Of a stretch of DNA of 64,000 nucleotides, positions 1 to 64,000 are shown piece after piece. Made by a program: the position numbers and the translations under genes. How positions within the stretch are numbered: position 1 is the stretch's first letter; each line of letters begins with the position of its first letter. Source of the DNA: Alphaproteobacteria bacterium (GTDB taxonomy: Bacteria > Pseudomonadota > Alphaproteobacteria > SP197); NCBI GenBank assembly GCA_965228895.1, contig OZ245842.1:2752001-2816000 (forward strand). Reading direction: 5' to 3'. The notes beneath the pieces were generated by a model that did not search any database, had not been told where the DNA came from, and was given only the letters and a program-made list of their open reading frames with translations.

Positions 1-209
1 CGGCTGGCGCTGATGCCCGCCGGCGCGACGATGTCGAGGATCTGATCACGCTTGCCGGTGAAGCGCCCACTGGCGACCGCCTTGGTGATGGCGCCATCGG
101 TCAACGCATCGATTTCCTCTGCCCCGGGGCGCAGGACGCGGTTCTCGCTAATGCCGACAATCAGCGCGTCAGCGTCATCGGGAATGGTCGTCGAAAAGGC
201 AAAGTCCAT
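1..209 (-). CDS. pepA: Leucyl aminopeptidase, N-terminal part (runs off window start)
   Basis: Not in the ORF track. Reading from ATG at 209 gives MDFAFSTTIPDDADALIVGISENRVLRPGAEEIDALTDGAITKAVASGRFTGKRDQILDIVAPAG, which resembles the M17 peptidase N-domain. pepA is normally divergent from lptF in Alphaproteobacteria. Confidence 0.75.
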   Translation of the reverse strand, partial: MDFAFSTTIPDDADALIVGISENRVLRPGAEEIDALTDGAITKAVASGRFTGKRDQILDIVAPAGISAS

Positions 210-344
210 GGTGTCCTCGATTTGGGTTCGATTGTGTTTCTGTCAGGCAGCAAGGCCGTGGGCGGGTGGCGCCGATACTGGGCGCGCGGTCATTCTACCG
301 CAAGTCACCATGACGGGAAGTGCCCACGAGACGGCACCCGATCG

Positions 345-1421
345 CTATTCGAGGTGGGCCGGCAACCGCTCCGCCAGAAAGGCGCCGATCTTGCGCGATC
401 CGCTGGGTGTCGTGTGGATGGCGTCATAGAAATCCTGGGTCTCGAACACCAGCTCGCCGGCCAGGTCGATGCAGATCGCGCCGGCATCGCGGCAGAAAGC
501 GAGCAGGACGTCGTTATAGGCCTGCATCTCCAGAAAGATGCGTCCGGCACCACTGCCCGTCACCTCTTCCAATCCGGCATCGCCAACGCGGACAAGCCCG
601 ACGGGTTGCGTCACGTAGACCGGTGTCGTGCCGTAGTTTCGCGCGACCTGATCCAGCACACGTAAACGCTCGCCATAGGCGTCGAGAGCGTCTTGGTTCA
701 GTGTGATCGCGTCCACCGGTTCATAGGCGATTGTCTCGGGATTGGTGTCGACATCGCCATAGACGACATCGATATCGCGGGCCGCAATCCAGCCTTTCAG
801 ATTCTTGAACGCGCTTGAAAAGATGCTGTGGTTTCGGACGTACGTACTCAGGCGGCGCGACCACGAGGGCGAGGTCAGGCTGTCGGGCTGGGGCACCTGG
901 CCCGGCGCGACGCCGCGGTCGTTGTGGCCGACATAGATCAGTGCGTATTGCGGTGCGAGATCGGGAATGTTCGGGAACCACAACTCGAAACTCTTGATAT
1001 GACCCATGGACGAATGGCCGTCGACGCCGGCATTGGCGACAACATGGTCATAGCCTTGTGCGCGCAGCCCATCCTCCAGCACATCGGGCCAGGTATCGCC
1101 TTCGGTCGCGGCACGGTCGTTGGTCGTGCTGCCGCCCACGGCCAGAATCGTGATGGCAGATGGCTCACCATGGTCGCCGCGCAGGCCGTACGCATCGCGC
1201 TGATAAATCAGCGGGGTGCCCGCCGGGTAGTACGGGCTGTCGGTCTCCACGCGGTTGGCGTTGATGCCGACATTGAGCGAGCCGAACTCCGGCCCGAAGA
1301 TCCAGCTGCCGAGCACCAGCTCGACAGCGATCAGCAGCACCAGCAGTACGAGGAGATTGATACCGAGCGTCTTGCCCCTACGGCGCCAGCGTGATGGCGG
1401 CTCAGTCGAGTGCGAAGGCAT
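345..1421 (-). CDS. Membrane-anchored SGNH/GDSL hydrolase family protein
   Basis: N-terminal TM helix and SGNH blocks GGSTT, NAGVDG, YVGHND, DAIH. Start is uncertain (ATG 1421 or TTG 1433); it overlaps the end of the carbamoyltransferase. Confidence 0.8.
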   Translation of the reverse strand: MPSHSTEPPSRWRRRGKTLGINLLVLLVLLIAVELVLGSWIFGPEFGSLNVGINANRVETDSPYYPAGTPLIYQRDAYGLRGDHGEPSAITILAVGGSTTNDRAATEGDTWPDVLEDGLRAQGYDHVVANAGVDGHSSMGHIKSFELWFPNIPDLAPQYALIYVGHNDRGVAPGQVPQPDSLTSPSWSRRLSTYVRNHSIFSSAFKNLKGWIAARDIDVVYGDVDTNPETIAYEPVDAITLNQDALDAYGERLRVLDQVARNYGTTPVYVTQPVGLVRVGDAGLEEVTGSGAGRIFLEMQAYNDVLLAFCRDAGAICIDLAGELVFETQDFYDAIHTTPSGSRKIGAFLAERLPAHLE

Positions 1422-3237
1422 CCTTGTACTCAAGCTTGAGGGCAGGATCCTGGTCGTCCTTCAGCAGCATGCAGTTGCCGACGATTAACGCATCGAGCTC
1501 GGTGCCCATGAAACAACGGAAGGCGTCTTCCGGTGTGTTGACGATGGGCTCGCCGCGCACGTTGAAGGATGTGTTGACCAGGACCGGGCAGCCGGTGAGC
1601 GCCTTGAACGCCGTCAGCAGCGCGTGATAGCGCGGATTGGTTTCGGCATGCACGGTCTGAACCCGTGCCGAATAGTCGACATGGGTGACGGCCGGGATTT
1701 CCGAACGTTGGACATTCAGCTTGTCGATGCCGAACAGCGCCTGTTCGTCGTCGCTCATGGCGCGCTGGCGTTCACCTTTCACGTCGGCGACGAGCAGCAT
1801 GTAAGGACTGTCGACATCAATATCGAACCAGTCGGCGACATCCTCGCGCAACACCGACGGCGCGAAGGGACGGAACGACTCCCGGTACTTGACCTTCAGG
1901 TTCAGCGTCTTCTGCATGGTCGGCGAGCGGGGATCGCCCAGGATCGAGCGGCCGCCCAAGGCCCGCGGACCAAATTCCATGCGCCCCTGCATCCAGCCGA
2001 CCGCCTTTTCATCGGCCAGCAGGCGCGCGGTCGTTTCAATGACGTCGGCATCGCCAACGACCTGAAACTTGGCGCCCGCCTCGCCCAACCGCGTCTCGAT
2101 TTCGTCTTGCCCGAAGACCGGGCCCAGATAGGAGCCCTTCATGGCGTCGGTGCCGGGCTGGACCTGGCGCGGCTGACCCTTCAGACCGTAGTAGGTCGCA
2201 AGCGCCGCACCCAAAGCACCGCCGGCGTCGCCGGCCGCGGGTTGGGTCCAGATGTTTTCGAACGCACCGTCCTTGAGCACCTTGCCATTGGCAACGCAGT
2301 TGAGCGCCACGCCACCGGCCAGGCACAGGTTCTTCGATCCCGTCTCCTGGGCCAGCGACCGCGTCATGCGCAAGACCACCTCTTCGGTCACCGCCTGGAT
2401 CGAAGCCGCGAGGTCCATGTGGCGCTGGGTCAGCAACTCGTCGTCACCACGGGCCGGCCCGCCGAACAGGTTTGCGAACTTCTCGTTCGTCATGGTCAGC
2501 CCGGTGCAATAGTCGAAATAGGACTGGTCCAACCGGAAGGTGCCGTCCGGCTTGACGTCCATCAGGTTGTCGAGGATCAGGTCCTTGAAGGTCGGGTCGC
2601 CATAGGGCGCCAGGCCCATCACCTTGTATTCGCCGGAGTTGACCTTGAAGCCGGTGTAATAGGTGAATGCCGAATAGAGCAGACCGAGCGAATGCGGGAA
2701 ATGAAGCTCTTTGACGATCTCAAGCTTGTTGCCCTCGCCCATCGAGACCGATGTCGTCGTCCACTCGCCAACACCGTCCATGGTCAGCACGACGGCATCG
2801 TCGAACGGCGATGGAAAGAAGGCTGATGCCGCATGACTTTGATGATGCTCGGCGAACAGCAGTTTCTTCGCCCAATCGAACTCCTCGTTGTAGGCCTTGA
2901 GCTGCTTGCGCAGCAGATCCTTCAGGAAGAGCTTTTCTTTGAGCCAGACCGGGATCGCCATGCGGAATGATTGGAAGCCGCGCGGCGCGAACGCGACATA
3001 GGTCTCCAGCAGGCGCTCGAACTTCAGAAACGGCTTGTCGTAGAACGTGACGTGGTCGACATCGCCTAGGCCGATGCCGGCCTCTTCCAAGCAATACGCG
3101 ATCGCGTTGTCGGGGAACGCCGCATCGTGCTTCTTGCGCGTAAAACGCTCCTCCTGCGCCGCCGCGACGATGCCGGTCTCGTCGACCAGCGCCGCCGCGC
3201 TGTCGTGATAATAGGCCGAGATGCCGAGAATGCGCAT
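1402..3237 (-). CDS. CmcH/NodU/SxtI-family O-carbamoyltransferase
   Basis: MRILGISAYYHDSAA, AQEERFTRKKHD, EHHQSHAASAF, GEYKVMGLAPYG, GGVALNCVANG, KYRESFRPFAP, NTSFNVRGEP. Confidence 0.93.
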   Translation of the reverse strand: MRILGISAYYHDSAAALVDETGIVAAAQEERFTRKKHDAAFPDNAIAYCLEEAGIGLGDVDHVTFYDKPFLKFERLLETYVAFAPRGFQSFRMAIPVWLKEKLFLKDLLRKQLKAYNEEFDWAKKLLFAEHHQSHAASAFFPSPFDDAVVLTMDGVGEWTTTSVSMGEGNKLEIVKELHFPHSLGLLYSAFTYYTGFKVNSGEYKVMGLAPYGDPTFKDLILDNLMDVKPDGTFRLDQSYFDYCTGLTMTNEKFANLFGGPARGDDELLTQRHMDLAASIQAVTEEVVLRMTRSLAQETGSKNLCLAGGVALNCVANGKVLKDGAFENIWTQPAAGDAGGALGAALATYYGLKGQPRQVQPGTDAMKGSYLGPVFGQDEIETRLGEAGAKFQVVGDADVIETTARLLADEKAVGWMQGRMEFGPRALGGRSILGDPRSPTMQKTLNLKVKYRESFRPFAPSVLREDVADWFDIDVDSPYMLLVADVKGERQRAMSDDEQALFGIDKLNVQRSEIPAVTHVDYSARVQTVHAETNPRYHALLTAFKALTGCPVLVNTSFNVRGEPIVNTPEDAFRCFMGTELDALIVGNCMLLKDDQDPALKLEYKDAFALD

Positions 3238-3252
3238 GGGAGCGCGACTGAC

Positions 3253-3669
3253 CTAGAACTGGTTCCGCATGGTGTCCGGGGCCGGGCCCGGCGGCGAGCG
3301 CTCGATCCAATAGCTCGAGGCGTCCTTGTCGAAGCGCAGGCGCAACAGATCCTTGCCCAGCGTGCGCATGACAAGCCCGGTTGGCGTGACCGCAACAAAA
3401 AACATCAGCCCCATGACCACCGGGCTCATGACCTTATGGAGCAGCAGACCGAAGCGAAACCAGAGCTTGTTGAAAGGCCTGAGGCAACGCGGATAAGCGA
3501 ACGAGACGATCACGAACGCCAGCGCGATAGCGAGTGACCACAGACGCACGCCGCCATCGCCCAGAAGCGGAAACAACGCGACAACGATAAAGACCGCAGC
3601 GAACACCAGGCCAAACTGCCGTTCCGAGCCCAGCTTCACATCGCCGGATCGGTTCAGGTCTTCATGCAT
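3253..3669 (-). CDS. SxtJ-family membrane protein
   Basis: 138 aa, hydrophobic, SERQFGLVFA...GKDLLRL...SYWIER...MRNQF pattern; adjacent to the carbamoyltransferase. Confidence 0.85.
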   Translation of the reverse strand: MHEDLNRSGDVKLGSERQFGLVFAAVFIVVALFPLLGDGGVRLWSLAIALAFVIVSFAYPRCLRPFNKLWFRFGLLLHKVMSPVVMGLMFFVAVTPTGLVMRTLGKDLLRLRFDKDASSYWIERSPPGPAPDTMRNQF

Positions 3670-3891
3670 GCGCAGGACTCCGCCTAAGCCTTTGAATCAC
3701 AGATATTTTTTCGCTTCCCTCTGGCCGTGGGCCAGATTTGCACCGTATAACACGCGCCTTGGGGTAAGGAAAACCGGCAAGGTGGCTGCCTGCGGCTGGT
3801 ATGGGGATACGCCACGCTATCGCCGTCTTTGCTCGGCACGACACCCTCGGAACACTGGTTCGGACCGAAGAGCTATGCCTATAGTGCGGTG

Positions 3892-5016
3892 ATGAAAGGC
3901 TTTGTTAGCTATATCTTGCGTCAGTTGGGGTCGACGGTGGTGTTCGTGACCGTCGCGTTGACTGGCGTTGTGTGGCTCAGCCAGTCACTCCGTTTTCTCG
4001 ATTTCATCATTAACAAGGGCCTCTCGTTCATCAGCTTCGCCAAGCTGACGATGCTCCTGATGCCGACCGTGCTGGCCATCATTCTGCCGGTCGCCGCGTT
4101 CTGCGCGGTCATCTACGTCTACAACCGGCTTAACACCGATCGTGAACTGATTGTGCTGCGCGCAGCCGGGTTGAGCCCCTGGGCGCTTGCCATGCCGGCA
4201 CTTGTGATGGCGCTGTGCGTGATGGGCGCCGGCTACACCATCAACCTATACCTGATGCCCGCGGGTTTCCGCACCTTTAAGGACGAGCAATACGTCCTAC
4301 GCGCCGATTACTCCCACATTTTGCTGCAGGAAGGCGTCTTCAACAGCCTGATCGACGGCCTGACCGTCTATGTCCGCGCCCGGAATCCCAATGGCGAGGT
4401 GCTGGGTATCCTGGTCCACGACAGCCGCGAAGAAGGCGCCCCGGTCACCATGATGGCCGAGAGGGGCGCCCTGGTGTCAACGCCGGAAGGACCGCGCTTC
4501 TTGATGATCAACGGCAACCGGCAGGAAGTCTCGACCCAGGGTCAGAACATCCGGATGCTGTTCTTCGACCGCTACACGCTGGATTTGTCCGACCTAACCG
4601 AACCGCCGGCCGATCGCTATCGCGAGCCCAGGGAACGTTATCTGCACGAACTTATCGGACCACCGATCTCGGTGAGTGACGAGGAGAACCGGCCCGAACT
4701 GACCGCAGAGTTCCATCGGCGCTTGATAACGCCGGTCAACGTCATCGCGCTGACCATGATCGGTCTTGCGGCGATGATATCGGGCGAGTTCAACCGACGA
4801 CGACAGTGGCCACGCCTGATGGCCGGCATCTTGTCGGCGGTGCTTTTCATCTCGTTGTCGTTTGCGCTTGGCAACGCCCTGGTTAAGACGCCGGAAATCT
4901 TGCCTGTGTTCTATGCCTATCCTTTCGCGGCCACGGCACTGGCCGCGTTGATGCTTCAGCGCAACCGCATTCCGCGATGGTTGTACCCGCCGCAGCTACG
5001 GCGATCGGAGGCCTGA
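3892..5016 (+). CDS. lptF: LPS export ABC transporter permease LptF
   Basis: YjgP/YjgQ permease pattern (DRELIVLRAAGLS, EFHRRL); first gene of lptFG-lptD-surA. ATG 3892 chosen as start. Confidence 0.9.
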   Translation: MKGFVSYILRQLGSTVVFVTVALTGVVWLSQSLRFLDFIINKGLSFISFAKLTMLLMPTVLAIILPVAAFCAVIYVYNRLNTDRELIVLRAAGLSPWALAMPALVMALCVMGAGYTINLYLMPAGFRTFKDEQYVLRADYSHILLQEGVFNSLIDGLTVYVRARNPNGEVLGILVHDSREEGAPVTMMAERGALVSTPEGPRFLMINGNRQEVSTQGQNIRMLFFDRYTLDLSDLTEPPADRYREPRERYLHELIGPPISVSDEENRPELTAEFHRRLITPVNVIALTMIGLAAMISGEFNRRRQWPRLMAGILSAVLFISLSFALGNALVKTPEILPVFYAYPFAATALAALMLQRNRIPRWLYPPQLRRSEA

Positions 5017-5021
5017 AGTCC

Positions 5022-6116
5022 ATGCGGCTCTCCTATCTGCTGTCGCGCTACATCGGACGCCAGTTCCTGATCTCGATCGGGCTTGTCTTCCTGCTCATCA
5101 TGGGCGTCGCGTTTCTGATCGATGCCGTCAACCTGGGCGACCGGGCGGCATCGCGCGAGGGTGCCGGCTTGATCGTGATCATCGAAATGGCGCTGTTGCG
5201 CGTGCCCTACATCGCGCAAAAGGTGCTTCCCTTCGCGGTGCTGTTCGGCACCATGCTGACCTATCTATGGCTGACGCGGACCAATGAACTTGTCGTGTCG
5301 CGCGCTGCCGGCGTTTCGGTCTGGCAGTTTCTGCTGCCCTCCCTGTCGATCGCGCTGTGCCTGGGGATCTTCGTGGTGACGGTTTTCAATCCCCTGTCGT
5401 CCGCCTTTATCTCGCGCTATGAACAGATGGAGGCGCAGTATCTTCGGGGGCAGTCCAGCTTGTTGACGGTTTCGGGCAGCGGCCTCTGGCTGCGCGACGG
5501 CGACGGCGACGAGCAGATGGTGATTCATGCCGAGCGGGTTTCTCAGAGCGGCACCGAGCTGTCTGATGTGATCATTTTCCTGTATGAGGATGTCGACCGT
5601 TTCGCGGAGCGCATCGATGCCAGAGCAGCAACCTTGCATGACGGCTATTGGGAGTTGGACGACGCGCTGGTGACGAGTCCGGAGATGACCGCCGCGTTCG
5701 CGAAGACCTATCGCATCGATACGGAGCTTACGGTCGGTCGCATCCAAGACAGCTTTGCGCCACCCGATACCATGTCGTTCTGGGATCTGCCGGAGTTCAT
5801 CCAATCGCTGGAAAAAGCCGGGTTCTCAGGGCTTAGGCACCGCATCCACTGGCACTCGATCCTTTCGATACCCCTCTTGTTATCGGCAATGGTTCTGGTG
5901 GCGGCCAGTTTCTCACTGCGGCTGACACGGCGCGGCCGTCTTGGGATTTTCGTTCTGGCCGGCCTGATGACGGGTTTCCTACTCTATTTCACGTCGGACG
6001 TATCGCTGGCCCTGGGCATGTCGGGCAGCCTGCCAGCGATCCTCTCGGCCTGGGCGCCGGCAACAATTTTCGCGCTGATAGGCACCGCCCTTTTGTTTCA
6101 CCTGGAGGATGGATGA
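5022..6116 (+). CDS. lptG: LPS export ABC transporter permease LptG
   Basis: LSRYIGRQF, ELVVSRAAGVSVWQFL, C-terminal LLFHLEDG. Confidence 0.92.
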   Translation: MRLSYLLSRYIGRQFLISIGLVFLLIMGVAFLIDAVNLGDRAASREGAGLIVIIEMALLRVPYIAQKVLPFAVLFGTMLTYLWLTRTNELVVSRAAGVSVWQFLLPSLSIALCLGIFVVTVFNPLSSAFISRYEQMEAQYLRGQSSLLTVSGSGLWLRDGDGDEQMVIHAERVSQSGTELSDVIIFLYEDVDRFAERIDARAATLHDGYWELDDALVTSPEMTAAFAKTYRIDTELTVGRIQDSFAPPDTMSFWDLPEFIQSLEKAGFSGLRHRIHWHSILSIPLLLSAMVLVAASFSLRLTRRGRLGIFVLAGLMTGFLLYFTSDVSLALGMSGSLPAILSAWAPATIFALIGTALLFHLEDG

Positions 6117-8293
6117 CACAGCGCAGGCTTGGGCGCTGCCTGCTAGGTTTCGTTGCCACGCTGTTGTTGTGGCTGCCGCAAGGTGGCCTGGCACAGGACG
6201 ACGGCGGCAGCCTTCTGGACGCCGGCAGCCTGAGCGACAACGTCGTCTTGCAGGCCGACGAGATCCGCTATGACCAGGCGCTACAGATCGTTACGGCCAG
6301 CGGCAACGTCGAGATCGCCAGCGCCGGGCGCATTCTTCAGGCCGATACCATCTCCTACAACCAAAACACCGATATCGTAACGGCGTCCGGCAACATCGTG
6401 CTGCTGGAACCGACCGGCGAAGTGTTCTTCTCCGATTATGTCGAGTTAACCGGCGACTTGAAGAGCGGTGTCATCAGCGGGATACGCATCTTGCTTGACG
6501 ACAACACACGCGTCGCCGCCAACGGCGCGCGGCGCACCGGCGGCGTCGTCACCGAGATGCGCAAGGGCGTCTACAGTCCGTGCGATCTTTGTGAGGACGA
6601 CCCCAACGCCGCACCGCTGTGGCAGGTCAAGGCGGTCAAGATCGTTCATAATCAGGAAACGCGCGACGTCGAATACTACGACACCTTCTTTGAAGTGTTC
6701 GGCGTTCCCATCGGGTACTCGCCCTACTTCCGCCACCCCGACCCGACCGTCAAACGGCGCAGCGGTTTTCTGGCGCCCAGCTACGGCTCGAACAGCAATC
6801 TGGGGCTGATCCTGAACGTCCCCTATTACTTCAACCTGGCGCCCAACCGCGACGCCACGCTGACCACCATGCTGCTGACCAAGGAAGCGCCGGTCTTCCT
6901 GGGCGAGTACCGGGCCTTGACGGGCGCAGGCGGCTACTGGCTCGACGGCGCGTTGACCTATGCCGAAGCGCGCGACAATACCGGCGAGGAACTGGACGGC
7001 AACGAGTTCCGCTATTTCATCAAGGGCGATGGGCAGTGGGACTACGACAGTACGTGGCGCTACGGCTTCGACCTTTACCGTAGCTCCGACGACACGTTCC
7101 TCGATCGCTACAACTTCGACAACGTCGACACGCTGACGTCCGACGTCTACGTCGAGGGTTTCCGCAACCGCTCCTATGCGTCGGCGTCTTCTTACGTCTT
7201 TCAGGGACTGCGCGCGAGCGACGATCAGGATCAGATCCCCGTCGTGCTGCCCTGGCTCGACTATCAGTTGGTAACGAACCCCGCAGCCGATGGCAGCTTC
7301 TTCACGCTCGACGCCAGCGCGCTGGCGCTGACGCGCCAGGAAGGCACCGACACGCAACGCGTCTCCGTCGGCGCCGCGTACGAAATGCCCTATCTTGCCG
7401 ATGACGGTCAACTCCTGACCTTCAGGGCTTCAGTCCGGGGCGACGGCTATAACGTCAACGATGTCGCTGTCGGCAATGGCCAGCCAAACGAGGATGGCTT
7501 TGATGGCCGCATTTGGCCCGTGGCCTCACTTGAATGGCGCTATCCGTTTGTTCGTCAGTCCGGCGGCATTCAGCAGGTCATCGAACCGATCGTCATGGGC
7601 GTCATCAGCCCCAACGGCGGCAATCCATCAGGCATCCCCAACGAAGACAGCCAGGATTTCGAGTTCGACGACATCAACCTGTTCTCGGAGAATCGCTTCC
7701 CCGGCATCGACCGTGTCGAGGGCGGCCCAAGGATCAACTACGGTATTCGCCTGGGGGCTTTCGGCGCCAACGGCGGTCGTACTGAAGTTCTGGTTGGGCA
7801 AGTCTACCGCGCCCGGGTCGACGATACGTTCTCGCCCGGCACGGGTCTGGACTCGCACTTCTCCCACTTTGTCGGCCGTGTACTGGTCAGCCCCAACCAG
7901 TATCTTGATCTGCTCTATCGGTTCCGTATCGACAACGAGAGCTTCGCCGTGCGGCGCAGCGAACTGGGCTTCACCGCAGGTCCCGACTGGCTGCGCGTCA
8001 GCGCGACCTATGTTCGCTTGAAAGACGATCCCAACCTTGTCGTCGACACGACGGAGGAACGTGAGCAGCTCTTCACCAGTGCGATCCTCAACTTTGGCGA
8101 CGGCTGGTCAGCGACCGGCAATTGGCGCGAGGATTTGACCGGCGCCGGCACCATCTCCTACGGCGCCGGTCTGCTCTATGAAAACGAGTGCATCGTCATC
8201 GAGGCCGGCGTCGATCGCAGCTTTACCGAGAATCGCGATGTTCAGCCGGATACGACCTTCCTGGTGACGATCCGCCTGAAGCAACTGGGCTAG
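6113..8293 (+). CDS. lptD: LPS assembly outer-membrane protein LptD
   Basis: Signal peptide, OstA-like N-domain, YSPCDLC, RRSGFLAPS, PNEDS, YENEC; synteny. Confidence 0.92.
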   Translation: MTQRRLGRCLLGFVATLLLWLPQGGLAQDDGGSLLDAGSLSDNVVLQADEIRYDQALQIVTASGNVEIASAGRILQADTISYNQNTDIVTASGNIVLLEPTGEVFFSDYVELTGDLKSGVISGIRILLDDNTRVAANGARRTGGVVTEMRKGVYSPCDLCEDDPNAAPLWQVKAVKIVHNQETRDVEYYDTFFEVFGVPIGYSPYFRHPDPTVKRRSGFLAPSYGSNSNLGLILNVPYYFNLAPNRDATLTTMLLTKEAPVFLGEYRALTGAGGYWLDGALTYAEARDNTGEELDGNEFRYFIKGDGQWDYDSTWRYGFDLYRSSDDTFLDRYNFDNVDTLTSDVYVEGFRNRSYASASSYVFQGLRASDDQDQIPVVLPWLDYQLVTNPAADGSFFTLDASALALTRQEGTDTQRVSVGAAYEMPYLADDGQLLTFRASVRGDGYNVNDVAVGNGQPNEDGFDGRIWPVASLEWRYPFVRQSGGIQQVIEPIVMGVISPNGGNPSGIPNEDSQDFEFDDINLFSENRFPGIDRVEGGPRINYGIRLGAFGANGGRTEVLVGQVYRARVDDTFSPGTGLDSHFSHFVGRVLVSPNQYLDLLYRFRIDNESFAVRRSELGFTAGPDWLRVSATYVRLKDDPNLVVDTTEEREQLFTSAILNFGDGWSATGNWREDLTGAGTISYGAGLLYENECIVIEAGVDRSFTENRDVQPDTTFLVTIRLKQLG

Positions 8294-8363
8294 CTTCCGA
8301 TGCCTGCCTTGATTTCACCCAACTTCTTGTAACAAGGTCTGTCCCCGGGAAACGCCATAAACA

Positions 8364-9632
8364 ATGTCCGCGAGCAAAACCTTCATTCGTAGCGTCGCCT
8401 CCATCGTCCTGATTGTGGCCATATCTGTCATGGCGCCGTCCGCGCGTGCGCAGGACTCAATCCGCATCGCGGCGGTCGTCAACGACCACGCAATTTCTGT
8501 TCTGGACGTGTTCGAGCGCATGGCGATCGTCTTCGTGACCGCAAACCTGGAGGACACCCAAGAAATTCGCCAACGCCTGTTTCCCCAGGTGCTGCGCACC
8601 TTGATCGACGAACGCCTGCAGATTCAGGAGGGCGAGCGGATCGGATACACCGTGAGCGAGGGACAACTGACCGCGGCGGCACAGCTTGTTGAGCAATCCC
8701 TTGGTCTGCAACCTGGCCAGCTGGACTCCTATCTGTCATTCAACCGCCTGAGCCGCGATGCGCTGATGAGCGAGCTGGAAGCAGAGATCATGTGGACGCG
8801 TTTGGTTCAAGATCGGATGCGCGACGACAATATTTCCGACGAAGAGGTCACCGAGATTCTGGAGCGCATCGAGGCAAGCTCCAACGAGCGCTCGTTTCTG
8901 TTGGCCGAGATTTTCCTCGCCGTCGACGAGCCAGAACGCGAAGGTGAGATTCTGGCCAATGCGCAACGCCTGGCGGAGGCACTGCGCTCCGGCGCAAGCT
9001 TCTCCGCCATCGCTCGTCAGTTCTCGCAAAGCGCCAGCAGCGCGACCGGCGGCGATCTGGGGTGGATCTTCGAGACCCAGTTGACGGATGAACTGCGCAG
9101 CGTCGTAACGCAAATGCCCGTGGGATCGCTGTCCCAGCCCATTCGCGTCATCGGCGGGTATGCCCTGGTGCTGTTGCGTGACGAACGCGTCGGCTTCGGC
9201 GCCACCGATCCGGATCCACCGATTGTTATGCGCCAGGCGTTGCTGCCGGTCCAGGCAGCGGCGACCGAGGAGGAACTGAGCCTTCAGGCAGCGGAAATCA
9301 AAGAGGCCATTGCCACTTGTGATGATCTGGATACGCTGGCCGCCAGCTTTCCCGCCGCACAATTCAGCCCGCCCATCACGCTGCGCATGAGCGAGTTGCA
9401 GCCGGTTTTCACGGATACAGTGAACAGCCTGCCGACCGGGCAGCCGTCCGAACCGGTCCGCACCGAGCTTGGCTACCACATTGTCCTTGTCTGCGAACGT
9501 TCGGAGTCATCAGGGGGGCTGCCCACGCGTCAGGAAATTCGTCAGACACTTGAAGACGAACAGTTCGACCTGGTCTCGCGCGGCTATCTCCGCGACCTCC
9601 GGCGCCAGGCGTTTGTCGACATCCGCATCTAG
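8364..9632 (+). CDS. surA: Periplasmic chaperone/PPIase SurA
   Basis: IAAVVNDHAIS, LIDERLQIQE, parvulin motif FSAIARQFSQ..GGDLGW, YLRDLRRQAFVDIR. Confidence 0.9.
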   Translation: MSASKTFIRSVASIVLIVAISVMAPSARAQDSIRIAAVVNDHAISVLDVFERMAIVFVTANLEDTQEIRQRLFPQVLRTLIDERLQIQEGERIGYTVSEGQLTAAAQLVEQSLGLQPGQLDSYLSFNRLSRDALMSELEAEIMWTRLVQDRMRDDNISDEEVTEILERIEASSNERSFLLAEIFLAVDEPEREGEILANAQRLAEALRSGASFSAIARQFSQSASSATGGDLGWIFETQLTDELRSVVTQMPVGSLSQPIRVIGGYALVLLRDERVGFGATDPDPPIVMRQALLPVQAAATEEELSLQAAEIKEAIATCDDLDTLAASFPAAQFSPPITLRMSELQPVFTDTVNSLPTGQPSEPVRTELGYHIVLVCERSESSGGLPTRQEIRQTLEDEQFDLVSRGYLRDLRRQAFVDIRI

Positions 9633-9656
9633 GGCCCGGATGCGGCGCGCTGGGCT

Positions 9657-10532
9657 GTGAACCCCGACAACCAGACGGCGCTCGACAATCTGCCGCCGCT
9701 TCGCGACGTCATTGCCCGCCACGGCTTGGCGGCGCGCAAGTCGCTGGGGCAAAACTTTCTGCTCGACGAGAACCTGCTGGATCGGATTGCGCGTGCCGCC
9801 GGGCCGCTCAACGACGCGCACGTGGTCGAGGTCGGCCCCGGTCCGGGCGGCCTGACCCGTGCCCTGCTGCGCGCGGGCGCACGCCGCGTCACGGCCATCG
9901 AAAAAGACCGTCGCGCCATCGCCGCGCTCGACGAACTCGCGGCTCTAGCAGGCGGACGCTTGACGATCATGGAAGGCGACGCGCTCGGCACGCCACTGTC
10001 CGGTCTGGCCGACCAGCCGCTGACCGTCGTCGCCAACCTGCCTTTTAACATCGCGACCCCACTGCTGATGTCGTGGCTGGAGGCGGCCGAACCGATTGCC
10101 TCGATGACCTTGATGTTCCAGCGCGAAGTCGCGGCCCGGTTGACCGCCAAGCCACGCACCAAGGACTATGGCCGGCTGGCGGTCGCGGCGCAGTGGCGCT
10201 GTTTGGTCAAGCGATGTTTCGACGTACCGCCGCGCGCCTTCGTGCCCCAACCCAAGGTCGCGGCCAGCGTGGTTCACCTGGATGTCATGGCCGCACCGGT
10301 CTTCCCGGCCGATTCCCGGTGCTTGGCGGCAATCGTCAAGGCGGCCTTTGGCCAGCGCCGGAAAGCCTTGCGCAATGCCTTGGGCGCGCTCGTCGATGAT
10401 CCCTTGAGCCTGCTCGAAACCGCCGACATTGACCCTGGAAGGCGGGCCGAAGAGCTGGAAATTGAGGAATTCGCGCGTTTGGCGCGTGCCTATGAAGCCA
10501 TCGCGCACAAACCGATTGGCGCAGACGGCTAG
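9657..10532 (+). CDS. rsmA: 16S rRNA dimethyladenosine transferase
   Basis: KSLGQNFLLD, VEVGPGPGGLT, VVANLPFNI, AFGQRRKALRN. Confidence 0.95.
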   Translation: MNPDNQTALDNLPPLRDVIARHGLAARKSLGQNFLLDENLLDRIARAAGPLNDAHVVEVGPGPGGLTRALLRAGARRVTAIEKDRRAIAALDELAALAGGRLTIMEGDALGTPLSGLADQPLTVVANLPFNIATPLLMSWLEAAEPIASMTLMFQREVAARLTAKPRTKDYGRLAVAAQWRCLVKRCFDVPPRAFVPQPKVAASVVHLDVMAAPVFPADSRCLAAIVKAAFGQRRKALRNALGALVDDPLSLLETADIDPGRRAEELEIEEFARLARAYEAIAHKPIGADG

Positions 10533-10576
10533 TTGATGTAAATCGCTACCGCTTCTTGACGAAACCGGAAACGGCC

Positions 10577-10678
10577 ATGACCGCCAGCCTTGCCATCGGA
10601 CGACGACGACGACGCGCTCTTCTTGGGCGTGCGGCCGTGCGTCTTGGCGTTGGTGGTATGGCATCCCTTACCGGATGA
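10577..10678 (+). promoter_or_regulatory. Putative leader peptide (33 aa, MTASLAIGRRRRRALLGRAAVRLGVGGMASLTG) of a translational attenuator upstream of the GNAT
   Basis: ATG 10577 to TGA 10678 with four tandem CGA codons plus CGC. ACTCCGG (10681-10687) is complementary to CCGGAGT (10736-10742), which contains the GNAT SD. Confidence 0.55.
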
Positions 10679-10750
10679 TCACTCCGGCGCGGGTCGATCG
10701 GCAGCCGCTTGGCGTGCTGGCATAGATTCGACGACCCGGAGTTTCAGACC

Positions 10751-11272
10751 TTGTTTCACATTATCGAAGAACGGCTCTCAGACGAGGAAGCCGTAAAGAC
10801 GTTGGCGCGGCTTGCGCTTGGCAACCGGATGACGGACAGCCCGGCGGCACGCCTGCGTGCGGCAAGCGCTCCGGTACCGGGGCTTAGCCTGGTCGCGCTC
10901 GAAAACGACGATCTCGTCGGTACGATTCGGTTCTGGCCGGTGATGATCGGCGCCGGCGTCAAGGCGGTCCAACTGGGTCCGGTTGCGATCGAACCCAGCC
11001 ATCGCGGCCGTGGCATCAGCCGCCTGTTGATCCGCTATGGCCTGGAGCGTGCGCAGGCCCAAGGGCACCGCATCGTCGTCTTGATCGGCGAACACGCGAT
11101 CTATGAACGTTACGGCTTTAGACCCGCCGCGCCACTGGGCATCACGCTTGCCGAATACGAAGACCGCGATCGCCTGCAAGTCCTGGGCCTTGCGCCAGGC
11201 GTTCTTGACGGCCTTCGAGGCTGCGTTCGCCCCGACGACACCTTCGATGCCGACGACCGGCGTTTCGCCTGA
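10751..11272 (+). CDS. GNAT family N-acetyltransferase (YhbS-like)
   Basis: LGPVAIEPSHRGRGISRLL and YERYGF acetyl-CoA motifs; TTG start 9 nt after GGAG. Confidence 0.85.
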   Translation: MFHIIEERLSDEEAVKTLARLALGNRMTDSPAARLRAASAPVPGLSLVALENDDLVGTIRFWPVMIGAGVKAVQLGPVAIEPSHRGRGISRLLIRYGLERAQAQGHRIVVLIGEHAIYERYGFRPAAPLGITLAEYEDRDRLQVLGLAPGVLDGLRGCVRPDDTFDADDRRFA

Positions 11273-11281
11273 GGTTTGTTG

Positions 11282-11932
11282 CTAACCCTCGTCCAGCTCG
11301 CGACTCATCTCGCTGATGAACGCGCCCAGACCGACTTGGCGCTCCCGGCGCAGACGCTCGGCGCGCAGGATGTCGCGGACGCTTTCAACCGACGTGTCGA
11401 GATCCTGGTTGATGACGACGTAGTCGTACTCGCTCCATCGCGACATTTCGTCACTGGCACGGCTCATACGGTGCAACACGACGTCTTCAGGATCGGATGC
11501 GCGGCTGCGCAAACGATCGTGCAATTCGCTCGCAGATGGCGGCAGGACGAAAACTTGCACCAGGTCCGAAGGCATGCGCTCGCGCAGTTGCTGGGCGCCC
11601 TGCCAATCGACATCGAACAGGATGTCCTGGCCGGCAACCAACGCAGCCTCGACCGGCGCGCGTGGCGTGCCATAGCTGTGGCCAAAGACCGTCGCATGTT
11701 CCAGCAAGTCCCCGTTCTTCACCATGGCCGCAAAGGACCCGTCGTCGATAAAATGATAATGCGTTCCGTCTTCCTCGCCGGGCCGCATGGGGCGCGTGGT
11801 GACCGAAACCGAGAGGATCAGATTGTCTTCACTCTCAAGCAGAGCCGCTGCAATCGTGGACTTGCCCGCCCCCGATGGCGATGACAGGACCAGGAGCAAA
11901 CCGCGGCGCTGGACGAGATTACCGTTCATCAT
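11282..11932 (-). CDS. gmk: Guanylate kinase
   Basis: SSPSGAGKST, SVSVTTRPMRPGEEDG, YGTPR, DVDWQGAQQL. Confidence 0.96.
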   Translation of the reverse strand: MMNGNLVQRRGLLLVLSSPSGAGKSTIAAALLESEDNLILSVSVTTRPMRPGEEDGTHYHFIDDGSFAAMVKNGDLLEHATVFGHSYGTPRAPVEAALVAGQDILFDVDWQGAQQLRERMPSDLVQVFVLPPSASELHDRLRSRASDPEDVVLHRMSRASDEMSRWSEYDYVVINQDLDTSVESVRDILRAERLRRERQVGLGAFISEMSRELDEG

Positions 11933-12813
11933 TCGACATTCAGAACCTGTTCGCGCAACCGGTCGATGGCGACCTTCATATCAAGTCCGATCGCCGTCAG
12001 ATCGCTATCGGACGATTTGGAACACAGCGTGTTGGCCTCGCGGAGCAGTTCCTGGCACAGGAAACCAAGGCGCCGACCGGGCGCTTCGTCGCCGCCGAGC
12101 AAGTCGCGAAACGCTGTGATGTGACTGTCAAGTCGATCCAGTTCCTCACGGATATCAGCCTTGGTCGTCAAAAGCGCGATCTCCTGGGCCAGGCGTTCGT
12201 CCGGCACAGGCGTATCATCGCCCAGCAGTTCATCCACCTGCTCGTGCAGGCGATCGCGAATCGCCTGGGGTTGCGCCGCCTCGTGGTCGCGCGCCTGGCT
12301 GACGCCCGACGCGATATCGTCAAGCAGTCCCTCCAGAACCGCCTTGAGGCGGGCGCCTTCGTTGGATCGGGCCTCGACCAGCGAATCCAGCAACTCGGTC
12401 AAAGAGCCGACCATGGCGGCGTGGCGGGCATCGCGTGCTTCTGGATCTTCCGACGTATCGGTCTCCAACACGCCGGGCAACCGCATCAGGCCGTCGACAC
12501 TGGGCGGCGATAACGATTCGCGCTCGGCCAGATCGCGCGCGACCGCCAGCACCGCGTCCAATGCGTCGCGGTTTACCGTCAACGGCACCGCCGCCCGGTT
12601 GGTGTCGATGCTGAGCGAGAGCGAGACATTGCCGCGGTTCAGACGCCCGGTGACCGCTTCGCGGGCTTGCGGCTCCAGCGCATCGTAACCCGACGGCAAA
12701 CGGCAGCGGACGTCCAGGCCCTTGCCGTTCACGGTACGCGCTTCCCAGATCCACGACACCGTACCGTCGCCACCTTCGGCGCGGCCAAATCCTGTCATGC
12801 TTTGCAGTGCCAC
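11929..12813 (-). CDS. yicC: YicC/YloC family endoribonuclease
   Basis: SMTGFGRA, DIREELDRL, GRRLGFLCQELLREANTLCSKS, REQVLNVE; start GTG 12813 or ATG 12798. Confidence 0.92.
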   Translation of the reverse strand: MALQSMTGFGRAEGGDGTVSWIWEARTVNGKGLDVRCRLPSGYDALEPQAREAVTGRLNRGNVSLSLSIDTNRAAVPLTVNRDALDAVLAVARDLAERESLSPPSVDGLMRLPGVLETDTSEDPEARDARHAAMVGSLTELLDSLVEARSNEGARLKAVLEGLLDDIASGVSQARDHEAAQPQAIRDRLHEQVDELLGDDTPVPDERLAQEIALLTTKADIREELDRLDSHITAFRDLLGGDEAPGRRLGFLCQELLREANTLCSKSSDSDLTAIGLDMKVAIDRLREQVLNVE

Positions 12814-12915
12814 GGCTGTCCCCGTTCGCCGCCGACGGAAGGGTGGGTGCCGGTGAACCGGCGGCACCTGTATATACTCAGGCGCCATGAACCAACAAGG
12901 CCACCAGCCCGTTCT

Positions 12916-13698
12916 ATGCCCGCCATCTTGATCACCGGTGCCAGCAGCGGCATTGGCGCTGCCCTCGCAAGAACCTATGCCGAGCCGGGCACGACCCTAT
13001 TCCTGGGCGGACGCGACATCGACCGCCTGCATGCGGTCGCTGAGAGCTGCAGGCGCGATGGCGCGGCCGTAGAAACCGCCGCCCATGACGTGACCGACCG
13101 CGACGCCATGGCGAACTGGGTACGTGCCTGTGACGACCAAGCCCCGCTGACGCTCGCTATCGCCAATGCCGGCATCTCGGCCGGCACAGGCGGCGCGGGC
13201 GAAGGCGCCGACCAGGCGCGCCATGTCTTCACCGTCAATGTCGACGGCACCATTAACACGCTTATGCCAGCCCTCGACGCGATGCGGCCACGACAAGCCG
13301 GCCAACTCGCCGTCATGGCCTCGCTTGCGGGGTTTCGTGGCTTTCCCGGCGCGCCCGCCTATTGCGGCAGCAAGGCAGCCGTCAAGGTTTGGGGCGAGGC
13401 ACTGCGAGGTTGGGTGGCCGCCGACGGCATTGGCGTCAGTGTCATCTGCCCGGGCTTCATCAAAACGCCCATGAGCGACGGCAATCCCTATCCCATGCCG
13501 TTTCTCATGGAAGCCGACAAGGCCGCGCGGATCATCCGCCGCGGGCTGACACGGAACCGCGCGCGTATCGCGTTCCCCCTGCCCGTCTATCTGGCGGCGC
13601 TTGCCGCCGGCGCCCTGCCGCCAGCCTGGACCGACCGGCTGTTTCGCGGCATGCCCCGCAAACCGTCAGCGCCGATCAAAATTGATCAAGGAGATTAG
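12916..13698 (+). CDS. Short-chain dehydrogenase/reductase
   Basis: ITGASSGIG, ANAGIS, YCGSK, CPGFIKTPM. Confidence 0.9.
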   Translation: MPAILITGASSGIGAALARTYAEPGTTLFLGGRDIDRLHAVAESCRRDGAAVETAAHDVTDRDAMANWVRACDDQAPLTLAIANAGISAGTGGAGEGADQARHVFTVNVDGTINTLMPALDAMRPRQAGQLAVMASLAGFRGFPGAPAYCGSKAAVKVWGEALRGWVAADGIGVSVICPGFIKTPMSDGNPYPMPFLMEADKAARIIRRGLTRNRARIAFPLPVYLAALAAGALPPAWTDRLFRGMPRKPSAPIKIDQGD

Positions 13699-13728
13699 GT
13701 TTCTCTATTAATAGATTGTTTTATTTGG

Positions 13729-14793
13729 CTAATTATCTTGATCTCTCAACCATTTTCTATAGGCCGCAACGTTGTCGTTGTGTTCGGGCAGCGTGCGAGC
13801 GAAGGCGTGCCCGCCGGTACCGTCGGCCACAAAATAGAGATCATCGGTGTCCAGCGGGTGCAGGACGGCATAGATCGCATCATAGCCGGGATTGGCAATC
13901 GGACCCGGCGGCAAGCCGGCATAACGATAGGTATTGTAGGCGTCGTCGACTTCCAGATCGTCGTACGTCAACCCGCGGCCAAGGTCGCCATCACCTCCGG
14001 TGAGCGCATAGATGACGGTCGGATCGGACTGCAGCCGCATGTTTCGGGCGAGGCGGTTAAAGAAGACGCCGGCAATATGGGCCCGCTCCTCCGGTACGCC
14101 GGTCTCCTTTTCGACAATTGACGCCAGAATAAGCGCCTCCTCAGGCGATTCGAGGTTCACGTCGGGGTCGCGCCCCTGCCACAGTGCCTCGAGTGTCCCG
14201 GTCATTGCGGACGCCATGCGCTGGACGACGGCGGTGCGGGTATCGCCGAGCTCATAGTGATAGGTCTCGGGCAGCAAAGCGCCTTCGACGGGCTCGCTCT
14301 CGATTTCGCCCGTCAAACCATCGGCGGTGCGAACCAGGTCCAAGACGGCGGCGGTTGTCAGGCCTTCGGGCACGCTGATCTTGCGCACCACGGTACGGCC
14401 CTCTGAAAGGTGATCGACGACCTCATCGAGCGACTGGCCGGGCACGAAGACATATTCGCCGGCCTTCAACTCCCGACCTTCCCCGCGCCACCTTACGCGC
14501 AGCACCATCAGCAATGGATCGTTGATGACACCGGCATCGGCCAGTTGATCGGCGATGTCGTCGACGCCTGCGCCACGCGGGATAACGAGGGTCGTCTCGG
14601 ATTCAAGGGGACCCGGACTGCGGGCCTGCTGGTCGAACCACAGGAAAGCCGCGACCGCACCGACCGCGAGCAATGCCAGAACCGAAAAGAACCCGCCAAC
14701 CAGCCGATTGAAGGCACCGGGCTTGCGAACGGGTTTGGCCGCCGGGCGGCCGTCTCCATTCGCTTGCTGCTGATCGTCGTTGACGGGAGGCAG
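13729..14793 (-). CDS. mltG: Endolytic transglycosylase MltG
   Basis: LKAGEY, EGALLPETY, ASIVEKETG, MRLQSDPT, GLPPGPIANPG, YFVADGTGGHAF. Start uncertain (CTG 14793 proposed). Confidence 0.92.
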   Translation of the reverse strand: MPPVNDDQQQANGDGRPAAKPVRKPGAFNRLVGGFFSVLALLAVGAVAAFLWFDQQARSPGPLESETTLVIPRGAGVDDIADQLADAGVINDPLLMVLRVRWRGEGRELKAGEYVFVPGQSLDEVVDHLSEGRTVVRKISVPEGLTTAAVLDLVRTADGLTGEIESEPVEGALLPETYHYELGDTRTAVVQRMASAMTGTLEALWQGRDPDVNLESPEEALILASIVEKETGVPEERAHIAGVFFNRLARNMRLQSDPTVIYALTGGDGDLGRGLTYDDLEVDDAYNTYRYAGLPPGPIANPGYDAIYAVLHPLDTDDLYFVADGTGGHAFARTLPEHNDNVAAYRKWLRDQDN

Positions 14794-14804
14794 GAACTTA
14801 CCCT

Positions 14805-16082
14805 TTAGGGCGCCTTGGCAACCACGAGGCTGGCATTGGTGCCGCCAAATCCGAAGGAGTTGCTCAGCGCGGCGCGAACCGGCCGCTCTTTGGCATTCAA
14901 CGGCACGAGATCTACGCCTTCGCAAGCGTCCGAAGGGTCCTCGAGGTTGAGTGTCGGCGGCACCACGTCGTTCTTCACCGCCATGATCGCATAGATCGCC
15001 TCGACACTGCCGGCGGCGCCCAAGAGGTGGCCGATCGACGACTTGGTCGACGACATCGAAATCTTAGACGCCGCATCCCCGAACAGCCGCTTGACCGCGC
15101 CCAGCTCGATTTCGTCGCCCAGCGGCGTCGATGTACCGTGGGCGTTGACGTAGTCGATGTCATCGGGCGTCAGCGACGCGTTTGCCAGCGCGCTCTTCAT
15201 CGAACGGTAACCGCCGTCGCCGTCATCGGCGGGCGCTGTGATGTGGTGGGCGTCGCCCGACAGGCCGTAGCCGACGACCTCGGCGTAAATCTTGGCGCCC
15301 CGCGCCTTGGCGTGCTCCAGTTCCTCAAGCACGACGATGCCGGCACCCTCGCCCATGACGAAACCATCACGCGCCTTGTCCCAGGGCCGGGACGCGCGCT
15401 CCGGTTCGTCATTGAAATCGGTCGAAAGAGCCCGCGATGCGGCGAAACCGGCGACACCGATCGGGCACACAGCGGCTTCGGCACCGCCAGCGACCATGAT
15501 GTCGGCATCGCCGAACTTGATCAGCCGCGAGGCATCGCCCAGTGCGTGGGCGCCGGTCGAGCATGCTGTGACAACCGCGTGGTTCGGCCCCTTGAAGCCG
15601 TGACGGATCGAGACGTGGCCGGACGCCAGGTTGATCAGGGAGGAGGGAATGAAAAACGGGCTGACCCGCCGTGGACCCCGCTCCTTCAACAGGATCGATG
15701 CCTCGGCAATGGTCTTGAGCCCGCCGATGCCCGAGCCGATCATGACACCGGTGCGGTATCGATCCTCATCTGTCTGGGGCTTCCAGCCAGAGTCCTCCAC
15801 CGCCCGCTGCGCCGCCGCGACAGCCAGGATGATGAAGTCATCCATCTTCCGCTGATCCTTCGTGTCGACGTAGTCGTCGGCGCGAAACGCGTAGGCCTCG
15901 TTACCGGTGGGTGGCTGGCCGGCGATCTTCGCCGCCAGGTCGCTGGTGTCGAAGTTGTCGATACGGCGAATGCCAGACTCGCCGGCAACCAAACGCGACC
16001 AGTTATGCTCCACGCCGTCGCCGAGCGGCGTCACCATGCCCATGCCGGTAACGACGACCCGTCGTTGATCAACGTTATGCAT
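14805..16082 (-). CDS. fabF: Beta-ketoacyl-ACP synthase II
   Basis: RRVVVTGMG, TACSTGAH, NAHGTSTPLGD, KSSIGHLLGAAG, SNSFGFGGTN. Confidence 0.97.
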   Translation of the reverse strand: MHNVDQRRVVVTGMGMVTPLGDGVEHNWSRLVAGESGIRRIDNFDTSDLAAKIAGQPPTGNEAYAFRADDYVDTKDQRKMDDFIILAVAAAQRAVEDSGWKPQTDEDRYRTGVMIGSGIGGLKTIAEASILLKERGPRRVSPFFIPSSLINLASGHVSIRHGFKGPNHAVVTACSTGAHALGDASRLIKFGDADIMVAGGAEAAVCPIGVAGFAASRALSTDFNDEPERASRPWDKARDGFVMGEGAGIVVLEELEHAKARGAKIYAEVVGYGLSGDAHHITAPADDGDGGYRSMKSALANASLTPDDIDYVNAHGTSTPLGDEIELGAVKRLFGDAASKISMSSTKSSIGHLLGAAGSVEAIYAIMAVKNDVVPPTLNLEDPSDACEGVDLVPLNAKERPVRAALSNSFGFGGTNASLVVAKAP

Positions 16083-16126
16083 GCGAAGCGGCTCCCGCCG
16101 ACCCGCCGCCCAAAAGCGTCACCGGA

Positions 16127-16363
16127 TCAGTCGGCGTGCTGGTCGATGTAATCGATCGCATCCTTGATGGTGAGGATCTTTTCCGCAGCGTCATCGGGGA
16201 TCTCGACACCGAACTCCTCCTCGAACGCCATCACCAGCTCAACCGTGTCGAGGCTGTCGGCCCCCAAATCGTCAATAAAACTCGCGCTGTCCGTGACCTT
16301 GGCTTCATCGACGCCGAGATGGTCGACGACGATCTTTTTTACGCGATCAGACACATCGCTCAT
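16127..16363 (-). CDS. acpP: Acyl carrier protein
   Basis: [20 protein letters not shown]. Confidence 0.97.
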
Positions 16364-16537
16364 CGGGACACAACCTCCATGATTTCTCAAGAATTTCCGT
16401 GACTTGCGGGTTATGGAAAAGCCCGCCGCATGACTGAAAACCGTTGTCCCCTACCCCCGGGGCGCGTCCATGTAACACACTTTAGTCTGGCATGCGATAG
16501 CTGGAAAAGCCCCTTTTCAGTGGACCAAATCCGCCAA

Positions 16538-17275
16538 TCAGATCATGGCCATGCCACCGTTGACGTGCAGGGTCTGACCGGTGACGTAAGCGGCTTCGTC
16601 GCTGGCCAGATAGACGGCTGCCGCCGCGATGTCGTCAGACGCGCCAAGCCGGCCTGCGGGAATGCGCTCCAGCAGCTTATCGCGGACATCGTCGTTCAAG
16701 GCGTCGGTCATGGCCGTTTCGATGAATCCCGGCGCGATACAGTTGACCGTGATGCCGCGCTCCGCGACCTCCTGGGCGAGTGACTTCGACATGCCGATCA
16801 TGCCGGCCTTGGCGGCGGCGTAGTTGGCCTGACCCGGATTGCCGGTCACCCCGACGATCGACGTGATGCCGACAATGCGGCCATGGCGGCGCTTCAGCAT
16901 GCCGCGCAGGAGCGCTCGGGTCAGGCGAAAGCCGGCCGTCAGATTGACGTCCAGAATGGTCTGCCAATCGTCATCCTTCATCCGCATGGCAAGCGTGTCG
17001 CGGGTGATGCCGGCGTTGTTGATCAAAATGTCAACCTGGCCCATGGCTTCATCGGCGGCCGCCGCCAGCGCCGCCGGCGCCTCAGCCTCGGCAAGGTCGG
17101 CGACCAGCACATGGCACCGCTCGCCGAGCGATCCCGCCAGCTCGTCGAGTGCGTCGCGCCGGCGCCCGGCGATACCGACGGTAGCGCCCTGGGCATGCAA
17201 AGCCCGCGCGATCGCGCCGCCCAGACCGCCGGAAGCGCCGGTCACCAATGCGGTCTTGCCGGAAAGGTCGAACAT
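16538..17275 (-). CDS. fabG: 3-oxoacyl-ACP reductase
   Basis: NNAGITRD, GNPGQANYAAAKAG, TLHVNGGMAMI; lies in the fab operon. Confidence 0.96.
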   Translation of the reverse strand: MFDLSGKTALVTGASGGLGGAIARALHAQGATVGIAGRRRDALDELAGSLGERCHVLVADLAEAEAPAALAAAADEAMGQVDILINNAGITRDTLAMRMKDDDWQTILDVNLTAGFRLTRALLRGMLKRRHGRIVGITSIVGVTGNPGQANYAAAKAGMIGMSKSLAQEVAERGITVNCIAPGFIETAMTDALNDDVRDKLLERIPAGRLGASDDIAAAAVYLASDEAAYVTGQTLHVNGGMAMI

Positions 17276-17301
17276 CCGGTCTCTCCCTGGGATAATCCCT
17301 G

Positions 17302-18243
17302 CTAGAACGTTTTCAGGACGGCCTCGACATCGTCGGGCGTCTCGACGGAGACGCCTTTGAGGTCGCGGTCGATTCGGCGGGCAAGCCCGCTCAGCACCTT
17401 ACCGGTCCCCAGCTCGACCAGCGTGTCGACGTCGTGCTCCTTCATCGTCAAGACACCCTCGCGCCAGCGGACGGTCGCGGTGACCTGTTCGACCAACAGG
17501 CGGCGTATGGTTTCCGGCACGCCGACCGGTTCAGCGGTCACATTGGCAACGATCGGGACGGCGGGCGCGGCGATCGTTACCGATTCAAGCGCCTCGGCCA
17601 TGCGATCGGCGGCCGGCTGCATGAGGGGGCAGTGAAAAGGCGCGCTGACCGGCAACATGATCGCGCGTTTGGCGCCCTTCTCCGTCGCCAGTTCGGCAGC
17701 TTTTTCGACCGCCTCCTTGGCGCCGCTAACCACGACCTGGCCGGTCGAATTGTCGTTGGCGACAGCGCAAACGCCAATACCGCCGGCCTCGCCAACCAGT
17801 TCTTGCACGTCATCGAGGTCAAGACCCAGGACCGCCGCCATTGCGCCCTCGCCCACCGGCACAGCCTCCTGCATGGCCTCACCACGCAGGCGCAGCAGGC
17901 GGGCGGTTTCGGCCACCGGCAGCGACCCGGCGGCGACCAGGGCCGAATACTCGCCCAGCGAATGGCCGGCGACCATCGACGCCATTTGGTCGAGCGCCTG
18001 GCCGCCTTCGCTTTCCACCACTCTGAGGACCGCGACCGATGAGGCCATCAGCGCGGGTTGGGTATTGGCGGTCAAGGTCAGATCGGCTTCAGGCCCCTCC
18101 GCCATCAGCCGAAACAGGCGTTGTTCCAGGGCGTCATCGACCTCCTCGAAGACGTGCCGGGCCGCAGGAAATGCCTCGGCCAGCGCCACGCCCATACCGA
18201 CCTTCTGGCTGCCTTGGCCAGGAAACACGAAGGCACGCGTCAT
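17302..18243 (-). CDS. fabD: Malonyl-CoA:ACP transacylase
   Basis: FPGQGSQ, GHSLGEYSAL, VSAPFHC. Confidence 0.97.
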   Translation of the reverse strand: MTRAFVFPGQGSQKVGMGVALAEAFPAARHVFEEVDDALEQRLFRLMAEGPEADLTLTANTQPALMASSVAVLRVVESEGGQALDQMASMVAGHSLGEYSALVAAGSLPVAETARLLRLRGEAMQEAVPVGEGAMAAVLGLDLDDVQELVGEAGGIGVCAVANDNSTGQVVVSGAKEAVEKAAELATEKGAKRAIMLPVSAPFHCPLMQPAADRMAEALESVTIAAPAVPIVANVTAEPVGVPETIRRLLVEQVTATVRWREGVLTMKEHDVDTLVELGTGKVLSGLARRIDRDLKGVSVETPDDVEAVLKTF

Positions 18244-18342
18244 AAAAAGCCCTTACACTTGTTGGAAACCGCCCGGGAACGCCCCCGCCCGGCGCCTGAA
18301 TCGGCGCAGTCAACGGGCTCGACAGGGCCCTGTCAAGCGTGC

Positions 18343-18370
18343 TTGATCGCCAAGGCAAAATCGCTATAGT
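18343..18370 (+). promoter_or_regulatory. Putative sigma70 promoter of the rpsF operon
   Basis: TTGATC-16 nt-TATAGT. A TTGACA on the minus strand at 18331-18336 could be the -35 of the divergent fabD promoter. Confidence 0.55.
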
Positions 18371-18469
18371 GCGCCGCTCGCTGGCGCAGGCCCCTGGGGC
18401 CAGATCGGCGTGACCGATTGGTGCGCCGGCGTTCGTCTTTTGTCGTTCTAGTTTGAGAGGAAGGGCCCG

Positions 18470-18973
18470 ATGCCTTTCTACGAGAGCACGTTTATCGTGC
18501 GACCCGATGCGTCGCCGCAGCAGGTCGAGACCCTGGCCGAAGAGGTCGAGGGCATGATCAAGGAGCATGGCGGCGCCGTCACCAAGACCGAGATGTGGGG
18601 CCTGAAGTCGCTCGCCTATCGCATGAAGAAGAGCCGCAAGGGCCATTACGTCTTCATGAACGTCGACGCGTCCGGCGATACGATCCATGAGTTGGAGCGG
18701 AACTTCCGCATCAACGAGGATGTCATCCGCTATCTCAACATCCGTGTCGAGGAGCTCGACCCCGAGCCGACCGCGATGATGAAGAGCCGCGCCAGCCGCG
18801 ACGACCGTGGCCCGCGTCGCGACGACCGTGGCCGTGATGATCGCCCCCGTGGCGACCGTGATCGCGACGACCGCCCCCGTGGTGACCGCGACCGGGATGA
18901 CCGGCCGCGCGACGCCAAATCAGACAGTGCTGCCGGCGAGGCCGCAGCCGCACCGAGTGGAGACGAGACATGA
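18470..18973 (+). CDS. rpsF: 30S ribosomal protein S6 with long R/D-rich tail
   Basis: [39 protein letters not shown]. Confidence 0.96.
18797..18913 (+). repeat. Degenerate in-frame tandem repeat encoding RDDR(P/G)-type units in the S6 tail
   Basis: Protein [39 protein letters not shown]. Confidence 0.8.
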
Positions 18974-19230
18974 GCGCCATGCGTCAGCCAGGTCCGCCGC
19001 TGGCACCGCGCCGCCCGTTCTGGCGCCGCCGCAAAACCTGTCCGTTCTCGGGCGATGGCGCGCCGGCGATCGACTACAAGGACGTCAAACTCCTGCAGCG
19101 CTACATCTCCGAGCGCGGCAAGATTGTTCCCAGCCGTATCACCGCCGTTTCCGCGAAGAAACAGCGTGAGTTGGCCAGAGCGATCAAGCGAGCCCGTTTT
19201 CTGGCGCTGTTGCCCTACGTCGGCCAGTAA
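18970..19230 (+). CDS. rpsR: 30S ribosomal protein S18 (C-minus type, no full Zn motif)
   Basis: [43 protein letters not shown]. Confidence 0.97.
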
Positions 19231-19258
19231 AGCCGCCGACCGGCACCGGCCGGCCTAA

Positions 19259-20233
19259 ATGATCGCTAATCTCATCGCCGTCGTCGCGGGCATGGTCGCC
19301 GCGACGCTTTATATCGTCGGCTTGTCGTTTTCGGCATGGGGCCTGTTCCTGGTCTTTCTGTCGCCGCTGCCGATTTACATGGCCGGCCTGGGCGCAGGCG
19401 CCGTCGCCAGCGGTGTCGCGGGCGCCGTCGCGGTGATTGCGGCATTCTTGACGTCGGCCGCCGATCCGCTGCTGGGCAGCGTGTTCAGCGTCTTTTTTGT
19501 CCTGCCGGCGTTCCTCTTGTCCCATCTTGCGGTGCAGTCGCGCGAAGACGAGGACGGCAAGACCCATTGGTTCCCGCTCAACGGTTTGCTGCAGGTGCTG
19601 ATCGTTATCGGCCTGCTGTGTGTCGCGCTGGTCTCCATTCTGCTGGGCCTGACCGAGAAAGGCCTGGCGGGCACGATCCGCTTTAACCTGGACCTGCTCG
19701 TCAGCGCGCTCTACGCGGAATCGGAACCGGCGGCATACGCCGATATCGTCGATCAGTGGGACAGCCTGGTATTTGGGGCCGTGATCGCAACGGTCATGGC
19801 CAGCCAAGCCTGTTGCGGCGCCCTGGCCCAGGGTTTGCTGGTGAACACAGGCCGGAATCTTAGGCCCAGCCCCTCATTCTGGCGCCTTGAGATGCCAAAC
19901 TGGACCGCGATTGCCGGCATTTTGTGCCTATTGGTCGCCTTTCTGGCCGAGGACATATTCGGGAGCGCGACATGGGTGCTGTTCGTCACCTATGTCGCGA
20001 CCGGATTTACACTGGTTTTTGTGGTCGGATTCCTGCTACAGGGGCTCGCCGTGATGCACGCGCTGACGCGCGGCCTGTCGTTTCAGTTTCTGATTCTGAC
20101 CGGCGTCTACATGATTGTCGTCGTGTTTCAGCCCTTCGGGGCCCTGACATTCGCCGCCTTAGGGCTGGCAGACCGCTGGGGCAATCTCCGTGAGCGTTTT
20201 GGCCCGGGGCTTGACCTAGAGATGGAGGACTAG
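19259..20233 (+). CDS. DUF2232 family membrane protein
   Basis: Polytopic; LSPLP and QGLAVMH motifs; canonical position between rpsR and rplI. Confidence 0.85.
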   Translation: MIANLIAVVAGMVAATLYIVGLSFSAWGLFLVFLSPLPIYMAGLGAGAVASGVAGAVAVIAAFLTSAADPLLGSVFSVFFVLPAFLLSHLAVQSREDEDGKTHWFPLNGLLQVLIVIGLLCVALVSILLGLTEKGLAGTIRFNLDLLVSALYAESEPAAYADIVDQWDSLVFGAVIATVMASQACCGALAQGLLVNTGRNLRPSPSFWRLEMPNWTAIAGILCLLVAFLAEDIFGSATWVLFVTYVATGFTLVFVVGFLLQGLAVMHALTRGLSFQFLILTGVYMIVVVFQPFGALTFAALGLADRWGNLRERFGPGLDLEMED

Positions 20234-20899
20234 ATGGATATCGTATTGCTGGAGCGTGTCGAGGCGCTCGGAAACATGGGCGACGTGGTCAACGTCAAGC
20301 CCGGCTATGCCCGTAACTTCCTGATCCCGCACGGCAAGGCGCTGCGCGCGACCAAGAACAACATCGCGGAGTTCGAGGCCCGTCGCGCCGAACTGGAAGC
20401 GCGTAACGCGGAACTCAGGTCCGGCGCCGAAAACTCGGCCAGCGATCTGGATGGCGCCCAGGCGATCCTGATCCGCCAGGCAAGCGACAGCTTGCAGCTT
20501 TATGGCTCCGTCAACGCGCGCGATATCGCCAATGCGCTTGCCGAGCAGGGTTACGAGATCAACAAGCGCCAGGTGGTGCTGGAGCACCCGATCAAAAGCC
20601 TGGGCATCCACGAGGTGCGCGTTGCGCTGCATCCAGAGGTCCACGTCACGGTTGTGGCCAATGTCGCGCGCAGCGCCGACGAGGCGGCCATTCAGGCCGA
20701 GACCGGGCGCGCCGTGGGCGCCTTCGAGGAAGAAGAGGCCGAAGAAGCCGCCGCACCGGCGATCGAGGACCTGGTTGAGGCCGAGGTCGCCGAGCAGGTT
20801 CTGGAAGATGTCGCCGAGGCCACGGACGAAGACGTTGATGATGCCTCGGAGGGCGCTGACGAGAGCACGGCTTCCGACGAGGACGAAACCAAGGATTAG
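20234..20899 (+). CDS. rplI: 50S ribosomal protein L9 with acidic tail
   Basis: LGNMGDVVNVKPGYARNFLIP, LYGSVNARDIA. Confidence 0.97.
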   Translation: MDIVLLERVEALGNMGDVVNVKPGYARNFLIPHGKALRATKNNIAEFEARRAELEARNAELRSGAENSASDLDGAQAILIRQASDSLQLYGSVNARDIANALAEQGYEINKRQVVLEHPIKSLGIHEVRVALHPEVHVTVVANVARSADEAAIQAETGRAVGAFEEEEAEEAAAPAIEDLVEAEVAEQVLEDVAEATDEDVDDASEGADESTASDEDETKD

Positions 20900-20991
20900 C
20901 TCCACCTCGGTTGCAATCCCATCCATTGTCCGAGTCGCGATGACTGGCTAACATAGTCGCGGGTTAGGTCTTTGTGGGGGATGCGCGCGGC

Positions 20992-22206
20992 ATGTTGCTC
21001 GCCGGCTTCCTTAACCGTCTGATCGATGTCGGCCATTTGCGGATGATCGATTCGCGCGGAAAAACGCATGATTTCGGCACGGTCGGCGCGCAGCCCTCGG
21101 TTACGCTGCGCCTGCATGATGCCGCGCTCGAGCGCAAGCTGCTGATGAATCCCCGGCTCTACGTCGGCGAGGCCTATATGGACGGCACGCTGACCATCGA
21201 GGATGGCGATCTCCGGGACTTCTTCGCCGTGATCGGCGCCAACATGGCGAGGCTCTATCGTGACGACCGCTGGAGCCGCCTTGCCGGCTTCCTGCGCCGC
21301 AACGTGTTGCGGCCGATCCAGCAGCACAATCCCGTCGGCAAGGCGCAGAAGAACGTCGCCCATCACTACGACCTCTCCGACGATCTGTTCGATCTCTTCC
21401 TGGACGAAGACCGGCAGTATTCCTGTGCCTACTTCGAAACGGAGAACAGCACGTTGGAGCAGGCCCAATCCGACAAGAAGCGCCATTTGGCTTCCAAGAT
21501 GCTGTTGCAGCCGGGCCAGAAGGTCCTGGATATCGGCTCGGGCTGGGGCGGCATGGGTATCTATCTGGCCAAGACCGCCGATGTCGATGTCACCGGCGTT
21601 ACGCTCTCGAAGGAGCAGCACGAGGTGTCAAACCGGCGCGCGCAGGAGGCCGGCCTCTCCGACCGCGTGCGGTTTCTGCTGAAAGACTACCGCGACCTCG
21701 ACGAACGGTTCGACCGCATCGTCTCGGTCGGCATGTTCGAGCATGTCGGCGCCGGGCACTATGTCGAGTTCTTCCGCAAGGTCCGCAGCCTCTTGACCGA
21801 TGACGGCGTGTGCGTGCTGCATTCGATCGGACGCTTCAGCGAGCCCGGCAACACGAACCCCTGGCTTCGGAAGTACATCTTCCCGGGCGGTTACACGCCT
21901 GCGCTTTCCGAGGTCATGACGGCGTTCGAACGCACGCACCTCATCTCAACCGACATCGAGATCCTGCGCGTTCACTACGCCGACACGCTGAAACACTGGT
22001 GGCGACGTTTCACGGAGAACCGCGACCGTATTCGCGAACTCTATGACGAACGCTTCTGCCGGATGTGGGAGTTCTACCTGCTGGCCTGCGAGAACGCGTT
22101 CCGCAACGACGACCAGATGGTCTTCCAGCTGCAGTTCTCCAAAAAGCTGATGACCGTGCCCCTGACCCGCGACTACATGGTCGATTGGGAACGCGCCCAC
22201 GGCTAG
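20992..22206 (+). CDS. cfa: Cyclopropane-fatty-acyl-phospholipid synthase family methyltransferase
   Basis: NVAHHYDL, QYSCAYF, LDIGSGWGG, SVGMFEHVG, KYIFPGG, FCRMWEFYL. Confidence 0.9.
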   Translation: MLLAGFLNRLIDVGHLRMIDSRGKTHDFGTVGAQPSVTLRLHDAALERKLLMNPRLYVGEAYMDGTLTIEDGDLRDFFAVIGANMARLYRDDRWSRLAGFLRRNVLRPIQQHNPVGKAQKNVAHHYDLSDDLFDLFLDEDRQYSCAYFETENSTLEQAQSDKKRHLASKMLLQPGQKVLDIGSGWGGMGIYLAKTADVDVTGVTLSKEQHEVSNRRAQEAGLSDRVRFLLKDYRDLDERFDRIVSVGMFEHVGAGHYVEFFRKVRSLLTDDGVCVLHSIGRFSEPGNTNPWLRKYIFPGGYTPALSEVMTAFERTHLISTDIEILRVHYADTLKHWWRRFTENRDRIRELYDERFCRMWEFYLLACENAFRNDDQMVFQLQFSKKLMTVPLTRDYMVDWERAHG

Positions 22207-22250
22207 TCGTTTCTTCTTTCGAAAACGAAGGCTGGGACGTCCGTGGGAAG

Positions 22251-22375
22251 CCCCCTCACCCAGCTCCGGCTAGGGCGCTGCCGCGCCCAAGTCTGCACAA
22301 CCATCTCCTTCATTGGGGAGAGGGAAACAAAGACGAGCTCCCTCTCTCCTTGAGGGAGAGGGCCGGGGTGAGGGG
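22251..22375. repeat. REP/RPE-like palindromic element (two inverted units) between convergent genes
   Basis: CCCCTCACCC...GGGTGAGGGG terminal inverted repeat with internal CCCTCTC..GAGAGGG hairpins. Confidence 0.7.
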
Positions 22376-22430
22376 TCGCGCGTCAGCGCGCAGAAAGATC
22401 GACGATCAAAACGGCGCCGTCGGTGAAAAG

Positions 22431-23228
22431 CTAACGCGGCACGGTTCTATCGAGGAAATCCAGCAACAACGTGTTGACCATGTCCGCGCCTTCGGTGGTC
22501 GGCAGGTGCCTGAGGCCCTCAAGGATGATGCATTCCGCACGCGGTATCGCGGCCGCCATGGCTTGCGACATCGCCGGTGTCGAGCCGCGGTCGAGTTCAC
22601 CGGTGGTCACCAAGGTCGGACAGGTGACGGCAGAGAGGCGCCCGGTGAGTTGCGGATCGGCGCCGGCAAAAATCTTGTAGGCCATCAGGAAATCTTCGGG
22701 GTTGTTGGCCTCAAGGCGATCGCGAATCGCCCCGACAGACTCCGGATACTGCTGGCGATAAGACTCTGACAACCAACGCTCAAGTGCCGCATCGATCAGC
22801 GATTGTGTGCCCTCCCGTTCGGCCTGGCGAACCCGCGTGCCGATACCGGCGAGCTGTTCAGCGCTGCGGTCATAGACCCCGTTCATGAGGATCAGCGCGG
22901 TCAATCGGTCGGACGCGGAGAGTGCAAACTTGAGTGACACGAGCACGCCCATCGACAAACCGACCAGCGCGAATCGGTCGAGCTTCAGCGCGTCGCAAAG
23001 CCGCGCGAGTTGGTCGGCGAAGTCGGCGAGTTCGAGCTCCTTGTCGGGCCTGGGCGTTTGGCCGTGACCCAGCATGTCGTAGCGAATCGTTGTGTAGCGC
23101 GGCGCGAGCGCGGGCACCTGCGCGTTCCACATGGTGTGGTCCAGCCCGACGCCATGGATCAGCACGACCGGCGGACCGTCGCCATCGATCGCGACATGAC
23201 TGCCGCCTTCAAACCGTTCTTCGCTCAC
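22431..23228 (-). CDS. Alpha/beta hydrolase (PcaD/3-oxoadipate enol-lactonase-like)
   Basis: LIHGVG, YDMLGHG, nucleophile elbow GLSMG, GELD, C-terminal catalytic His (LRHL). Confidence 0.85.
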   Translation of the reverse strand: MSEERFEGGSHVAIDGDGPPVVLIHGVGLDHTMWNAQVPALAPRYTTIRYDMLGHGQTPRPDKELELADFADQLARLCDALKLDRFALVGLSMGVLVSLKFALSASDRLTALILMNGVYDRSAEQLAGIGTRVRQAEREGTQSLIDAALERWLSESYRQQYPESVGAIRDRLEANNPEDFLMAYKIFAGADPQLTGRLSAVTCPTLVTTGELDRGSTPAMSQAMAAAIPRAECIILEGLRHLPTTEGADMVNTLLLDFLDRTVPR

Positions 23229-23279
23229 CCACCGCTCCCATCAGGTTCGGCCACAGTGTTGCCGCCGTGGTAAGGTTAC

Positions 23280-23288
23280 TTATCCACA
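23280..23288 (+). promoter_or_regulatory. Perfect DnaA box upstream of dnaB
   Basis: TTATCCACA, about 175 nt before the dnaB start. Confidence 0.6.
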
Positions 23289-23462
23289 CGGCAGGAGGCT
23301 GGCAATCGGAGGCAGGGTGCCGTTCTTAAAATCATTCCCCACAACACCGGACGGGTCGGCGCGCACGCCAGACGATTTTTTCGTCGGCACACGAAGAGTT
23401 GGCGCGCACTGCCATGCCGCTTTCTGTTAGCTTGATGGGCTCACTCCAGTTCGACAGGCGCC

Positions 23463-24992
23463 ATGGCTCAGACTAGTCCGCATGACCTCTCCGTTGTCGG
23501 CGACGACGACGTTACCTATCGCACGATGCCGCATAACGAGGAGGCCGAACAGGCGTTGCTTGGCGCCATCCTCGTGAACAACGATGCGATGAACCGTGTC
23601 GGCGACTTCCTGCGCGCCGACCACTTTTATCTGCCGGTTCATGGACGGATCTTCGACGCCATCGAACGACTCATCGAGCGTGGTCAAATCGCCAACCCGG
23701 TCACGCTCAAGACCTTCTTCGAACAGGATGAGGCCTTGGTCGATATCGGCGGCGCCGACTATCTGGCGCGCCTGGCAAGCTCCGCCGCGACGATCATCAA
23801 TGCCGCGGAGTACGGACGGCAAATTCACGACCACTACGTCAGGCGCGAACTGATTTCGATCGGAGAAGATGTCGTGAACGACGCCTTCGAAGCCGATGTC
23901 GACAACAGTGCCGACAGCCAGATCGAGAACGCCGAAAAGTCGCTGTTCGATTTGGCGGAGTCCGGTTCCTACAAGCGCGACTTCCGAAGCTTCAAGGAGG
24001 TCGCGGTGGGCGCCCTGGAGATGATGGAAGCGGCCTATCGCCACCAGTCAGGCATGATCGGCATCTCGACCGGTCTACGCGATCTCGATGACCTGTTGGG
24101 TGGCATGCACAAGTCCGATCTGGTCATCCTGGCGGCGCGCCCGGGCATGGGTAAAACCTCGTTCACCATGAACGTCGCGCTGCATGCCGCCAAGCAGTAC
24201 CGGGCCGAAGTTCAGGAAGACGGCACGGCCAAGGTCGTCGACGGTGCCGTCGTCGGTTTCTTTTCGCTGGAGATGTCGGCGGAGCAGCTGGCCACCCGCG
24301 TGCTGTCCGAAGCATCCGGCATTCCTTCCGAGATGCTTCGGCGCGGCCAGATCAACGCGCGCGATTTCGACGCCATCGTGCGGGCCAGCCAGGAACTGTC
24401 GCGCATTCCGCTCTATCTCGACGATACGCCGGCACTCTCGATCCAGGGTCTGAGGACCCGCGCCAGGCGGCTCAAGCGCCAACACGGACTCTCCTTCATC
24501 ATCGTCGACTACCTGCAACTGGTCAGGCCAAGCGCGCGCTCAAACAGCGACAACCGGGTCCAGGAGGTTTCCGAGGTGACCCAGGGCCTGAAAGCGCTGG
24601 CCAAGGAGCTCGATGTGCCGGTCGTCGCCTGCTCCCAGCTGTCGCGCGCGGTCGAGCAGCGGGAGGACAAAAGGCCCCTGCTCTCCGATCTCCGCGAATC
24701 CGGCTCGATCGAGCAAGATGCTGATATCGTTATGTTTCTTTACCGTGAGGACTATTATCTCGCCCGTCAGGAGCCGCAGGCCAAGGTCGGCGAGGACGAG
24801 TCGGACGCCAAATACCGCGAACGGCTTGAACACTGGCAGCAAAGGATGGAAAAGAGGCGCGGCATTACCGAGGTGATCATCGCCAAACAACGCCACGGCG
24901 CCACCGGCGACGTCGAGGTCTACTTTGACGGCGCGACGACCAAGTACACGGATCTGGAGACCCGTTATTCACCTGACGACGGACCACATTGA
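23463..24992 (+). CDS. dnaB: Replicative DNA helicase
   Basis: PHNEEAEQALLG, AARPGMGKT, FSLEMS, VDYLQL, SDLRESGSIEQDAD, AKQRHG; no intein. Confidence 0.97.
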   Translation: MAQTSPHDLSVVGDDDVTYRTMPHNEEAEQALLGAILVNNDAMNRVGDFLRADHFYLPVHGRIFDAIERLIERGQIANPVTLKTFFEQDEALVDIGGADYLARLASSAATIINAAEYGRQIHDHYVRRELISIGEDVVNDAFEADVDNSADSQIENAEKSLFDLAESGSYKRDFRSFKEVAVGALEMMEAAYRHQSGMIGISTGLRDLDDLLGGMHKSDLVILAARPGMGKTSFTMNVALHAAKQYRAEVQEDGTAKVVDGAVVGFFSLEMSAEQLATRVLSEASGIPSEMLRRGQINARDFDAIVRASQELSRIPLYLDDTPALSIQGLRTRARRLKRQHGLSFIIVDYLQLVRPSARSNSDNRVQEVSEVTQGLKALAKELDVPVVACSQLSRAVEQREDKRPLLSDLRESGSIEQDADIVMFLYREDYYLARQEPQAKVGEDESDAKYRERLEHWQQRMEKRRGITEVIIAKQRHGATGDVEVYFDGATTKYTDLETRYSPDDGPH

Positions 24993-26088
24993 GCGCGCTG
25001 CCACCGAACTGATTATTGACCTGGATGCGCTGGCGGCCAATTGGCGCCAGCTCAACGAGCGTGTGGCCCCGGGCCTGTGCGCCGGCATGGTCAAGGCCAA
25101 TGCGTATGGGCTTGGCCTGAACCGCGTCGCGCCCGCGCTCTATGAGGCCGGCTGCCGCCACTTCTTTACCGCCAACACCTTCGGCGCCATGAAGCTGAAG
25201 AAGCTTCTGCCCGGCTGCCACGCCTTTGTCCTGAACGGCCTGACCGTCGGCACCGACAAGGTGTTTCTCGAAAATGATCTGATCCCGGTTCTCAACGATC
25301 TCGGCCAGATCGAACACTGGTCGGCGACGGCGCGCCGCGAAGAACGCCCGTTGAAGGCCATGATCCACCTGGATACCGGGATGGCGCGCCTGGGCCTGCC
25401 GCCCTATGAGGTCGACACGCTGGTCGAGCAGCCGGACCTCTTGGACGGTATCGACGTCACCTACTACGCCAGCCACCTGGCCTGCGCCGATGAGCACGAC
25501 CACCCCTTGAACAACGAACAGCTCCATGCCTTTCGCGATGCACTTGCCCGGCTGCCGAAGGCGCCGGCGAGCCTGGCCAACTCCTCGGGCATTTTCCTGG
25601 GGTCGGAGTATCACTTCGACCTGTCGCGGCCGGGCTACGCGGTCTATGGCGGCAACCCGACGCCGGGCCGCGAGAACCCGATGCAGCCGGCGGTCAGGCT
25701 CCATGCGCGCATCATCCAGACCCGCGAGATCAAGGCCGGCGACCCCGTCGGCTACGGGGCGACCTATCGCGCCCGCCAGGACCAGCGCATTGCCACCATT
25801 CCGGTCGGCTACGCTGACGGGTATCTGCGCAGCCTGAGCAGCATCGGCGTGGCGCGTGTCGCCGGCCGCGAGGTTCCCCTGGTCGGCCGCGTCTCCATGG
25901 ACCTGGTCACGCTCGATGTCAGCGATATCCCCGAGGCCGACGCCCATGTCGGAACCTGGGTCGACCTGATCTGGGGACCTGATAAGCTGGATCGGTTAGC
26001 GGGTTACGCGGGAACCATAGGTTATGAGTTGTTGACCGCCCTTGGCGGGCGTTACCCCAGGAATTATCTGGGCGGTCCGCGGCAATGA
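24973..26088 (+). CDS. alr: Alanine racemase
   Basis: VKANAYGLG, DTGMARLG, VGYGATY, GRVSMD, TIGYELLT. Start uncertain (CTG 24973, ATT 24988 or TTG 24925). Confidence 0.94.
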   Translation: MTTDHIERAATELIIDLDALAANWRQLNERVAPGLCAGMVKANAYGLGLNRVAPALYEAGCRHFFTANTFGAMKLKKLLPGCHAFVLNGLTVGTDKVFLENDLIPVLNDLGQIEHWSATARREERPLKAMIHLDTGMARLGLPPYEVDTLVEQPDLLDGIDVTYYASHLACADEHDHPLNNEQLHAFRDALARLPKAPASLANSSGIFLGSEYHFDLSRPGYAVYGGNPTPGRENPMQPAVRLHARIIQTREIKAGDPVGYGATYRARQDQRIATIPVGYADGYLRSLSSIGVARVAGREVPLVGRVSMDLVTLDVSDIPEADAHVGTWVDLIWGPDKLDRLAGYAGTIGYELLTALGGRYPRNYLGGPRQ

Positions 26089-26858
26089 ATGTCTTAGCCC
26101 CGATTGGGCGGGGATTCATAGCCTTCCTGGCCGTCGCCGGCCGCCTGACCGAGTTTGCCGCCGCATCGGTGTTCTATAGCCTGACGCCGCCTTTCTACGG
26201 CCGCATGATCGGCCGTCAGATCCTGCAGATCGGCTATTTCTCCCTGCCAGTTGTCGGCCTGACGGCGATCTTCACCGGCATGGTGCTGGCGCTGCAGAGC
26301 TATACCGGCTTTTCCCGGTTCGAAGCCGAGAGCGCCGTGGCGGCCATCGTCGTCCTGTCGATCACACGCGAACTGGGTCCGGTTCTGGCCGGCCTGATGG
26401 TCGCCGGACGGGTCGGCGCAGCCATCGCCGCGGAAATCGGCACCATGCGCGTCACCGAACAAATAGACGCGCTGACCACGCTCTCGACCAACCCCTACCG
26501 CTATCTCGTGGCGCCGCGGATCATCGCCGCTGTCTTAACGATGCCGATCCTGGTCCTGATAGCCGATATCATCGGCGTGCTGGGCGGCTACATCGTCTCG
26601 ATCCACAAGCTGGGCTTCAACCCGACCGTCTACCTGTTCAACACATTCGACATTCTGGAACCGATGGACGTCATCTCCGGCCTGGTCAAGGCCGCCGTCT
26701 TCGGCTTCCTGATTGCGTTGATGGGCTGCTACCACGGCTATCATTCCGAACGCGGCGCGCAAGGCGTGGGCTCGGCGACGACCTATGCGGTGGTGTCCGG
26801 ATCGATCCTGATTCTGACCTTCAACTACATCGTCACGGAGATCTTCTTCTCGCGATGA
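26085..26858 (+). CDS. mlaE: MlaE-family ABC permease
   Basis: RELGPVLAGLMVAGRVG..AEIGTMRVTEQIDAL. Confidence 0.92.
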   Translation: MNVLAPIGRGFIAFLAVAGRLTEFAAASVFYSLTPPFYGRMIGRQILQIGYFSLPVVGLTAIFTGMVLALQSYTGFSRFEAESAVAAIVVLSITRELGPVLAGLMVAGRVGAAIAAEIGTMRVTEQIDALTTLSTNPYRYLVAPRIIAAVLTMPILVLIADIIGVLGGYIVSIHKLGFNPTVYLFNTFDILEPMDVISGLVKAAVFGFLIALMGCYHGYHSERGAQGVGSATTYAVVSGSILILTFNYIVTEIFFSR

Positions 26859-27634
26859 ACGCCACAGCCAACAAAATCGAAGTGCGCGGGCTGAAGAAGA
26901 GCTTCGGCAGCAAAACCGTGCTGGACGGTATCGACATCGACGTCGCGCCAGGCGAATCGCTGGTCATCATCGGCGGCTCGGGCACGGGCAAATCGGTGAC
27001 CATCAAATGCATCCTGGGTCTGATGCACCCCGATGCCGGCACCATTACGATTGACGGCCAGAACGCCATCGGCCTCCGGCGCCGCGAGCGCGACGCGATG
27101 ATGGGCAAGTTCGGCATGCTGTTTCAAGGTGGCGCCCTCTTTGACAGCATGACGGTGTGGGAGAACGTCGCCTTCTCCTTGATCCAAGGCCATCGCATGC
27201 GCCGCGACGCCGCGCGCGAGGTCGCGCTGGAAAAACTCGCCATGGTCAGGCTCGGCGAAGACGTGGCAAGCCTGCTGCCGGCCGAGCTTTCCGGCGGCAT
27301 GCTCAAACGCGTGGCGCTGGCGCGCGCCATCGCCGGAGAGCCGGAGATCATCTTTTTCGACGAGCCGACCACGGGCCTCGACCCGATCACCGCCGACGTC
27401 ATCAACAACCTGATCGCCGAAACGACATCGGAATTGAAGGTCGCCACGATCTCGATCACCCACGACATGGCGAGCGTGCGCAAGATCGCTGACAAGGTCG
27501 CCATGTTGCACGACGGCAAACTGATCTGGCAGGGACCGGTCGGCGATATCGACGACAGCGGCAATCCCTATGTCGATCAGTTCATCCACGGCCGCGCCAA
27601 GGGTCCGATCCACATGGCGATCCGTCAATCATGA
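26855..27634 (+). CDS. mlaF: MlaF-family ABC ATPase
   Basis: GGSGTGKS, LSGGMLKRVALARA, FFDEPTTGLDP. Confidence 0.9.
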   Translation: MNATANKIEVRGLKKSFGSKTVLDGIDIDVAPGESLVIIGGSGTGKSVTIKCILGLMHPDAGTITIDGQNAIGLRRRERDAMMGKFGMLFQGGALFDSMTVWENVAFSLIQGHRMRRDAAREVALEKLAMVRLGEDVASLLPAELSGGMLKRVALARAIAGEPEIIFFDEPTTGLDPITADVINNLIAETTSELKVATISITHDMASVRKIADKVAMLHDGKLIWQGPVGDIDDSGNPYVDQFIHGRAKGPIHMAIRQS

Positions 27635-27654
27635 CGACGTCGGCGACGAGCTGA

Positions 27655-29031
27655 ATGGCCAAACTCGCCAACCAGTTTGTCTGCCAGAATTGCGGCGCGG
27701 CCTATGGCAAGTGGGTCGGGCGTTGCGAATCCTGCGGTGAATGGAACACGGTCGCCGAAGAAGCCGCACCGGCCGGTCAAACGCCGGGCGGACTGAAAGG
27801 CAAGCGCAAGGGCCGCCATATCGCATTCGAGTCGCTGGCCGGTGCCTCGGAACCGCCGCCACGCATGACGACGGGCATCGCCGAGCTTGACCGCGTGTTC
27901 GGCGGTGGCTTGGTCGCCGGCTCGGTCATTCTGCTGGGCGGTGATCCCGGCATCGGCAAATCGACAATCGCCCTGCAGGGCGCCGCCCGGCTGGCGACCC
28001 AGGGCGCGCGCTGCCTTTACCTTTCCGGCGAAGAGGCTATCGATCAGGTGCGCATGCGCGCACGCCGTCTTGACCTGGCCGACGCTCCAGTCGAACTGGC
28101 GGCCGCGACCGACGTACGCAACATCCTGACCAGCCTGGAAGGCGAGCGCGCGGACCTTGTGGTCATCGACTCCATCCAGACCATGTTTCTCGACAGCCTG
28201 GAATCGGCGCCCGGCACCGTCGGCCAGGTGCGTGGCGCCTCCCAGGAGCTGATCCGCCACGCCAAGGCGACCGGTACGGTGGTGATTCTGATCGGCCACG
28301 TGACCAAGGAAGGCCAACTCGCCGGACCCAAGGTGCTGGAGCACATGGTCGACACGGTCCTGTACTTTGAGGGCGAGCGCGGCCATCAATTCCGCATCCT
28401 GCGCGCGGTGAAGAACCGTTTCGGCGCGACCGACGAGATCGGCGTCTTCGAAATGACCGATCACGGATTGGAAGAGGTCGCCAACCCGTCGGCGATGTTC
28501 CTCGACAACCGGGACGACGACGTCGCGGGGTCGGCCGTCTTCGCCGGCATCGAGGGCAGCCGGCCGATGCTGGTCGAGATCCAGGCGCTGGTGGCGCCGT
28601 CGCCGCTGGGCACGCCCCGGCGCGCGGTGGTCGGCTGGGATACAGGCCGCCTGGCCATGGTTTTGGCGGTCCTGGACGCGCGCTGTGGTCTTGCCCTGGG
28701 CGGTCACGATGTCTATTTGAATGTCGCGGGAGGCCTGAGGATTCAGGAGCCTGCGGCCGATCTAGCGGTGGCGGCGGCCCTGATTTCGTCCTATGCAGGC
28801 GCTCCCTTGGCAGCAACGACGGTGCTTTTTGGCGAAATCGGCCTGTCCGGCGAGGTTCGGCCGGTCAGCCAGGCCGCAGCCCGATTGCGGGAAGCCGGCA
28901 AACTGGGTTTCAACCGCGCCATCGTGCCGTCGCGCAGCAAAGGGGCCAAAGCCGGCGCGGCGCTGAAGCTGGAGCCGGTCGAGGAACTGGGCCAATTGGT
29001 CGATCTGATTCGCGGGAGCACACGCGGCTGA
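27655..29031 (+). CDS. radA: DNA repair protein RadA/Sms
   Basis: CQNCG...CESC zinc finger, GDPGIGKST, KNRFG. Confidence 0.96.
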   Translation: MAKLANQFVCQNCGAAYGKWVGRCESCGEWNTVAEEAAPAGQTPGGLKGKRKGRHIAFESLAGASEPPPRMTTGIAELDRVFGGGLVAGSVILLGGDPGIGKSTIALQGAARLATQGARCLYLSGEEAIDQVRMRARRLDLADAPVELAAATDVRNILTSLEGERADLVVIDSIQTMFLDSLESAPGTVGQVRGASQELIRHAKATGTVVILIGHVTKEGQLAGPKVLEHMVDTVLYFEGERGHQFRILRAVKNRFGATDEIGVFEMTDHGLEEVANPSAMFLDNRDDDVAGSAVFAGIEGSRPMLVEIQALVAPSPLGTPRRAVVGWDTGRLAMVLAVLDARCGLALGGHDVYLNVAGGLRIQEPAADLAVAAALISSYAGAPLAATTVLFGEIGLSGEVRPVSQAAARLREAGKLGFNRAIVPSRSKGAKAGAALKLEPVEELGQLVDLIRGSTRG

Positions 29032-29705
29032 TGGAAGACTTGCCGCTGACAATCACCGATTTCGCGGTCCTGGGCATCGTGTTCCTGTCCGGGTTCCTGG
29101 CCTATCTGCGTGGCGCGGTGCGTGAATTCTTCTTTCTGGCGACCTGGGGTGGCGCGATCGCCGCGACGGTCTTCGTCTATGACAAGACCCTGCCGTTCGC
29201 CCAACAGTGGATCGAAGACCCCCTGCTCGCCTCGATCGCCAACGGTGCGGCGCTCTTTGTCATCACGCTCACGATCATGACCATCGTCTCGGCGATGGTC
29301 GTCAAGCGGGCCGAGAACTCCTCGCTGACGGCGCTCGACCGCTCGCTTGGTTTTGTCTTCGGCGTGGTGCGCGGCGTCTTTGTCGTCTGTGTCATCTACC
29401 TGCTCTACACGCTGGCCGCGCCCATTGAAGAGCAGCCGTCATGGCTGAAAAACGCCAAGTTCACGCCGCTGATCGCCGAGGGTGCCGAAATGATGCTGGC
29501 CGTGGTGCCGGAAGACTGGGACCTGCAGGGCGAGCGCGTGATGAACCAATTGAAGGAATCCTCATCCGCCATCGAGCCGGTGGTCGACTACAACGACCTG
29601 GTCAATCCCCAGCCCGGTGAGACAACGGATGGCAATTCCGACGAACCAGGGTATAACGACGACGACCGATCGGCCCTGGACGACGTCATCGACACCGAAC
29701 AATAG
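29031..29705 (+). CDS. cvpA: CvpA family protein
   Basis: RGAVREFF, LDRSLGFVFGVVRG; upstream of purF. Confidence 0.9.
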   Translation: MEDLPLTITDFAVLGIVFLSGFLAYLRGAVREFFFLATWGGAIAATVFVYDKTLPFAQQWIEDPLLASIANGAALFVITLTIMTIVSAMVVKRAENSSLTALDRSLGFVFGVVRGVFVVCVIYLLYTLAAPIEEQPSWLKNAKFTPLIAEGAEMMLAVVPEDWDLQGERVMNQLKESSSAIEPVVDYNDLVNPQPGETTDGNSDEPGYNDDDRSALDDVIDTEQ

Positions 29706-29721
29706 GGCGACGACCGAACAC

Positions 29722-31188
29722 GTGACCCGCTTCACCATTGACCATCCCTTTGCCGGCGACAAACTCCGTGAGGAGTGTGGCGTGTTCGGCATCAAGGGCA
29801 ATGAATCCGCCAGCGCCCACACGGCGCTCGGCCTGCATGCCCTGCAGCATCGCGGTCAGGAAGCCGCCGGCATCGTCTCTTTCAACGGCGGCCAGTTTCA
29901 CGTTCAGCGCAGCCTGGGCCTGGTTGCCGACGGGTTTGGCGATCCCAAGGTGATCGATCAGCTCAAGGGTGATTCAGCGATCGGGCACAACCGGTACGCG
30001 ACCACCGGCGATACGATCCTGCGCAATGTGCAGCCGATCTTTGTCGAGACCTCAATGGGCGGTCTGGCGCTGGCCCATAACGGCAACCTGACCAACGCCC
30101 ATCTGCTGCGCCGCGAACTCGTACAAAGGGGCGCACTGTTCCAATCGACCTTGGACACCGAGGTCATCGTACACTTGGTTGCGCTCAGCAGATTCACCAC
30201 GTTGCCTGACCGACTGATCGACGCCTTGAAACAGGTGGTCGGCGCGTATTCGCTCGTCGCGCTCACCGATTCAGCGTTGATCGGCGTGCGCGATCCCATG
30301 GGCGTACGGCCATTGGTCCTGGGCGACCTGCAGGGCGCGCCGGTGCTGGCGTCGGAGACCTGCGCCCTGGATATTCTCGGCGCCGACTGGGTACGCGATA
30401 TCGAACCCGGCGAGATGGTGATCGCCACGGCCGACGGACTCCAATCGCTCAAACCCTTCGAACCGGAGCCCGAACGTTTCTGTATTTTCGAGTACATCTA
30501 CTTCGCCCGGCCCGACAGCATGGTCGAGGAGCGCAACGTCTATGACGCGCGCAAGCACATGGGGCGTGAGCTGGCGCGCGAGAGCGGCGTGCCCGCCGAT
30601 ATCGTCGTGCCGGTTCCGGATTCAGGCGTGCCCGCGGCCCTGGGTTACGCGGAAGAGGCAAGCCTGCCGTTCGACCTCGGCATCATCCGCAACCACTATG
30701 TCGGCCGCACCTTTATCGAGCCGACCGATCATATCCGCCATCTGGGCGTCAAGCTGAAGCACAACGCCAACCGGGGCCAGGTCGCCGGCAAGCGTGTCAT
30801 TCTGATCGATGACTCCATCGTGCGCGGCACGACGTCGACCAAGATCGTCACCATGATGCGGGAAGCCGGCGCGACCGAAGTCCACATGCGGATCGCCAGC
30901 CCGCCGACGACCCATTCGTGTTTCTATGGCGTCGATACGCCGTCGCGTAAAGAGCTGCTCGCCGCGCGCATGGATGTCGAGGAGATGCGATCGTTCATCG
31001 GTGTCGATTCGCTCGCCTTCCTCTCCGTCGACGGTCTTTACCGCGCGGCCGGACAGGCCGGCGGGCGGCTATCGAACCAGCCGCAGTACTGCGATGCCTG
31101 TCTGACCGGCGACTATCCGATCCCGCTCGTCGACCGCGACGGCGGACACGACGCCAACCAGCTTTCCCTGCTGCACGATTACGAGTGA
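29722..31188 (+). CDS. purF: Amidophosphoribosyltransferase
   Basis: EECGVFG, LQHRGQE, CIFEYIYFARPDS, DDSIVRGTTS, CDACLTGDYP; GTG start. Confidence 0.97.
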   Translation: MTRFTIDHPFAGDKLREECGVFGIKGNESASAHTALGLHALQHRGQEAAGIVSFNGGQFHVQRSLGLVADGFGDPKVIDQLKGDSAIGHNRYATTGDTILRNVQPIFVETSMGGLALAHNGNLTNAHLLRRELVQRGALFQSTLDTEVIVHLVALSRFTTLPDRLIDALKQVVGAYSLVALTDSALIGVRDPMGVRPLVLGDLQGAPVLASETCALDILGADWVRDIEPGEMVIATADGLQSLKPFEPEPERFCIFEYIYFARPDSMVEERNVYDARKHMGRELARESGVPADIVVPVPDSGVPAALGYAEEASLPFDLGIIRNHYVGRTFIEPTDHIRHLGVKLKHNANRGQVAGKRVILIDDSIVRGTTSTKIVTMMREAGATEVHMRIASPPTTHSCFYGVDTPSRKELLAARMDVEEMRSFIGVDSLAFLSVDGLYRAAGQAGGRLSNQPQYCDACLTGDYPIPLVDRDGGHDANQLSLLHDYE

Positions 31189-31189
31189 C

Positions 31190-31927
31190 GTGATGGCTGA
31201 ACCCGCCGAGGGCCGCCTGGAAGGCGCCGTGGCCCTGGTCACGGGCGCATCACGCGGCATCGGCCGCGCCGTCGCGCGCCGCTTCGCCGCGGAAGGCGCC
31301 CATGTGGTTGCCGTCGCCCGCACCACCGGCGGGCTTGAGGAACTGGACGACGAGGTCCGTGCCGCCGGCGGTCACAGCGCAACCCTGGTGCCGCTCGATC
31401 TCGCCGACTTTGAGGCTATCGACCGACTGGGCGGCGCGCTCTTCGAGCGACACCGCAGGCTCGACGTGCTGGTCGGCAACGCGGCCCAGCTCGGCACACT
31501 CAGCCCGACCGGACACATCGATCCACAGACATGGCAGCAGGTCATGGATATCAACGTCACCGCCAATTGGCGTTTGATCCGCAGCATGGATCCCTTGCTG
31601 CGCCAAGCGCCGGCCGGCCGCGCCATCTTCGTGACCGACGCCATCACCCAGACGACGTCGCCCTATTGGTCGGCTTATGCGACGAGCAAGGCCGCGCTGG
31701 AAACCCTGGCGCTGACCTACGCGTCTGAGGTCACAAAGACGAATGTACGGGTGAACCTGCTGGCGCCGTGCGCCGTTGGCACGGCACTGCGCGCCAAAGC
31801 GTTCCCTAGCGAAAAGCCGGAAACGCTTGCCGCACCCGAGGACGTGACCGATCTCTTCGTCGATCTGGCTGTGCCGTCGTGTAAACACCACGGTGAACGC
31901 CTGTCGATAGAACCAGCGGGTTCCTGA
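31190..31927 (+). CDS. SDR oxidoreductase (YciK-like)
   Basis: TGASRGIG, YATSK; conserved position after purF. Confidence 0.88.
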   Translation: MMAEPAEGRLEGAVALVTGASRGIGRAVARRFAAEGAHVVAVARTTGGLEELDDEVRAAGGHSATLVPLDLADFEAIDRLGGALFERHRRLDVLVGNAAQLGTLSPTGHIDPQTWQQVMDINVTANWRLIRSMDPLLRQAPAGRAIFVTDAITQTTSPYWSAYATSKAALETLALTYASEVTKTNVRVNLLAPCAVGTALRAKAFPSEKPETLAAPEDVTDLFVDLAVPSCKHHGERLSIEPAGS

Positions 31928-31935
31928 CGCGCAGG

Positions 31936-33273
31936 CTACGTCCGCTCGGCGTACGGGTTTTTGCCGGCCTTGAAGCGGACTCGCAGGGGGACGCCGGGCA
32001 GGTCAAAATCCTGGCGCAACCGGTTCGCCAGATAGCGCTTGTAGGCCGCTGGCAGGGCTGAGACCCGTGTGCCGAACACCGTAAAGGTCGGCGGTCGCCC
32101 TGCCGTCTGCGTGATGTAACGCAGCTTGACCCGGCCGCCGCCCGAGATGGGTGGCGGATGGCTCGCCACGACATCGTTCAGCCAGCGATTGAGCACGGGT
32201 GTCGCGAGCTTCGCGTTCCATCGGTCATAGGCGGCAACCACCGCCGGCATCAGCCGATCGACACCCTTGCCGCTCAGGGCCGACAGGGTAATCAGCGGCA
32301 CATCGCGCACCTGAGGCAAGAGCTCGTTCAGCCGCAATTGCAGTTCACGCCGGAATGCCGGCGGGTTGTCAACGAGATCCCATTTGTTGACCACGACGAC
32401 GGGAGCCCGTCCTTCGGTCTCCACGCGATCAACGATGGTCAAATCCTGGCGGTCGAAGGCCCGTTCGGGATCCAGCACCACCGCGACGACATGGGCGAAG
32501 CGCAGGGTGTTCAACGTGTCGGAGGCGGAGAGCTTCTCAAGCCGTTCCGTCACCCGTGCTTTGCGCCTGAGCCCCGCCGTATCGACAAGCTCCATCGCGC
32601 GGCCCTCATACTCCCATGCGGCTTCGATGGAATCGCGGGTCAGACCCGGCTCCGGGCCGGTGATCGTGCGTTCCTCGCCCAGCAGCCGGTTGACCAGGGT
32701 CGACTTGCCGACATTCGGGCGGCCGATGATAGCGAGCTTCAAGGGGCCATCGTCACCGTCCGCCTCCGCAGCATCGTCGGGCGGCGCGTGAGATTCGATC
32801 GCCTGATAAAGTTCAGCGAGGCCCAGGCCGTGTTCCGCTGACAACGCGACCGGCTCGCCCATGCCGAGCTCAAAGGCGTCGAGAACGCCGGGTGCGCCTG
32901 CATCGCCTTCGGCCTTGTTGGCAATCAGCACGACGGGTCGGCCGGTGCGTCTGATGGCGTCGGCAAAGTATCGGTCTTCGGGCACGAGGCCGGCACGCGC
33001 ATCAATGACGAAAAGCAGAAGGTCCGCCTCAACCAGTGCCTGATCGGTCTGGGCGCGCATCCGTCCGGCCATGGTTTGGGGATCACCCTCTTCCAAACCA
33101 GCGGTATCGATGACGCGAAACGTCAGCGGGCCAATATGGCCCTCGCCCTCGCGCCGGTCGCGGGTTACGCCCGGCGTCGGGTCAACCAGCGCGATCCGTT
33201 TGCCGACGAGCCGATTAAAGAGGGTCGATTTGCCGACATTCGGGCGGCCGACAATGGCAACGGTGAATGTCAT
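31936..33273 (-). CDS. der: Ribosome biogenesis GTPase Der
   Basis: Two GRPNVGKS G-domains, DTAG, NKWD. Confidence 0.97.
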   Translation of the reverse strand: MTFTVAIVGRPNVGKSTLFNRLVGKRIALVDPTPGVTRDRREGEGHIGPLTFRVIDTAGLEEGDPQTMAGRMRAQTDQALVEADLLLFVIDARAGLVPEDRYFADAIRRTGRPVVLIANKAEGDAGAPGVLDAFELGMGEPVALSAEHGLGLAELYQAIESHAPPDDAAEADGDDGPLKLAIIGRPNVGKSTLVNRLLGEERTITGPEPGLTRDSIEAAWEYEGRAMELVDTAGLRRKARVTERLEKLSASDTLNTLRFAHVVAVVLDPERAFDRQDLTIVDRVETEGRAPVVVVNKWDLVDNPPAFRRELQLRLNELLPQVRDVPLITLSALSGKGVDRLMPAVVAAYDRWNAKLATPVLNRWLNDVVASHPPPISGGGRVKLRYITQTAGRPPTFTVFGTRVSALPAAYKRYLANRLRQDFDLPGVPLRVRFKAGKNPYAERT

Positions 33274-33276
33274 CGA

Positions 33277-34608
33277 TCATCTGAGAGCGATGATTGAGCC
33301 GGAGTCCTCGATCAAGAAGACCGTCTCCTGGGCGGCAATAGGCGCCAGCGGCAACCCGTCGGCCATATCGACGGCGCCCAGAATCTCGCCCGTGTAAGGC
33401 GAGATGGAAACGATCTGGCCTGACGTGCCGGTCACCAGCAAGCGGTCGCTGGCAAGCAGCGGTCCGCTCCACATGATGGGATCATCGCGATCTTCCGGGT
33501 CTTCGTACTGCGGCAGTGGCGTAACCCAGCGAATCCGGCCGTCTTCGCGCAGAAGGCAGACAACAACGCCGTCCGTCGTGACGAGGTAGATATAGTCGCC
33601 AGCTATCCATGGTGTCTGGACGCCGCTCATCTGGCGTTCCCACAGCCGGGCGCCGGCGGCAAGGTCAATCGCAACAAGCCGCCCGCCATGGCTGACGGCA
33701 AAGACCTGGCCGTTGTCGATAACGGTGCTGGCATTGATGTCGTTGAGCGCCGCAAGGCTACCCACGCGCGAGCCATAGGACAGGATATCCGACCAGATAA
33801 CCCGGCCGTTCTCTGCCTGCAGCGCATAGATCTCGCCCGACGAATAGGCCACCACCACGGCCGAACCTGAAATGGCGGGGCTTGCACCGCCCAGCAGCCC
33901 GGCGGTTTCCTCGATCCCCCTGTGGGTCCACAACGTCTCGCCGGTATTGGCATCCAAGACGATGAGTTCGTTGTCGGATGTCAGGACATAGGCACGGCCC
34001 TGGCTGACCGTGGGCGCGGCCCGCACGGGCGGCCCGAGCCGTCGGCGCCAATACTCCTCGCCGGTCTGGGCATCAAGCAGCACCAGTTCGCCAAAGCCGG
34101 TGGTCGCGTAGATACGGCCGCGATAGAACGCCAACCCGCCGCCCCAGCCGCCGTCGTCCTCGATTTCCGGCGTCAGATCGACATCCCACAACCGCTCGCC
34201 CGTCGTCACATCGAAGGCCCTGACTTCGGCATCCGCGTCCATCGTATAGACAACACCAAGGGCCGATACGGGCGACGCGATAAGCCTACGAAACCGTCCC
34301 TCGCCCTCGCCAATGCCGGCTGACCAGGCTTCGTTCAGATCGCCGGGTACCGCAATATGGAGCATCGCCTTATCGACCAGACCACCGTTCTGTGGCCAGT
34401 TCGGCGTCGGTATTGGCGGCGGCAGGACGATCGGCGTTTCAACGACACTGGGATCGGCGGCCAAGTCCTGTTCAAGTTGCAGAATGGCAATACGCTCGCC
34501 GGGCAAAGGCGGCGGCGGCGGCTGACCCAGATAGTCCAGGTCCAACGTTTCGCAAGCCGCAAGCAACAGACCGGCAACAGCCAACAGGCCGACAACGCGA
34601 AACGTCAT
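33277..34608 (-). CDS. bamB: BamB-like PQQ beta-propeller lipoprotein
   Basis: Lipobox LAAC, repeated TGE..W propeller motifs; yfgM-bamB-der synteny. Confidence 0.8.
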   Translation of the reverse strand: MTFRVVGLLAVAGLLLAACETLDLDYLGQPPPPPLPGERIAILQLEQDLAADPSVVETPIVLPPPIPTPNWPQNGGLVDKAMLHIAVPGDLNEAWSAGIGEGEGRFRRLIASPVSALGVVYTMDADAEVRAFDVTTGERLWDVDLTPEIEDDGGWGGGLAFYRGRIYATTGFGELVLLDAQTGEEYWRRRLGPPVRAAPTVSQGRAYVLTSDNELIVLDANTGETLWTHRGIEETAGLLGGASPAISGSAVVVAYSSGEIYALQAENGRVIWSDILSYGSRVGSLAALNDINASTVIDNGQVFAVSHGGRLVAIDLAAGARLWERQMSGVQTPWIAGDYIYLVTTDGVVVCLLREDGRIRWVTPLPQYEDPEDRDDPIMWSGPLLASDRLLVTGTSGQIVSISPYTGEILGAVDMADGLPLAPIAAQETVFLIEDSGSIIALR

Positions 34609-35267
34609 TCGCCGCCACCCGCCATGACGTTGAGTTCGGTTGCGCGGTTGCGCAGTGTCGTCGGTGTTTCGGGATCGGCGATCAGCGCGTCGAAGATGCT
34701 GCGCGCCTCTTCCGTCTTGCCGTCGCGCAGGGCAAGCAGGCCCTGGAGTTCACGGGCGGAATAGCGCCATGGCGCACCATCGGCGGCGAGCGGCTCCAGC
34801 CGTTCGGCGAGGCTGCGGGTATCGCCGGAGTCGAGCAACAACATGGCGGCATAGAGCCGTGCGAGCTGCCCAATCGCGGAATCAGCGCCGGCTTCGGCGG
34901 CAATGCGGTCGTAGAGCTCAAGAGCGCTTTCCCGGTCGCCGGCGGTGGCCAGTGATGCGGCCTGACGCAGGCCGCCCAAGGCTGGATATCCGGCGCTGCC
35001 GTTTTCCACCAACTGGGCAAAACCTTCGGCCGCCGCAACGTGGTCACCAAACGCCGCCGCCCGGTCGGCCTGCCAGTAAATATAGCCATCTTGGGCCAGG
35101 CTGCCCTCGCGATACTCGCGCCAACCCACAAATGCCAAGATAACCACAAGCACAAGCACCAGCCCGCCAACCGCATAGCGGCCATAGGCCTTCCATAACT
35201 TACGCCATTGCTCGCGCTTGAGATCCTCATCGATCTCGCGCATTAGTTGGTCGCTGGGGTCACTCAC
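34605..35267 (-). CDS. YfgM-like TPR membrane protein (DUF2659/TPR_21)
   Basis: REIDEDLKRE..LWKAYG followed by a TM helix; GTG start with SD. Confidence 0.85.
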   Translation of the reverse strand: MSDPSDQLMREIDEDLKREQWRKLWKAYGRYAVGGLVLVLVVILAFVGWREYREGSLAQDGYIYWQADRAAAFGDHVAAAEGFAQLVENGSAGYPALGGLRQAASLATAGDRESALELYDRIAAEAGADSAIGQLARLYAAMLLLDSGDTRSLAERLEPLAADGAPWRYSARELQGLLALRDGKTEEARSIFDALIADPETPTTLRNRATELNVMAGGGE

Positions 35268-35441
35268 AAAACTGATACCTTTCCGTTGCGCGGCTAACTT
35301 AGCCACCGGGCGATTAGCATGCAACGCGCCTGAATGATGCCAAAAAATGGCGCGGGCATGGCATTTGGGGCCAAACTGCTACACGATTGAAACGACGAAA
35401 CGGATTGCCATCTGAAGGCGAGATACCACATCGAACCTGCT

Positions 35442-35786
35442 ATGCCCGAGCCCCGCACCTATCGCGAGTTTTGGCCGTTCTACGTCGGCGAACACAGCCG
35501 TGAAGCCACACGGCGCCTTCACTTTGTCGGCACCGCCCTTGTTATCGCCATGCCCGTGATCGCTCTGGTGACCTGGAATGGGTGGTGGCTGCTGGCCATG
35601 CCGTTCCTAGGCTATGGCTTCGCGTGGGTCAGCCACTTCTTTATCCAACGCAACAAACCCGCGACTTTCCGTTTTCCGGTGTGGAGCCTGATCGGCGACT
35701 TCCACATGTTCGCCTTGATGTGTCTGGGCCGGATGAACAACGAAGTCGCGCGCTGCGCCCGCCAAGACCGATCCGTCGATGCATGA
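35442..35786 (+). CDS. DUF962 / Mpo1-like protein
   Basis: FWPFYVGEH..TRRLHFVGT, YGFAWVSHFF..NKPATF..WSLIGDF. Confidence 0.85.
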   Translation: MPEPRTYREFWPFYVGEHSREATRRLHFVGTALVIAMPVIALVTWNGWWLLAMPFLGYGFAWVSHFFIQRNKPATFRFPVWSLIGDFHMFALMCLGRMNNEVARCARQDRSVDA

Positions 35787-35853
35787 GAGTTGATCGCACG
35801 CACTGACGCGCCCTATCCTTACGCCGTGATGGCGCGCGGGGGGAGAGTCGGTC

Positions 35854-36498
35854 ATGCTGACGATTGCGGAGGAGATCCTTCTCCTGGTGCTGGATGACGA
35901 GACCGGTACCTTCATAAACGAACCCGATGTTCATGTCGGTTACGCGGTCGCCGGCGCTGTCCTGATGGATCTGGCCCTGGCCAACCGCATCGACGCCGAC
36001 AACGAGAAACTCTTCGTCGCCGACAAGGCACCGACCGGCGACCCCGTGCAGGACTCGGTTCTCGAGCGCCTGGAAGCATCCGGCGAACTGCATGATGCGG
36101 GCTATTGGGTCGGTGAAATCGGTCGCGATTCCCGCGAGTTGCGCGAACGCGTTCTACACCGTCTGGTCGAGGGCGGTATCCTGAAGGAGGTCGACAAGAA
36201 GATCCTGTGGGTCTTCGAGACACGCCGCTATCCCATGGTCGACGGCAAGGAAGAACGCGAGGTCAAACGGCGCATTCTGGATGTCCTGCTTAGCGATTCG
36301 ACACCTGAGCCGCGCGATATCGTGATCATCTGCCTGGCCGATGCCTGCAATCTATTCGACCAGATATTGAGCGAGCGCGAGGTCGAGCATGTCGAACCGC
36401 GCATCGACGAGATCGTCAAGATGGACGTGATCGGGCAAGCGGTCGCCAATACCATCCGGGAAATTCGCGCATCCATCGCCCCGATGATGATGATGTAG
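35854..36498 (+). CDS. GPP34 (GOLPH3/Vps74) family protein
   Basis: MLTIAEEILLLVLDDETG, AGAVLMDLALANRI, LWVFETRRYP. Confidence 0.85.
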   Translation: MLTIAEEILLLVLDDETGTFINEPDVHVGYAVAGAVLMDLALANRIDADNEKLFVADKAPTGDPVQDSVLERLEASGELHDAGYWVGEIGRDSRELRERVLHRLVEGGILKEVDKKILWVFETRRYPMVDGKEEREVKRRILDVLLSDSTPEPRDIVIICLADACNLFDQILSEREVEHVEPRIDEIVKMDVIGQAVANTIREIRASIAPMMMM

Positions 36499-36510
36499 GC
36501 GGTCGCCACG

Positions 36511-37413
36511 CTGAGATCGTTCCACGAGCGACTATCCGCCCTTCCCGGCGGGAAGACCGCCGGCGGCGTCGCCTTCATGCTGCTCTCAATGATGCTGTTG
36601 GCGTCCATGGACGCGACCGCGAAGTATCTGGTGCGCGACTACGCGATCGTCCAGATCCTTTGGGTGCGCTTCCTGATCTTCCTGCTGGTCGCTCTCGCCC
36701 TTGCCGGGCGCGGCGGCATTCGGCGCGCAATCGCCTCACGACACTGGAAGCTCCAGATCGTCCGCTCGCTGGTTCTATTGGCGGAAGCGGCGGTGTTCAT
36801 CCTGGGATTCAGCCTGCTGCCACTGGCCGACGTGCACGCTGTAGCGGCGGTTGCCCCGCTCATCGCAACGGCACTCGCAGTGCCGCTGTTGGGTGAAAAG
36901 GTCGGGCCGCATCGCTGGACAGCGGTCGCTATCGGCCTGATCGGTGTCCTCATCATCATCCGGCCAGGCGCCGAAACGCTCGCCTGGTCCGCCGCTGTCC
37001 CCCTGGCGGCCGCCTTTCTATGGGCGCTCTATCAGGTTCTCGTCCGCAAAGTAGGCCTGGATGATTCGGTCACCACGACAGCACTCTATACCGCCGCGGT
37101 CGGCCTGATCGTCCTGAGTGTCCTTGCGCCCTTCGTCTGGCGCGCGCCCGACCTCGAAGGCTGGCTGCTCATGCTGCTGATTGGCATCCTGGGCAGCGCC
37201 GCGCATATCATCCTGTTCAAGGCGTTTGCCTTGGCGCCGGCCTCGTTCCTGCAGCCCTTCGGTTACTTCTTGATGGTCTGGGCGGCAGTCCTGGGCTTTG
37301 TCGTGTTCCAGCACATCCCGGACCTATGGACCATCACCGGCGCTGTTATCGTGGTTGCCGGTGGCCTTTACGCACTGCACCGCGAGCGATTGCGCAAGGG
37401 CAGGCCCGTCTAA
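36511..37413 (+). CDS. DMT/EamA family transporter
   Basis: 10-TM pattern, LLGEKVG..RW, APASFLQPF. First ATG is at 36577, but the frame is open from 36499 (CTG 36511 proposed). Confidence 0.88.
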   Translation: MRSFHERLSALPGGKTAGGVAFMLLSMMLLASMDATAKYLVRDYAIVQILWVRFLIFLLVALALAGRGGIRRAIASRHWKLQIVRSLVLLAEAAVFILGFSLLPLADVHAVAAVAPLIATALAVPLLGEKVGPHRWTAVAIGLIGVLIIIRPGAETLAWSAAVPLAAAFLWALYQVLVRKVGLDDSVTTTALYTAAVGLIVLSVLAPFVWRAPDLEGWLLMLLIGILGSAAHIILFKAFALAPASFLQPFGYFLMVWAAVLGFVVFQHIPDLWTITGAVIVVAGGLYALHRERLRKGRPV

Positions 37414-38288
37414 GGCCGACGGCGAAGCCCGGTCATCGCGTTGAAGAAGACCGCGCCCATGACGACCGCCCCGCCCACAAAAGCCAGCAGTGTTGGCGCC
37501 TCGTCCAGGATGAGCCAGACCCAAAGGGGACCGAAGATGACCTCGACCAAAGCCAAGACCATGAGCTCGGCGGCCGGCACGTACTTGGCACCGGCGGCAT
37601 AAAGCACCAGCGACGCGGAAACCTGGAAAGCGCCCATATAAAGACACAGCAGGAGGTCGTGGTCGCTGATCGCGAAATCGGTGAGCTGCGTGGCCGAGAT
37701 CATGCAGATGATGACCGAGGCCAGCATGACGCCCGGCACCATGTCGCTCTGACGCCCGGCCCGCAGGGAAACGCCGAAGGCGGCGAACGACATGGCGGCG
37801 GCCAACGCCATGAGGTTACCGAGCACGCGGCCATCGCCGACGCCCTCCCACATCATCACGGCAACACCGATCAGCGCGGCCGACATCGCCAGCCACGTCG
37901 CGCGGCGCACCGGCTCCTTCAAAACAAACCAGCCGATCAGCGCGGCGAAAAACGGCTGGGAACTGATGATGAAAAAAACGCTGGCCGCGCGCGTGTGGTA
38001 GAACGCGCCGATATAGAAGAGGTTGCTGACCGCCAGACACACACCGGTCGCCAACATGGCCAGAAGGCCGCTCGAGAACGCCCGGGCGACGCGGCCACGG
38101 TGCTTGATGAGCATGATGCTGCCCAGCACAATCATGGCCGCGATCGAACGGTAGAACTGGACGTGCCAGACACCGGCGACATCCATCATGCCGATCAGAA
38201 CACCTGACTGACTGATAAAGAAGCCGCCCAGCAGGACCAGGCCGACACCCCGAAGATAATGCGGACTTCGCTCGATAACCGCCCCCAC
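37410..38288 (-). CDS. DMT/EamA family transporter
   Basis: LKEPVR, EVIFGPLWVWL..EAP; convergent 4-nt overlap with the previous gene. Confidence 0.88.
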   Translation of the reverse strand: MGAVIERSPHYLRGVGLVLLGGFFISQSGVLIGMMDVAGVWHVQFYRSIAAMIVLGSIMLIKHRGRVARAFSSGLLAMLATGVCLAVSNLFYIGAFYHTRAASVFFIISSQPFFAALIGWFVLKEPVRRATWLAMSAALIGVAVMMWEGVGDGRVLGNLMALAAAMSFAAFGVSLRAGRQSDMVPGVMLASVIICMISATQLTDFAISDHDLLLCLYMGAFQVSASLVLYAAGAKYVPAAELMVLALVEVIFGPLWVWLILDEAPTLLAFVGGAVVMGAVFFNAMTGLRRRP

Positions 38289-38322
38289 GCGCTCAGGTGG
38301 CGAGACTAGAGCTTTACGGGTT

Positions 38323-38412
38323 CGTCGGCATCACCGGCCCGCTCCCCCTCCCGGCCACCCCGAGGATGCTGCCATGGGTGGCCGGGAGGGGAGCGGGCCG
38401 GCGCCGATGACG
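38323..38412. repeat. Long GC-rich inverted repeat (REP-like or terminator hairpin)
   Basis: CCGGCCCGCTCCCCCTCCCGGCCACCC (38334-38360) pairs with GGGTGGCCGGGAGGGGAGCGGGCCGG (38376-38401) with a single bulge. Confidence 0.8.
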
Positions 38413-38428
38413 CGCAAGCTGGGCGAGA

Positions 38429-39067
38429 CTAACTGAGCCCATCGAGGCCGGCGATCTTGTTGTGGTCATAGACGGCTTTGACCGACGGCCGCGATACCGT
38501 CGCTTCCAGGTTACGCCAGACATTGGGGTACTTCCTGAGCGACGTGTGCTGCGGCCCGTTCCAGGTCGCCAGCATGGCCATGTAGAAGTCGGCGATCGTC
38601 AGAGTCGAACCCAGGAAATGAGGCCCTTCGCCGATCATCGTGTCGACGCGACCCCAGAGGTCGGTCAGCCATTCGCTGGCCTTGGCATCGACCGATGCCT
38701 CACAGGCCGGCGCTGTCACATGACGTTCGGGATAGAAGTGCATGTGGTAGGTCGGCTGCAGCATTTCCGCCATGAAGAAAACCGACTGATAGAGATGGCC
38801 GCGTTCGACAGTGCCCGGCACAGGCGCCAGGCCGGCATCAGGGAAGCGGTCGGCCAGATGGAACAGGATGGCCGCGGACTGGTAGAACACCTCGCCATTC
38901 TCGTCGATCAATGTCGGCACCTTGCGGTTCGGGTTCAGCGCCAGGTAGTCCTCCGGCCACGGTTGGTCGAAATCGATAAAGGCGAGTTCATAGTCTGCGC
39001 CGATTTCTTCCAACGCCATGTGCGGTGCCATGGCTGCGGATACCCACGTATAGAAAAGCCGAAACAT
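38429..39067 (-). CDS. Glutathione S-transferase family protein
   Basis: PHMALEEIG, LNPNRKVPTL, QSAAILFHLAD, TIADFY. Confidence 0.9.
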   Translation of the reverse strand: MFRLFYTWVSAAMAPHMALEEIGADYELAFIDFDQPWPEDYLALNPNRKVPTLIDENGEVFYQSAAILFHLADRFPDAGLAPVPGTVERGHLYQSVFFMAEMLQPTYHMHFYPERHVTAPACEASVDAKASEWLTDLWGRVDTMIGEGPHFLGSTLTIADFYMAMLATWNGPQHTSLRKYPNVWRNLEATVSRPSVKAVYDHNKIAGLDGLS

Positions 39068-39147
39068 GATGCCGTTCCTTTCGCCCTGAGCCACACAGAA
39101 GGAACCACGGCACACCTGTGCTGGCAAGATGGCGTGGCGAAACGCCC

Positions 39148-39663
39148 CTATTCCACCGGCGGCACGGCTTCGGTCGTGATGATGTAGACGGTGATCGCGG
39201 CTTGCGTATCCAAAAAGTACATATCCGACTCAACGACACTGTGAGATGCCTTCAAGACATCCAGCGAAGCCGGTCCGCGCAGGATGGTGCGCCGCGATGT
39301 ATGGTCGGCCACCTCGGCAAGCTCACAGGCCTGGTCCTCGATCGCGCCGATCAACGCTTGCCATGCCGGCGTGGGATACAGCAGTTCCTGATAGATGATC
39401 TGACGCTCGGCGTCGTCGGACGCGGCAACCAGCATGTCGAGTATATCCAGGAGCGCCATGTTGACCCCTTCCGACAAGGTGACCGCGAGATCGAGACCAC
39501 GGCAGACGATCAACTTCTCGTCACCTTCTCGCTGTTCGCCATGCGTGTAGGCGCCCAGGCTCTCCGCCTGCGCGACGTTAAACGGCATCAGGGCAAGCAC
39601 GGCGACACCCAGCGCCATGGCGCATTGCCTCGCGCATGCGCGCAACGCAGAGTATGGCGTCAT
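39148..39663 (-). CDS. Hypothetical secreted protein
   Basis: Signal-peptide-like MALGVAVLALMPFNVAQA; ATGA overlap with the upstream ORF; no family recognised. Confidence 0.6.
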   Translation of the reverse strand: MTPYSALRACARQCAMALGVAVLALMPFNVAQAESLGAYTHGEQREGDEKLIVCRGLDLAVTLSEGVNMALLDILDMLVAASDDAERQIIYQELLYPTPAWQALIGAIEDQACELAEVADHTSRRTILRGPASLDVLKASHSVVESDMYFLDTQAAITVYIITTEAVPPVE

Positions 39664-40112
39664 CTGGACTTCGGCGGCAGATTTCCAAGAAGGCGGCGAT
39701 CATGACGCCACCAGCGGCGCGGATACCGCGCGACCCGGACGTTGCGGTTTCTATCGACCAGAACATCGACGTTCCTGCAACCGCTAGCCCTCTCGCCGAA
39801 CGCGGCCCAGGCGAAGAAACACAGAGCCTTGGACTCGAACGCCTGGTCGCCGCCAAGCGCGATCTTCTCCGCAAGCTTCTCCATCATCGGGGCCCAACAG
39901 GAGTCGCGGATCTCTTGATCGGTCATCTGCATACCCTTCTCAAGGGACATTGACCGAAACGAGGCAACGACCTCATTGGCCGCAGCGGTGAGCGTCCGCG
40001 CATCGACATGGCAGGACGTTACGATGACGGTGCCGGACGGTCCGGCCTCACGCAGCGTAATGAACACCGCGGTGCTCTCGTCGGAAACCGGGGCTGGTGG
40101 CGCATCACCCAT
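39660..40112 (-). CDS. Hypothetical protein
   Basis: Open frame coupled to the next ORF; start uncertain (ATG 40112 chosen); no family recognised. Confidence 0.45.
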   Translation of the reverse strand: MGDAPPAPVSDESTAVFITLREAGPSGTVIVTSCHVDARTLTAAANEVVASFRSMSLEKGMQMTDQEIRDSCWAPMMEKLAEKIALGGDQAFESKALCFFAWAAFGERASGCRNVDVLVDRNRNVRVARYPRRWWRHDRRLLGNLPPKSR

Positions 40113-40287
40113 ACCTGGGACGTGGCGGCTCAACGCGCGCTCAATACGTGACGGTGGATACACATGGTCGAAAGCCCTGGCATGGTTGACCTTTTCAGCA
40201 ATGGCGAATCGCGGTGATAGGTGACGAACCCTAGTTAAGTACGCTATCAAAGGTTCGTCGAGGCCCCACCCGCAGCTTGAGGCCATT

Positions 40288-42438
40288 ATGTCCCTTCGCC
40301 ACGTCGAAACTCGTCCGACACCCGCCAATTGCCGTGCCGATAGCCAGCTTCAGATCTGGGAAGCCGCCGGCAAGCGGTTTTTCGTTCTGACCCAAAAAGG
40401 CCGGTTTGCCGATATCTGCTACGACCACGGCCGCCTGCTGGCCAAGGAAATCGAGGACGGCGTGTTTCCGGAGATCCTGGCGACCATCGCCCACGATGTC
40501 GATGCCAGCCGCGACTTGGAAACGGGCACGATGGACAGTGTTCAGGGCGCGTTCTTCAACCGGCTCAGCAGCGACGTCTTGGAATCGTCCAGCAAGGAGT
40601 TTCGCGACGGCGTCGCCGCGCTGGCGGAAGGCTGTCTCGCCGAACTCTCCAACCCACTGTTCAACGCGGCGGCCGTTGAGCATGCCTGTGTCGCCATCGA
40701 TACAGGCAATGTCGCGACCGGTTTCAACCACTTGGTAGCCAATATGCCTGGCGCAAAGCGCACCGGACATTGGCTGCAGTACGCGGTGCTGGCCAACATC
40801 TTCGAGAAATCCGGCCGAAGCTACGACGAGATCGATGACGACGAGGATGAGGTCAAGGACAACACCGCCGCGCTTCGCAACCGCATGCGTAACACGCGTG
40901 GGCGACGCCGCGCTGGCATGGGTTGTACGGGATTGTGGTCAGGTCCCGACTCAACCGCGGACGGACGTGGCCTGCATGCCAGGAATTTCGACTGCGCCTT
41001 TTTTGCCTGGAACCGATACCCGGTTCTCCATCTGATTGACGAGACACCGGAAAACGGGTCGTGGCAGCGCTATACGGCCGTCGGCACTGCCGGGCTCGTG
41101 TATCCGGGCGGCATCAGTGGCGTCAACGAGGCCGGTATTGCTGTCTCTCTGCATCAGATGTCGACGGTGAATTTCACGGCCGGCGACAGCAGCGGCGACT
41201 TCGATGTCGCGCCCTATGTCCAGCAACGCATGCTGCGGGAAGCCAAAACGCTGGATGACGCCGTCGATATCGCGCGGTCGCGCAACCATTTCGCCTCGTG
41301 GACCATCCTGGTGAGCCATGCACCGTCAGGCAAGGCGTTGCGTATCGAGATGAACGGCGCCCGCGATGACGACAGCGGCGACCACATCAATCGGGTCGAA
41401 GCCAGCCCAGCGGCAGAACGTATGGTGCAGTCCAACCACTTTCTGTCCGAAGCCTTGAAGGAGCGTCACAATCTGCTCAACGATGCCCACTTTACCAAGA
41501 CCGTCGGCAAATGGATGGAAACCCGCGCCCGTCTCGCCACTGCCGAGGAACACCTGTCTGATGCCGCCGATGCCGGCGGGATCACAACACAATGGGCGCT
41601 CAACACGCTGGCCAATCACAACGATGATTCGCTCGACGGCGACCGGCGAAGCTTCGGGCGAACGATCTGCAAGTCCTACAGCCTGATGAGCAGCATTGCG
41701 CAGGCAGGCGCCGACCGTGCCAATCCGGACGACGAAATCTGGTTTACGCTCGGCGATCGCCTTCCCGGACCCCACTCGACTCTGGTCGGCTTTGCCATCG
41801 ATTGGGACGCTTTCTCGTTTGCGCCTGCCGGCACGCACGTGGCGGATTCTGCGCCACCGGCGGTCTTGTCCGCCATGGGTGACTACATCGACGCCTTCTC
41901 GTCCCATGATCGACCGCAGCGGCCCGACGGTGACTATGTCCGGCGCAGGCCGACCGAGACGGAGATGCAGGGCATTCGCCGCTTGTCGATTGCCGACTTG
42001 GACCGTGCGATTGAGACGCTCGAAGACGCCGGGGTCGTTGACCCGGTCTATCGCTACATTCGCGCCCGTCTGTGCCACGATACCGCGATGGCGGTGCCTG
42101 AGGACGTGCAGGCCGAGTTCCTGGAAAAAGCCGCCCGCGATTGGGCTTGGCTGCGTGAGCGTGCCGACAGCGACACCGTTGCGATGACCGATTGGGAACG
42201 CGCCTTGATCTACATCCTATCGGCCGCAACGAAGGCCGCGCTCAATCCCCTGGACCCAACCGCGCACGAGGAACTTCTGGAGAACGGTCACACCCTGCTC
42301 GAAGGTGTCGCGCACAGTCTGTTCGGCGATGGCGCGGTGCATCATGACATCAAGAACTGGCGCAAGGTCATCACCGCCATCGATGCCGACAGAGGCTTTG
42401 CAGACTTGCCGGGAATCGACTGGGTTACCGTCGAGTAA
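40288..42438 (+). CDS. C45/AAT-type N-terminal-nucleophile cysteine hydrolase/acyltransferase with extra C-terminal helical domain
   Basis: Autocleavage motif G-CTG (Cys213), LHARNFD, GVNEAGIAV, QSNHF. Confidence 0.75.
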   Translation: MSLRHVETRPTPANCRADSQLQIWEAAGKRFFVLTQKGRFADICYDHGRLLAKEIEDGVFPEILATIAHDVDASRDLETGTMDSVQGAFFNRLSSDVLESSSKEFRDGVAALAEGCLAELSNPLFNAAAVEHACVAIDTGNVATGFNHLVANMPGAKRTGHWLQYAVLANIFEKSGRSYDEIDDDEDEVKDNTAALRNRMRNTRGRRRAGMGCTGLWSGPDSTADGRGLHARNFDCAFFAWNRYPVLHLIDETPENGSWQRYTAVGTAGLVYPGGISGVNEAGIAVSLHQMSTVNFTAGDSSGDFDVAPYVQQRMLREAKTLDDAVDIARSRNHFASWTILVSHAPSGKALRIEMNGARDDDSGDHINRVEASPAAERMVQSNHFLSEALKERHNLLNDAHFTKTVGKWMETRARLATAEEHLSDAADAGGITTQWALNTLANHNDDSLDGDRRSFGRTICKSYSLMSSIAQAGADRANPDDEIWFTLGDRLPGPHSTLVGFAIDWDAFSFAPAGTHVADSAPPAVLSAMGDYIDAFSSHDRPQRPDGDYVRRRPTETEMQGIRRLSIADLDRAIETLEDAGVVDPVYRYIRARLCHDTAMAVPEDVQAEFLEKAARDWAWLRERADSDTVAMTDWERALIYILSAATKAALNPLDPTAHEELLENGHTLLEGVAHSLFGDGAVHHDIKNWRKVITAIDADRGFADLPGIDWVTVE

Positions 42439-42685
42439 GCACCCCATGACAGGCCATAACGACGGGCCAGCCGTCGGCCTTGGTTGTCGCGTTCAAGGAG
42501 CCAGAACTTCGGCCCTTAGGCCACCAAGGGCTGATCATACGGTGACACGACTATGGCCAGTGAGCCGGTGATCACGACACGCCAACCTGCAGCACTCTAC
42601 TTCCTGTGCGTCTCATAAATTGGTGACCGCGCCGCCTGACGCCGCTCTGAGACATGCCGGACCGGCGCGCTCACGCGCGTCGCCA

Positions 42686-43732
42686 TTACGCGTCCACGAA
42701 GCGCCATGAGAGCGTTTCGCCGGCTTGGAATGGCACGAGGCGGAGGTCACCGCTTCCCACGACATCAGGCACATCGTGGGGCTCCCGGCGCAATGTCACC
42801 GTCTCCTCGTTCAACGGCAGCCCGTAGAATGTCGGACCAAACTCCGAAGCGAAGGCTTCCAGCCGATCAAGCGCGCCTTCCTCATCAAAGGTCTGGGCAT
42901 AGCTTTCCAGCGCGAAGGGCGCGCTGAAAATGCCGGCGCAGCCGCAGTCGGATTCTTTCTCTTGCTTTGGGTGAGGCGCGGAATCGGTGCCCAGGAAGAA
43001 TTTCGGGTTACCCGACACCGCGGCCTTGCGCAGCGCCTGGCGATGCCGGCGGCGCTTGGCGACCGGTAGGCAATAAGCGTGAGGCCTGATCCCGCCGTCG
43101 AACATGGCGTTGCGATCGATGCGCAGATGATGCGCGGTGATGGTGGCGGCAAGGTTCGGCCCCGCCGCCTCGACGAAGGCGACCGAGTCTTCGGTCGTGA
43201 TGTGCTCCAGGACCACCTTGAGCGCCGGGAAGTCGGCGAGCACCGGCGCCAGCACCTTTTCCAGAAACACCGCCTCGCGATCGAAGATATCGATGTCGGG
43301 CGAGACGACCTCGCCATGGATCAGAAGCGGCATGCCGATCGCTTCCATGCGCTCCAGTACCGCGTGGATATGACGTACATCCGTCACGCCCGATGCGGAA
43401 TTGGTCGTGGCGCCGGCCGGGTAGAGCTTGCAGGCAGTAAAGACGCCGTTCTGAAACCCCGTCTCAATCTCGTCCGGGTCGATCTCATCGGTGAGGTAGG
43501 CGGTCATCAACGGCGTGAAGTCGCGCCCTGCCGGTAGTGCAGCCAGGACGCGATCGCGGTAGGCGGTCGCGGCGGCGACCGTCGTGACCGGCGGCACCAG
43601 GTTGGGCATGACAATGGCCCGCGCGAACTGACGCGCGGTCAGGTCGGCGGCAAAGGTCAGCATGGCCCCGTCGCGCAGATGCACATGCCAGTCGTCCGGT
43701 CGGCGCAGGGTGAGCGTGTCACCCCCCGTCAT
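42686..43732 (-). CDS. pyrC: Dihydroorotase (homodimeric type)
   Basis: [38 protein letters not shown]. Confidence 0.96.
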
Positions 43733-43929
43733 CGGGCCTGCCTCGTATCCTTAAGACCGCCTGTCACATCCACACCCCAGCCCAATCGACCCGTCGGGTT
43801 CAACGGGCTAAAAAAGCCCGTGAACGACACCCTGCTTACACAAGCAGACCGGCTCTGCCTATGGTTTGTGGTGGAAATCGGACAGATTGGCGTCGACAGC
43901 GGCTTAGCGACGGGTCGATCGCCGTCAGG

Positions 43930-44448
43930 CTAGTCGGCGCTGCTCCGCGTCACGTGTTGACGGAACACCGCTTCCAGATTCTCGCTGGTGTTGTCGCCGA
44001 CCAGCACGTCGCGCCGGTTGCCCTCGGCATCGAACAGCAGCAGGGTGACATGATTGACGTTGTGGACGGCGGCAAGCTGGCGGCCGTCCTGGCGGGTGAT
44101 ATCGGCGATCAGGTACTGCAGCTCGCCCGCGTCGAACGCCGCCATCGCATCGCGCGTTTCGCTTTGCAGCGCCACACATCGCGGGCATTGGGGATCATGA
44201 ATTTGAACGACCGAGGGTATACCGTTGCCGATTTGGGAGAGGTCGTGCTCCCTGATCGTCGCGCGAACATCCTGGATCAGATACCAGCCACCGCCGCCCG
44301 CGACCGCAGCCAGCAAACCGCCATTGCGAATTTTCCGCAAGACATCACGCCTGCTGGTTTTCGCCGGCGTCTCCTCGGTGCTGGAATCAACGGCGACGTT
44401 GGTCTGCTTCTTGGCCGGGCGTTTGGCTTTGCGTTTCTGCTTCTTCAT
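43930..44448 (-). CDS. Exported/anchored thioredoxin-fold protein
   Basis: SRRDVL TAT-like motif plus hydrophobic segment; VVQIHDPQCPRC contains CxxC. Confidence 0.6.
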   Translation of the reverse strand: MKKQKRKAKRPAKKQTNVAVDSSTEETPAKTSRRDVLRKIRNGGLLAAVAGGGGWYLIQDVRATIREHDLSQIGNGIPSVVQIHDPQCPRCVALQSETRDAMAAFDAGELQYLIADITRQDGRQLAAVHNVNHVTLLLFDAEGNRRDVLVGDNTSENLEAVFRQHVTRSSAD

Positions 44449-44620
44449 CGCGTGCGGCTACCCCGTTCGAAATGTCGACGCATAGCCGATCGCCACCTCA
44501 CCAAAGCTGGCGGCGGAACAACAGCCACGCGTAACGGCGAATAGTGAAGGACGCTACGGGAGCTGAGAAGTTGCCTTCACGCACACGTGTGCGTGGTTTA
44601 TCGCTCAGATTGGGCGCCTC

Positions 44621-46183
44621 TCACTCCCACTCGATCGTACCCGGCGGTTTCGACGTGATGTCATAGGTCACCCGGTTGATGCCGCGTACCTCGTTGACGA
44701 TACGGTTGGCGACGCGGCCCAAAAATTCATGATCGAAGGGGTAGTAGTCGGCGGTCATGCCGTCGGTCGAGGTGACGGCGCGTAGCGCGCAGACGAATTC
44801 ATAGGTGCGGTCGTCGCCCATGACGCCGACGGTGCGCACCGGCAAGAGCACGGCGAAGGCCTGCCAGATGGCGTCGTAGAGGCCAGCGTTGCGCATCTCC
44901 TCGATATAGATCGCGTCGGCCTTCCTCAGGATCTCCAGCTTGTCGCGGCTGATCGCGCCGGGAATGCGGATGGCCAGCCCCGGACCCGGAAACGGGTGGC
45001 GGCCGACCAGGGTCTCCGGCAGGCCGAGCTCGCGGCCCAAGTCGCGCACCTCGTCCTTGAAGAGTTCACGCAACGGCTCGACCAGCTTCATGTTCATGCG
45101 CTCGGGCAGGCCGCCGACATTGTGGTGCGACTTGATGGTGATCGACGGGCCGCCGTGGAACGACACGGACTCGATGACATCGGGATAGAGCGTGCCCTGC
45201 CCCAGAAACTCCACGCCGCCGATCTTTTTGGCCTCTTCCTCGAAGACTTCGATGAACGTCGCGCCGATGATCTTGCGTTTCTGTTCGGGATCGTCGACGC
45301 CGTCGAGCTTGCCCAGGAAGAGGTCGCTGGCGTCGCGCGCGATGAGCGGGATGTTGTAGTGGCCGCGGAAGACGCTCTCGACCTCGTCCGCCTCACCGGC
45401 GCGCAGCAGGCCATGATCGACGAAGACGCAGGTCAACTGATCGCCGATCGCCTCATGCACCAGGACCGCGGCGACGGAGCTGTCGACGCCGCCGGAAAGA
45501 CCCATGATCACCTTGCCGGCGCCGACCTGGTCGCGAATTGTCTCGACCGCCTGCTGACGGAACGCGGCCATCGACCAGTCGCCGGCGCAGCCGGCGATAT
45601 CGCGCACGAAGTTCGCCAGCAGTTTTGCGCCATCCGGCGTGTGGGCGACCTCCGGGTGAAACTGGACCGCATAGAGACGGCGGGCTTCGTCGGCGATGGC
45701 GGCAAACGGCGCGCCGTCGGATATGGCGACAACGGAAAATCCGTCCGGCAGTTTGGTGACGCGGTCGCCGTGGGACATCCAGACCTGTTCGCGATCGCCG
45801 ACCTGCCAGACGCCCTTGAAGAGCGCGCAGTCGGCGGTGACCTCGACAAAAGCGCGGCCGAACTCCCGATGGTCGGAGGTCTGGACCTCGCCGCCCAGTT
45901 CCGCGCACATGGTCTGCTCGCCATAACAGATGCCGAATACCGGGACACCCAGATCGAACACGACATGGGGCACGGCCGGCGCCTCGTCCCACATGACCGA
46001 GGACGGACCGCCGGACAGGATGATGCCCTTGGCGCCGAAATCGCGGATACGCGCGTCGTCGACCGTGCACGGCAGGATCTCGCAGTAAACGCCGGCTTCG
46101 CGCACGCGGCGCGCAATGAGCTGGGTGACCTGCGAGCCGAAGTCGAGGATCAGGATCTGTTCGTCATGTCGCGTCTCAGTCAC
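44621..46183 (-). CDS. guaA: GMP synthase
   Basis: [41 protein letters not shown]. Confidence 0.98.
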
Positions 46184-46184
46184 G

Positions 46185-46601
46185 TTACCCCTTTCTGATG
46201 CCTTTCAATTCAATCGTGTTGCCGTCGGGATCCTGGATGTAGATCGACGGACCCATGCCGTGGGCGCCGTAGCGGTCGCCGCTTTCGCTCACATCGATGC
46301 CGTGCTTGGCCAGATGTTCGCGCAGCGCGGCTTCGTCGAAGGGTTCGACGGAGACGCAGATATGGTCGACATTGCGACCTTCTTTGCCAGGGCCTACACC
46401 TCCGGCCTTGCCGAGCTTGCCGTCGAGGGTCACGAGATCGATCAAGGCTCGACCCACGCGCATATGGTAGAGGCCGAAGGCCTCGTTCTCGCGCTCGACC
46501 GGGCAGCCGAGGACATCGCGGTAGAAAGCGATCGACCGCTCGATGTCGCGGACCCTGAAAACGACGTGGTCCATCTCAAGAATGTCAAACGGCGCGGACA
46601 T
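46185..46601 (-). CDS. VOC/glyoxalase family protein
   Basis: [36 protein letters not shown]. Confidence 0.9.
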
Positions 46602-46616
46602 AATCTTGTTTCTCCA

Positions 46617-47156
46617 TCATCTGTTGCGTTCGTTGAGTCGCCAGCCATAGGCGAGTTCATCAAGCATGACGCCGGCAAACCGCTCGCGACGGCGTGCGAT
46701 CAGCCGGCCGCCCATGGCTTCATAGAAGAAACGTGTGGGGTTGGCTTCCAGCACCCACAAGATGACGTTGAGCAGCCGGTTCCGCCGCAACAGGTCGAAA
46801 AGGCCCTCCAGCAGCCGGCGGCCCAAACCCTGACCGTGCCAGTCCGGCAGCAGGTAGAGCGTATAGATTTCGCCATTCCAATCGCTATCGGCGGGCAACC
46901 CGTCGGCGCGCGCCGTGCCCGCATTGCCGAAGCCAATCACACCGGCGTCCACGTCCTCGGCCACCAGGGTCATGCCCTGATCGCGGCGCGACAGGATACC
47001 GCTCCAGAACCGGGCACGATCCGGGATCGACAGACCGGTCAGATAGGCATCGGGCAAGACGCCCGCATAGGTGCTGCGCCATGTCTCGACATGAATGAAA
47101 GCGATGGCCTTGGCGTCGGCGGGGCCGGCTGGCCTGATGGTCGCCGCCCCGATCAG
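46617..47156 (-). CDS. GNAT family N-acetyltransferase
   Basis: [50 protein letters not shown]. The N-terminus extends beyond the ORF-track start to CTG 47156. Confidence 0.87.
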
Positions 47157-48622
47157 GTTTCAGACTGATAGTTGGGGGCGTCGCGCTGGATCGTGACGCC
47201 GTGAATGTGCGATTCGCGCAGGCCCGAGTTGGTGATGCGCACGAACTGGCAGCCCTGGCGCATGTCGTCGAGCGTGCCGTTGCCGGTGTAACCCATCGAC
47301 GAGCGGAGCCCACCGACCAGTTGGTGGACAACGTAGTGAGCCGGACCTTTGTAGGGCACACGTCCTTCGATGCCTTCGGGCACCATCTTGACGACGTCTT
47401 TGATGTCCTGCTGGAAGTAGCGGTCCGCCGAGCCGCGCGCCATGGCGCCCAGCGAACCCATGCCGCGATACTGCTTGTAGCTGCGACCGCCGAACAGAAA
47501 GACCTCGCCCGGGCTTTCGTCGGTGCCGGCAAGAAGCGAGCCGATCATCGCGCAATTGGCACCCGCGGCGATCGCCTTGGCGAGATCGCCGGAATACTTG
47601 ATGCCGCCATCGGCGACGACCGGCGTGTCGCTCTTCGCCGCCTCCTCGACCACGTCCATGATCGCGGTTAGCTGCGGCACACCGACGCCCGCCACCACGC
47701 GCGTGGTGCAGATCGAGCCCGGCCCGATGCCGACCTTGACCGCATCGGCGCCCTGGTCGATCAGCATCTTCGCGCCTTCCGCCGTCGCGATGTTGCCGGC
47801 CAGCACCTGGGTATAGTTCGAAAGCCCCTTGATGCGCGCGATGGCGTCCATCACACCCTGGCTATGGCCGTGCGCGGTATCGACCACAATCACATCGGCG
47901 CCGGCATCGATCAGCGCCTCGGCGCGCGCGAACCCGTCATCGCCGACGCCCGATGCAGCGCCGACCCTGAGCCGGCCCTGCTCGTCCTTGCACGAATTGG
48001 GATGCGACTGCGCCTTCTCGATATCCTTGACGGTGATCAGACCGATGCAGCGTCCGTCGTCGTCGACCACGAGAAGCTTCTCGATTCGGTGCTGGTGCAG
48101 CAGCCGCTTGGCCTCGTCATGGCTGGCGCCTTCCTTGACCGTGATCAAGTTGTCCCGGGTCATCAGGTCACGGACCGGCTGGGCGCGGTCGGTGGCGAAA
48201 CGCACGTCGCGGTGGGTCAGAATGCCGACCAGCTTGCCACCTAGCTTGCTTCCCTGGCCGTCGACCACGGGGATGCCGGAGATGCTATGCGTTTCCATCA
48301 GGTCGAGCGCGTCGGCCAGCGGCGCGTCCGGCCCGATGGTCACCGGGTTGACCACCATGCCCGACTCGAATTTCTTGACCCGGCGGACCTCGTTGGCCTG
48401 CTGCTCGGCGGTCAGGTTCTTGTGGATAATGCCGATGCCGCCGTTCTGCGCCATGGCGATCGCCATCGGCGCCTCGGTCACGGTGTCCATGGCCGCGGAG
48501 ATCAGCGGAATACCCAGTTCGACCGTCTTGGTCAGACGGGTCGCGGTTTGGACGGAATTGGGAAGAATCTGGGAGTAGGCAGGGACCAGCGAAACGTCAT
48601 CAAATGTCAGGGCTTCGCGCAT
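47153..48622 (-). CDS. guaB: IMP dehydrogenase
   Basis: [19 protein letters not shown] pair, [21 protein letters not shown]. Confidence 0.98.
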
Positions 48623-48750
48623 GTCCTCACCACCTCGTTGTTTTGAAGTGGCGCGATCAACTATCACGAAATGGCCGGGAGTCAAAGGCGGAACGAGTCA
48701 TGGCTGCCATGTGACCCTGCCGAACGCACCGCAGCATGCCTGATGCCAAG

Positions 48751-48784
48751 AAAAAGGGCGGGACACCGTAGCGCCCCGCCCTCT
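48751..48784 (-). terminator. Rho-independent terminator of the binding-protein gene
   Basis: On the minus strand, stem AGGGCGGGGCG...TGTCCCGCCCT followed by a T-run. Confidence 0.75.
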
Positions 48785-48809
48785 TGACCAATGAGCCAAT
48801 CAATGGCGG

Positions 48810-49955
48810 TCACATACCGGCCTTGACCTCTTCGTACATGGCCTGCAGTTCGGGCTCGTTCTGGATGGTCGCCTGGAAGATACCGCCGGCAATGTAGCCT
48901 TCGATATCGTCGGGCGGCAGACCCCGGTTGGACAGTTCTTCGGCCGAGAACCGCTCGTAGGACTTGATGTTCGAGTGGCCCATGCCGTAGGTGCTGATCC
49001 AGTACTCGCCGGTGTCCGGTGACAGGAACGCGTCGATCAGATCATAAGCGCGCTGCTCTTTTTCCGGTGGCACCGAGTTCATCAAGGTGATGCCGCAGGT
49101 CCAGGTCATTGGGCCTTCCTTCGGATTCATGAAGGCGACCGGAACGCCCTGCTCGCTGAGCTGAAGCGGAGTCGAGTTCCACGATGCCGCGGCAATCAGC
49201 TCACCGGAGGCTAGCGCCTGCTCCCAACTCGTCGTGTCGTTGGTATAGAAGCGCAACAGAGGTCGCTGCTCCTGCATGAGCTTTTGCGTCACTTCGACTT
49301 CTTCCGGCGTCATGTTGAAGGGATCGGCGGCGCCGGAATAGATCGCCGCGACCATGACTCCGTCGATCAGGCTGTCGATCATGGAGAGGCGTCCGGCGTA
49401 CTTGGGATCCCACAGGATGCCCCAGGTGTGAGTCTCAGGATCGACGTACTCGGGCGCAAGATCGGTGCGGAAGGTGACGGAAGTTAAACCCCACCATGCG
49501 CAAATCATTTTGCGCTCACCATCGATCTCCATGTCCGGCACGCCCTGGAGGACCGGAATGACATCGGGCCAGTGGTTCAAGCGATCCGCGTCGATGGTCT
49601 TCAAGAGGCCCATGTCGTTCCATTTCTGGACCTTGTAGGAGCACGGCATCGCGACATCGGGCGCGAACCCGGCACGCATCTTGGCTTCGGCCTCTTCTTC
49701 ATCGCCCCAGTTCGAGAAGTTCGGCGATTCGCCATACTTGTCGATGTATTCTTGGTGCATCTCCGGCGCCTCGTAACCGGACCACGTGAACAACAGGATG
49801 TCGTCAGCGCCGGCGGCGCGCACGGCGCGCGACGACAGCGGCGCCACGGTCATGGCAAGACCGACGGAAGCCAGGCCCTTCTTGAAATCGCGCCGACTCA
49901 GGCGGCCGAACTTCATCGCGTCGACAAAACGCTCGATATCGCGTTTTGACTCCAT
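48810..49955 (-). CDS. PotD/PotF-family ABC substrate-binding protein, TAT-exported
   Basis: LSRRDFKK TAT motif, FTWSGYE, LWDPKYAGR, PKEG. Confidence 0.85.
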   Translation of the reverse strand: MESKRDIERFVDAMKFGRLSRRDFKKGLASVGLAMTVAPLSSRAVRAAGADDILLFTWSGYEAPEMHQEYIDKYGESPNFSNWGDEEEAEAKMRAGFAPDVAMPCSYKVQKWNDMGLLKTIDADRLNHWPDVIPVLQGVPDMEIDGERKMICAWWGLTSVTFRTDLAPEYVDPETHTWGILWDPKYAGRLSMIDSLIDGVMVAAIYSGAADPFNMTPEEVEVTQKLMQEQRPLLRFYTNDTTSWEQALASGELIAAASWNSTPLQLSEQGVPVAFMNPKEGPMTWTCGITLMNSVPPEKEQRAYDLIDAFLSPDTGEYWISTYGMGHSNIKSYERFSAEELSNRGLPPDDIEGYIAGGIFQATIQNEPELQAMYEEVKAGM

Positions 49956-50075
49956 GATTGATCTCCCTTTTGCTTTGATTTGGTAGAGACGAAGGCACGG
50001 ACGGCCTTCCTCACACAAAACTATAGACCAATGGCGGCGCGTTACAACGCCATCCCAAAGCGCTTTAGTCGGGCT

Positions 50076-50765
50076 CTAGTCGGGGCGGAAGCCTTGCGCG
50101 ACCAAATAGATCTCGCGTGAGTCCTTGCGGCTCGCCTCCGGCTTGGCGTGGCCGACCTTCGCGAAGCGGCGCTTGATCTGGTTGAGCAGTTCGCCCTCCG
50201 TACCACCTTGGAGAACCTTGGCGACAAACGTGCCGCCCGGCGCCAGCAGGCCCTCGGCGATCGCCAGCGCGCTTTCGACCAGTCCCATGACACGCAAGTG
50301 GTCGGTCTGACGGTGACCGGTCGCCGGCGCGGCCATGTCCGAAAGCACCACATCGGCGGGCCCACCGAGCGCGTCGCGGATGGCTTTGATGCCTTCGGCC
50401 GACGTCGCGTCACCGATCAAGATTTCGGCACCGGCAATCGACTCGATCTCGTTGAGGTCGATGGCAACGACCTGGCCGCCAGGGCATCGCGCGACCGCGA
50501 CCTGGGTCCAACCGCCCGGCGCCGCGCCCAAGTCGACGACGCGGGCGTCGCGCTTCAAGAACTTGTAGCGGTCATCGAGTTGGATGAGTTTGTAAGCGGC
50601 GCGTGAGCGCCAGCCCTCGCGCTTGGCGCCCTCGACATAGGGGTCGTTCAGCTGGCGCTCGAGCCAGCGGGTCGACGACGACCGGCGCCCGCGCGCCGTC
50701 TTGACCCGTTTGGAGAGCGGCCGGCCGCCTTTTGGTTTGCCGCCGCCGCGCCGTCCACCGCTCAC
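50076..50765 (-). CDS. rlmE: 23S rRNA U2552 methyltransferase
   Basis: WLERQLNDPYV, RSRAAYKL, DLGAAPGGWTQ, VLSDMAA, KPEASRKDSREIY; GTGA overlap with ppx. Confidence 0.95.
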   Translation of the reverse strand: MSGGRRGGGKPKGGRPLSKRVKTARGRRSSSTRWLERQLNDPYVEGAKREGWRSRAAYKLIQLDDRYKFLKRDARVVDLGAAPGGWTQVAVARCPGGQVVAIDLNEIESIAGAEILIGDATSAEGIKAIRDALGGPADVVLSDMAAPATGHRQTDHLRVMGLVESALAIAEGLLAPGGTFVAKVLQGGTEGELLNQIKRRFAKVGHAKPEASRKDSREIYLVAQGFRPD

Positions 50766-51838
50766 ATGCTCTGCCCCGATGTCGCCGCGGCACCGTTGCC
50801 GCGACGCTGACCATCGGAACCCTGGCGGTCGACATCCATCATGCCGAGCAGCATACCTTCGCGCAGGCCGCGGTCCGCAACGGACAGCCGGCCGACCGGC
50901 CACATGGAATGGACGGCGTCCAGAATGGCGCAACCAGCGACCACGAGGTCGGCGCGGTCGCGTCCGACACACGGCACCTTGCACCGGGCATCGTAGTCCA
51001 TGGCGACGAGTTCCCGGGTTGCCGCGGAGAGATCGCAGAAATCGAGCGCAATGCCGTCGACCCGCTTGCGGTCATACTGCGGCAAACGCAAGTGAATGCC
51101 GGCCAAGGTCGTCACGGTGCCCGACGTGCCAATCATCTGTACATCGCCACCGGCCATCAGATTGCCAAACCCATTCTCTGTCTCGAATGGGCAGAGGTGA
51201 TCGCTGACCTCCTCGATCATGTCGCTATAGATCTTTTCGTCGACGCTGTGGCCACCATGGGTCTCGGCCAGGGTGACGACCCCGCAGGGGACCGATTTCC
51301 AAGCCGTGACCTCGACCCTTCCGTCCGGCTCGACCGAGAGCCAGGAGATCTCTGTCGAGCCGCCGCCGATATCCAGGATAACGACGTGGCGCGCCCACGA
51401 CTCAATCAGCGGCTGGCAACCGACGATGGCGAGTTGAACCTCTTCATCCGGCGTGATGACTTCCAGCCCGATGCCGGTCTCGCGCGACACCCGCTCCAGG
51501 AAACCGTCGCCGTTGGCGGCGCGCCGGCAAGCCTCGGTCGCGACACAACGCGCCCGGCTGACACCGCGGCGGCGCATTTTGCCGGCGCAAACGTGAAGCG
51601 CTTCGATGGTGCGGTCGATGGCATCGTCGGACAGCCGGCCGCTGGCGTGCACGCCCTCGCCCAGGCGCACGATGCGCGAAAACGCATCGATGACGCGGAA
51701 ACCCTCGCGCGTCGGCCGCGCGACGAGCAACCTGCAGTTGTTCGTGCCCAGGTCAATCGCGGCGTAGGTCGTCGGCTGGCGTCGTCTTGGTTGCCTGCGT
51801 GGCCCCCTGCCGCGTCCATTGGTCCCAGAACCCACCAC
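50762..51838 (-). CDS. Ppx/GppA phosphatase family protein
   Basis: AAIDLGTNNCRL, ATEACR, DIGGGSTE, GTSGT, GLREG. Confidence 0.92.
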   Translation of the reverse strand: MVGSGTNGRGRGPRRQPRRRQPTTYAAIDLGTNNCRLLVARPTREGFRVIDAFSRIVRLGEGVHASGRLSDDAIDRTIEALHVCAGKMRRRGVSRARCVATEACRRAANGDGFLERVSRETGIGLEVITPDEEVQLAIVGCQPLIESWARHVVILDIGGGSTEISWLSVEPDGRVEVTAWKSVPCGVVTLAETHGGHSVDEKIYSDMIEEVSDHLCPFETENGFGNLMAGGDVQMIGTSGTVTTLAGIHLRLPQYDRKRVDGIALDFCDLSAATRELVAMDYDARCKVPCVGRDRADLVVAGCAILDAVHSMWPVGRLSVADRGLREGMLLGMMDVDRQGSDGQRRGNGAAATSGQSM

Positions 51839-52143
51839 GTAACTCCGCCTCCCTCAGGCGCCACGGCGCTTATGCGCTCATCCCCCTGTCTAACCCGAAA
51901 TCGCGGCGCAGGAAACTCCACAGATGAACACAGGTCCGGCGCAAAAACGGCAGCGATTCCGCTGGGGATTCCAAGAAATCCCGCAACGTCACCGCCTTAG
52001 CAACGTGTCATACCACGGCCAACGTGTCTGAAATTGGGCGCTCCGGCCGCCCTTAAGAAATTCCGCGAGACTGTGTCTTCGCAACCCAGGGCTGAAGTCC
52101 CGGAACCCCGCCGAACCGCACCGCTCGGCCGCGGCGACGCCGG

Positions 52144-52172
52144 TTGACAGCCGCAAGGCGCATCGGCATAAG
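52144..52172 (+). promoter_or_regulatory. Putative sigma70 promoter of tRNA-Gln
   Basis: TTGACA-17 nt-CATAAG. Confidence 0.5.
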
Positions 52173-52207
52173 GCGCTGATACCGGCTGCGCCATGACGCA
52201 CCCCTGC

Positions 52208-52281
52208 TGGGGGATAGTTTAACGGTAGAACCTTCGGCTCTGACCCGAATAGTCCTGGTTCGAATCCAGGTCCCCCAGCCA
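52208..52281 (+). tRNA. tRNA-Gln(CTG)
   Basis: Acceptor stem TGGGGGA/TCCCCCA, anticodon arm TTCGG-ctCTGac-CCGAA, T-arm CCTGG-TTCGAAT-CCAGG, encoded CCA. Confidence 0.96.
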
Positions 52282-52469
52282 ACTCCTTAAACTTTTAAAA
52301 TCAAGATGTTCGACACACCTCCTAAGGTGTTGTCTAGGTTGTTTCAGGGCGGACTGCAGCCCGCCTGCCCCGTCGGCGCGACCGTGTGGCATCCCCGGAT
52401 TGCCTTGCCAACACGTCGGCAACGCAAGACACTTGTAAATTCTCGAAACATGCTGTCGGGGGGTTCACT

Positions 52470-53612
52470 ATGAGTAAGGTCATGAGTCTCGACGAGTACA
52501 AGGATGCGCTTGCCAAAAAGGCGCTGAGCCGTCGCGATGTTACCAAGGTCCTGGCCTCGGTCGGTGTCGCGACGGTATCGATGCCGGTCCTGCACAAGCC
52601 GGCGCTGGCCGAAGACGGCTGGCTCTATCTGTTCACCTGGAACGGGTATGAGTTGCCGGAGCTGCATCCGGCTTTCACGGAAAAGTACGGCCGCGAGCCG
52701 GATTTCTCGTTCTATGCCGATAACGACGAAGCGCTGGAGAAGATCCGCGCAGGCTTCGACGCGGACATCGTTTGCCCAAGCAGCAGTACGGTCATCCGCT
52801 GGATCCATGCCGGTCTGATCGAGCCCATCGATGTCTCCAGGCTCTCCAATTGGCCAAACCTGTTTCCGCAGCTGCAGCAGATCCGCGGCACCTTCGACGA
52901 CGACGGCAACCACTATTACGCGCCGTGGTCGTGGGGCAATTCGTCGATCGTCTTCCGGACCGACCTGGCGCCGGAATATGCCGGGCAGGAAAACCACACC
53001 TGGAAGATCCTGTGGGATCCCAAATACGCCGGCCGGGTCGCCATGCGCGACAACTGGGCCGGCACGACCATACCGGCCGGCTTGATCGCCGGTGTCGAGG
53101 ACCCCTTCGCCATGACCGACGACGAAATCGCCGACGTCCGCCGGCTGCTGCAGGAGCAACGCGAACTCAACAAGTTCTATTGGTCGAGCGAAACGGAAGC
53201 GCAGACCGCCATCGCCACCGGCGAGCTTGTCGCCATGTACGCATGGAACTCGGCCTATGCCCAGTTGAAGGAAGAAGGCGTGCCCGTCGAATACATGGTG
53301 CCGAAGGAAGGGTTGCTGACCTGGGTCGACGGCCATGTCATGACCAACACCTACATCGGTACGGAAGAGCAGCGTTACGACTATCTCGACGCCACCCTGT
53401 CGCCGGAAACCGGTGTCTTCATGATCGAAGAATACGCCTATGGGGCGGCCAACACGATCTCCTACGACCTCGCCGATCCCGAGGTTCTCGCATCATTGGG
53501 CCAGACCGACCCGGAGGCCATCCTGGCCGGCAGCCTGTGGTACGAGACCGTGCCGCCGGACATTCAGCGCAAGCTCGTCAACCTGCATGACGAGGTCATG
53601 GCCGGCATGTAG
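52470..53612 (+). CDS. PotD/PotF-family ABC substrate-binding protein, TAT-exported
   Basis: LSRRDVTK, FTWNGYE, LWDPKYAGR, PKEG; paralog of 48810-49955. Confidence 0.85.
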   Translation: MSKVMSLDEYKDALAKKALSRRDVTKVLASVGVATVSMPVLHKPALAEDGWLYLFTWNGYELPELHPAFTEKYGREPDFSFYADNDEALEKIRAGFDADIVCPSSSTVIRWIHAGLIEPIDVSRLSNWPNLFPQLQQIRGTFDDDGNHYYAPWSWGNSSIVFRTDLAPEYAGQENHTWKILWDPKYAGRVAMRDNWAGTTIPAGLIAGVEDPFAMTDDEIADVRRLLQEQRELNKFYWSSETEAQTAIATGELVAMYAWNSAYAQLKEEGVPVEYMVPKEGLLTWVDGHVMTNTYIGTEEQRYDYLDATLSPETGVFMIEEYAYGAANTISYDLADPEVLASLGQTDPEAILAGSLWYETVPPDIQRKLVNLHDEVMAGM

Positions 53613-53632
53613 TTTTCCGGCATACCCTGAAG

Positions 53633-53670
53633 ACGGGGGCGGTTGGATGTGATCCGACCGCCCCGTTTCT
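53633..53670 (+). terminator. Terminator or mRNA-stabilising hairpin
   Basis: ACGGGGGCGGTTGGA...TCCGACCGCCCCGT followed by TTCT. Confidence 0.65.
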
Positions 53671-53683
53671 AGAGGCATAAGCG

Positions 53684-54439
53684 ATGACAGGAGAACTTGA
53701 AGGCAAGGTCGCGCTGGTTACCGGATCGGGACGCGGCATGGGGTTGGTCGATGCCGAGTTGATGGCCGGTGAAGGCGCGGCCATCATTCTCCATGATATC
53801 GATGCCGGGCTGGTTAAGCAGGCGGCCGGTCAGCTTCGCGCCGGTGGCGCCGACGTCTTTACCATTGTCTCCGACATCGCCGACATCGCCGCGACACGCA
53901 CGGCGATCGCCAAGGCCGAAGACCACTTCGGACGCATCGATATCCTGGTCAACAACGCGGGCAACGCGGTCGGCGGCGGCTTGGAAGACCTCGACGAAGA
54001 CGCTTATGACGCCGTCATGAACGTCCACGTCAAGGGCACGTTCTTCGCGACACAGGCTGTGGTGCCCGGCATGCAGCGGCGCGGCGAAGGGGCTATCGTC
54101 AACATCTCGTCGATCTGGGGCATGACGGGCTACGAGCATTCGTCAAACTACTGCGCGGCCAAGGCTGCCCTGCTCGGCTTCACCAAATCCTGGGCCAAGG
54201 AACTGGCGCCCTGGAACATCCGCGTCAACGCGGTCGCGCCCGGTTGCGTGCTGACCGAGATGACGATCCACAAAGGACAGGACTATCTCGACGAGCGCGC
54301 CAAGCTGATCCCGCTCGGCCGCTGGGCCGAGCCCAAGGAAATGTGCGAGGCCGTCATGTTCCTGGCCTCACCACGGGCCAGCTACATCACGGGGCAAGTC
54401 ATCAGCCCCAACGGTGGCGATACGATCGTCGGGATCTAA
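53684..54439 (+). CDS. SDR oxidoreductase (FabG-like)
   Basis: TGSGRGMG, NNAG, YCAAK, NAVAPG. Confidence 0.9.
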   Translation: MTGELEGKVALVTGSGRGMGLVDAELMAGEGAAIILHDIDAGLVKQAAGQLRAGGADVFTIVSDIADIAATRTAIAKAEDHFGRIDILVNNAGNAVGGGLEDLDEDAYDAVMNVHVKGTFFATQAVVPGMQRRGEGAIVNISSIWGMTGYEHSSNYCAAKAALLGFTKSWAKELAPWNIRVNAVAPGCVLTEMTIHKGQDYLDERAKLIPLGRWAEPKEMCEAVMFLASPRASYITGQVISPNGGDTIVGI

Positions 54440-54445
54440 CGTGCC

Positions 54446-56482
54446 TTAGAACGTGATCTGCAGACCGGCCTGCCCGGCGATGGTGCGGCCGCTGTTGCTC
54501 TCCGCCGTCGCCTCGACGCGGCCGAACAGCGAAACGCCGTCATCGATCAGCGCCGACAACTCAACGCCCGCAAGCGCCGCGCCGACACTGTCCTCGCCGC
54601 CCGCATCGAAGTTGATCGACTGGCCCAGCAACACCGCATCGACATTGCTGTTGTCGAGACGCGTGCGGCCCTCGACGCCCGCATAGGGCGCGAAATAGAC
54701 GCTGTCCGCGTATTGCGGGATACGCACCGGCACCGTCACCTGGAACCGTCCGGTCAGCAGGTGAATGAACCGGTCGTCCACCGTCATGCCGCTCGAGGAG
54801 CCCGTCTCCGTATAGCTGTCCAAATGCGTGCCGGCATAGCCCACCTGCACGCTCGGGATCACCTCCTGGCCGTTGATCGACGCCGTGTGCGCCACCGACA
54901 GTTCCGGCGCAATGAAGTAGCCGTCGTAATCCGCCGACGCCGTCTCCATGCCGCCAGGCACCGTGTTGTTGGCGACGTTGCGGGTCAACTCATAGCGGCT
55001 CCAGCCGCCGGTCACCACGAGGTCGATCGCCCAGGGGCCGGATGCATAGCCGCCATAGGCGCCAATGAAAGCGCTCGAGATATCCTCGTCTTGGGAATCG
55101 AACTTTACGTCCAGTTCGCCATAGGAGCCGCCCAGGAACAGACCGGCGCGCGTCTCGTCGCCGACCGGCGTATCGACACCGGCGATAACGCCGCCCAGAT
55201 AGTGATCGGCGCCGATCGCCGGCGACGTGTCGCGCTGCTCGCGCGCCAATCCGAACACCTCGACCCACGCCTCGGTGCCCCACCCCATACCCATGGATGA
55301 CGCGAACGCCAGGGGGTCGTCGCCCTCAAGCGACGCCACCGCCTGGCCCGTCGAGCCGCCGAGCCGCTCGCTGCGCAGGCGCGAGAAGACGCTGCCGGAG
55401 ACCGAGTTGGTCAGGTCGAAGATGATGTCATCGGCCATGGCCAAGGCCGTCGGATCGACCACCGCGACCTGCAAGCCGTTCACCGCGAACGGCGCGCCGT
55501 TGGCAACGACGAACGGTGCGCTACCGGTGAACGTGTTGTTGACGTTCAGACCGTTCGTAACATCCAGCGTGTTGCCAGCCGCAAAGTTGAGTGGCCCCTG
55601 AATGTTCGAACCTGGGAACAGGCGCAGCGTGTTGCCGCCGCCCGTGAACAGCACGGCGGCCGATCCCACGCCAGTCGCACTGAGTTGACCACTGTTGTTG
55701 ACCGTGTTGTTCGTCGCACCTTGGACGCTATGGGCAATCAGACCCGACGTCGAGATCGTTCCGGCGTTCGTGATCGTGCTGTTGTTGGTGACCAAAACAC
55801 CATGTGCGGCACCACCCTGGGTTACGATATTGCCGCTGTTGTTCACTGTCGTGCCGGTGCCAGCGGAGATGCCAATGGCGTTAAGGCCCAGTGTCGAGAT
55901 CGTCCCGCTGTTGCCAATGTTGTTGTTGTTGATGGCTAGGATACCAATCGCGCCTATGCCGGTTGTCGAGATCGTGCCGGAATTGCCGATCGTGTTGTTG
56001 TTCAGTGCGTTGATGCCATGTGCGATACCGCCCAACGTCGTGATAGTGCCACTGTTGAAGATCGTGTTGTTGCTGACAACCGTGATGCCGTGCGCGCCGC
56101 CGCCCAACGTCGAGATCGTGCCGGAGTTACCGATGGTGTTGCCGTTGACGCCCACGATGCCGAAGGCTGCCCCCAAACCGAACGTCGAGATCGTGCCCGT
56201 GTTGTTGATCGTATTGTTGTTGACGACGAGGATGCCGACATCGGCGACGCCGAGGGTGGTGATCTGCCCCTCGTTGTTGATCGTGTTCCGATCGACACCG
56301 GCAATGCCCGTACCGCCGGTCAAGATCCGGCCGCCAGGCTTCACGACGCCGGTCTGCCCGTTGGTCAGGAACTGGGTAAAGAAGACCGTCTGACCGTTGT
56401 CGACGACAAAGTCCGCATGAGCGCCCGCCACGCCAACCATCGTGGCTGCGGCAACCGCCGCGCCCTTCAACCAACACCGCAT
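54446..56482 (-). CDS. Autotransporter with repetitive beta-helical passenger
   Basis: Sec signal (..AGAHA-DF), G/N/T/I-rich repeats, beta-barrel with SYTETG, C-terminal GLQITF. Confidence 0.88.
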   Translation of the reverse strand: MRCWLKGAAVAAATMVGVAGAHADFVVDNGQTVFFTQFLTNGQTGVVKPGGRILTGGTGIAGVDRNTINNEGQITTLGVADVGILVVNNNTINNTGTISTFGLGAAFGIVGVNGNTIGNSGTISTLGGGAHGITVVSNNTIFNSGTITTLGGIAHGINALNNNTIGNSGTISTTGIGAIGILAINNNNIGNSGTISTLGLNAIGISAGTGTTVNNSGNIVTQGGAAHGVLVTNNSTITNAGTISTSGLIAHSVQGATNNTVNNSGQLSATGVGSAAVLFTGGGNTLRLFPGSNIQGPLNFAAGNTLDVTNGLNVNNTFTGSAPFVVANGAPFAVNGLQVAVVDPTALAMADDIIFDLTNSVSGSVFSRLRSERLGGSTGQAVASLEGDDPLAFASSMGMGWGTEAWVEVFGLAREQRDTSPAIGADHYLGGVIAGVDTPVGDETRAGLFLGGSYGELDVKFDSQDEDISSAFIGAYGGYASGPWAIDLVVTGGWSRYELTRNVANNTVPGGMETASADYDGYFIAPELSVAHTASINGQEVIPSVQVGYAGTHLDSYTETGSSSGMTVDDRFIHLLTGRFQVTVPVRIPQYADSVYFAPYAGVEGRTRLDNSNVDAVLLGQSINFDAGGEDSVGAALAGVELSALIDDGVSLFGRVEATAESNSGRTIAGQAGLQITF
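55670..56300 (-). repeat. About 9 degenerate ~72-nt (24 aa) in-frame repeats, consensus NTIxNSGTISTxG..AxGI
   Basis: Counted in the translation, from NTINNEGQITTLG to NTVNNSGQLSATG. Confidence 0.8.
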
Positions 56483-56582
56483 TGTTGAGATCCCCTCACC
56501 CGCAATTGATGGAGTTGAGTTTAGTACAGCTTCCAACAACTGTCCAAGAATTCAGTTATTACAATTGCTTATCGCAGATTCT

Positions 56583-58475
<1,893 letters not shown>

Positions 58476-58539
58476 ACCCCGGTTTAACGTCCCCGCTGTA
58501 TTTCCCCAACCGCCAATCCGGCAGAACCTCTGGATAAAA

Positions 58540-59892
58540 TCAGATCAACCCGTCCTCGCGCACGGCCAGAAGCGAATCCTGGAACGCCGTTGCCACCTTA
58601 TCGATCTGCTCAGGCGTATGGGCGGCCGAGGTAAAGAACAGGTGGATGCCCGGCAGGATGACGCCGTTGTTAAGGAGGTGGACGTCGAACTCCTGCTGGG
58701 CCGCGTGGTTCTCGTCGCCGAGGTCGCGTGAGCTTTCGATGCCGCGCTTGAAGTGCATATAGAAGATCGAGCCGGCGTTCATCAGCGTGGCGGCGATCTG
58801 GCGTTCCTCGCAGAACGTGTTGACCGCGGCTGCCAGCCGGTCGCCCTCGCTGTTGAGCGCCGGGAACAACGTCTCCTTGTTCTCCTTCATGTGCGCGATG
58901 GTCGCGACGCCGCCGGCCATGGTCAGCGGGTTGCCGGAGAAGGTGCCGCCCATGAACACACCCTTGGGGTCGCCCCAGGGTCTGCCGAGCAGGTCCATGA
59001 CCTCGGCCCGGCCGGAGAGCGCGCCGACCGGCAGGCCGCCGGCAAGCGCCTTGCCCCAGGTGATGAGATCGCCGGTGACGCCGAAATACTCCATGCCGCC
59101 GCCGAAGCCGAGGCGGAAGCCGGTGACGACCTCGTCGAGCAGCAGCAGGACATCGCTTTCGCGGCAGACCTCGGCCAGCCCTTTCAGCCAAGGCCCGACA
59201 TCATCGCGCGGCACCGTATTCTGCACCGGCTGCACCATGACGAGCGCCAACTCGTCCTTGTGGGCGCGGATCAGCTCGAACGCCTTGGGGTCGGCATAGG
59301 GCAGCATCATCATGGTGTCGTCGCGGATGGTCTCGGGAACGCCGGTGCCCATCAGTTTCGGTCCGGGTTCCGAGCGCGGGCTCTCCGGATCGGCCTTGAC
59401 CAGGGCGTAGTCGTGGGCGCCGTGGTAACAGCCGTCGAACACGGCGACCCGGTTCTTGCCGGAATAGCCGCGCGCGGCACGCATGCCGTACATGGTGGCT
59501 TCGGTGCCGGAATTGCAGAAGATCGTCCGTTCGGCGCCCGGTGCTGCATCGGCAATCAAATGGGCGAGCTCTTCCTGGCGCTCGTTGTGCAGCCCAAAAT
59601 GCCAGCCGCGCGTGAGCTGGTCATGCAACGCGTCCTCGACCACCTTCGGGCGATGGCCGAGCACATGAGGTCCGAACCCCATGGTGAGGTCGATGTATTC
59701 GTTGCCGTCGACATCGGTCATGGTCGCGCCTTCCGACGAGCGGATATAGATCGGCGTCGGCATCTGGAAGGTCGGCACCACCTCGATCGGCAGCACGTCG
59801 GCGCTTTTTTCGTGCACCTCACGGGACTTGGGCGTGCGGTCGGCCAGGGACTGGCGGGCCCGGGCGCCCGCGTTATCGGCAGATACGGTCAT
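58540..59892 (-). CDS. Class-III PLP aminotransferase (glutamate-1-semialdehyde aminomutase-like)
   Basis: DVDGNEYID, NSGTEA, GCYHG, DEVVTGFR, WGKALAGGLP, GTFSGNP; lacks the HemL GGVNSPVR motif. Confidence 0.88.
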   Translation of the reverse strand: MTVSADNAGARARQSLADRTPKSREVHEKSADVLPIEVVPTFQMPTPIYIRSSEGATMTDVDGNEYIDLTMGFGPHVLGHRPKVVEDALHDQLTRGWHFGLHNERQEELAHLIADAAPGAERTIFCNSGTEATMYGMRAARGYSGKNRVAVFDGCYHGAHDYALVKADPESPRSEPGPKLMGTGVPETIRDDTMMMLPYADPKAFELIRAHKDELALVMVQPVQNTVPRDDVGPWLKGLAEVCRESDVLLLLDEVVTGFRLGFGGGMEYFGVTGDLITWGKALAGGLPVGALSGRAEVMDLLGRPWGDPKGVFMGGTFSGNPLTMAGGVATIAHMKENKETLFPALNSEGDRLAAAVNTFCEERQIAATLMNAGSIFYMHFKRGIESSRDLGDENHAAQQEFDVHLLNNGVILPGIHLFFTSAAHTPEQIDKVATAFQDSLLAVREDGLI

Positions 59893-60013
59893 CGTTTTTT
59901 CTCCTCAACGATGCGGCGCACGCGGAGCCTAGCACAGCGCTGGGCGGTTCGCTTCGTCTTCCTGGGATCGCCGTTGTAGAGTTGATTGATCGATATGCGA
60001 GGGGAACGCGACC

Positions 60014-60712
60014 ATGCTGCTGACACCGACCGAGATGGAACGGCTGACCATCTTCACCGCCGCCGAACTGGCTCGCCGGCGCCGCGGGCGCGGCCAGAAA
60101 CTGAACCATCCCGAGGCGGTCGCCATTATCGCCGACGAACTGATGGAAGCCGCGCGCGACGGCCACACGCTGGCCGAGGTCATGACGTTGGGTACGACGC
60201 TGTTGACGACCGACGACGTGCTGCCCGGCGTCGCAGGTCTGATGTCGCTCCTGACCCTCGAAGGCCAGTTCCCGGACGGCCCGAAGATGATCACCATCCA
60301 CAACCCCGTGCGGCCAGGCAAAGAGGCAACGAGCGAGGCGACCCAGCCCGGCGAGGTGCTGACCGCCGACGGCGACATCGAACTGAACGCCGGGCGCGAG
60401 CGCGTCACCCTGACCGTGTTGAACACCGGCGACCGGCCGGTGCAAGTCGCCAGCCACTATCATTTCTTTGAGGCGAACAAGGCGCTTGAGTTCGACCGCG
60501 CCGCTGCGTTCGGCAAACGGCTCGACGTCCTGGCCGGCGCCGCCGCGCGCTTCGAGCCCGGCGAATCGAAAGACGTCAACCTGGTCGCCATCGGCGGCAC
60601 CGGCGAGGTCAGCGGGCTGAACAACCTGACTGAAGGACAGATCGCCGATCCCGCCGTCAAGCAGGTGGCGCTCGCGCGCGCCAAGGCACGCGATTATCGG
60701 GGCGCTGAATAA
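60014..60712 (+). CDS. ureAB: Fused urease gamma-beta subunit (divergent)
   Basis: KLNHPEA..EAARDG..FPDG (gamma) fused to [24 protein letters not shown] (beta). Confidence 0.9.
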
Positions 60713-62421
60713 TGGCGACCGTCTCGCGCGATGCTTACGCCGCGGCGTTCGGGCCGACCACCGGCGACCGCGTGCGCCTGGGCGACACCAGCCTTCTGGC
60801 GCGCGTCGAAAAGGACCACGCGGTCTATGGCGAAGAGCTTCTGACCGGGTTGGGCAAGACCCTGCGCGACGGCCTGGGCGTCGATGCCGGCGTCACCACC
60901 GCCGACGGCGCCCTCGACGTGGTCGTGCAGAACGCGCTGATCATCGATCCCGTGCTCGGTATCGTCAAAGCCGATATCGGCATCACCGACGGGCGCATTG
61001 TCGGCATCGGCAAGGCCGGCAACCCTGCCATCATGGCCGGTGTCGACAAGAACCTGATCGTCGGCCCGTCGACCAAACACTTCATGGCCGAAGGCATGAT
61101 CGTGACGCCCGGCGCGATCGACGTGCACGCCCACTACGCGCAACCCGAAGAAGTCTGGCATGCGCTCTCATCAGGCATGACGACCATGATCGGCGGCGGT
61201 TTCCCCGGCTGCTGGTCGGTCGACTCCGGCGGCCATTGGGCGAACTCGCGCATGCTGAAGGCGACCGAAGCCTTTCCCATGAACTTCGGCTTGTTCAGCC
61301 GTGGCAGCGCACACAAACCGGCGGGGATCGCCGAGCAGATCCGCTCCGGCGTCATCGGCGTCAAGATCCACGAAGACATCGGCGCCATGCCGGCGACCAT
61401 CGACTGCTGTCTGACCGTCGCCGACGATCTGGATTTCCAGGTGCAGCTGCACACCGACACCATGAACGAGGCCGGTTTTTTCGAGCGCACCATGGAGGCG
61501 ATCGCCGGGCGCACGATCCACATGTACCACACCGAAGGGGCCGGCGGCGGCCATGCGCCCGACATCATCCGCTGTAACGGCGAGATCAACTGCCTGCCGT
61601 CGTCGACCAATCCGACGAACCCCTTTACGTTGAACGCGCTCGACGAACATCTCGACATGATGATGCTGTGCCACAGCCTGTCGCCGGACGTGCCGGAAGA
61701 TGTCGCGTTTGCCGACAGCCGCCTCAGGCCCCAGTCGATGGCGGCCGAAGACGTGCTGCACGACGTGGGCGCGATCAGCATGTTCGGCTCCGATGCCGAA
61801 GGCATGGGCCGCACCATGGAGGTCGTGACGTCGCTGTGGAAACTGGCGTCGAAGATGCGCGACGAACGCGGGCCGTTGGCCGAGGAACCGTTCGACAACG
61901 CGGACAACGCGCGCATCCTGCGCTACCTCGCCAAGGTCACGATCAATCCGGCGATCACGTTCGGCATCGCCGATTACGTCGGCAGCCTGGAGCCCGGCAA
62001 GATGGCCGACTTCGTCATGTGGCGTCCGGCCTTCTTCGGCATCAAACCGTCACAGGTCGTCAAGGCGGGCATGCAGGTCTGGGGCATCAACGGCGACGCG
62101 GCGGCAGCCTTAAGCGGTCTGGAACCGACGCGGATGCGGCCGAGCTGGGGCGGCGTCGGGACCGCGCCCAACGCGCTGTCGGCCGCCTTCGTTCATCCGT
62201 CCGCGCTCGACGACGACATCGCCGGACGCTTCGACATCGCCAAACCGCTACTGCCGCTTTCCGGCACGCGCAAGCTATCGAAGGAGGACATGGCCCTGAA
62301 CGATGCGCTGCCCGACATCCGCGTCGACAGCCAGACCTTTGACGTGTTCGTCGATGGCGACCTCGCGACAACCGAACCGGCGCGCGAGGTGAAGCTCAAC
62401 CGGCTCTACATGCTGCGCTAG
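60712..62421 (+). CDS. ureC: Urease alpha-subunit homolog (divergent urease-like amidohydrolase)
   Basis: [52 protein letters not shown]. Confidence 0.88.
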
Positions 62422-62906
62422 ATCAACAGACCGACCAGAATGGTCGCGGGGGTCAGAATGTCCCACCAGAAAATGGGGCCGGCATTGTTGATGGCGAAGT
62501 TCTGCTCGCGGAGCATGTCACGAATGTGGACGACGGCCGCGCCCCACAAGAAGGATGCCGCCATCAGGAAAACAACCCAGCCCGCGCCCTCTCCGATGAA
62601 GGCCGCGGCAATGGCGGCGAGGCCAATGCCCAGATTGGCGGCACCGACCTCCTGTTGAAACGGACTGGTCTGCCAACCGATTGATTTCGCCACCATCTCG
62701 GAGGCCAGCAGGTGCCCGGTTGCCGCCCACAGGCTGTTCAGGCCTAGCGAGACAAGCAGCATCCACTGGGCGAGCGGCGACAGGCTCGCGGCCGCGCCTG
62801 GCAATTCGACGCCGAACACACCCAACGCAAGCGCGATCACAAAAAGCGCGACCGGCAAGAACGCGACAACCTGACCCATGACGCCCCCATGAGAACTGGC
62901 CGTCAA
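62418..62906 (-). CDS. DUF6790-like membrane protein
   Basis: [38 protein letters not shown]. Confidence 0.7.
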
Positions 62907-62924
62907 TGAGCCACAGGTACGGTC

Positions 62925-62975
62925 AAAAAGAAAGCCGCCCGTTCGACCGTACGCCGCGGTCGGGAAAACGGGCGG
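62925..62975 (-). terminator. Putative terminator after the GNAT
   Basis: GCCGCCCGTT...AACGGGCGGC stem with an adjacent A-run on the plus strand (T-run on the minus strand). Confidence 0.55.
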
Positions 62976-62989
62976 CCACCCTCTTTCAT

Positions 62990-63580
62990 TTAGATAGGCT
63001 TTGTCAGAAGAACCCAGTTTTCCGCATCGTTCTTCCAGCCGTCCTTGACCATCGGGCGTCTGGCGGTTTCCGCATAGCCGTTGGCTTCGTAGAGCCGCCG
63101 CGCACCCTTGTTGGCATCGGTCACGATGATGCTGAGGCCCTTTTTGCCTTCCCTAACGGCAATCTTGTCGGCAAGCGCGAGTAATGCGGAACCATGGCCC
63201 TTGCTCCGGTGCTCTGGATAGGTCGCGAGCACATTCACGTACCAGGTGCCGGGCGCCATGGCTTCGAGTTCCTGGCGCGGCACAACGACGGCAGGCATCG
63301 CGTCATAGTCGAGGGGTGCGGGCTCATCCGCCAACGGATAGCCGATCATGCTCGAGATGACGTCGCCACCGAACTCGACGACGATGGCGTTCTTGTAGGA
63401 AAAGCTACCCTCTTCCCGTCGCGTACGGCGCTGGCCGACATCCCACGGATTCTCACCGGGCTCGGCCATACCTTCCCATAGATGAACCGGCATCCCCTCG
63501 CCGGCATAGTTGATCAGTTGAGCAAGCAGAAAGGCGTCGTCAGGCTGCGCCCGGCGGTAGGGGCGATCGAGATCGATCAT
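62990..63580 (-). CDS. GNAT family N-acetyltransferase
   Basis: YVNVLATYPEHRSKGHGSALL, NKGARRLYEANGY. Confidence 0.88.
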   Translation of the reverse strand: MIDLDRPYRRAQPDDAFLLAQLINYAGEGMPVHLWEGMAEPGENPWDVGQRRTRREEGSFSYKNAIVVEFGGDVISSMIGYPLADEPAPLDYDAMPAVVVPRQELEAMAPGTWYVNVLATYPEHRSKGHGSALLALADKIAVREGKKGLSIIVTDANKGARRLYEANGYAETARRPMVKDGWKNDAENWVLLTKPI

Positions 63581-63731
63581 GCTGCTTCTTCATCCTGTTC
63601 CCTCACCTTGGCCAATCGCACACCGTCCCGGCGCAGCCGCGATCAAGGCTGGCAGGCCGGCGTTTTTGCCGGTTTACTGGTCCCCCCAAAGGACCAAACC
63701 GCGTGAGCCATATGATGTCGGGAGGACGCCA

Positions 63732-64000
63732 ATGCAATCCTACTTAAGAGATCAAATTGACTGGGTACAACCGTTCCCGCCCGAGGAGTACACCGCGCGC
63801 CGCGGCCGGGTGCGCCAGGCGCTCGCAGAGGCCGGGCTCGATGCGATCTATGTGACCAACCCGGCGGACCTTAACTGGCTCACCGGCTACGACATGATCT
63901 GGTTTCACCTGCAGAACCTGACCGGGCTTCTGGTGCGCGCCGACAGCGACGACACCGTCTTTTTCGACGGCGTCGGCCATACCACTATCGTCTCGACCAC
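63732..64000 (+). CDS. M24 family hydrolase (creatinase/ectoine hydrolase/Xaa-Pro peptidase-like), N-terminal part
   Basis: Not in the ORF track. GGAGG SD, then MQSYLRDQIDWVQPFPPEEYTARRGRVRQALAEAGLDAIYVTNPADLNWLTGYD, a creatinase-N-domain pattern; runs off the window. Confidence 0.75.
   Translation, partial: MQSYLRDQIDWVQPFPPEEYTARRGRVRQALAEAGLDAIYVTNPADLNWLTGYDMIWFHLQNLTGLLVRADSDDTVFFDGVGHTTIVST

Follow-up and report, generated by a model that had tools for sequence, protein, structure and literature searches.

A remodelled branch of fused-subunit ureases in marine and aquatic Alphaproteobacteria, most likely still splitting urea made inside the cell

Relation to described ureases

The gene ureC is the standard marker of urea use in nitrogen-cycle surveys. 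A two-gene organisation with a fused gamma/beta chain, like that of the locus described here, is found in Helicobacter pylori (UreA/UreB) and Helicobacter mustelae (UreA2/UreB2), the latter enzyme containing iron and being encoded without adjacent accessory genes; the Helicobacter alpha chains retain the long Ala167 loop, HEDWG, CHHL and SDSQAMGR, as do the other canonical ureases compared here, and are 46-49% identical to the alpha-subunit homologue under study. The ureases of Klebsiella aerogenes (UreABC; 2KAU, 1EJW) and Sporosarcina pasteurii, at about 50% identity, share with it the fold (TM 0.96), the metal ligands, the carbamylated-lysine position, the equivalents of H219, D221, C319, H320 and R336 and a largely similar flap; in contrast to them, our locus has fused gamma and beta subunits, unlinked accessory genes, an Ala167 loop four residues shorter (PGCW), isoleucine for the tryptophan after HED, and an altered SDSQAMGR. 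Its own lineage is that of the short-loop ureases of clade A (62-66% identity; NF009671/NF009686) from Hyphomicrobiales and relatives, among them Bradyrhizobium, Ancylobacter, Chelatococcus and Amorphus. The two have the xVDSGG short loop, GMGR for AMGR and the fused chain in common, but clade A retains HEDWG, CHHL and SDSQ, whereas the branch studied here, which we call D-type, carries 13 invariant changes that are specific to it. Short-loop fused ureases pass curated models and occur in many Alphaproteobacteria, sometimes with up to four copies per genome. For neither D-type nor the short-loop lineage as a whole did open-access full texts and preprints yield biochemistry or a measured activity, which we count against reading D-type as a working urease; one paper names a "urease-like operon" in a table and nothing more (PMC2680597), and another concerns a canonical three-subunit urease cluster (PMC6209633).

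The window analysed, a stretch of 64,000 nucleotides, carries the two structural genes on its forward strand: ureAB (60014..60712), a fused gamma/beta subunit of 232 aa with gamma at residues 1-100 and beta at 112-210, and the D-type ureC (60712..62421) of 569 aa. Both reading frames are open (ORFs 60014-60712 and 60712-62421), a Shine-Dalgarno-like GAGGGGA lies 5' of the ureAB ATG, and the stop of ureAB overlaps the start of ureC by one nucleotide (TAATG), which suggests translational coupling. With the fused gene immediately 5' of ureC, the gamma and beta subunits of a holoenzyme are encoded alongside alpha. UreAB matches PF00547 and PF00699 and scores 332.9 bits against the "bifunctional urease subunit gamma/beta" model NF009671 (cut-off 243), falling under the cut-off for the Helicobacter-type UreA (NF010592; 254 bits against 353). 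UreC passes TIGR01792 (736.7 bits, cut-off 680) and NF009686 (779.2 bits, cut-off 354), contains the domains PF00449 (157 bits) and PF01979 (209 bits), and stays under the cut-offs of three equivalog models for canonical subtypes (NF009685, 704.7 against 907; NF009834, 668 against 1001; NF010591, 662 against 1083). Aligned by HMMER with 1ejw_C, the UreC of K. aerogenes, it gives an E value of 6.6e-182; a representative library at 50% identity merges all ureases (best match 53%) and is too coarse for placing the protein.

The AF2 model of ureC (pLDDT 90.7) superposes on 2kau_C with a TM of 0.96 and an rmsd of 1.6 Å, and across the ureases of K. aerogenes, H. pylori and S. pasteurii the values are 0.95-0.96 and 1.6-1.7 Å; the predicted fold is that of a urease alpha subunit, with an N-terminal beta domain and an amidohydrolase TIM barrel. 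While the fold counts in favour of a working urease, the confidence of the model is lowest at active-site loops (below 50 at residues 277-280 and a mean of 69 at residues 361-370), which counts against it. The shortened loop, at residues 161-170, has a mean pLDDT of 83.

Retained catalytic residues and an altered pocket

The first-pass annotation of this DNA had claimed that the metal ligands and catalytic residues are retained in ureC, and the alignment to 1ejw_C bears this out for every motif. DVHAH (61120..61134, forward strand) holds the metal ligands H139 and H141 (K. aerogenes H134 and H136) and is invariant in all 65 aligned sequences; KIHEDIG (61363..61383, forward strand) holds the carbamylated-lysine position K218 together with H220 and D222 (K217, H219 and D221), with isoleucine in place of the canonical tryptophan. 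LHTDT (H247), YHTEG (H273), R337 and the SD of D361 are retained as well, as is the flap pair C320-H321 (C319 and H320), and H139, H141, K218, H220, H247, H273, H321, R337, D361 and M365 are invariant in 65/65 sequences. At the level of the alignment, the full set of dinickel ligands (K. aerogenes His134, His136, Lys217, His246, His272 and Asp360) is thus present, as are the catalytic and substrate-polarising residues (His219, Asp221, Cys319-His320 and Arg336, corresponding to H220, D222, C320, H321 and R337), and this kept catalytic set argues for a working urease.

The same annotation had listed pocket motifs as altered, and comparison with 1ejw_C and 12 canonical UreC genes upholds that list too. 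The Ala167 segment, GGGTGPAAGTHATT, is replaced by a shortened loop (61192..61227, forward strand) that lacks four residues, carries the clade-specific P165, G166, C167 and W168, and leaves no residue aligned to Ala167 in the HMMER alignment to 1ejw_C. In CHSL (61669..61680, forward strand), Cys320 and His321 of the flap are kept and the second histidine is replaced; SDSQAMGR has become SDAEGMGR (61789..61812, forward strand), with D361 retained, serine changed to alanine, glutamine to the clade-specific E363, and Ala363 to glycine. Further swaps turn HEDWG into HEDIG, FGGGK into TGLGK and NASIPTPQP into AAALSGLEP. The canonical urea-binding segments, GTxATT with Ala167 and SDSQAMGR with Ala363, are therefore not found in ureC, and the loop's loss of four residues, a deletion that must, on the alignment, reshape the Ala167 segment, is counted against a working urease. 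According to PMC7433671, however, it is through backbone carbonyls that the Ala167 and Ala363 equivalents contact urea; side-chain swaps alone would thus not abolish these contacts, which counts in favour of a working urease. We consider that the changed segments lower the case for a canonical urease and not that for an enzyme working like one, and the function may be preserved. An apparent size compensation between the residue after HED (W, then Y/F, then I/L) and the loop (V, then F, then W) tracks the clades, so that it adds no independent evidence.

The altered pocket defines a well-supported clade of marine and aquatic Alphaproteobacteria. Its motifs are present in 35 of 36 related loci, two of which are duplicates of one contig, and in 46 full-length protein clusters (at least 540 aa and at least 67.5% identity) among the 120 matches listed; the recurrence is more than chance, and the pocket changes are not drift. 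One candidate at 70% identity (locus L088, genome G013) has the motifs PGAF and SDSQ of a sister type and was excluded from the D-type counts. A long-branch clade sharing these substitutions had been anticipated, and the phylogeny recovers the shared substitutions without the long branch: the D-type stem measures 0.14 changes per column, the clade is nested within the large short-loop, fused gamma/beta radiation, and the end branch of our ureC is 0.017. The gene is under strong purifying selection, with dN/dS values of 0.054, 0.079 and 0.087 in comparisons with orthologues that are 96-89% identical, and this also argues for a working enzyme. That D-type is a paralogue in decay or without catalytic activity, or has a non-enzymatic role, is hardly credible: one low-coverage MAG copy (L010) is broken into two ORFs, but the low dN/dS, the intact 569-aa frames across 66-96% identity, the invariance of all ligands and the occurrence of D-type, verified by motif, in 27 of the 33 genomes of a marine/aquatic family speak against such a fate.

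The 13 clade-specific invariant positions are unevenly placed, nine of them lying no more than five sequence positions from an active-site residue (hypergeometric p 6e-5; with the loop counted once, 6/10, p 0.004), and they bring in new charges, with lysine for glutamate at 122 and glutamate for glutamine at 147 and 363. Judged from sequence positions, this clustering looks like directed remodelling of the active site, and we count it against a working urease. Together with the Ala167 loop rebuilt with Cys-Trp, it favours a neofunctionalised nickel amidohydrolase that acts on a urea analogue arising as guanidino compounds are broken down (for example guanidine, a substituted urea, or a ureido, N-carbamoyl, acid or amine) and is miscounted as urease; we consider this possible but rather unlikely. 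No catalytic side chain has changed and most of the flap is preserved, and the flap position that does differ varies inside the clade (H to S/T/M/K/G/E) and is thus no specificity determinant.

Maturation genes, paralogues and the supply of urea

Maturation genes are present in the source genome and unlinked: ureE, ureF, ureG and ureD form a single cluster (C1:3989974-3992591), 1.18 Mb from ureAB-ureC. UreG (TIGR00101, 249 bits, cut-off 204), UreE (NF009752, 180 bits, cut-off 162) and UreF (PF01730, 112 bits) were found by their models and UreD by similarity to the UreD of loci L075 and L090 alone; for UreG, UreF and UreD, identity to the counterparts in one genome whose only UreC is D-type is 81%, 65% and 49%. 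In L075, ureE-F-G-D lies directly upstream of a D-type ureAB-ureC that is the sole UreC of its genome, and the sister-type urease genes of L088 stand between ureE-F and ureG-D. Both the source genome's ureEFGD and the linkage in L075 count in favour of a working urease. A different metal, or maturation without UreDEFG, as in a nickel-sparing isozyme kept beside a second paralogue and resembling the iron-containing UreA2B2 of H. mustelae, might be read from the two-gene unit lacking adjacent accessory genes in the window and most loci, from the two structural pairs served by one accessory set in the source genome, and from the remodelled second shell around the ligands. The linkage in L075 and L088 makes this very improbable, as does UreF in every genome with D-type as its only UreC; the structure 3qga_C (46% identity, rank 20) is no closer to ureC than are nickel ureases.

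The source genome contains no canonical UreC, only the D-type pair and a second fused pair (C1:3873339-3875759), a paralogue of 61-66% identity that is also found in many relatives. Similarly, all five clade A genomes searched, cultured Hyphomicrobiales with a short-loop UreC, also carry a canonical-like UreC, with up to four copies per genome. This pattern fits functional divergence among the paralogues; many genomes carry D-type beside other kinds of UreC, which favours neofunctionalisation and is counted against a working urease. D-type is nevertheless often the sole UreC: it is the only strong one in six genomes (G001, G005, G008, G015, G019 and G030), and all six keep UreF, which argues against neofunctionalisation. 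Members of the arginase family are mainly urea-releasing enzymes, and their genes number 10-16 in the four of these six genomes that were searched and 22 in the source genome. Neither of the two alternative urea-degrading enzymes scored above its cut-off where it was searched for, urea carboxylase in none of five (including two of the six) and allophanate hydrolase in none of five others (including the remaining four), and these observations likewise favour urea over an analogue. Against a working urease we count that UrtA scored above cut-off in none of the five genomes searched for it, and no canonical urea importer was found there.

On balance, D-type is an intact, strongly conserved branch that most likely continues to hydrolyse urea of intracellular origin; to the reading that it is a nickel urease which disposes of endogenous urea and depends on the unlinked ureEFGD cluster for its maturation, we give a probability of about 0.6. 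Its sequence, fold, conservation and phyletic pattern are what the analysis shows; its metal, maturation and substrate are what we infer. UreAB and UreC would assemble as in other ureases, and the dinickel centre and carbamylated lysine would, given their co-occurrence, be put in place by the products of the one ureE-F-G-D cluster in the genome. Urea would then be split to ammonia and carbamate by the unchanged set of H220, D222, the flap C320/H321, R337 and a bridging hydroxide, the main substrate probably being intracellular urea that the numerous arginase-family ureohydrolases release from guanidino compounds. The rebuilt second shell (the PGCW loop, the change of Trp to Ile/Leu after HED, and Gln to Glu beside D361, among others) is more likely to tune affinity, flap dynamics or packing than to alter the reaction.

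The proposal of the first-pass annotation that the enzyme hydrolyses another substrate thus stands in part: the pocket lining is remodelled and conserved across the clade, but the phyletic evidence from the six genomes runs the other way. Its companion claim, mis-annotation as urease, is right in that ureC passes curated models and is therefore publicly named "urease subunit alpha", and is weakened in that the new-substrate inference goes against the phyletic pattern. If D-type, the most remodelled subclade and often the only urease homologue in one marine/aquatic family, is a true urease, then the highly conserved Ala167 loop, Trp222 and Gln362 are dispensable, and a urease is tied to the internal recycling of guanidino-derived urea instead of its uptake. 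Should D-type prove not to be one, some environmental "ureC" reads are wrongly assigned, and there is a new activity of a nickel amidohydrolase still to be discovered.

Gene neighbourhoods

Neighbouring genes bear on the substrate in both directions. In a sister genus, D-type lies beside a DDAH-like gene and a TPP enzyme passing the cut-off for 5-guanidino-2-oxopentanoate decarboxylase, guanidino-catabolism neighbours that we count for a working urease; the orthologous cluster of the source genome also includes an arginase-family gene and is 1 Mb from the D-type genes. Enzymes of the DDAH family convert guanidino groups to ureido groups. In 24 of the 36 loci (23 distinct), D-type ureC is followed by an MFS transporter of a type not known to carry urea, a recurrence counted against a working urease, and an ADP-forming acyl-CoA ligase, an enoyl-CoA hydratase and a DDAH-like enzyme recur in varied arrangements. 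With the aminotransferase described below, these neighbours favour neofunctionalisation; locus counts are, however, not independent, because most loci come from one genus, and the neighbourhood is not conserved clade-wide, D-type genes standing beside the housekeeping mutL/rsmD in Dongiaceae MAGs, beside ureEFGD in L075, and far from the guanidino cluster in the source genome. A single conserved operon partner is ruled out, as neighbourhoods differ between genera. A broader form of the argument, doubtful in our view, would make D-type a nickel hydrolase tuned to an analogue from guanidino breakdown (a ureido acid or N-carbamoyl amine made by the DDAH-like enzyme, or guanidine) and the short-loop fused ureases a family of several specificities lumped as urease.

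In the window, a class-III aminotransferase resembling glutamate-1-semialdehyde aminomutase (58540..59892, reverse strand; PF00202, 182.5 bits) is divergent from ureAB. It scores 318 bits against NF000818, under the cut-off of 398, and its best PDB matches, to GSA aminomutases and beta-amino-acid transaminases, give no clue to its substrate; with orthologues in 10 of 36 loci (8 distinct), it may be functionally tied to the D-type pair. On the other side, an M24 (Creatinase_N) hydrolase starts within the window (63579..64000, forward strand), continues past its end to 452 aa in the genome, and in 5 of the 36 loci is a neighbour of a D-type ureC; its resemblance to ectoine hydrolase is only weak (163 bits, cut-off 575).

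The urease pair and its pocket

The window's fused urease gamma/beta gene, ureAB (60014-60712, + strand, 232 aa; NF009671, 332.9 bits against a cut-off of 243; PF00547 and PF00699), is followed by a urease alpha homologue, ureC (60712-62421, + strand, 569 aa; TIGR01792, 736.7 bits against a cut-off of 680; NF009686, 779.2 bits). The ureAB stop and ureC start overlap as TAATG, and an SD-like GAGGGGA lies 5' of the ureAB ATG. Against orthologues at 96%, 90% and 89% identity, the dN/dS of this ureC, a member of the clade here called D-type, is 0.054, 0.079 and 0.087. The pair is real, intact and strongly constrained, and a dead paralogue is a most improbable description of it.

A HMMER alignment to Klebsiella aerogenes UreC (1ejw_C, E 6.6e-182) bore out the motif description of the first-pass annotation at all points. 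The six metal ligands and the equivalents of H219, D221, C319, H320 and R336 are kept, while the Ala167 segment, GGGTGPAAGTHATT in K. aerogenes, is replaced by one four residues shorter, exactly at 61192-61227; SDSQAMGR is altered, the flap motif is CHSL, and HEDWG, FGGGK and NASIPTPQP have become HEDIG, TGLGK and AAALSGLEP. In the same alignment, 12 canonical UreC genes from public genomes have the canonical motifs. An AF2 model for which 65 sequences were aligned (mean pLDDT 90.7, pTM 0.94; lower confidence at residues 277-280, <50, 361-370, mean 69, and 161-170, mean 83) matches the K. aerogenes, H. pylori, S. pasteurii and jack bean ureases with TM 0.95-0.96 and rmsd 1.6-1.7 Å.

Comparing 51 D-type sequences with 14 canonical ones and 72 others from the short-loop lineage, in which the Ala167 segment is shortened, we found 13 positions at least 90% conserved in D-type and nearly missing elsewhere: K122, Y142, Q144, E147, P165, G166, C167, W168, N178, M251, L338, M343 and E363. 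Nine of them lie within five residues of 15 active-site residues (hypergeometric p 6e-5; 6/10 and p 0.004 with the loop counted once), the zone covering 104/569 positions and proximity in sequence being only a proxy for spatial distance. The proposed pocket remodelling holds as a concerted, conserved second-shell change. The first-pass annotation went further and took the enzyme to act on a new substrate; in its favour are the clustering of D-type-only changes around the active site and a new acidic residue next to the ligand D361 (K. aerogenes D360), and we give it a minor but real chance. In urea-bound S. pasteurii urease (PMC7433671), His222 holds the urea oxygen, Ala170 and Ala366 hold the Ni(2)-bound nitrogen through their backbone carbonyls, Gly280 and Ala366 hold the distal nitrogen in the same way, and the flap Cys322/His323 is closed; Ala170, Ala366 and Gly280 are the K. 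aerogenes positions Ala167, Ala363 and Gly277. Because these contacts are made by backbone atoms, a change of Ala363 to Gly need not abolish urea contact. In D-type another carbonyl, that of W168 or S169, probably replaces the contact of the deleted Ala167 segment.

The D-type clade among ureases

Among the best 120 matches in a 90%-identity protein collection, identity to the window's UreC is graded from 96% to 62%; they are named 'urease subunit alpha' and come from Dongiaceae, Rhodospirillaceae and other alphaproteobacterial MAGs. Within these 120, the window's motifs are common to 46 full-length clusters at ≥67.5% identity, which define D-type (GGG[FYW][PA]G[CA]W..DSGG.WAN, KIHED[IL]G, M.CH.L, [SA]D[AS]EGMGR and TG[LV]GK). 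A quick-search IQ-TREE phylogeny (LG+G4) of 70 hand-picked rows, comprising the window's UreC and its paralogue, 12/14 D-type, 10/54 clade-A and 8/12 canonical loci, and 38 proteins from the protein-collection searches, separates canonical ureases from a short-loop superclade. The latter holds clade A (Hyphomicrobiales; GGSLGPITVGIDSGG, HEDWG, CHHL), the group of the source genome's second paralogue (GGGHGILFGVDSGG, HEDYG, VHHL) and further groups. A long-branch clade sharing the substitutions had been expected: D-type is a coherent clade with shared substitutions (19 rows, SH-aLRT 100; its sister is a pair with intermediate motifs), but the branch is not long, with a stem of 0.14 and an end branch of 0.017 for the window's UreC. 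With D-type nested within the superclade, the short loop and GMGR are ancestral to a large lineage, on top of which D-type has changes of its own.

Ten full-length urease-alpha-like proteins (P0015, P0029, P0031, P0036, P0037, P0045, P0054, P0072, P0082 and P0106) are without an HxH, carbamylated-Lys or SD ligand motif and, on these motifs, may be non-catalytic or repurposed 'pseudo-ureases'. In a low-coverage Dongiaceae MAG (L010, 4107-5813), a D-type ureC is broken into two ORFs of 287 and 254 aa, which reflects a frameshift or else faulty assembly.

Maturation genes and the predicted supply of urea

The source genome, a single contig (C1) of 5.53 Mb, has no canonical three-subunit urease; its two strong UreC homologues both belong to the fused type. 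The second (C1:3873339-3875048, within the locus C1:3871493-3875759) is preceded by its own ureAB; this pair is 64% identical to the window's, with GGGHGILFGVDSGG, HEDYG and the flap Cys changed to Val, and a lone family-5 (NikA/Opp-like) substrate-binding protein gene follows on the same strand. Such coexistence of several UreC types within one genome would also suit a new substrate. Elsewhere, Chelatococcus reniformis has four strong UreC homologues, and a canonical-like UreC occurs together with at least one short-loop copy in all five cultured Hyphomicrobiales checked.

No ureD, ureE, ureF or ureG was found among the genes adjacent to the window's pair. A contiguous ureE-ureF-ureG-ureD cluster stands alone at C1:3989974-3992591, 2 kb from an arginase-family gene, and this orphan set must serve the two unlinked structural pairs. 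Counting the source genome, 27 of 33 sampled genomes of its family have a motif-verified D-type gene; in a further genome the gene is split between two contig ends, and another carries the sister type. Six genomes (G001, G005, which equals G025, G008, G015, G019 and G030) have no strong UreC homologue other than D-type, and all six keep UreF. The genes ureE-ureF-ureG-ureD-ureAB-ureC are contiguous on one strand in G001, and at another locus (L088) the sister-type genes lie between ureE-ureF and ureG-ureD. Compared with their G019 counterparts, UreG, UreF and UreD of the source genome show 81%, 65% and 49% identity. From this co-retention and linkage we infer that D-type depends on the nickel-insertion machinery; a nickel-independent isozyme seems unlikely.

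UrtA and urea carboxylase gave no match at cut-off in any of the five genomes searched for each, nor did allophanate hydrolase in any of the five other genomes searched. The source genome has 22 matches to the arginase (ureohydrolase) family that exceed the Pfam cut-off, an unusually large set (for example C1:1732396-1733217, 2860742-2861596 and 3994623-3995456), and there are 7-16 in G001, G008, G019 and G030, all D-type only, and in G013, with the sister type. Enzymes of this family, except formiminoglutamase, release urea from guanidino compounds, so that plentiful urea production inside these cells is to be expected. Among the enzymes searched, D-type is the only candidate found for using urea in D-type-only genomes. 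We favour, at a probability of roughly 0.6, a divergent subclade of nickel urease, matured by unlinked ureEFGD, with a predicted activity in internal urea recycling.

Gene neighbourhoods

The window's pair is flanked by a divergent class-III aminotransferase gene (58540-59892), RecQ and an autotransporter, with DUF6790, GNAT and M24/Creatinase_N hydrolase genes downstream of ureC. The called genes of 36 loci were clustered (L008/L111 and L020/L094 are identical contigs), and the counts are not independent, most loci being from one genus: an MFS transporter follows ureC in 24 (23 distinct), an enoyl-CoA hydratase, nearest to crotonobetainyl-CoA hydratase and under its cut-off, occurs in 20, an ADP-forming acyl-CoA ligase in 18, a GSA-aminomutase-like aminotransferase in 10 (8 distinct, the window among them), a TPP enzyme passing NF005712, '5-guanidino-2-oxopentanoate decarboxylase' (546 bits against a cut-off of 500), in 10, an M24 hydrolase in five and a DDAH-like gene in four. 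The MFS and aminotransferase neighbours would again agree with a new substrate.

In the source genome, the MFS, ligase, hydratase, TPP, DDAH-like and TauD genes have their orthologues grouped at C1:1.723-1.753 Mb, at a distance of 1 Mb from the urease pair; the group includes an arginase-family gene and an ABC importer. A sister genus has its D-type genes inside that cluster. These 30 kb (C1:1723000-1753000), a candidate guanidino-compound catabolic island, also hold three enoyl-CoA hydratases, a PuuE-like deacetylase and an Amidohydro_3 gene. The association fits a urease clearing the urea end product, and would also fit an enzyme of a ureido intermediate. At other loci the D-type pair has mutL on one side and rsmD on the other, as in Dongiaceae MAGs, or adjoins sarcosine/dimethylglycine-dehydrogenase-like genes.

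Further off in the window, at 1402-3669 (- strand), a NodU/CmcH-type carbamoyltransferase gene (611 aa) adjoins genes for a GDSL lipase and a small protein of the SxtJ family, beside lptF-lptG-lptD. At 35442-36498 (+ strand), an Mpo1-like gene is followed by one of the GPP34 (Golgi phosphoprotein 3) family (178.6 bits), which is known mainly in eukaryotes.
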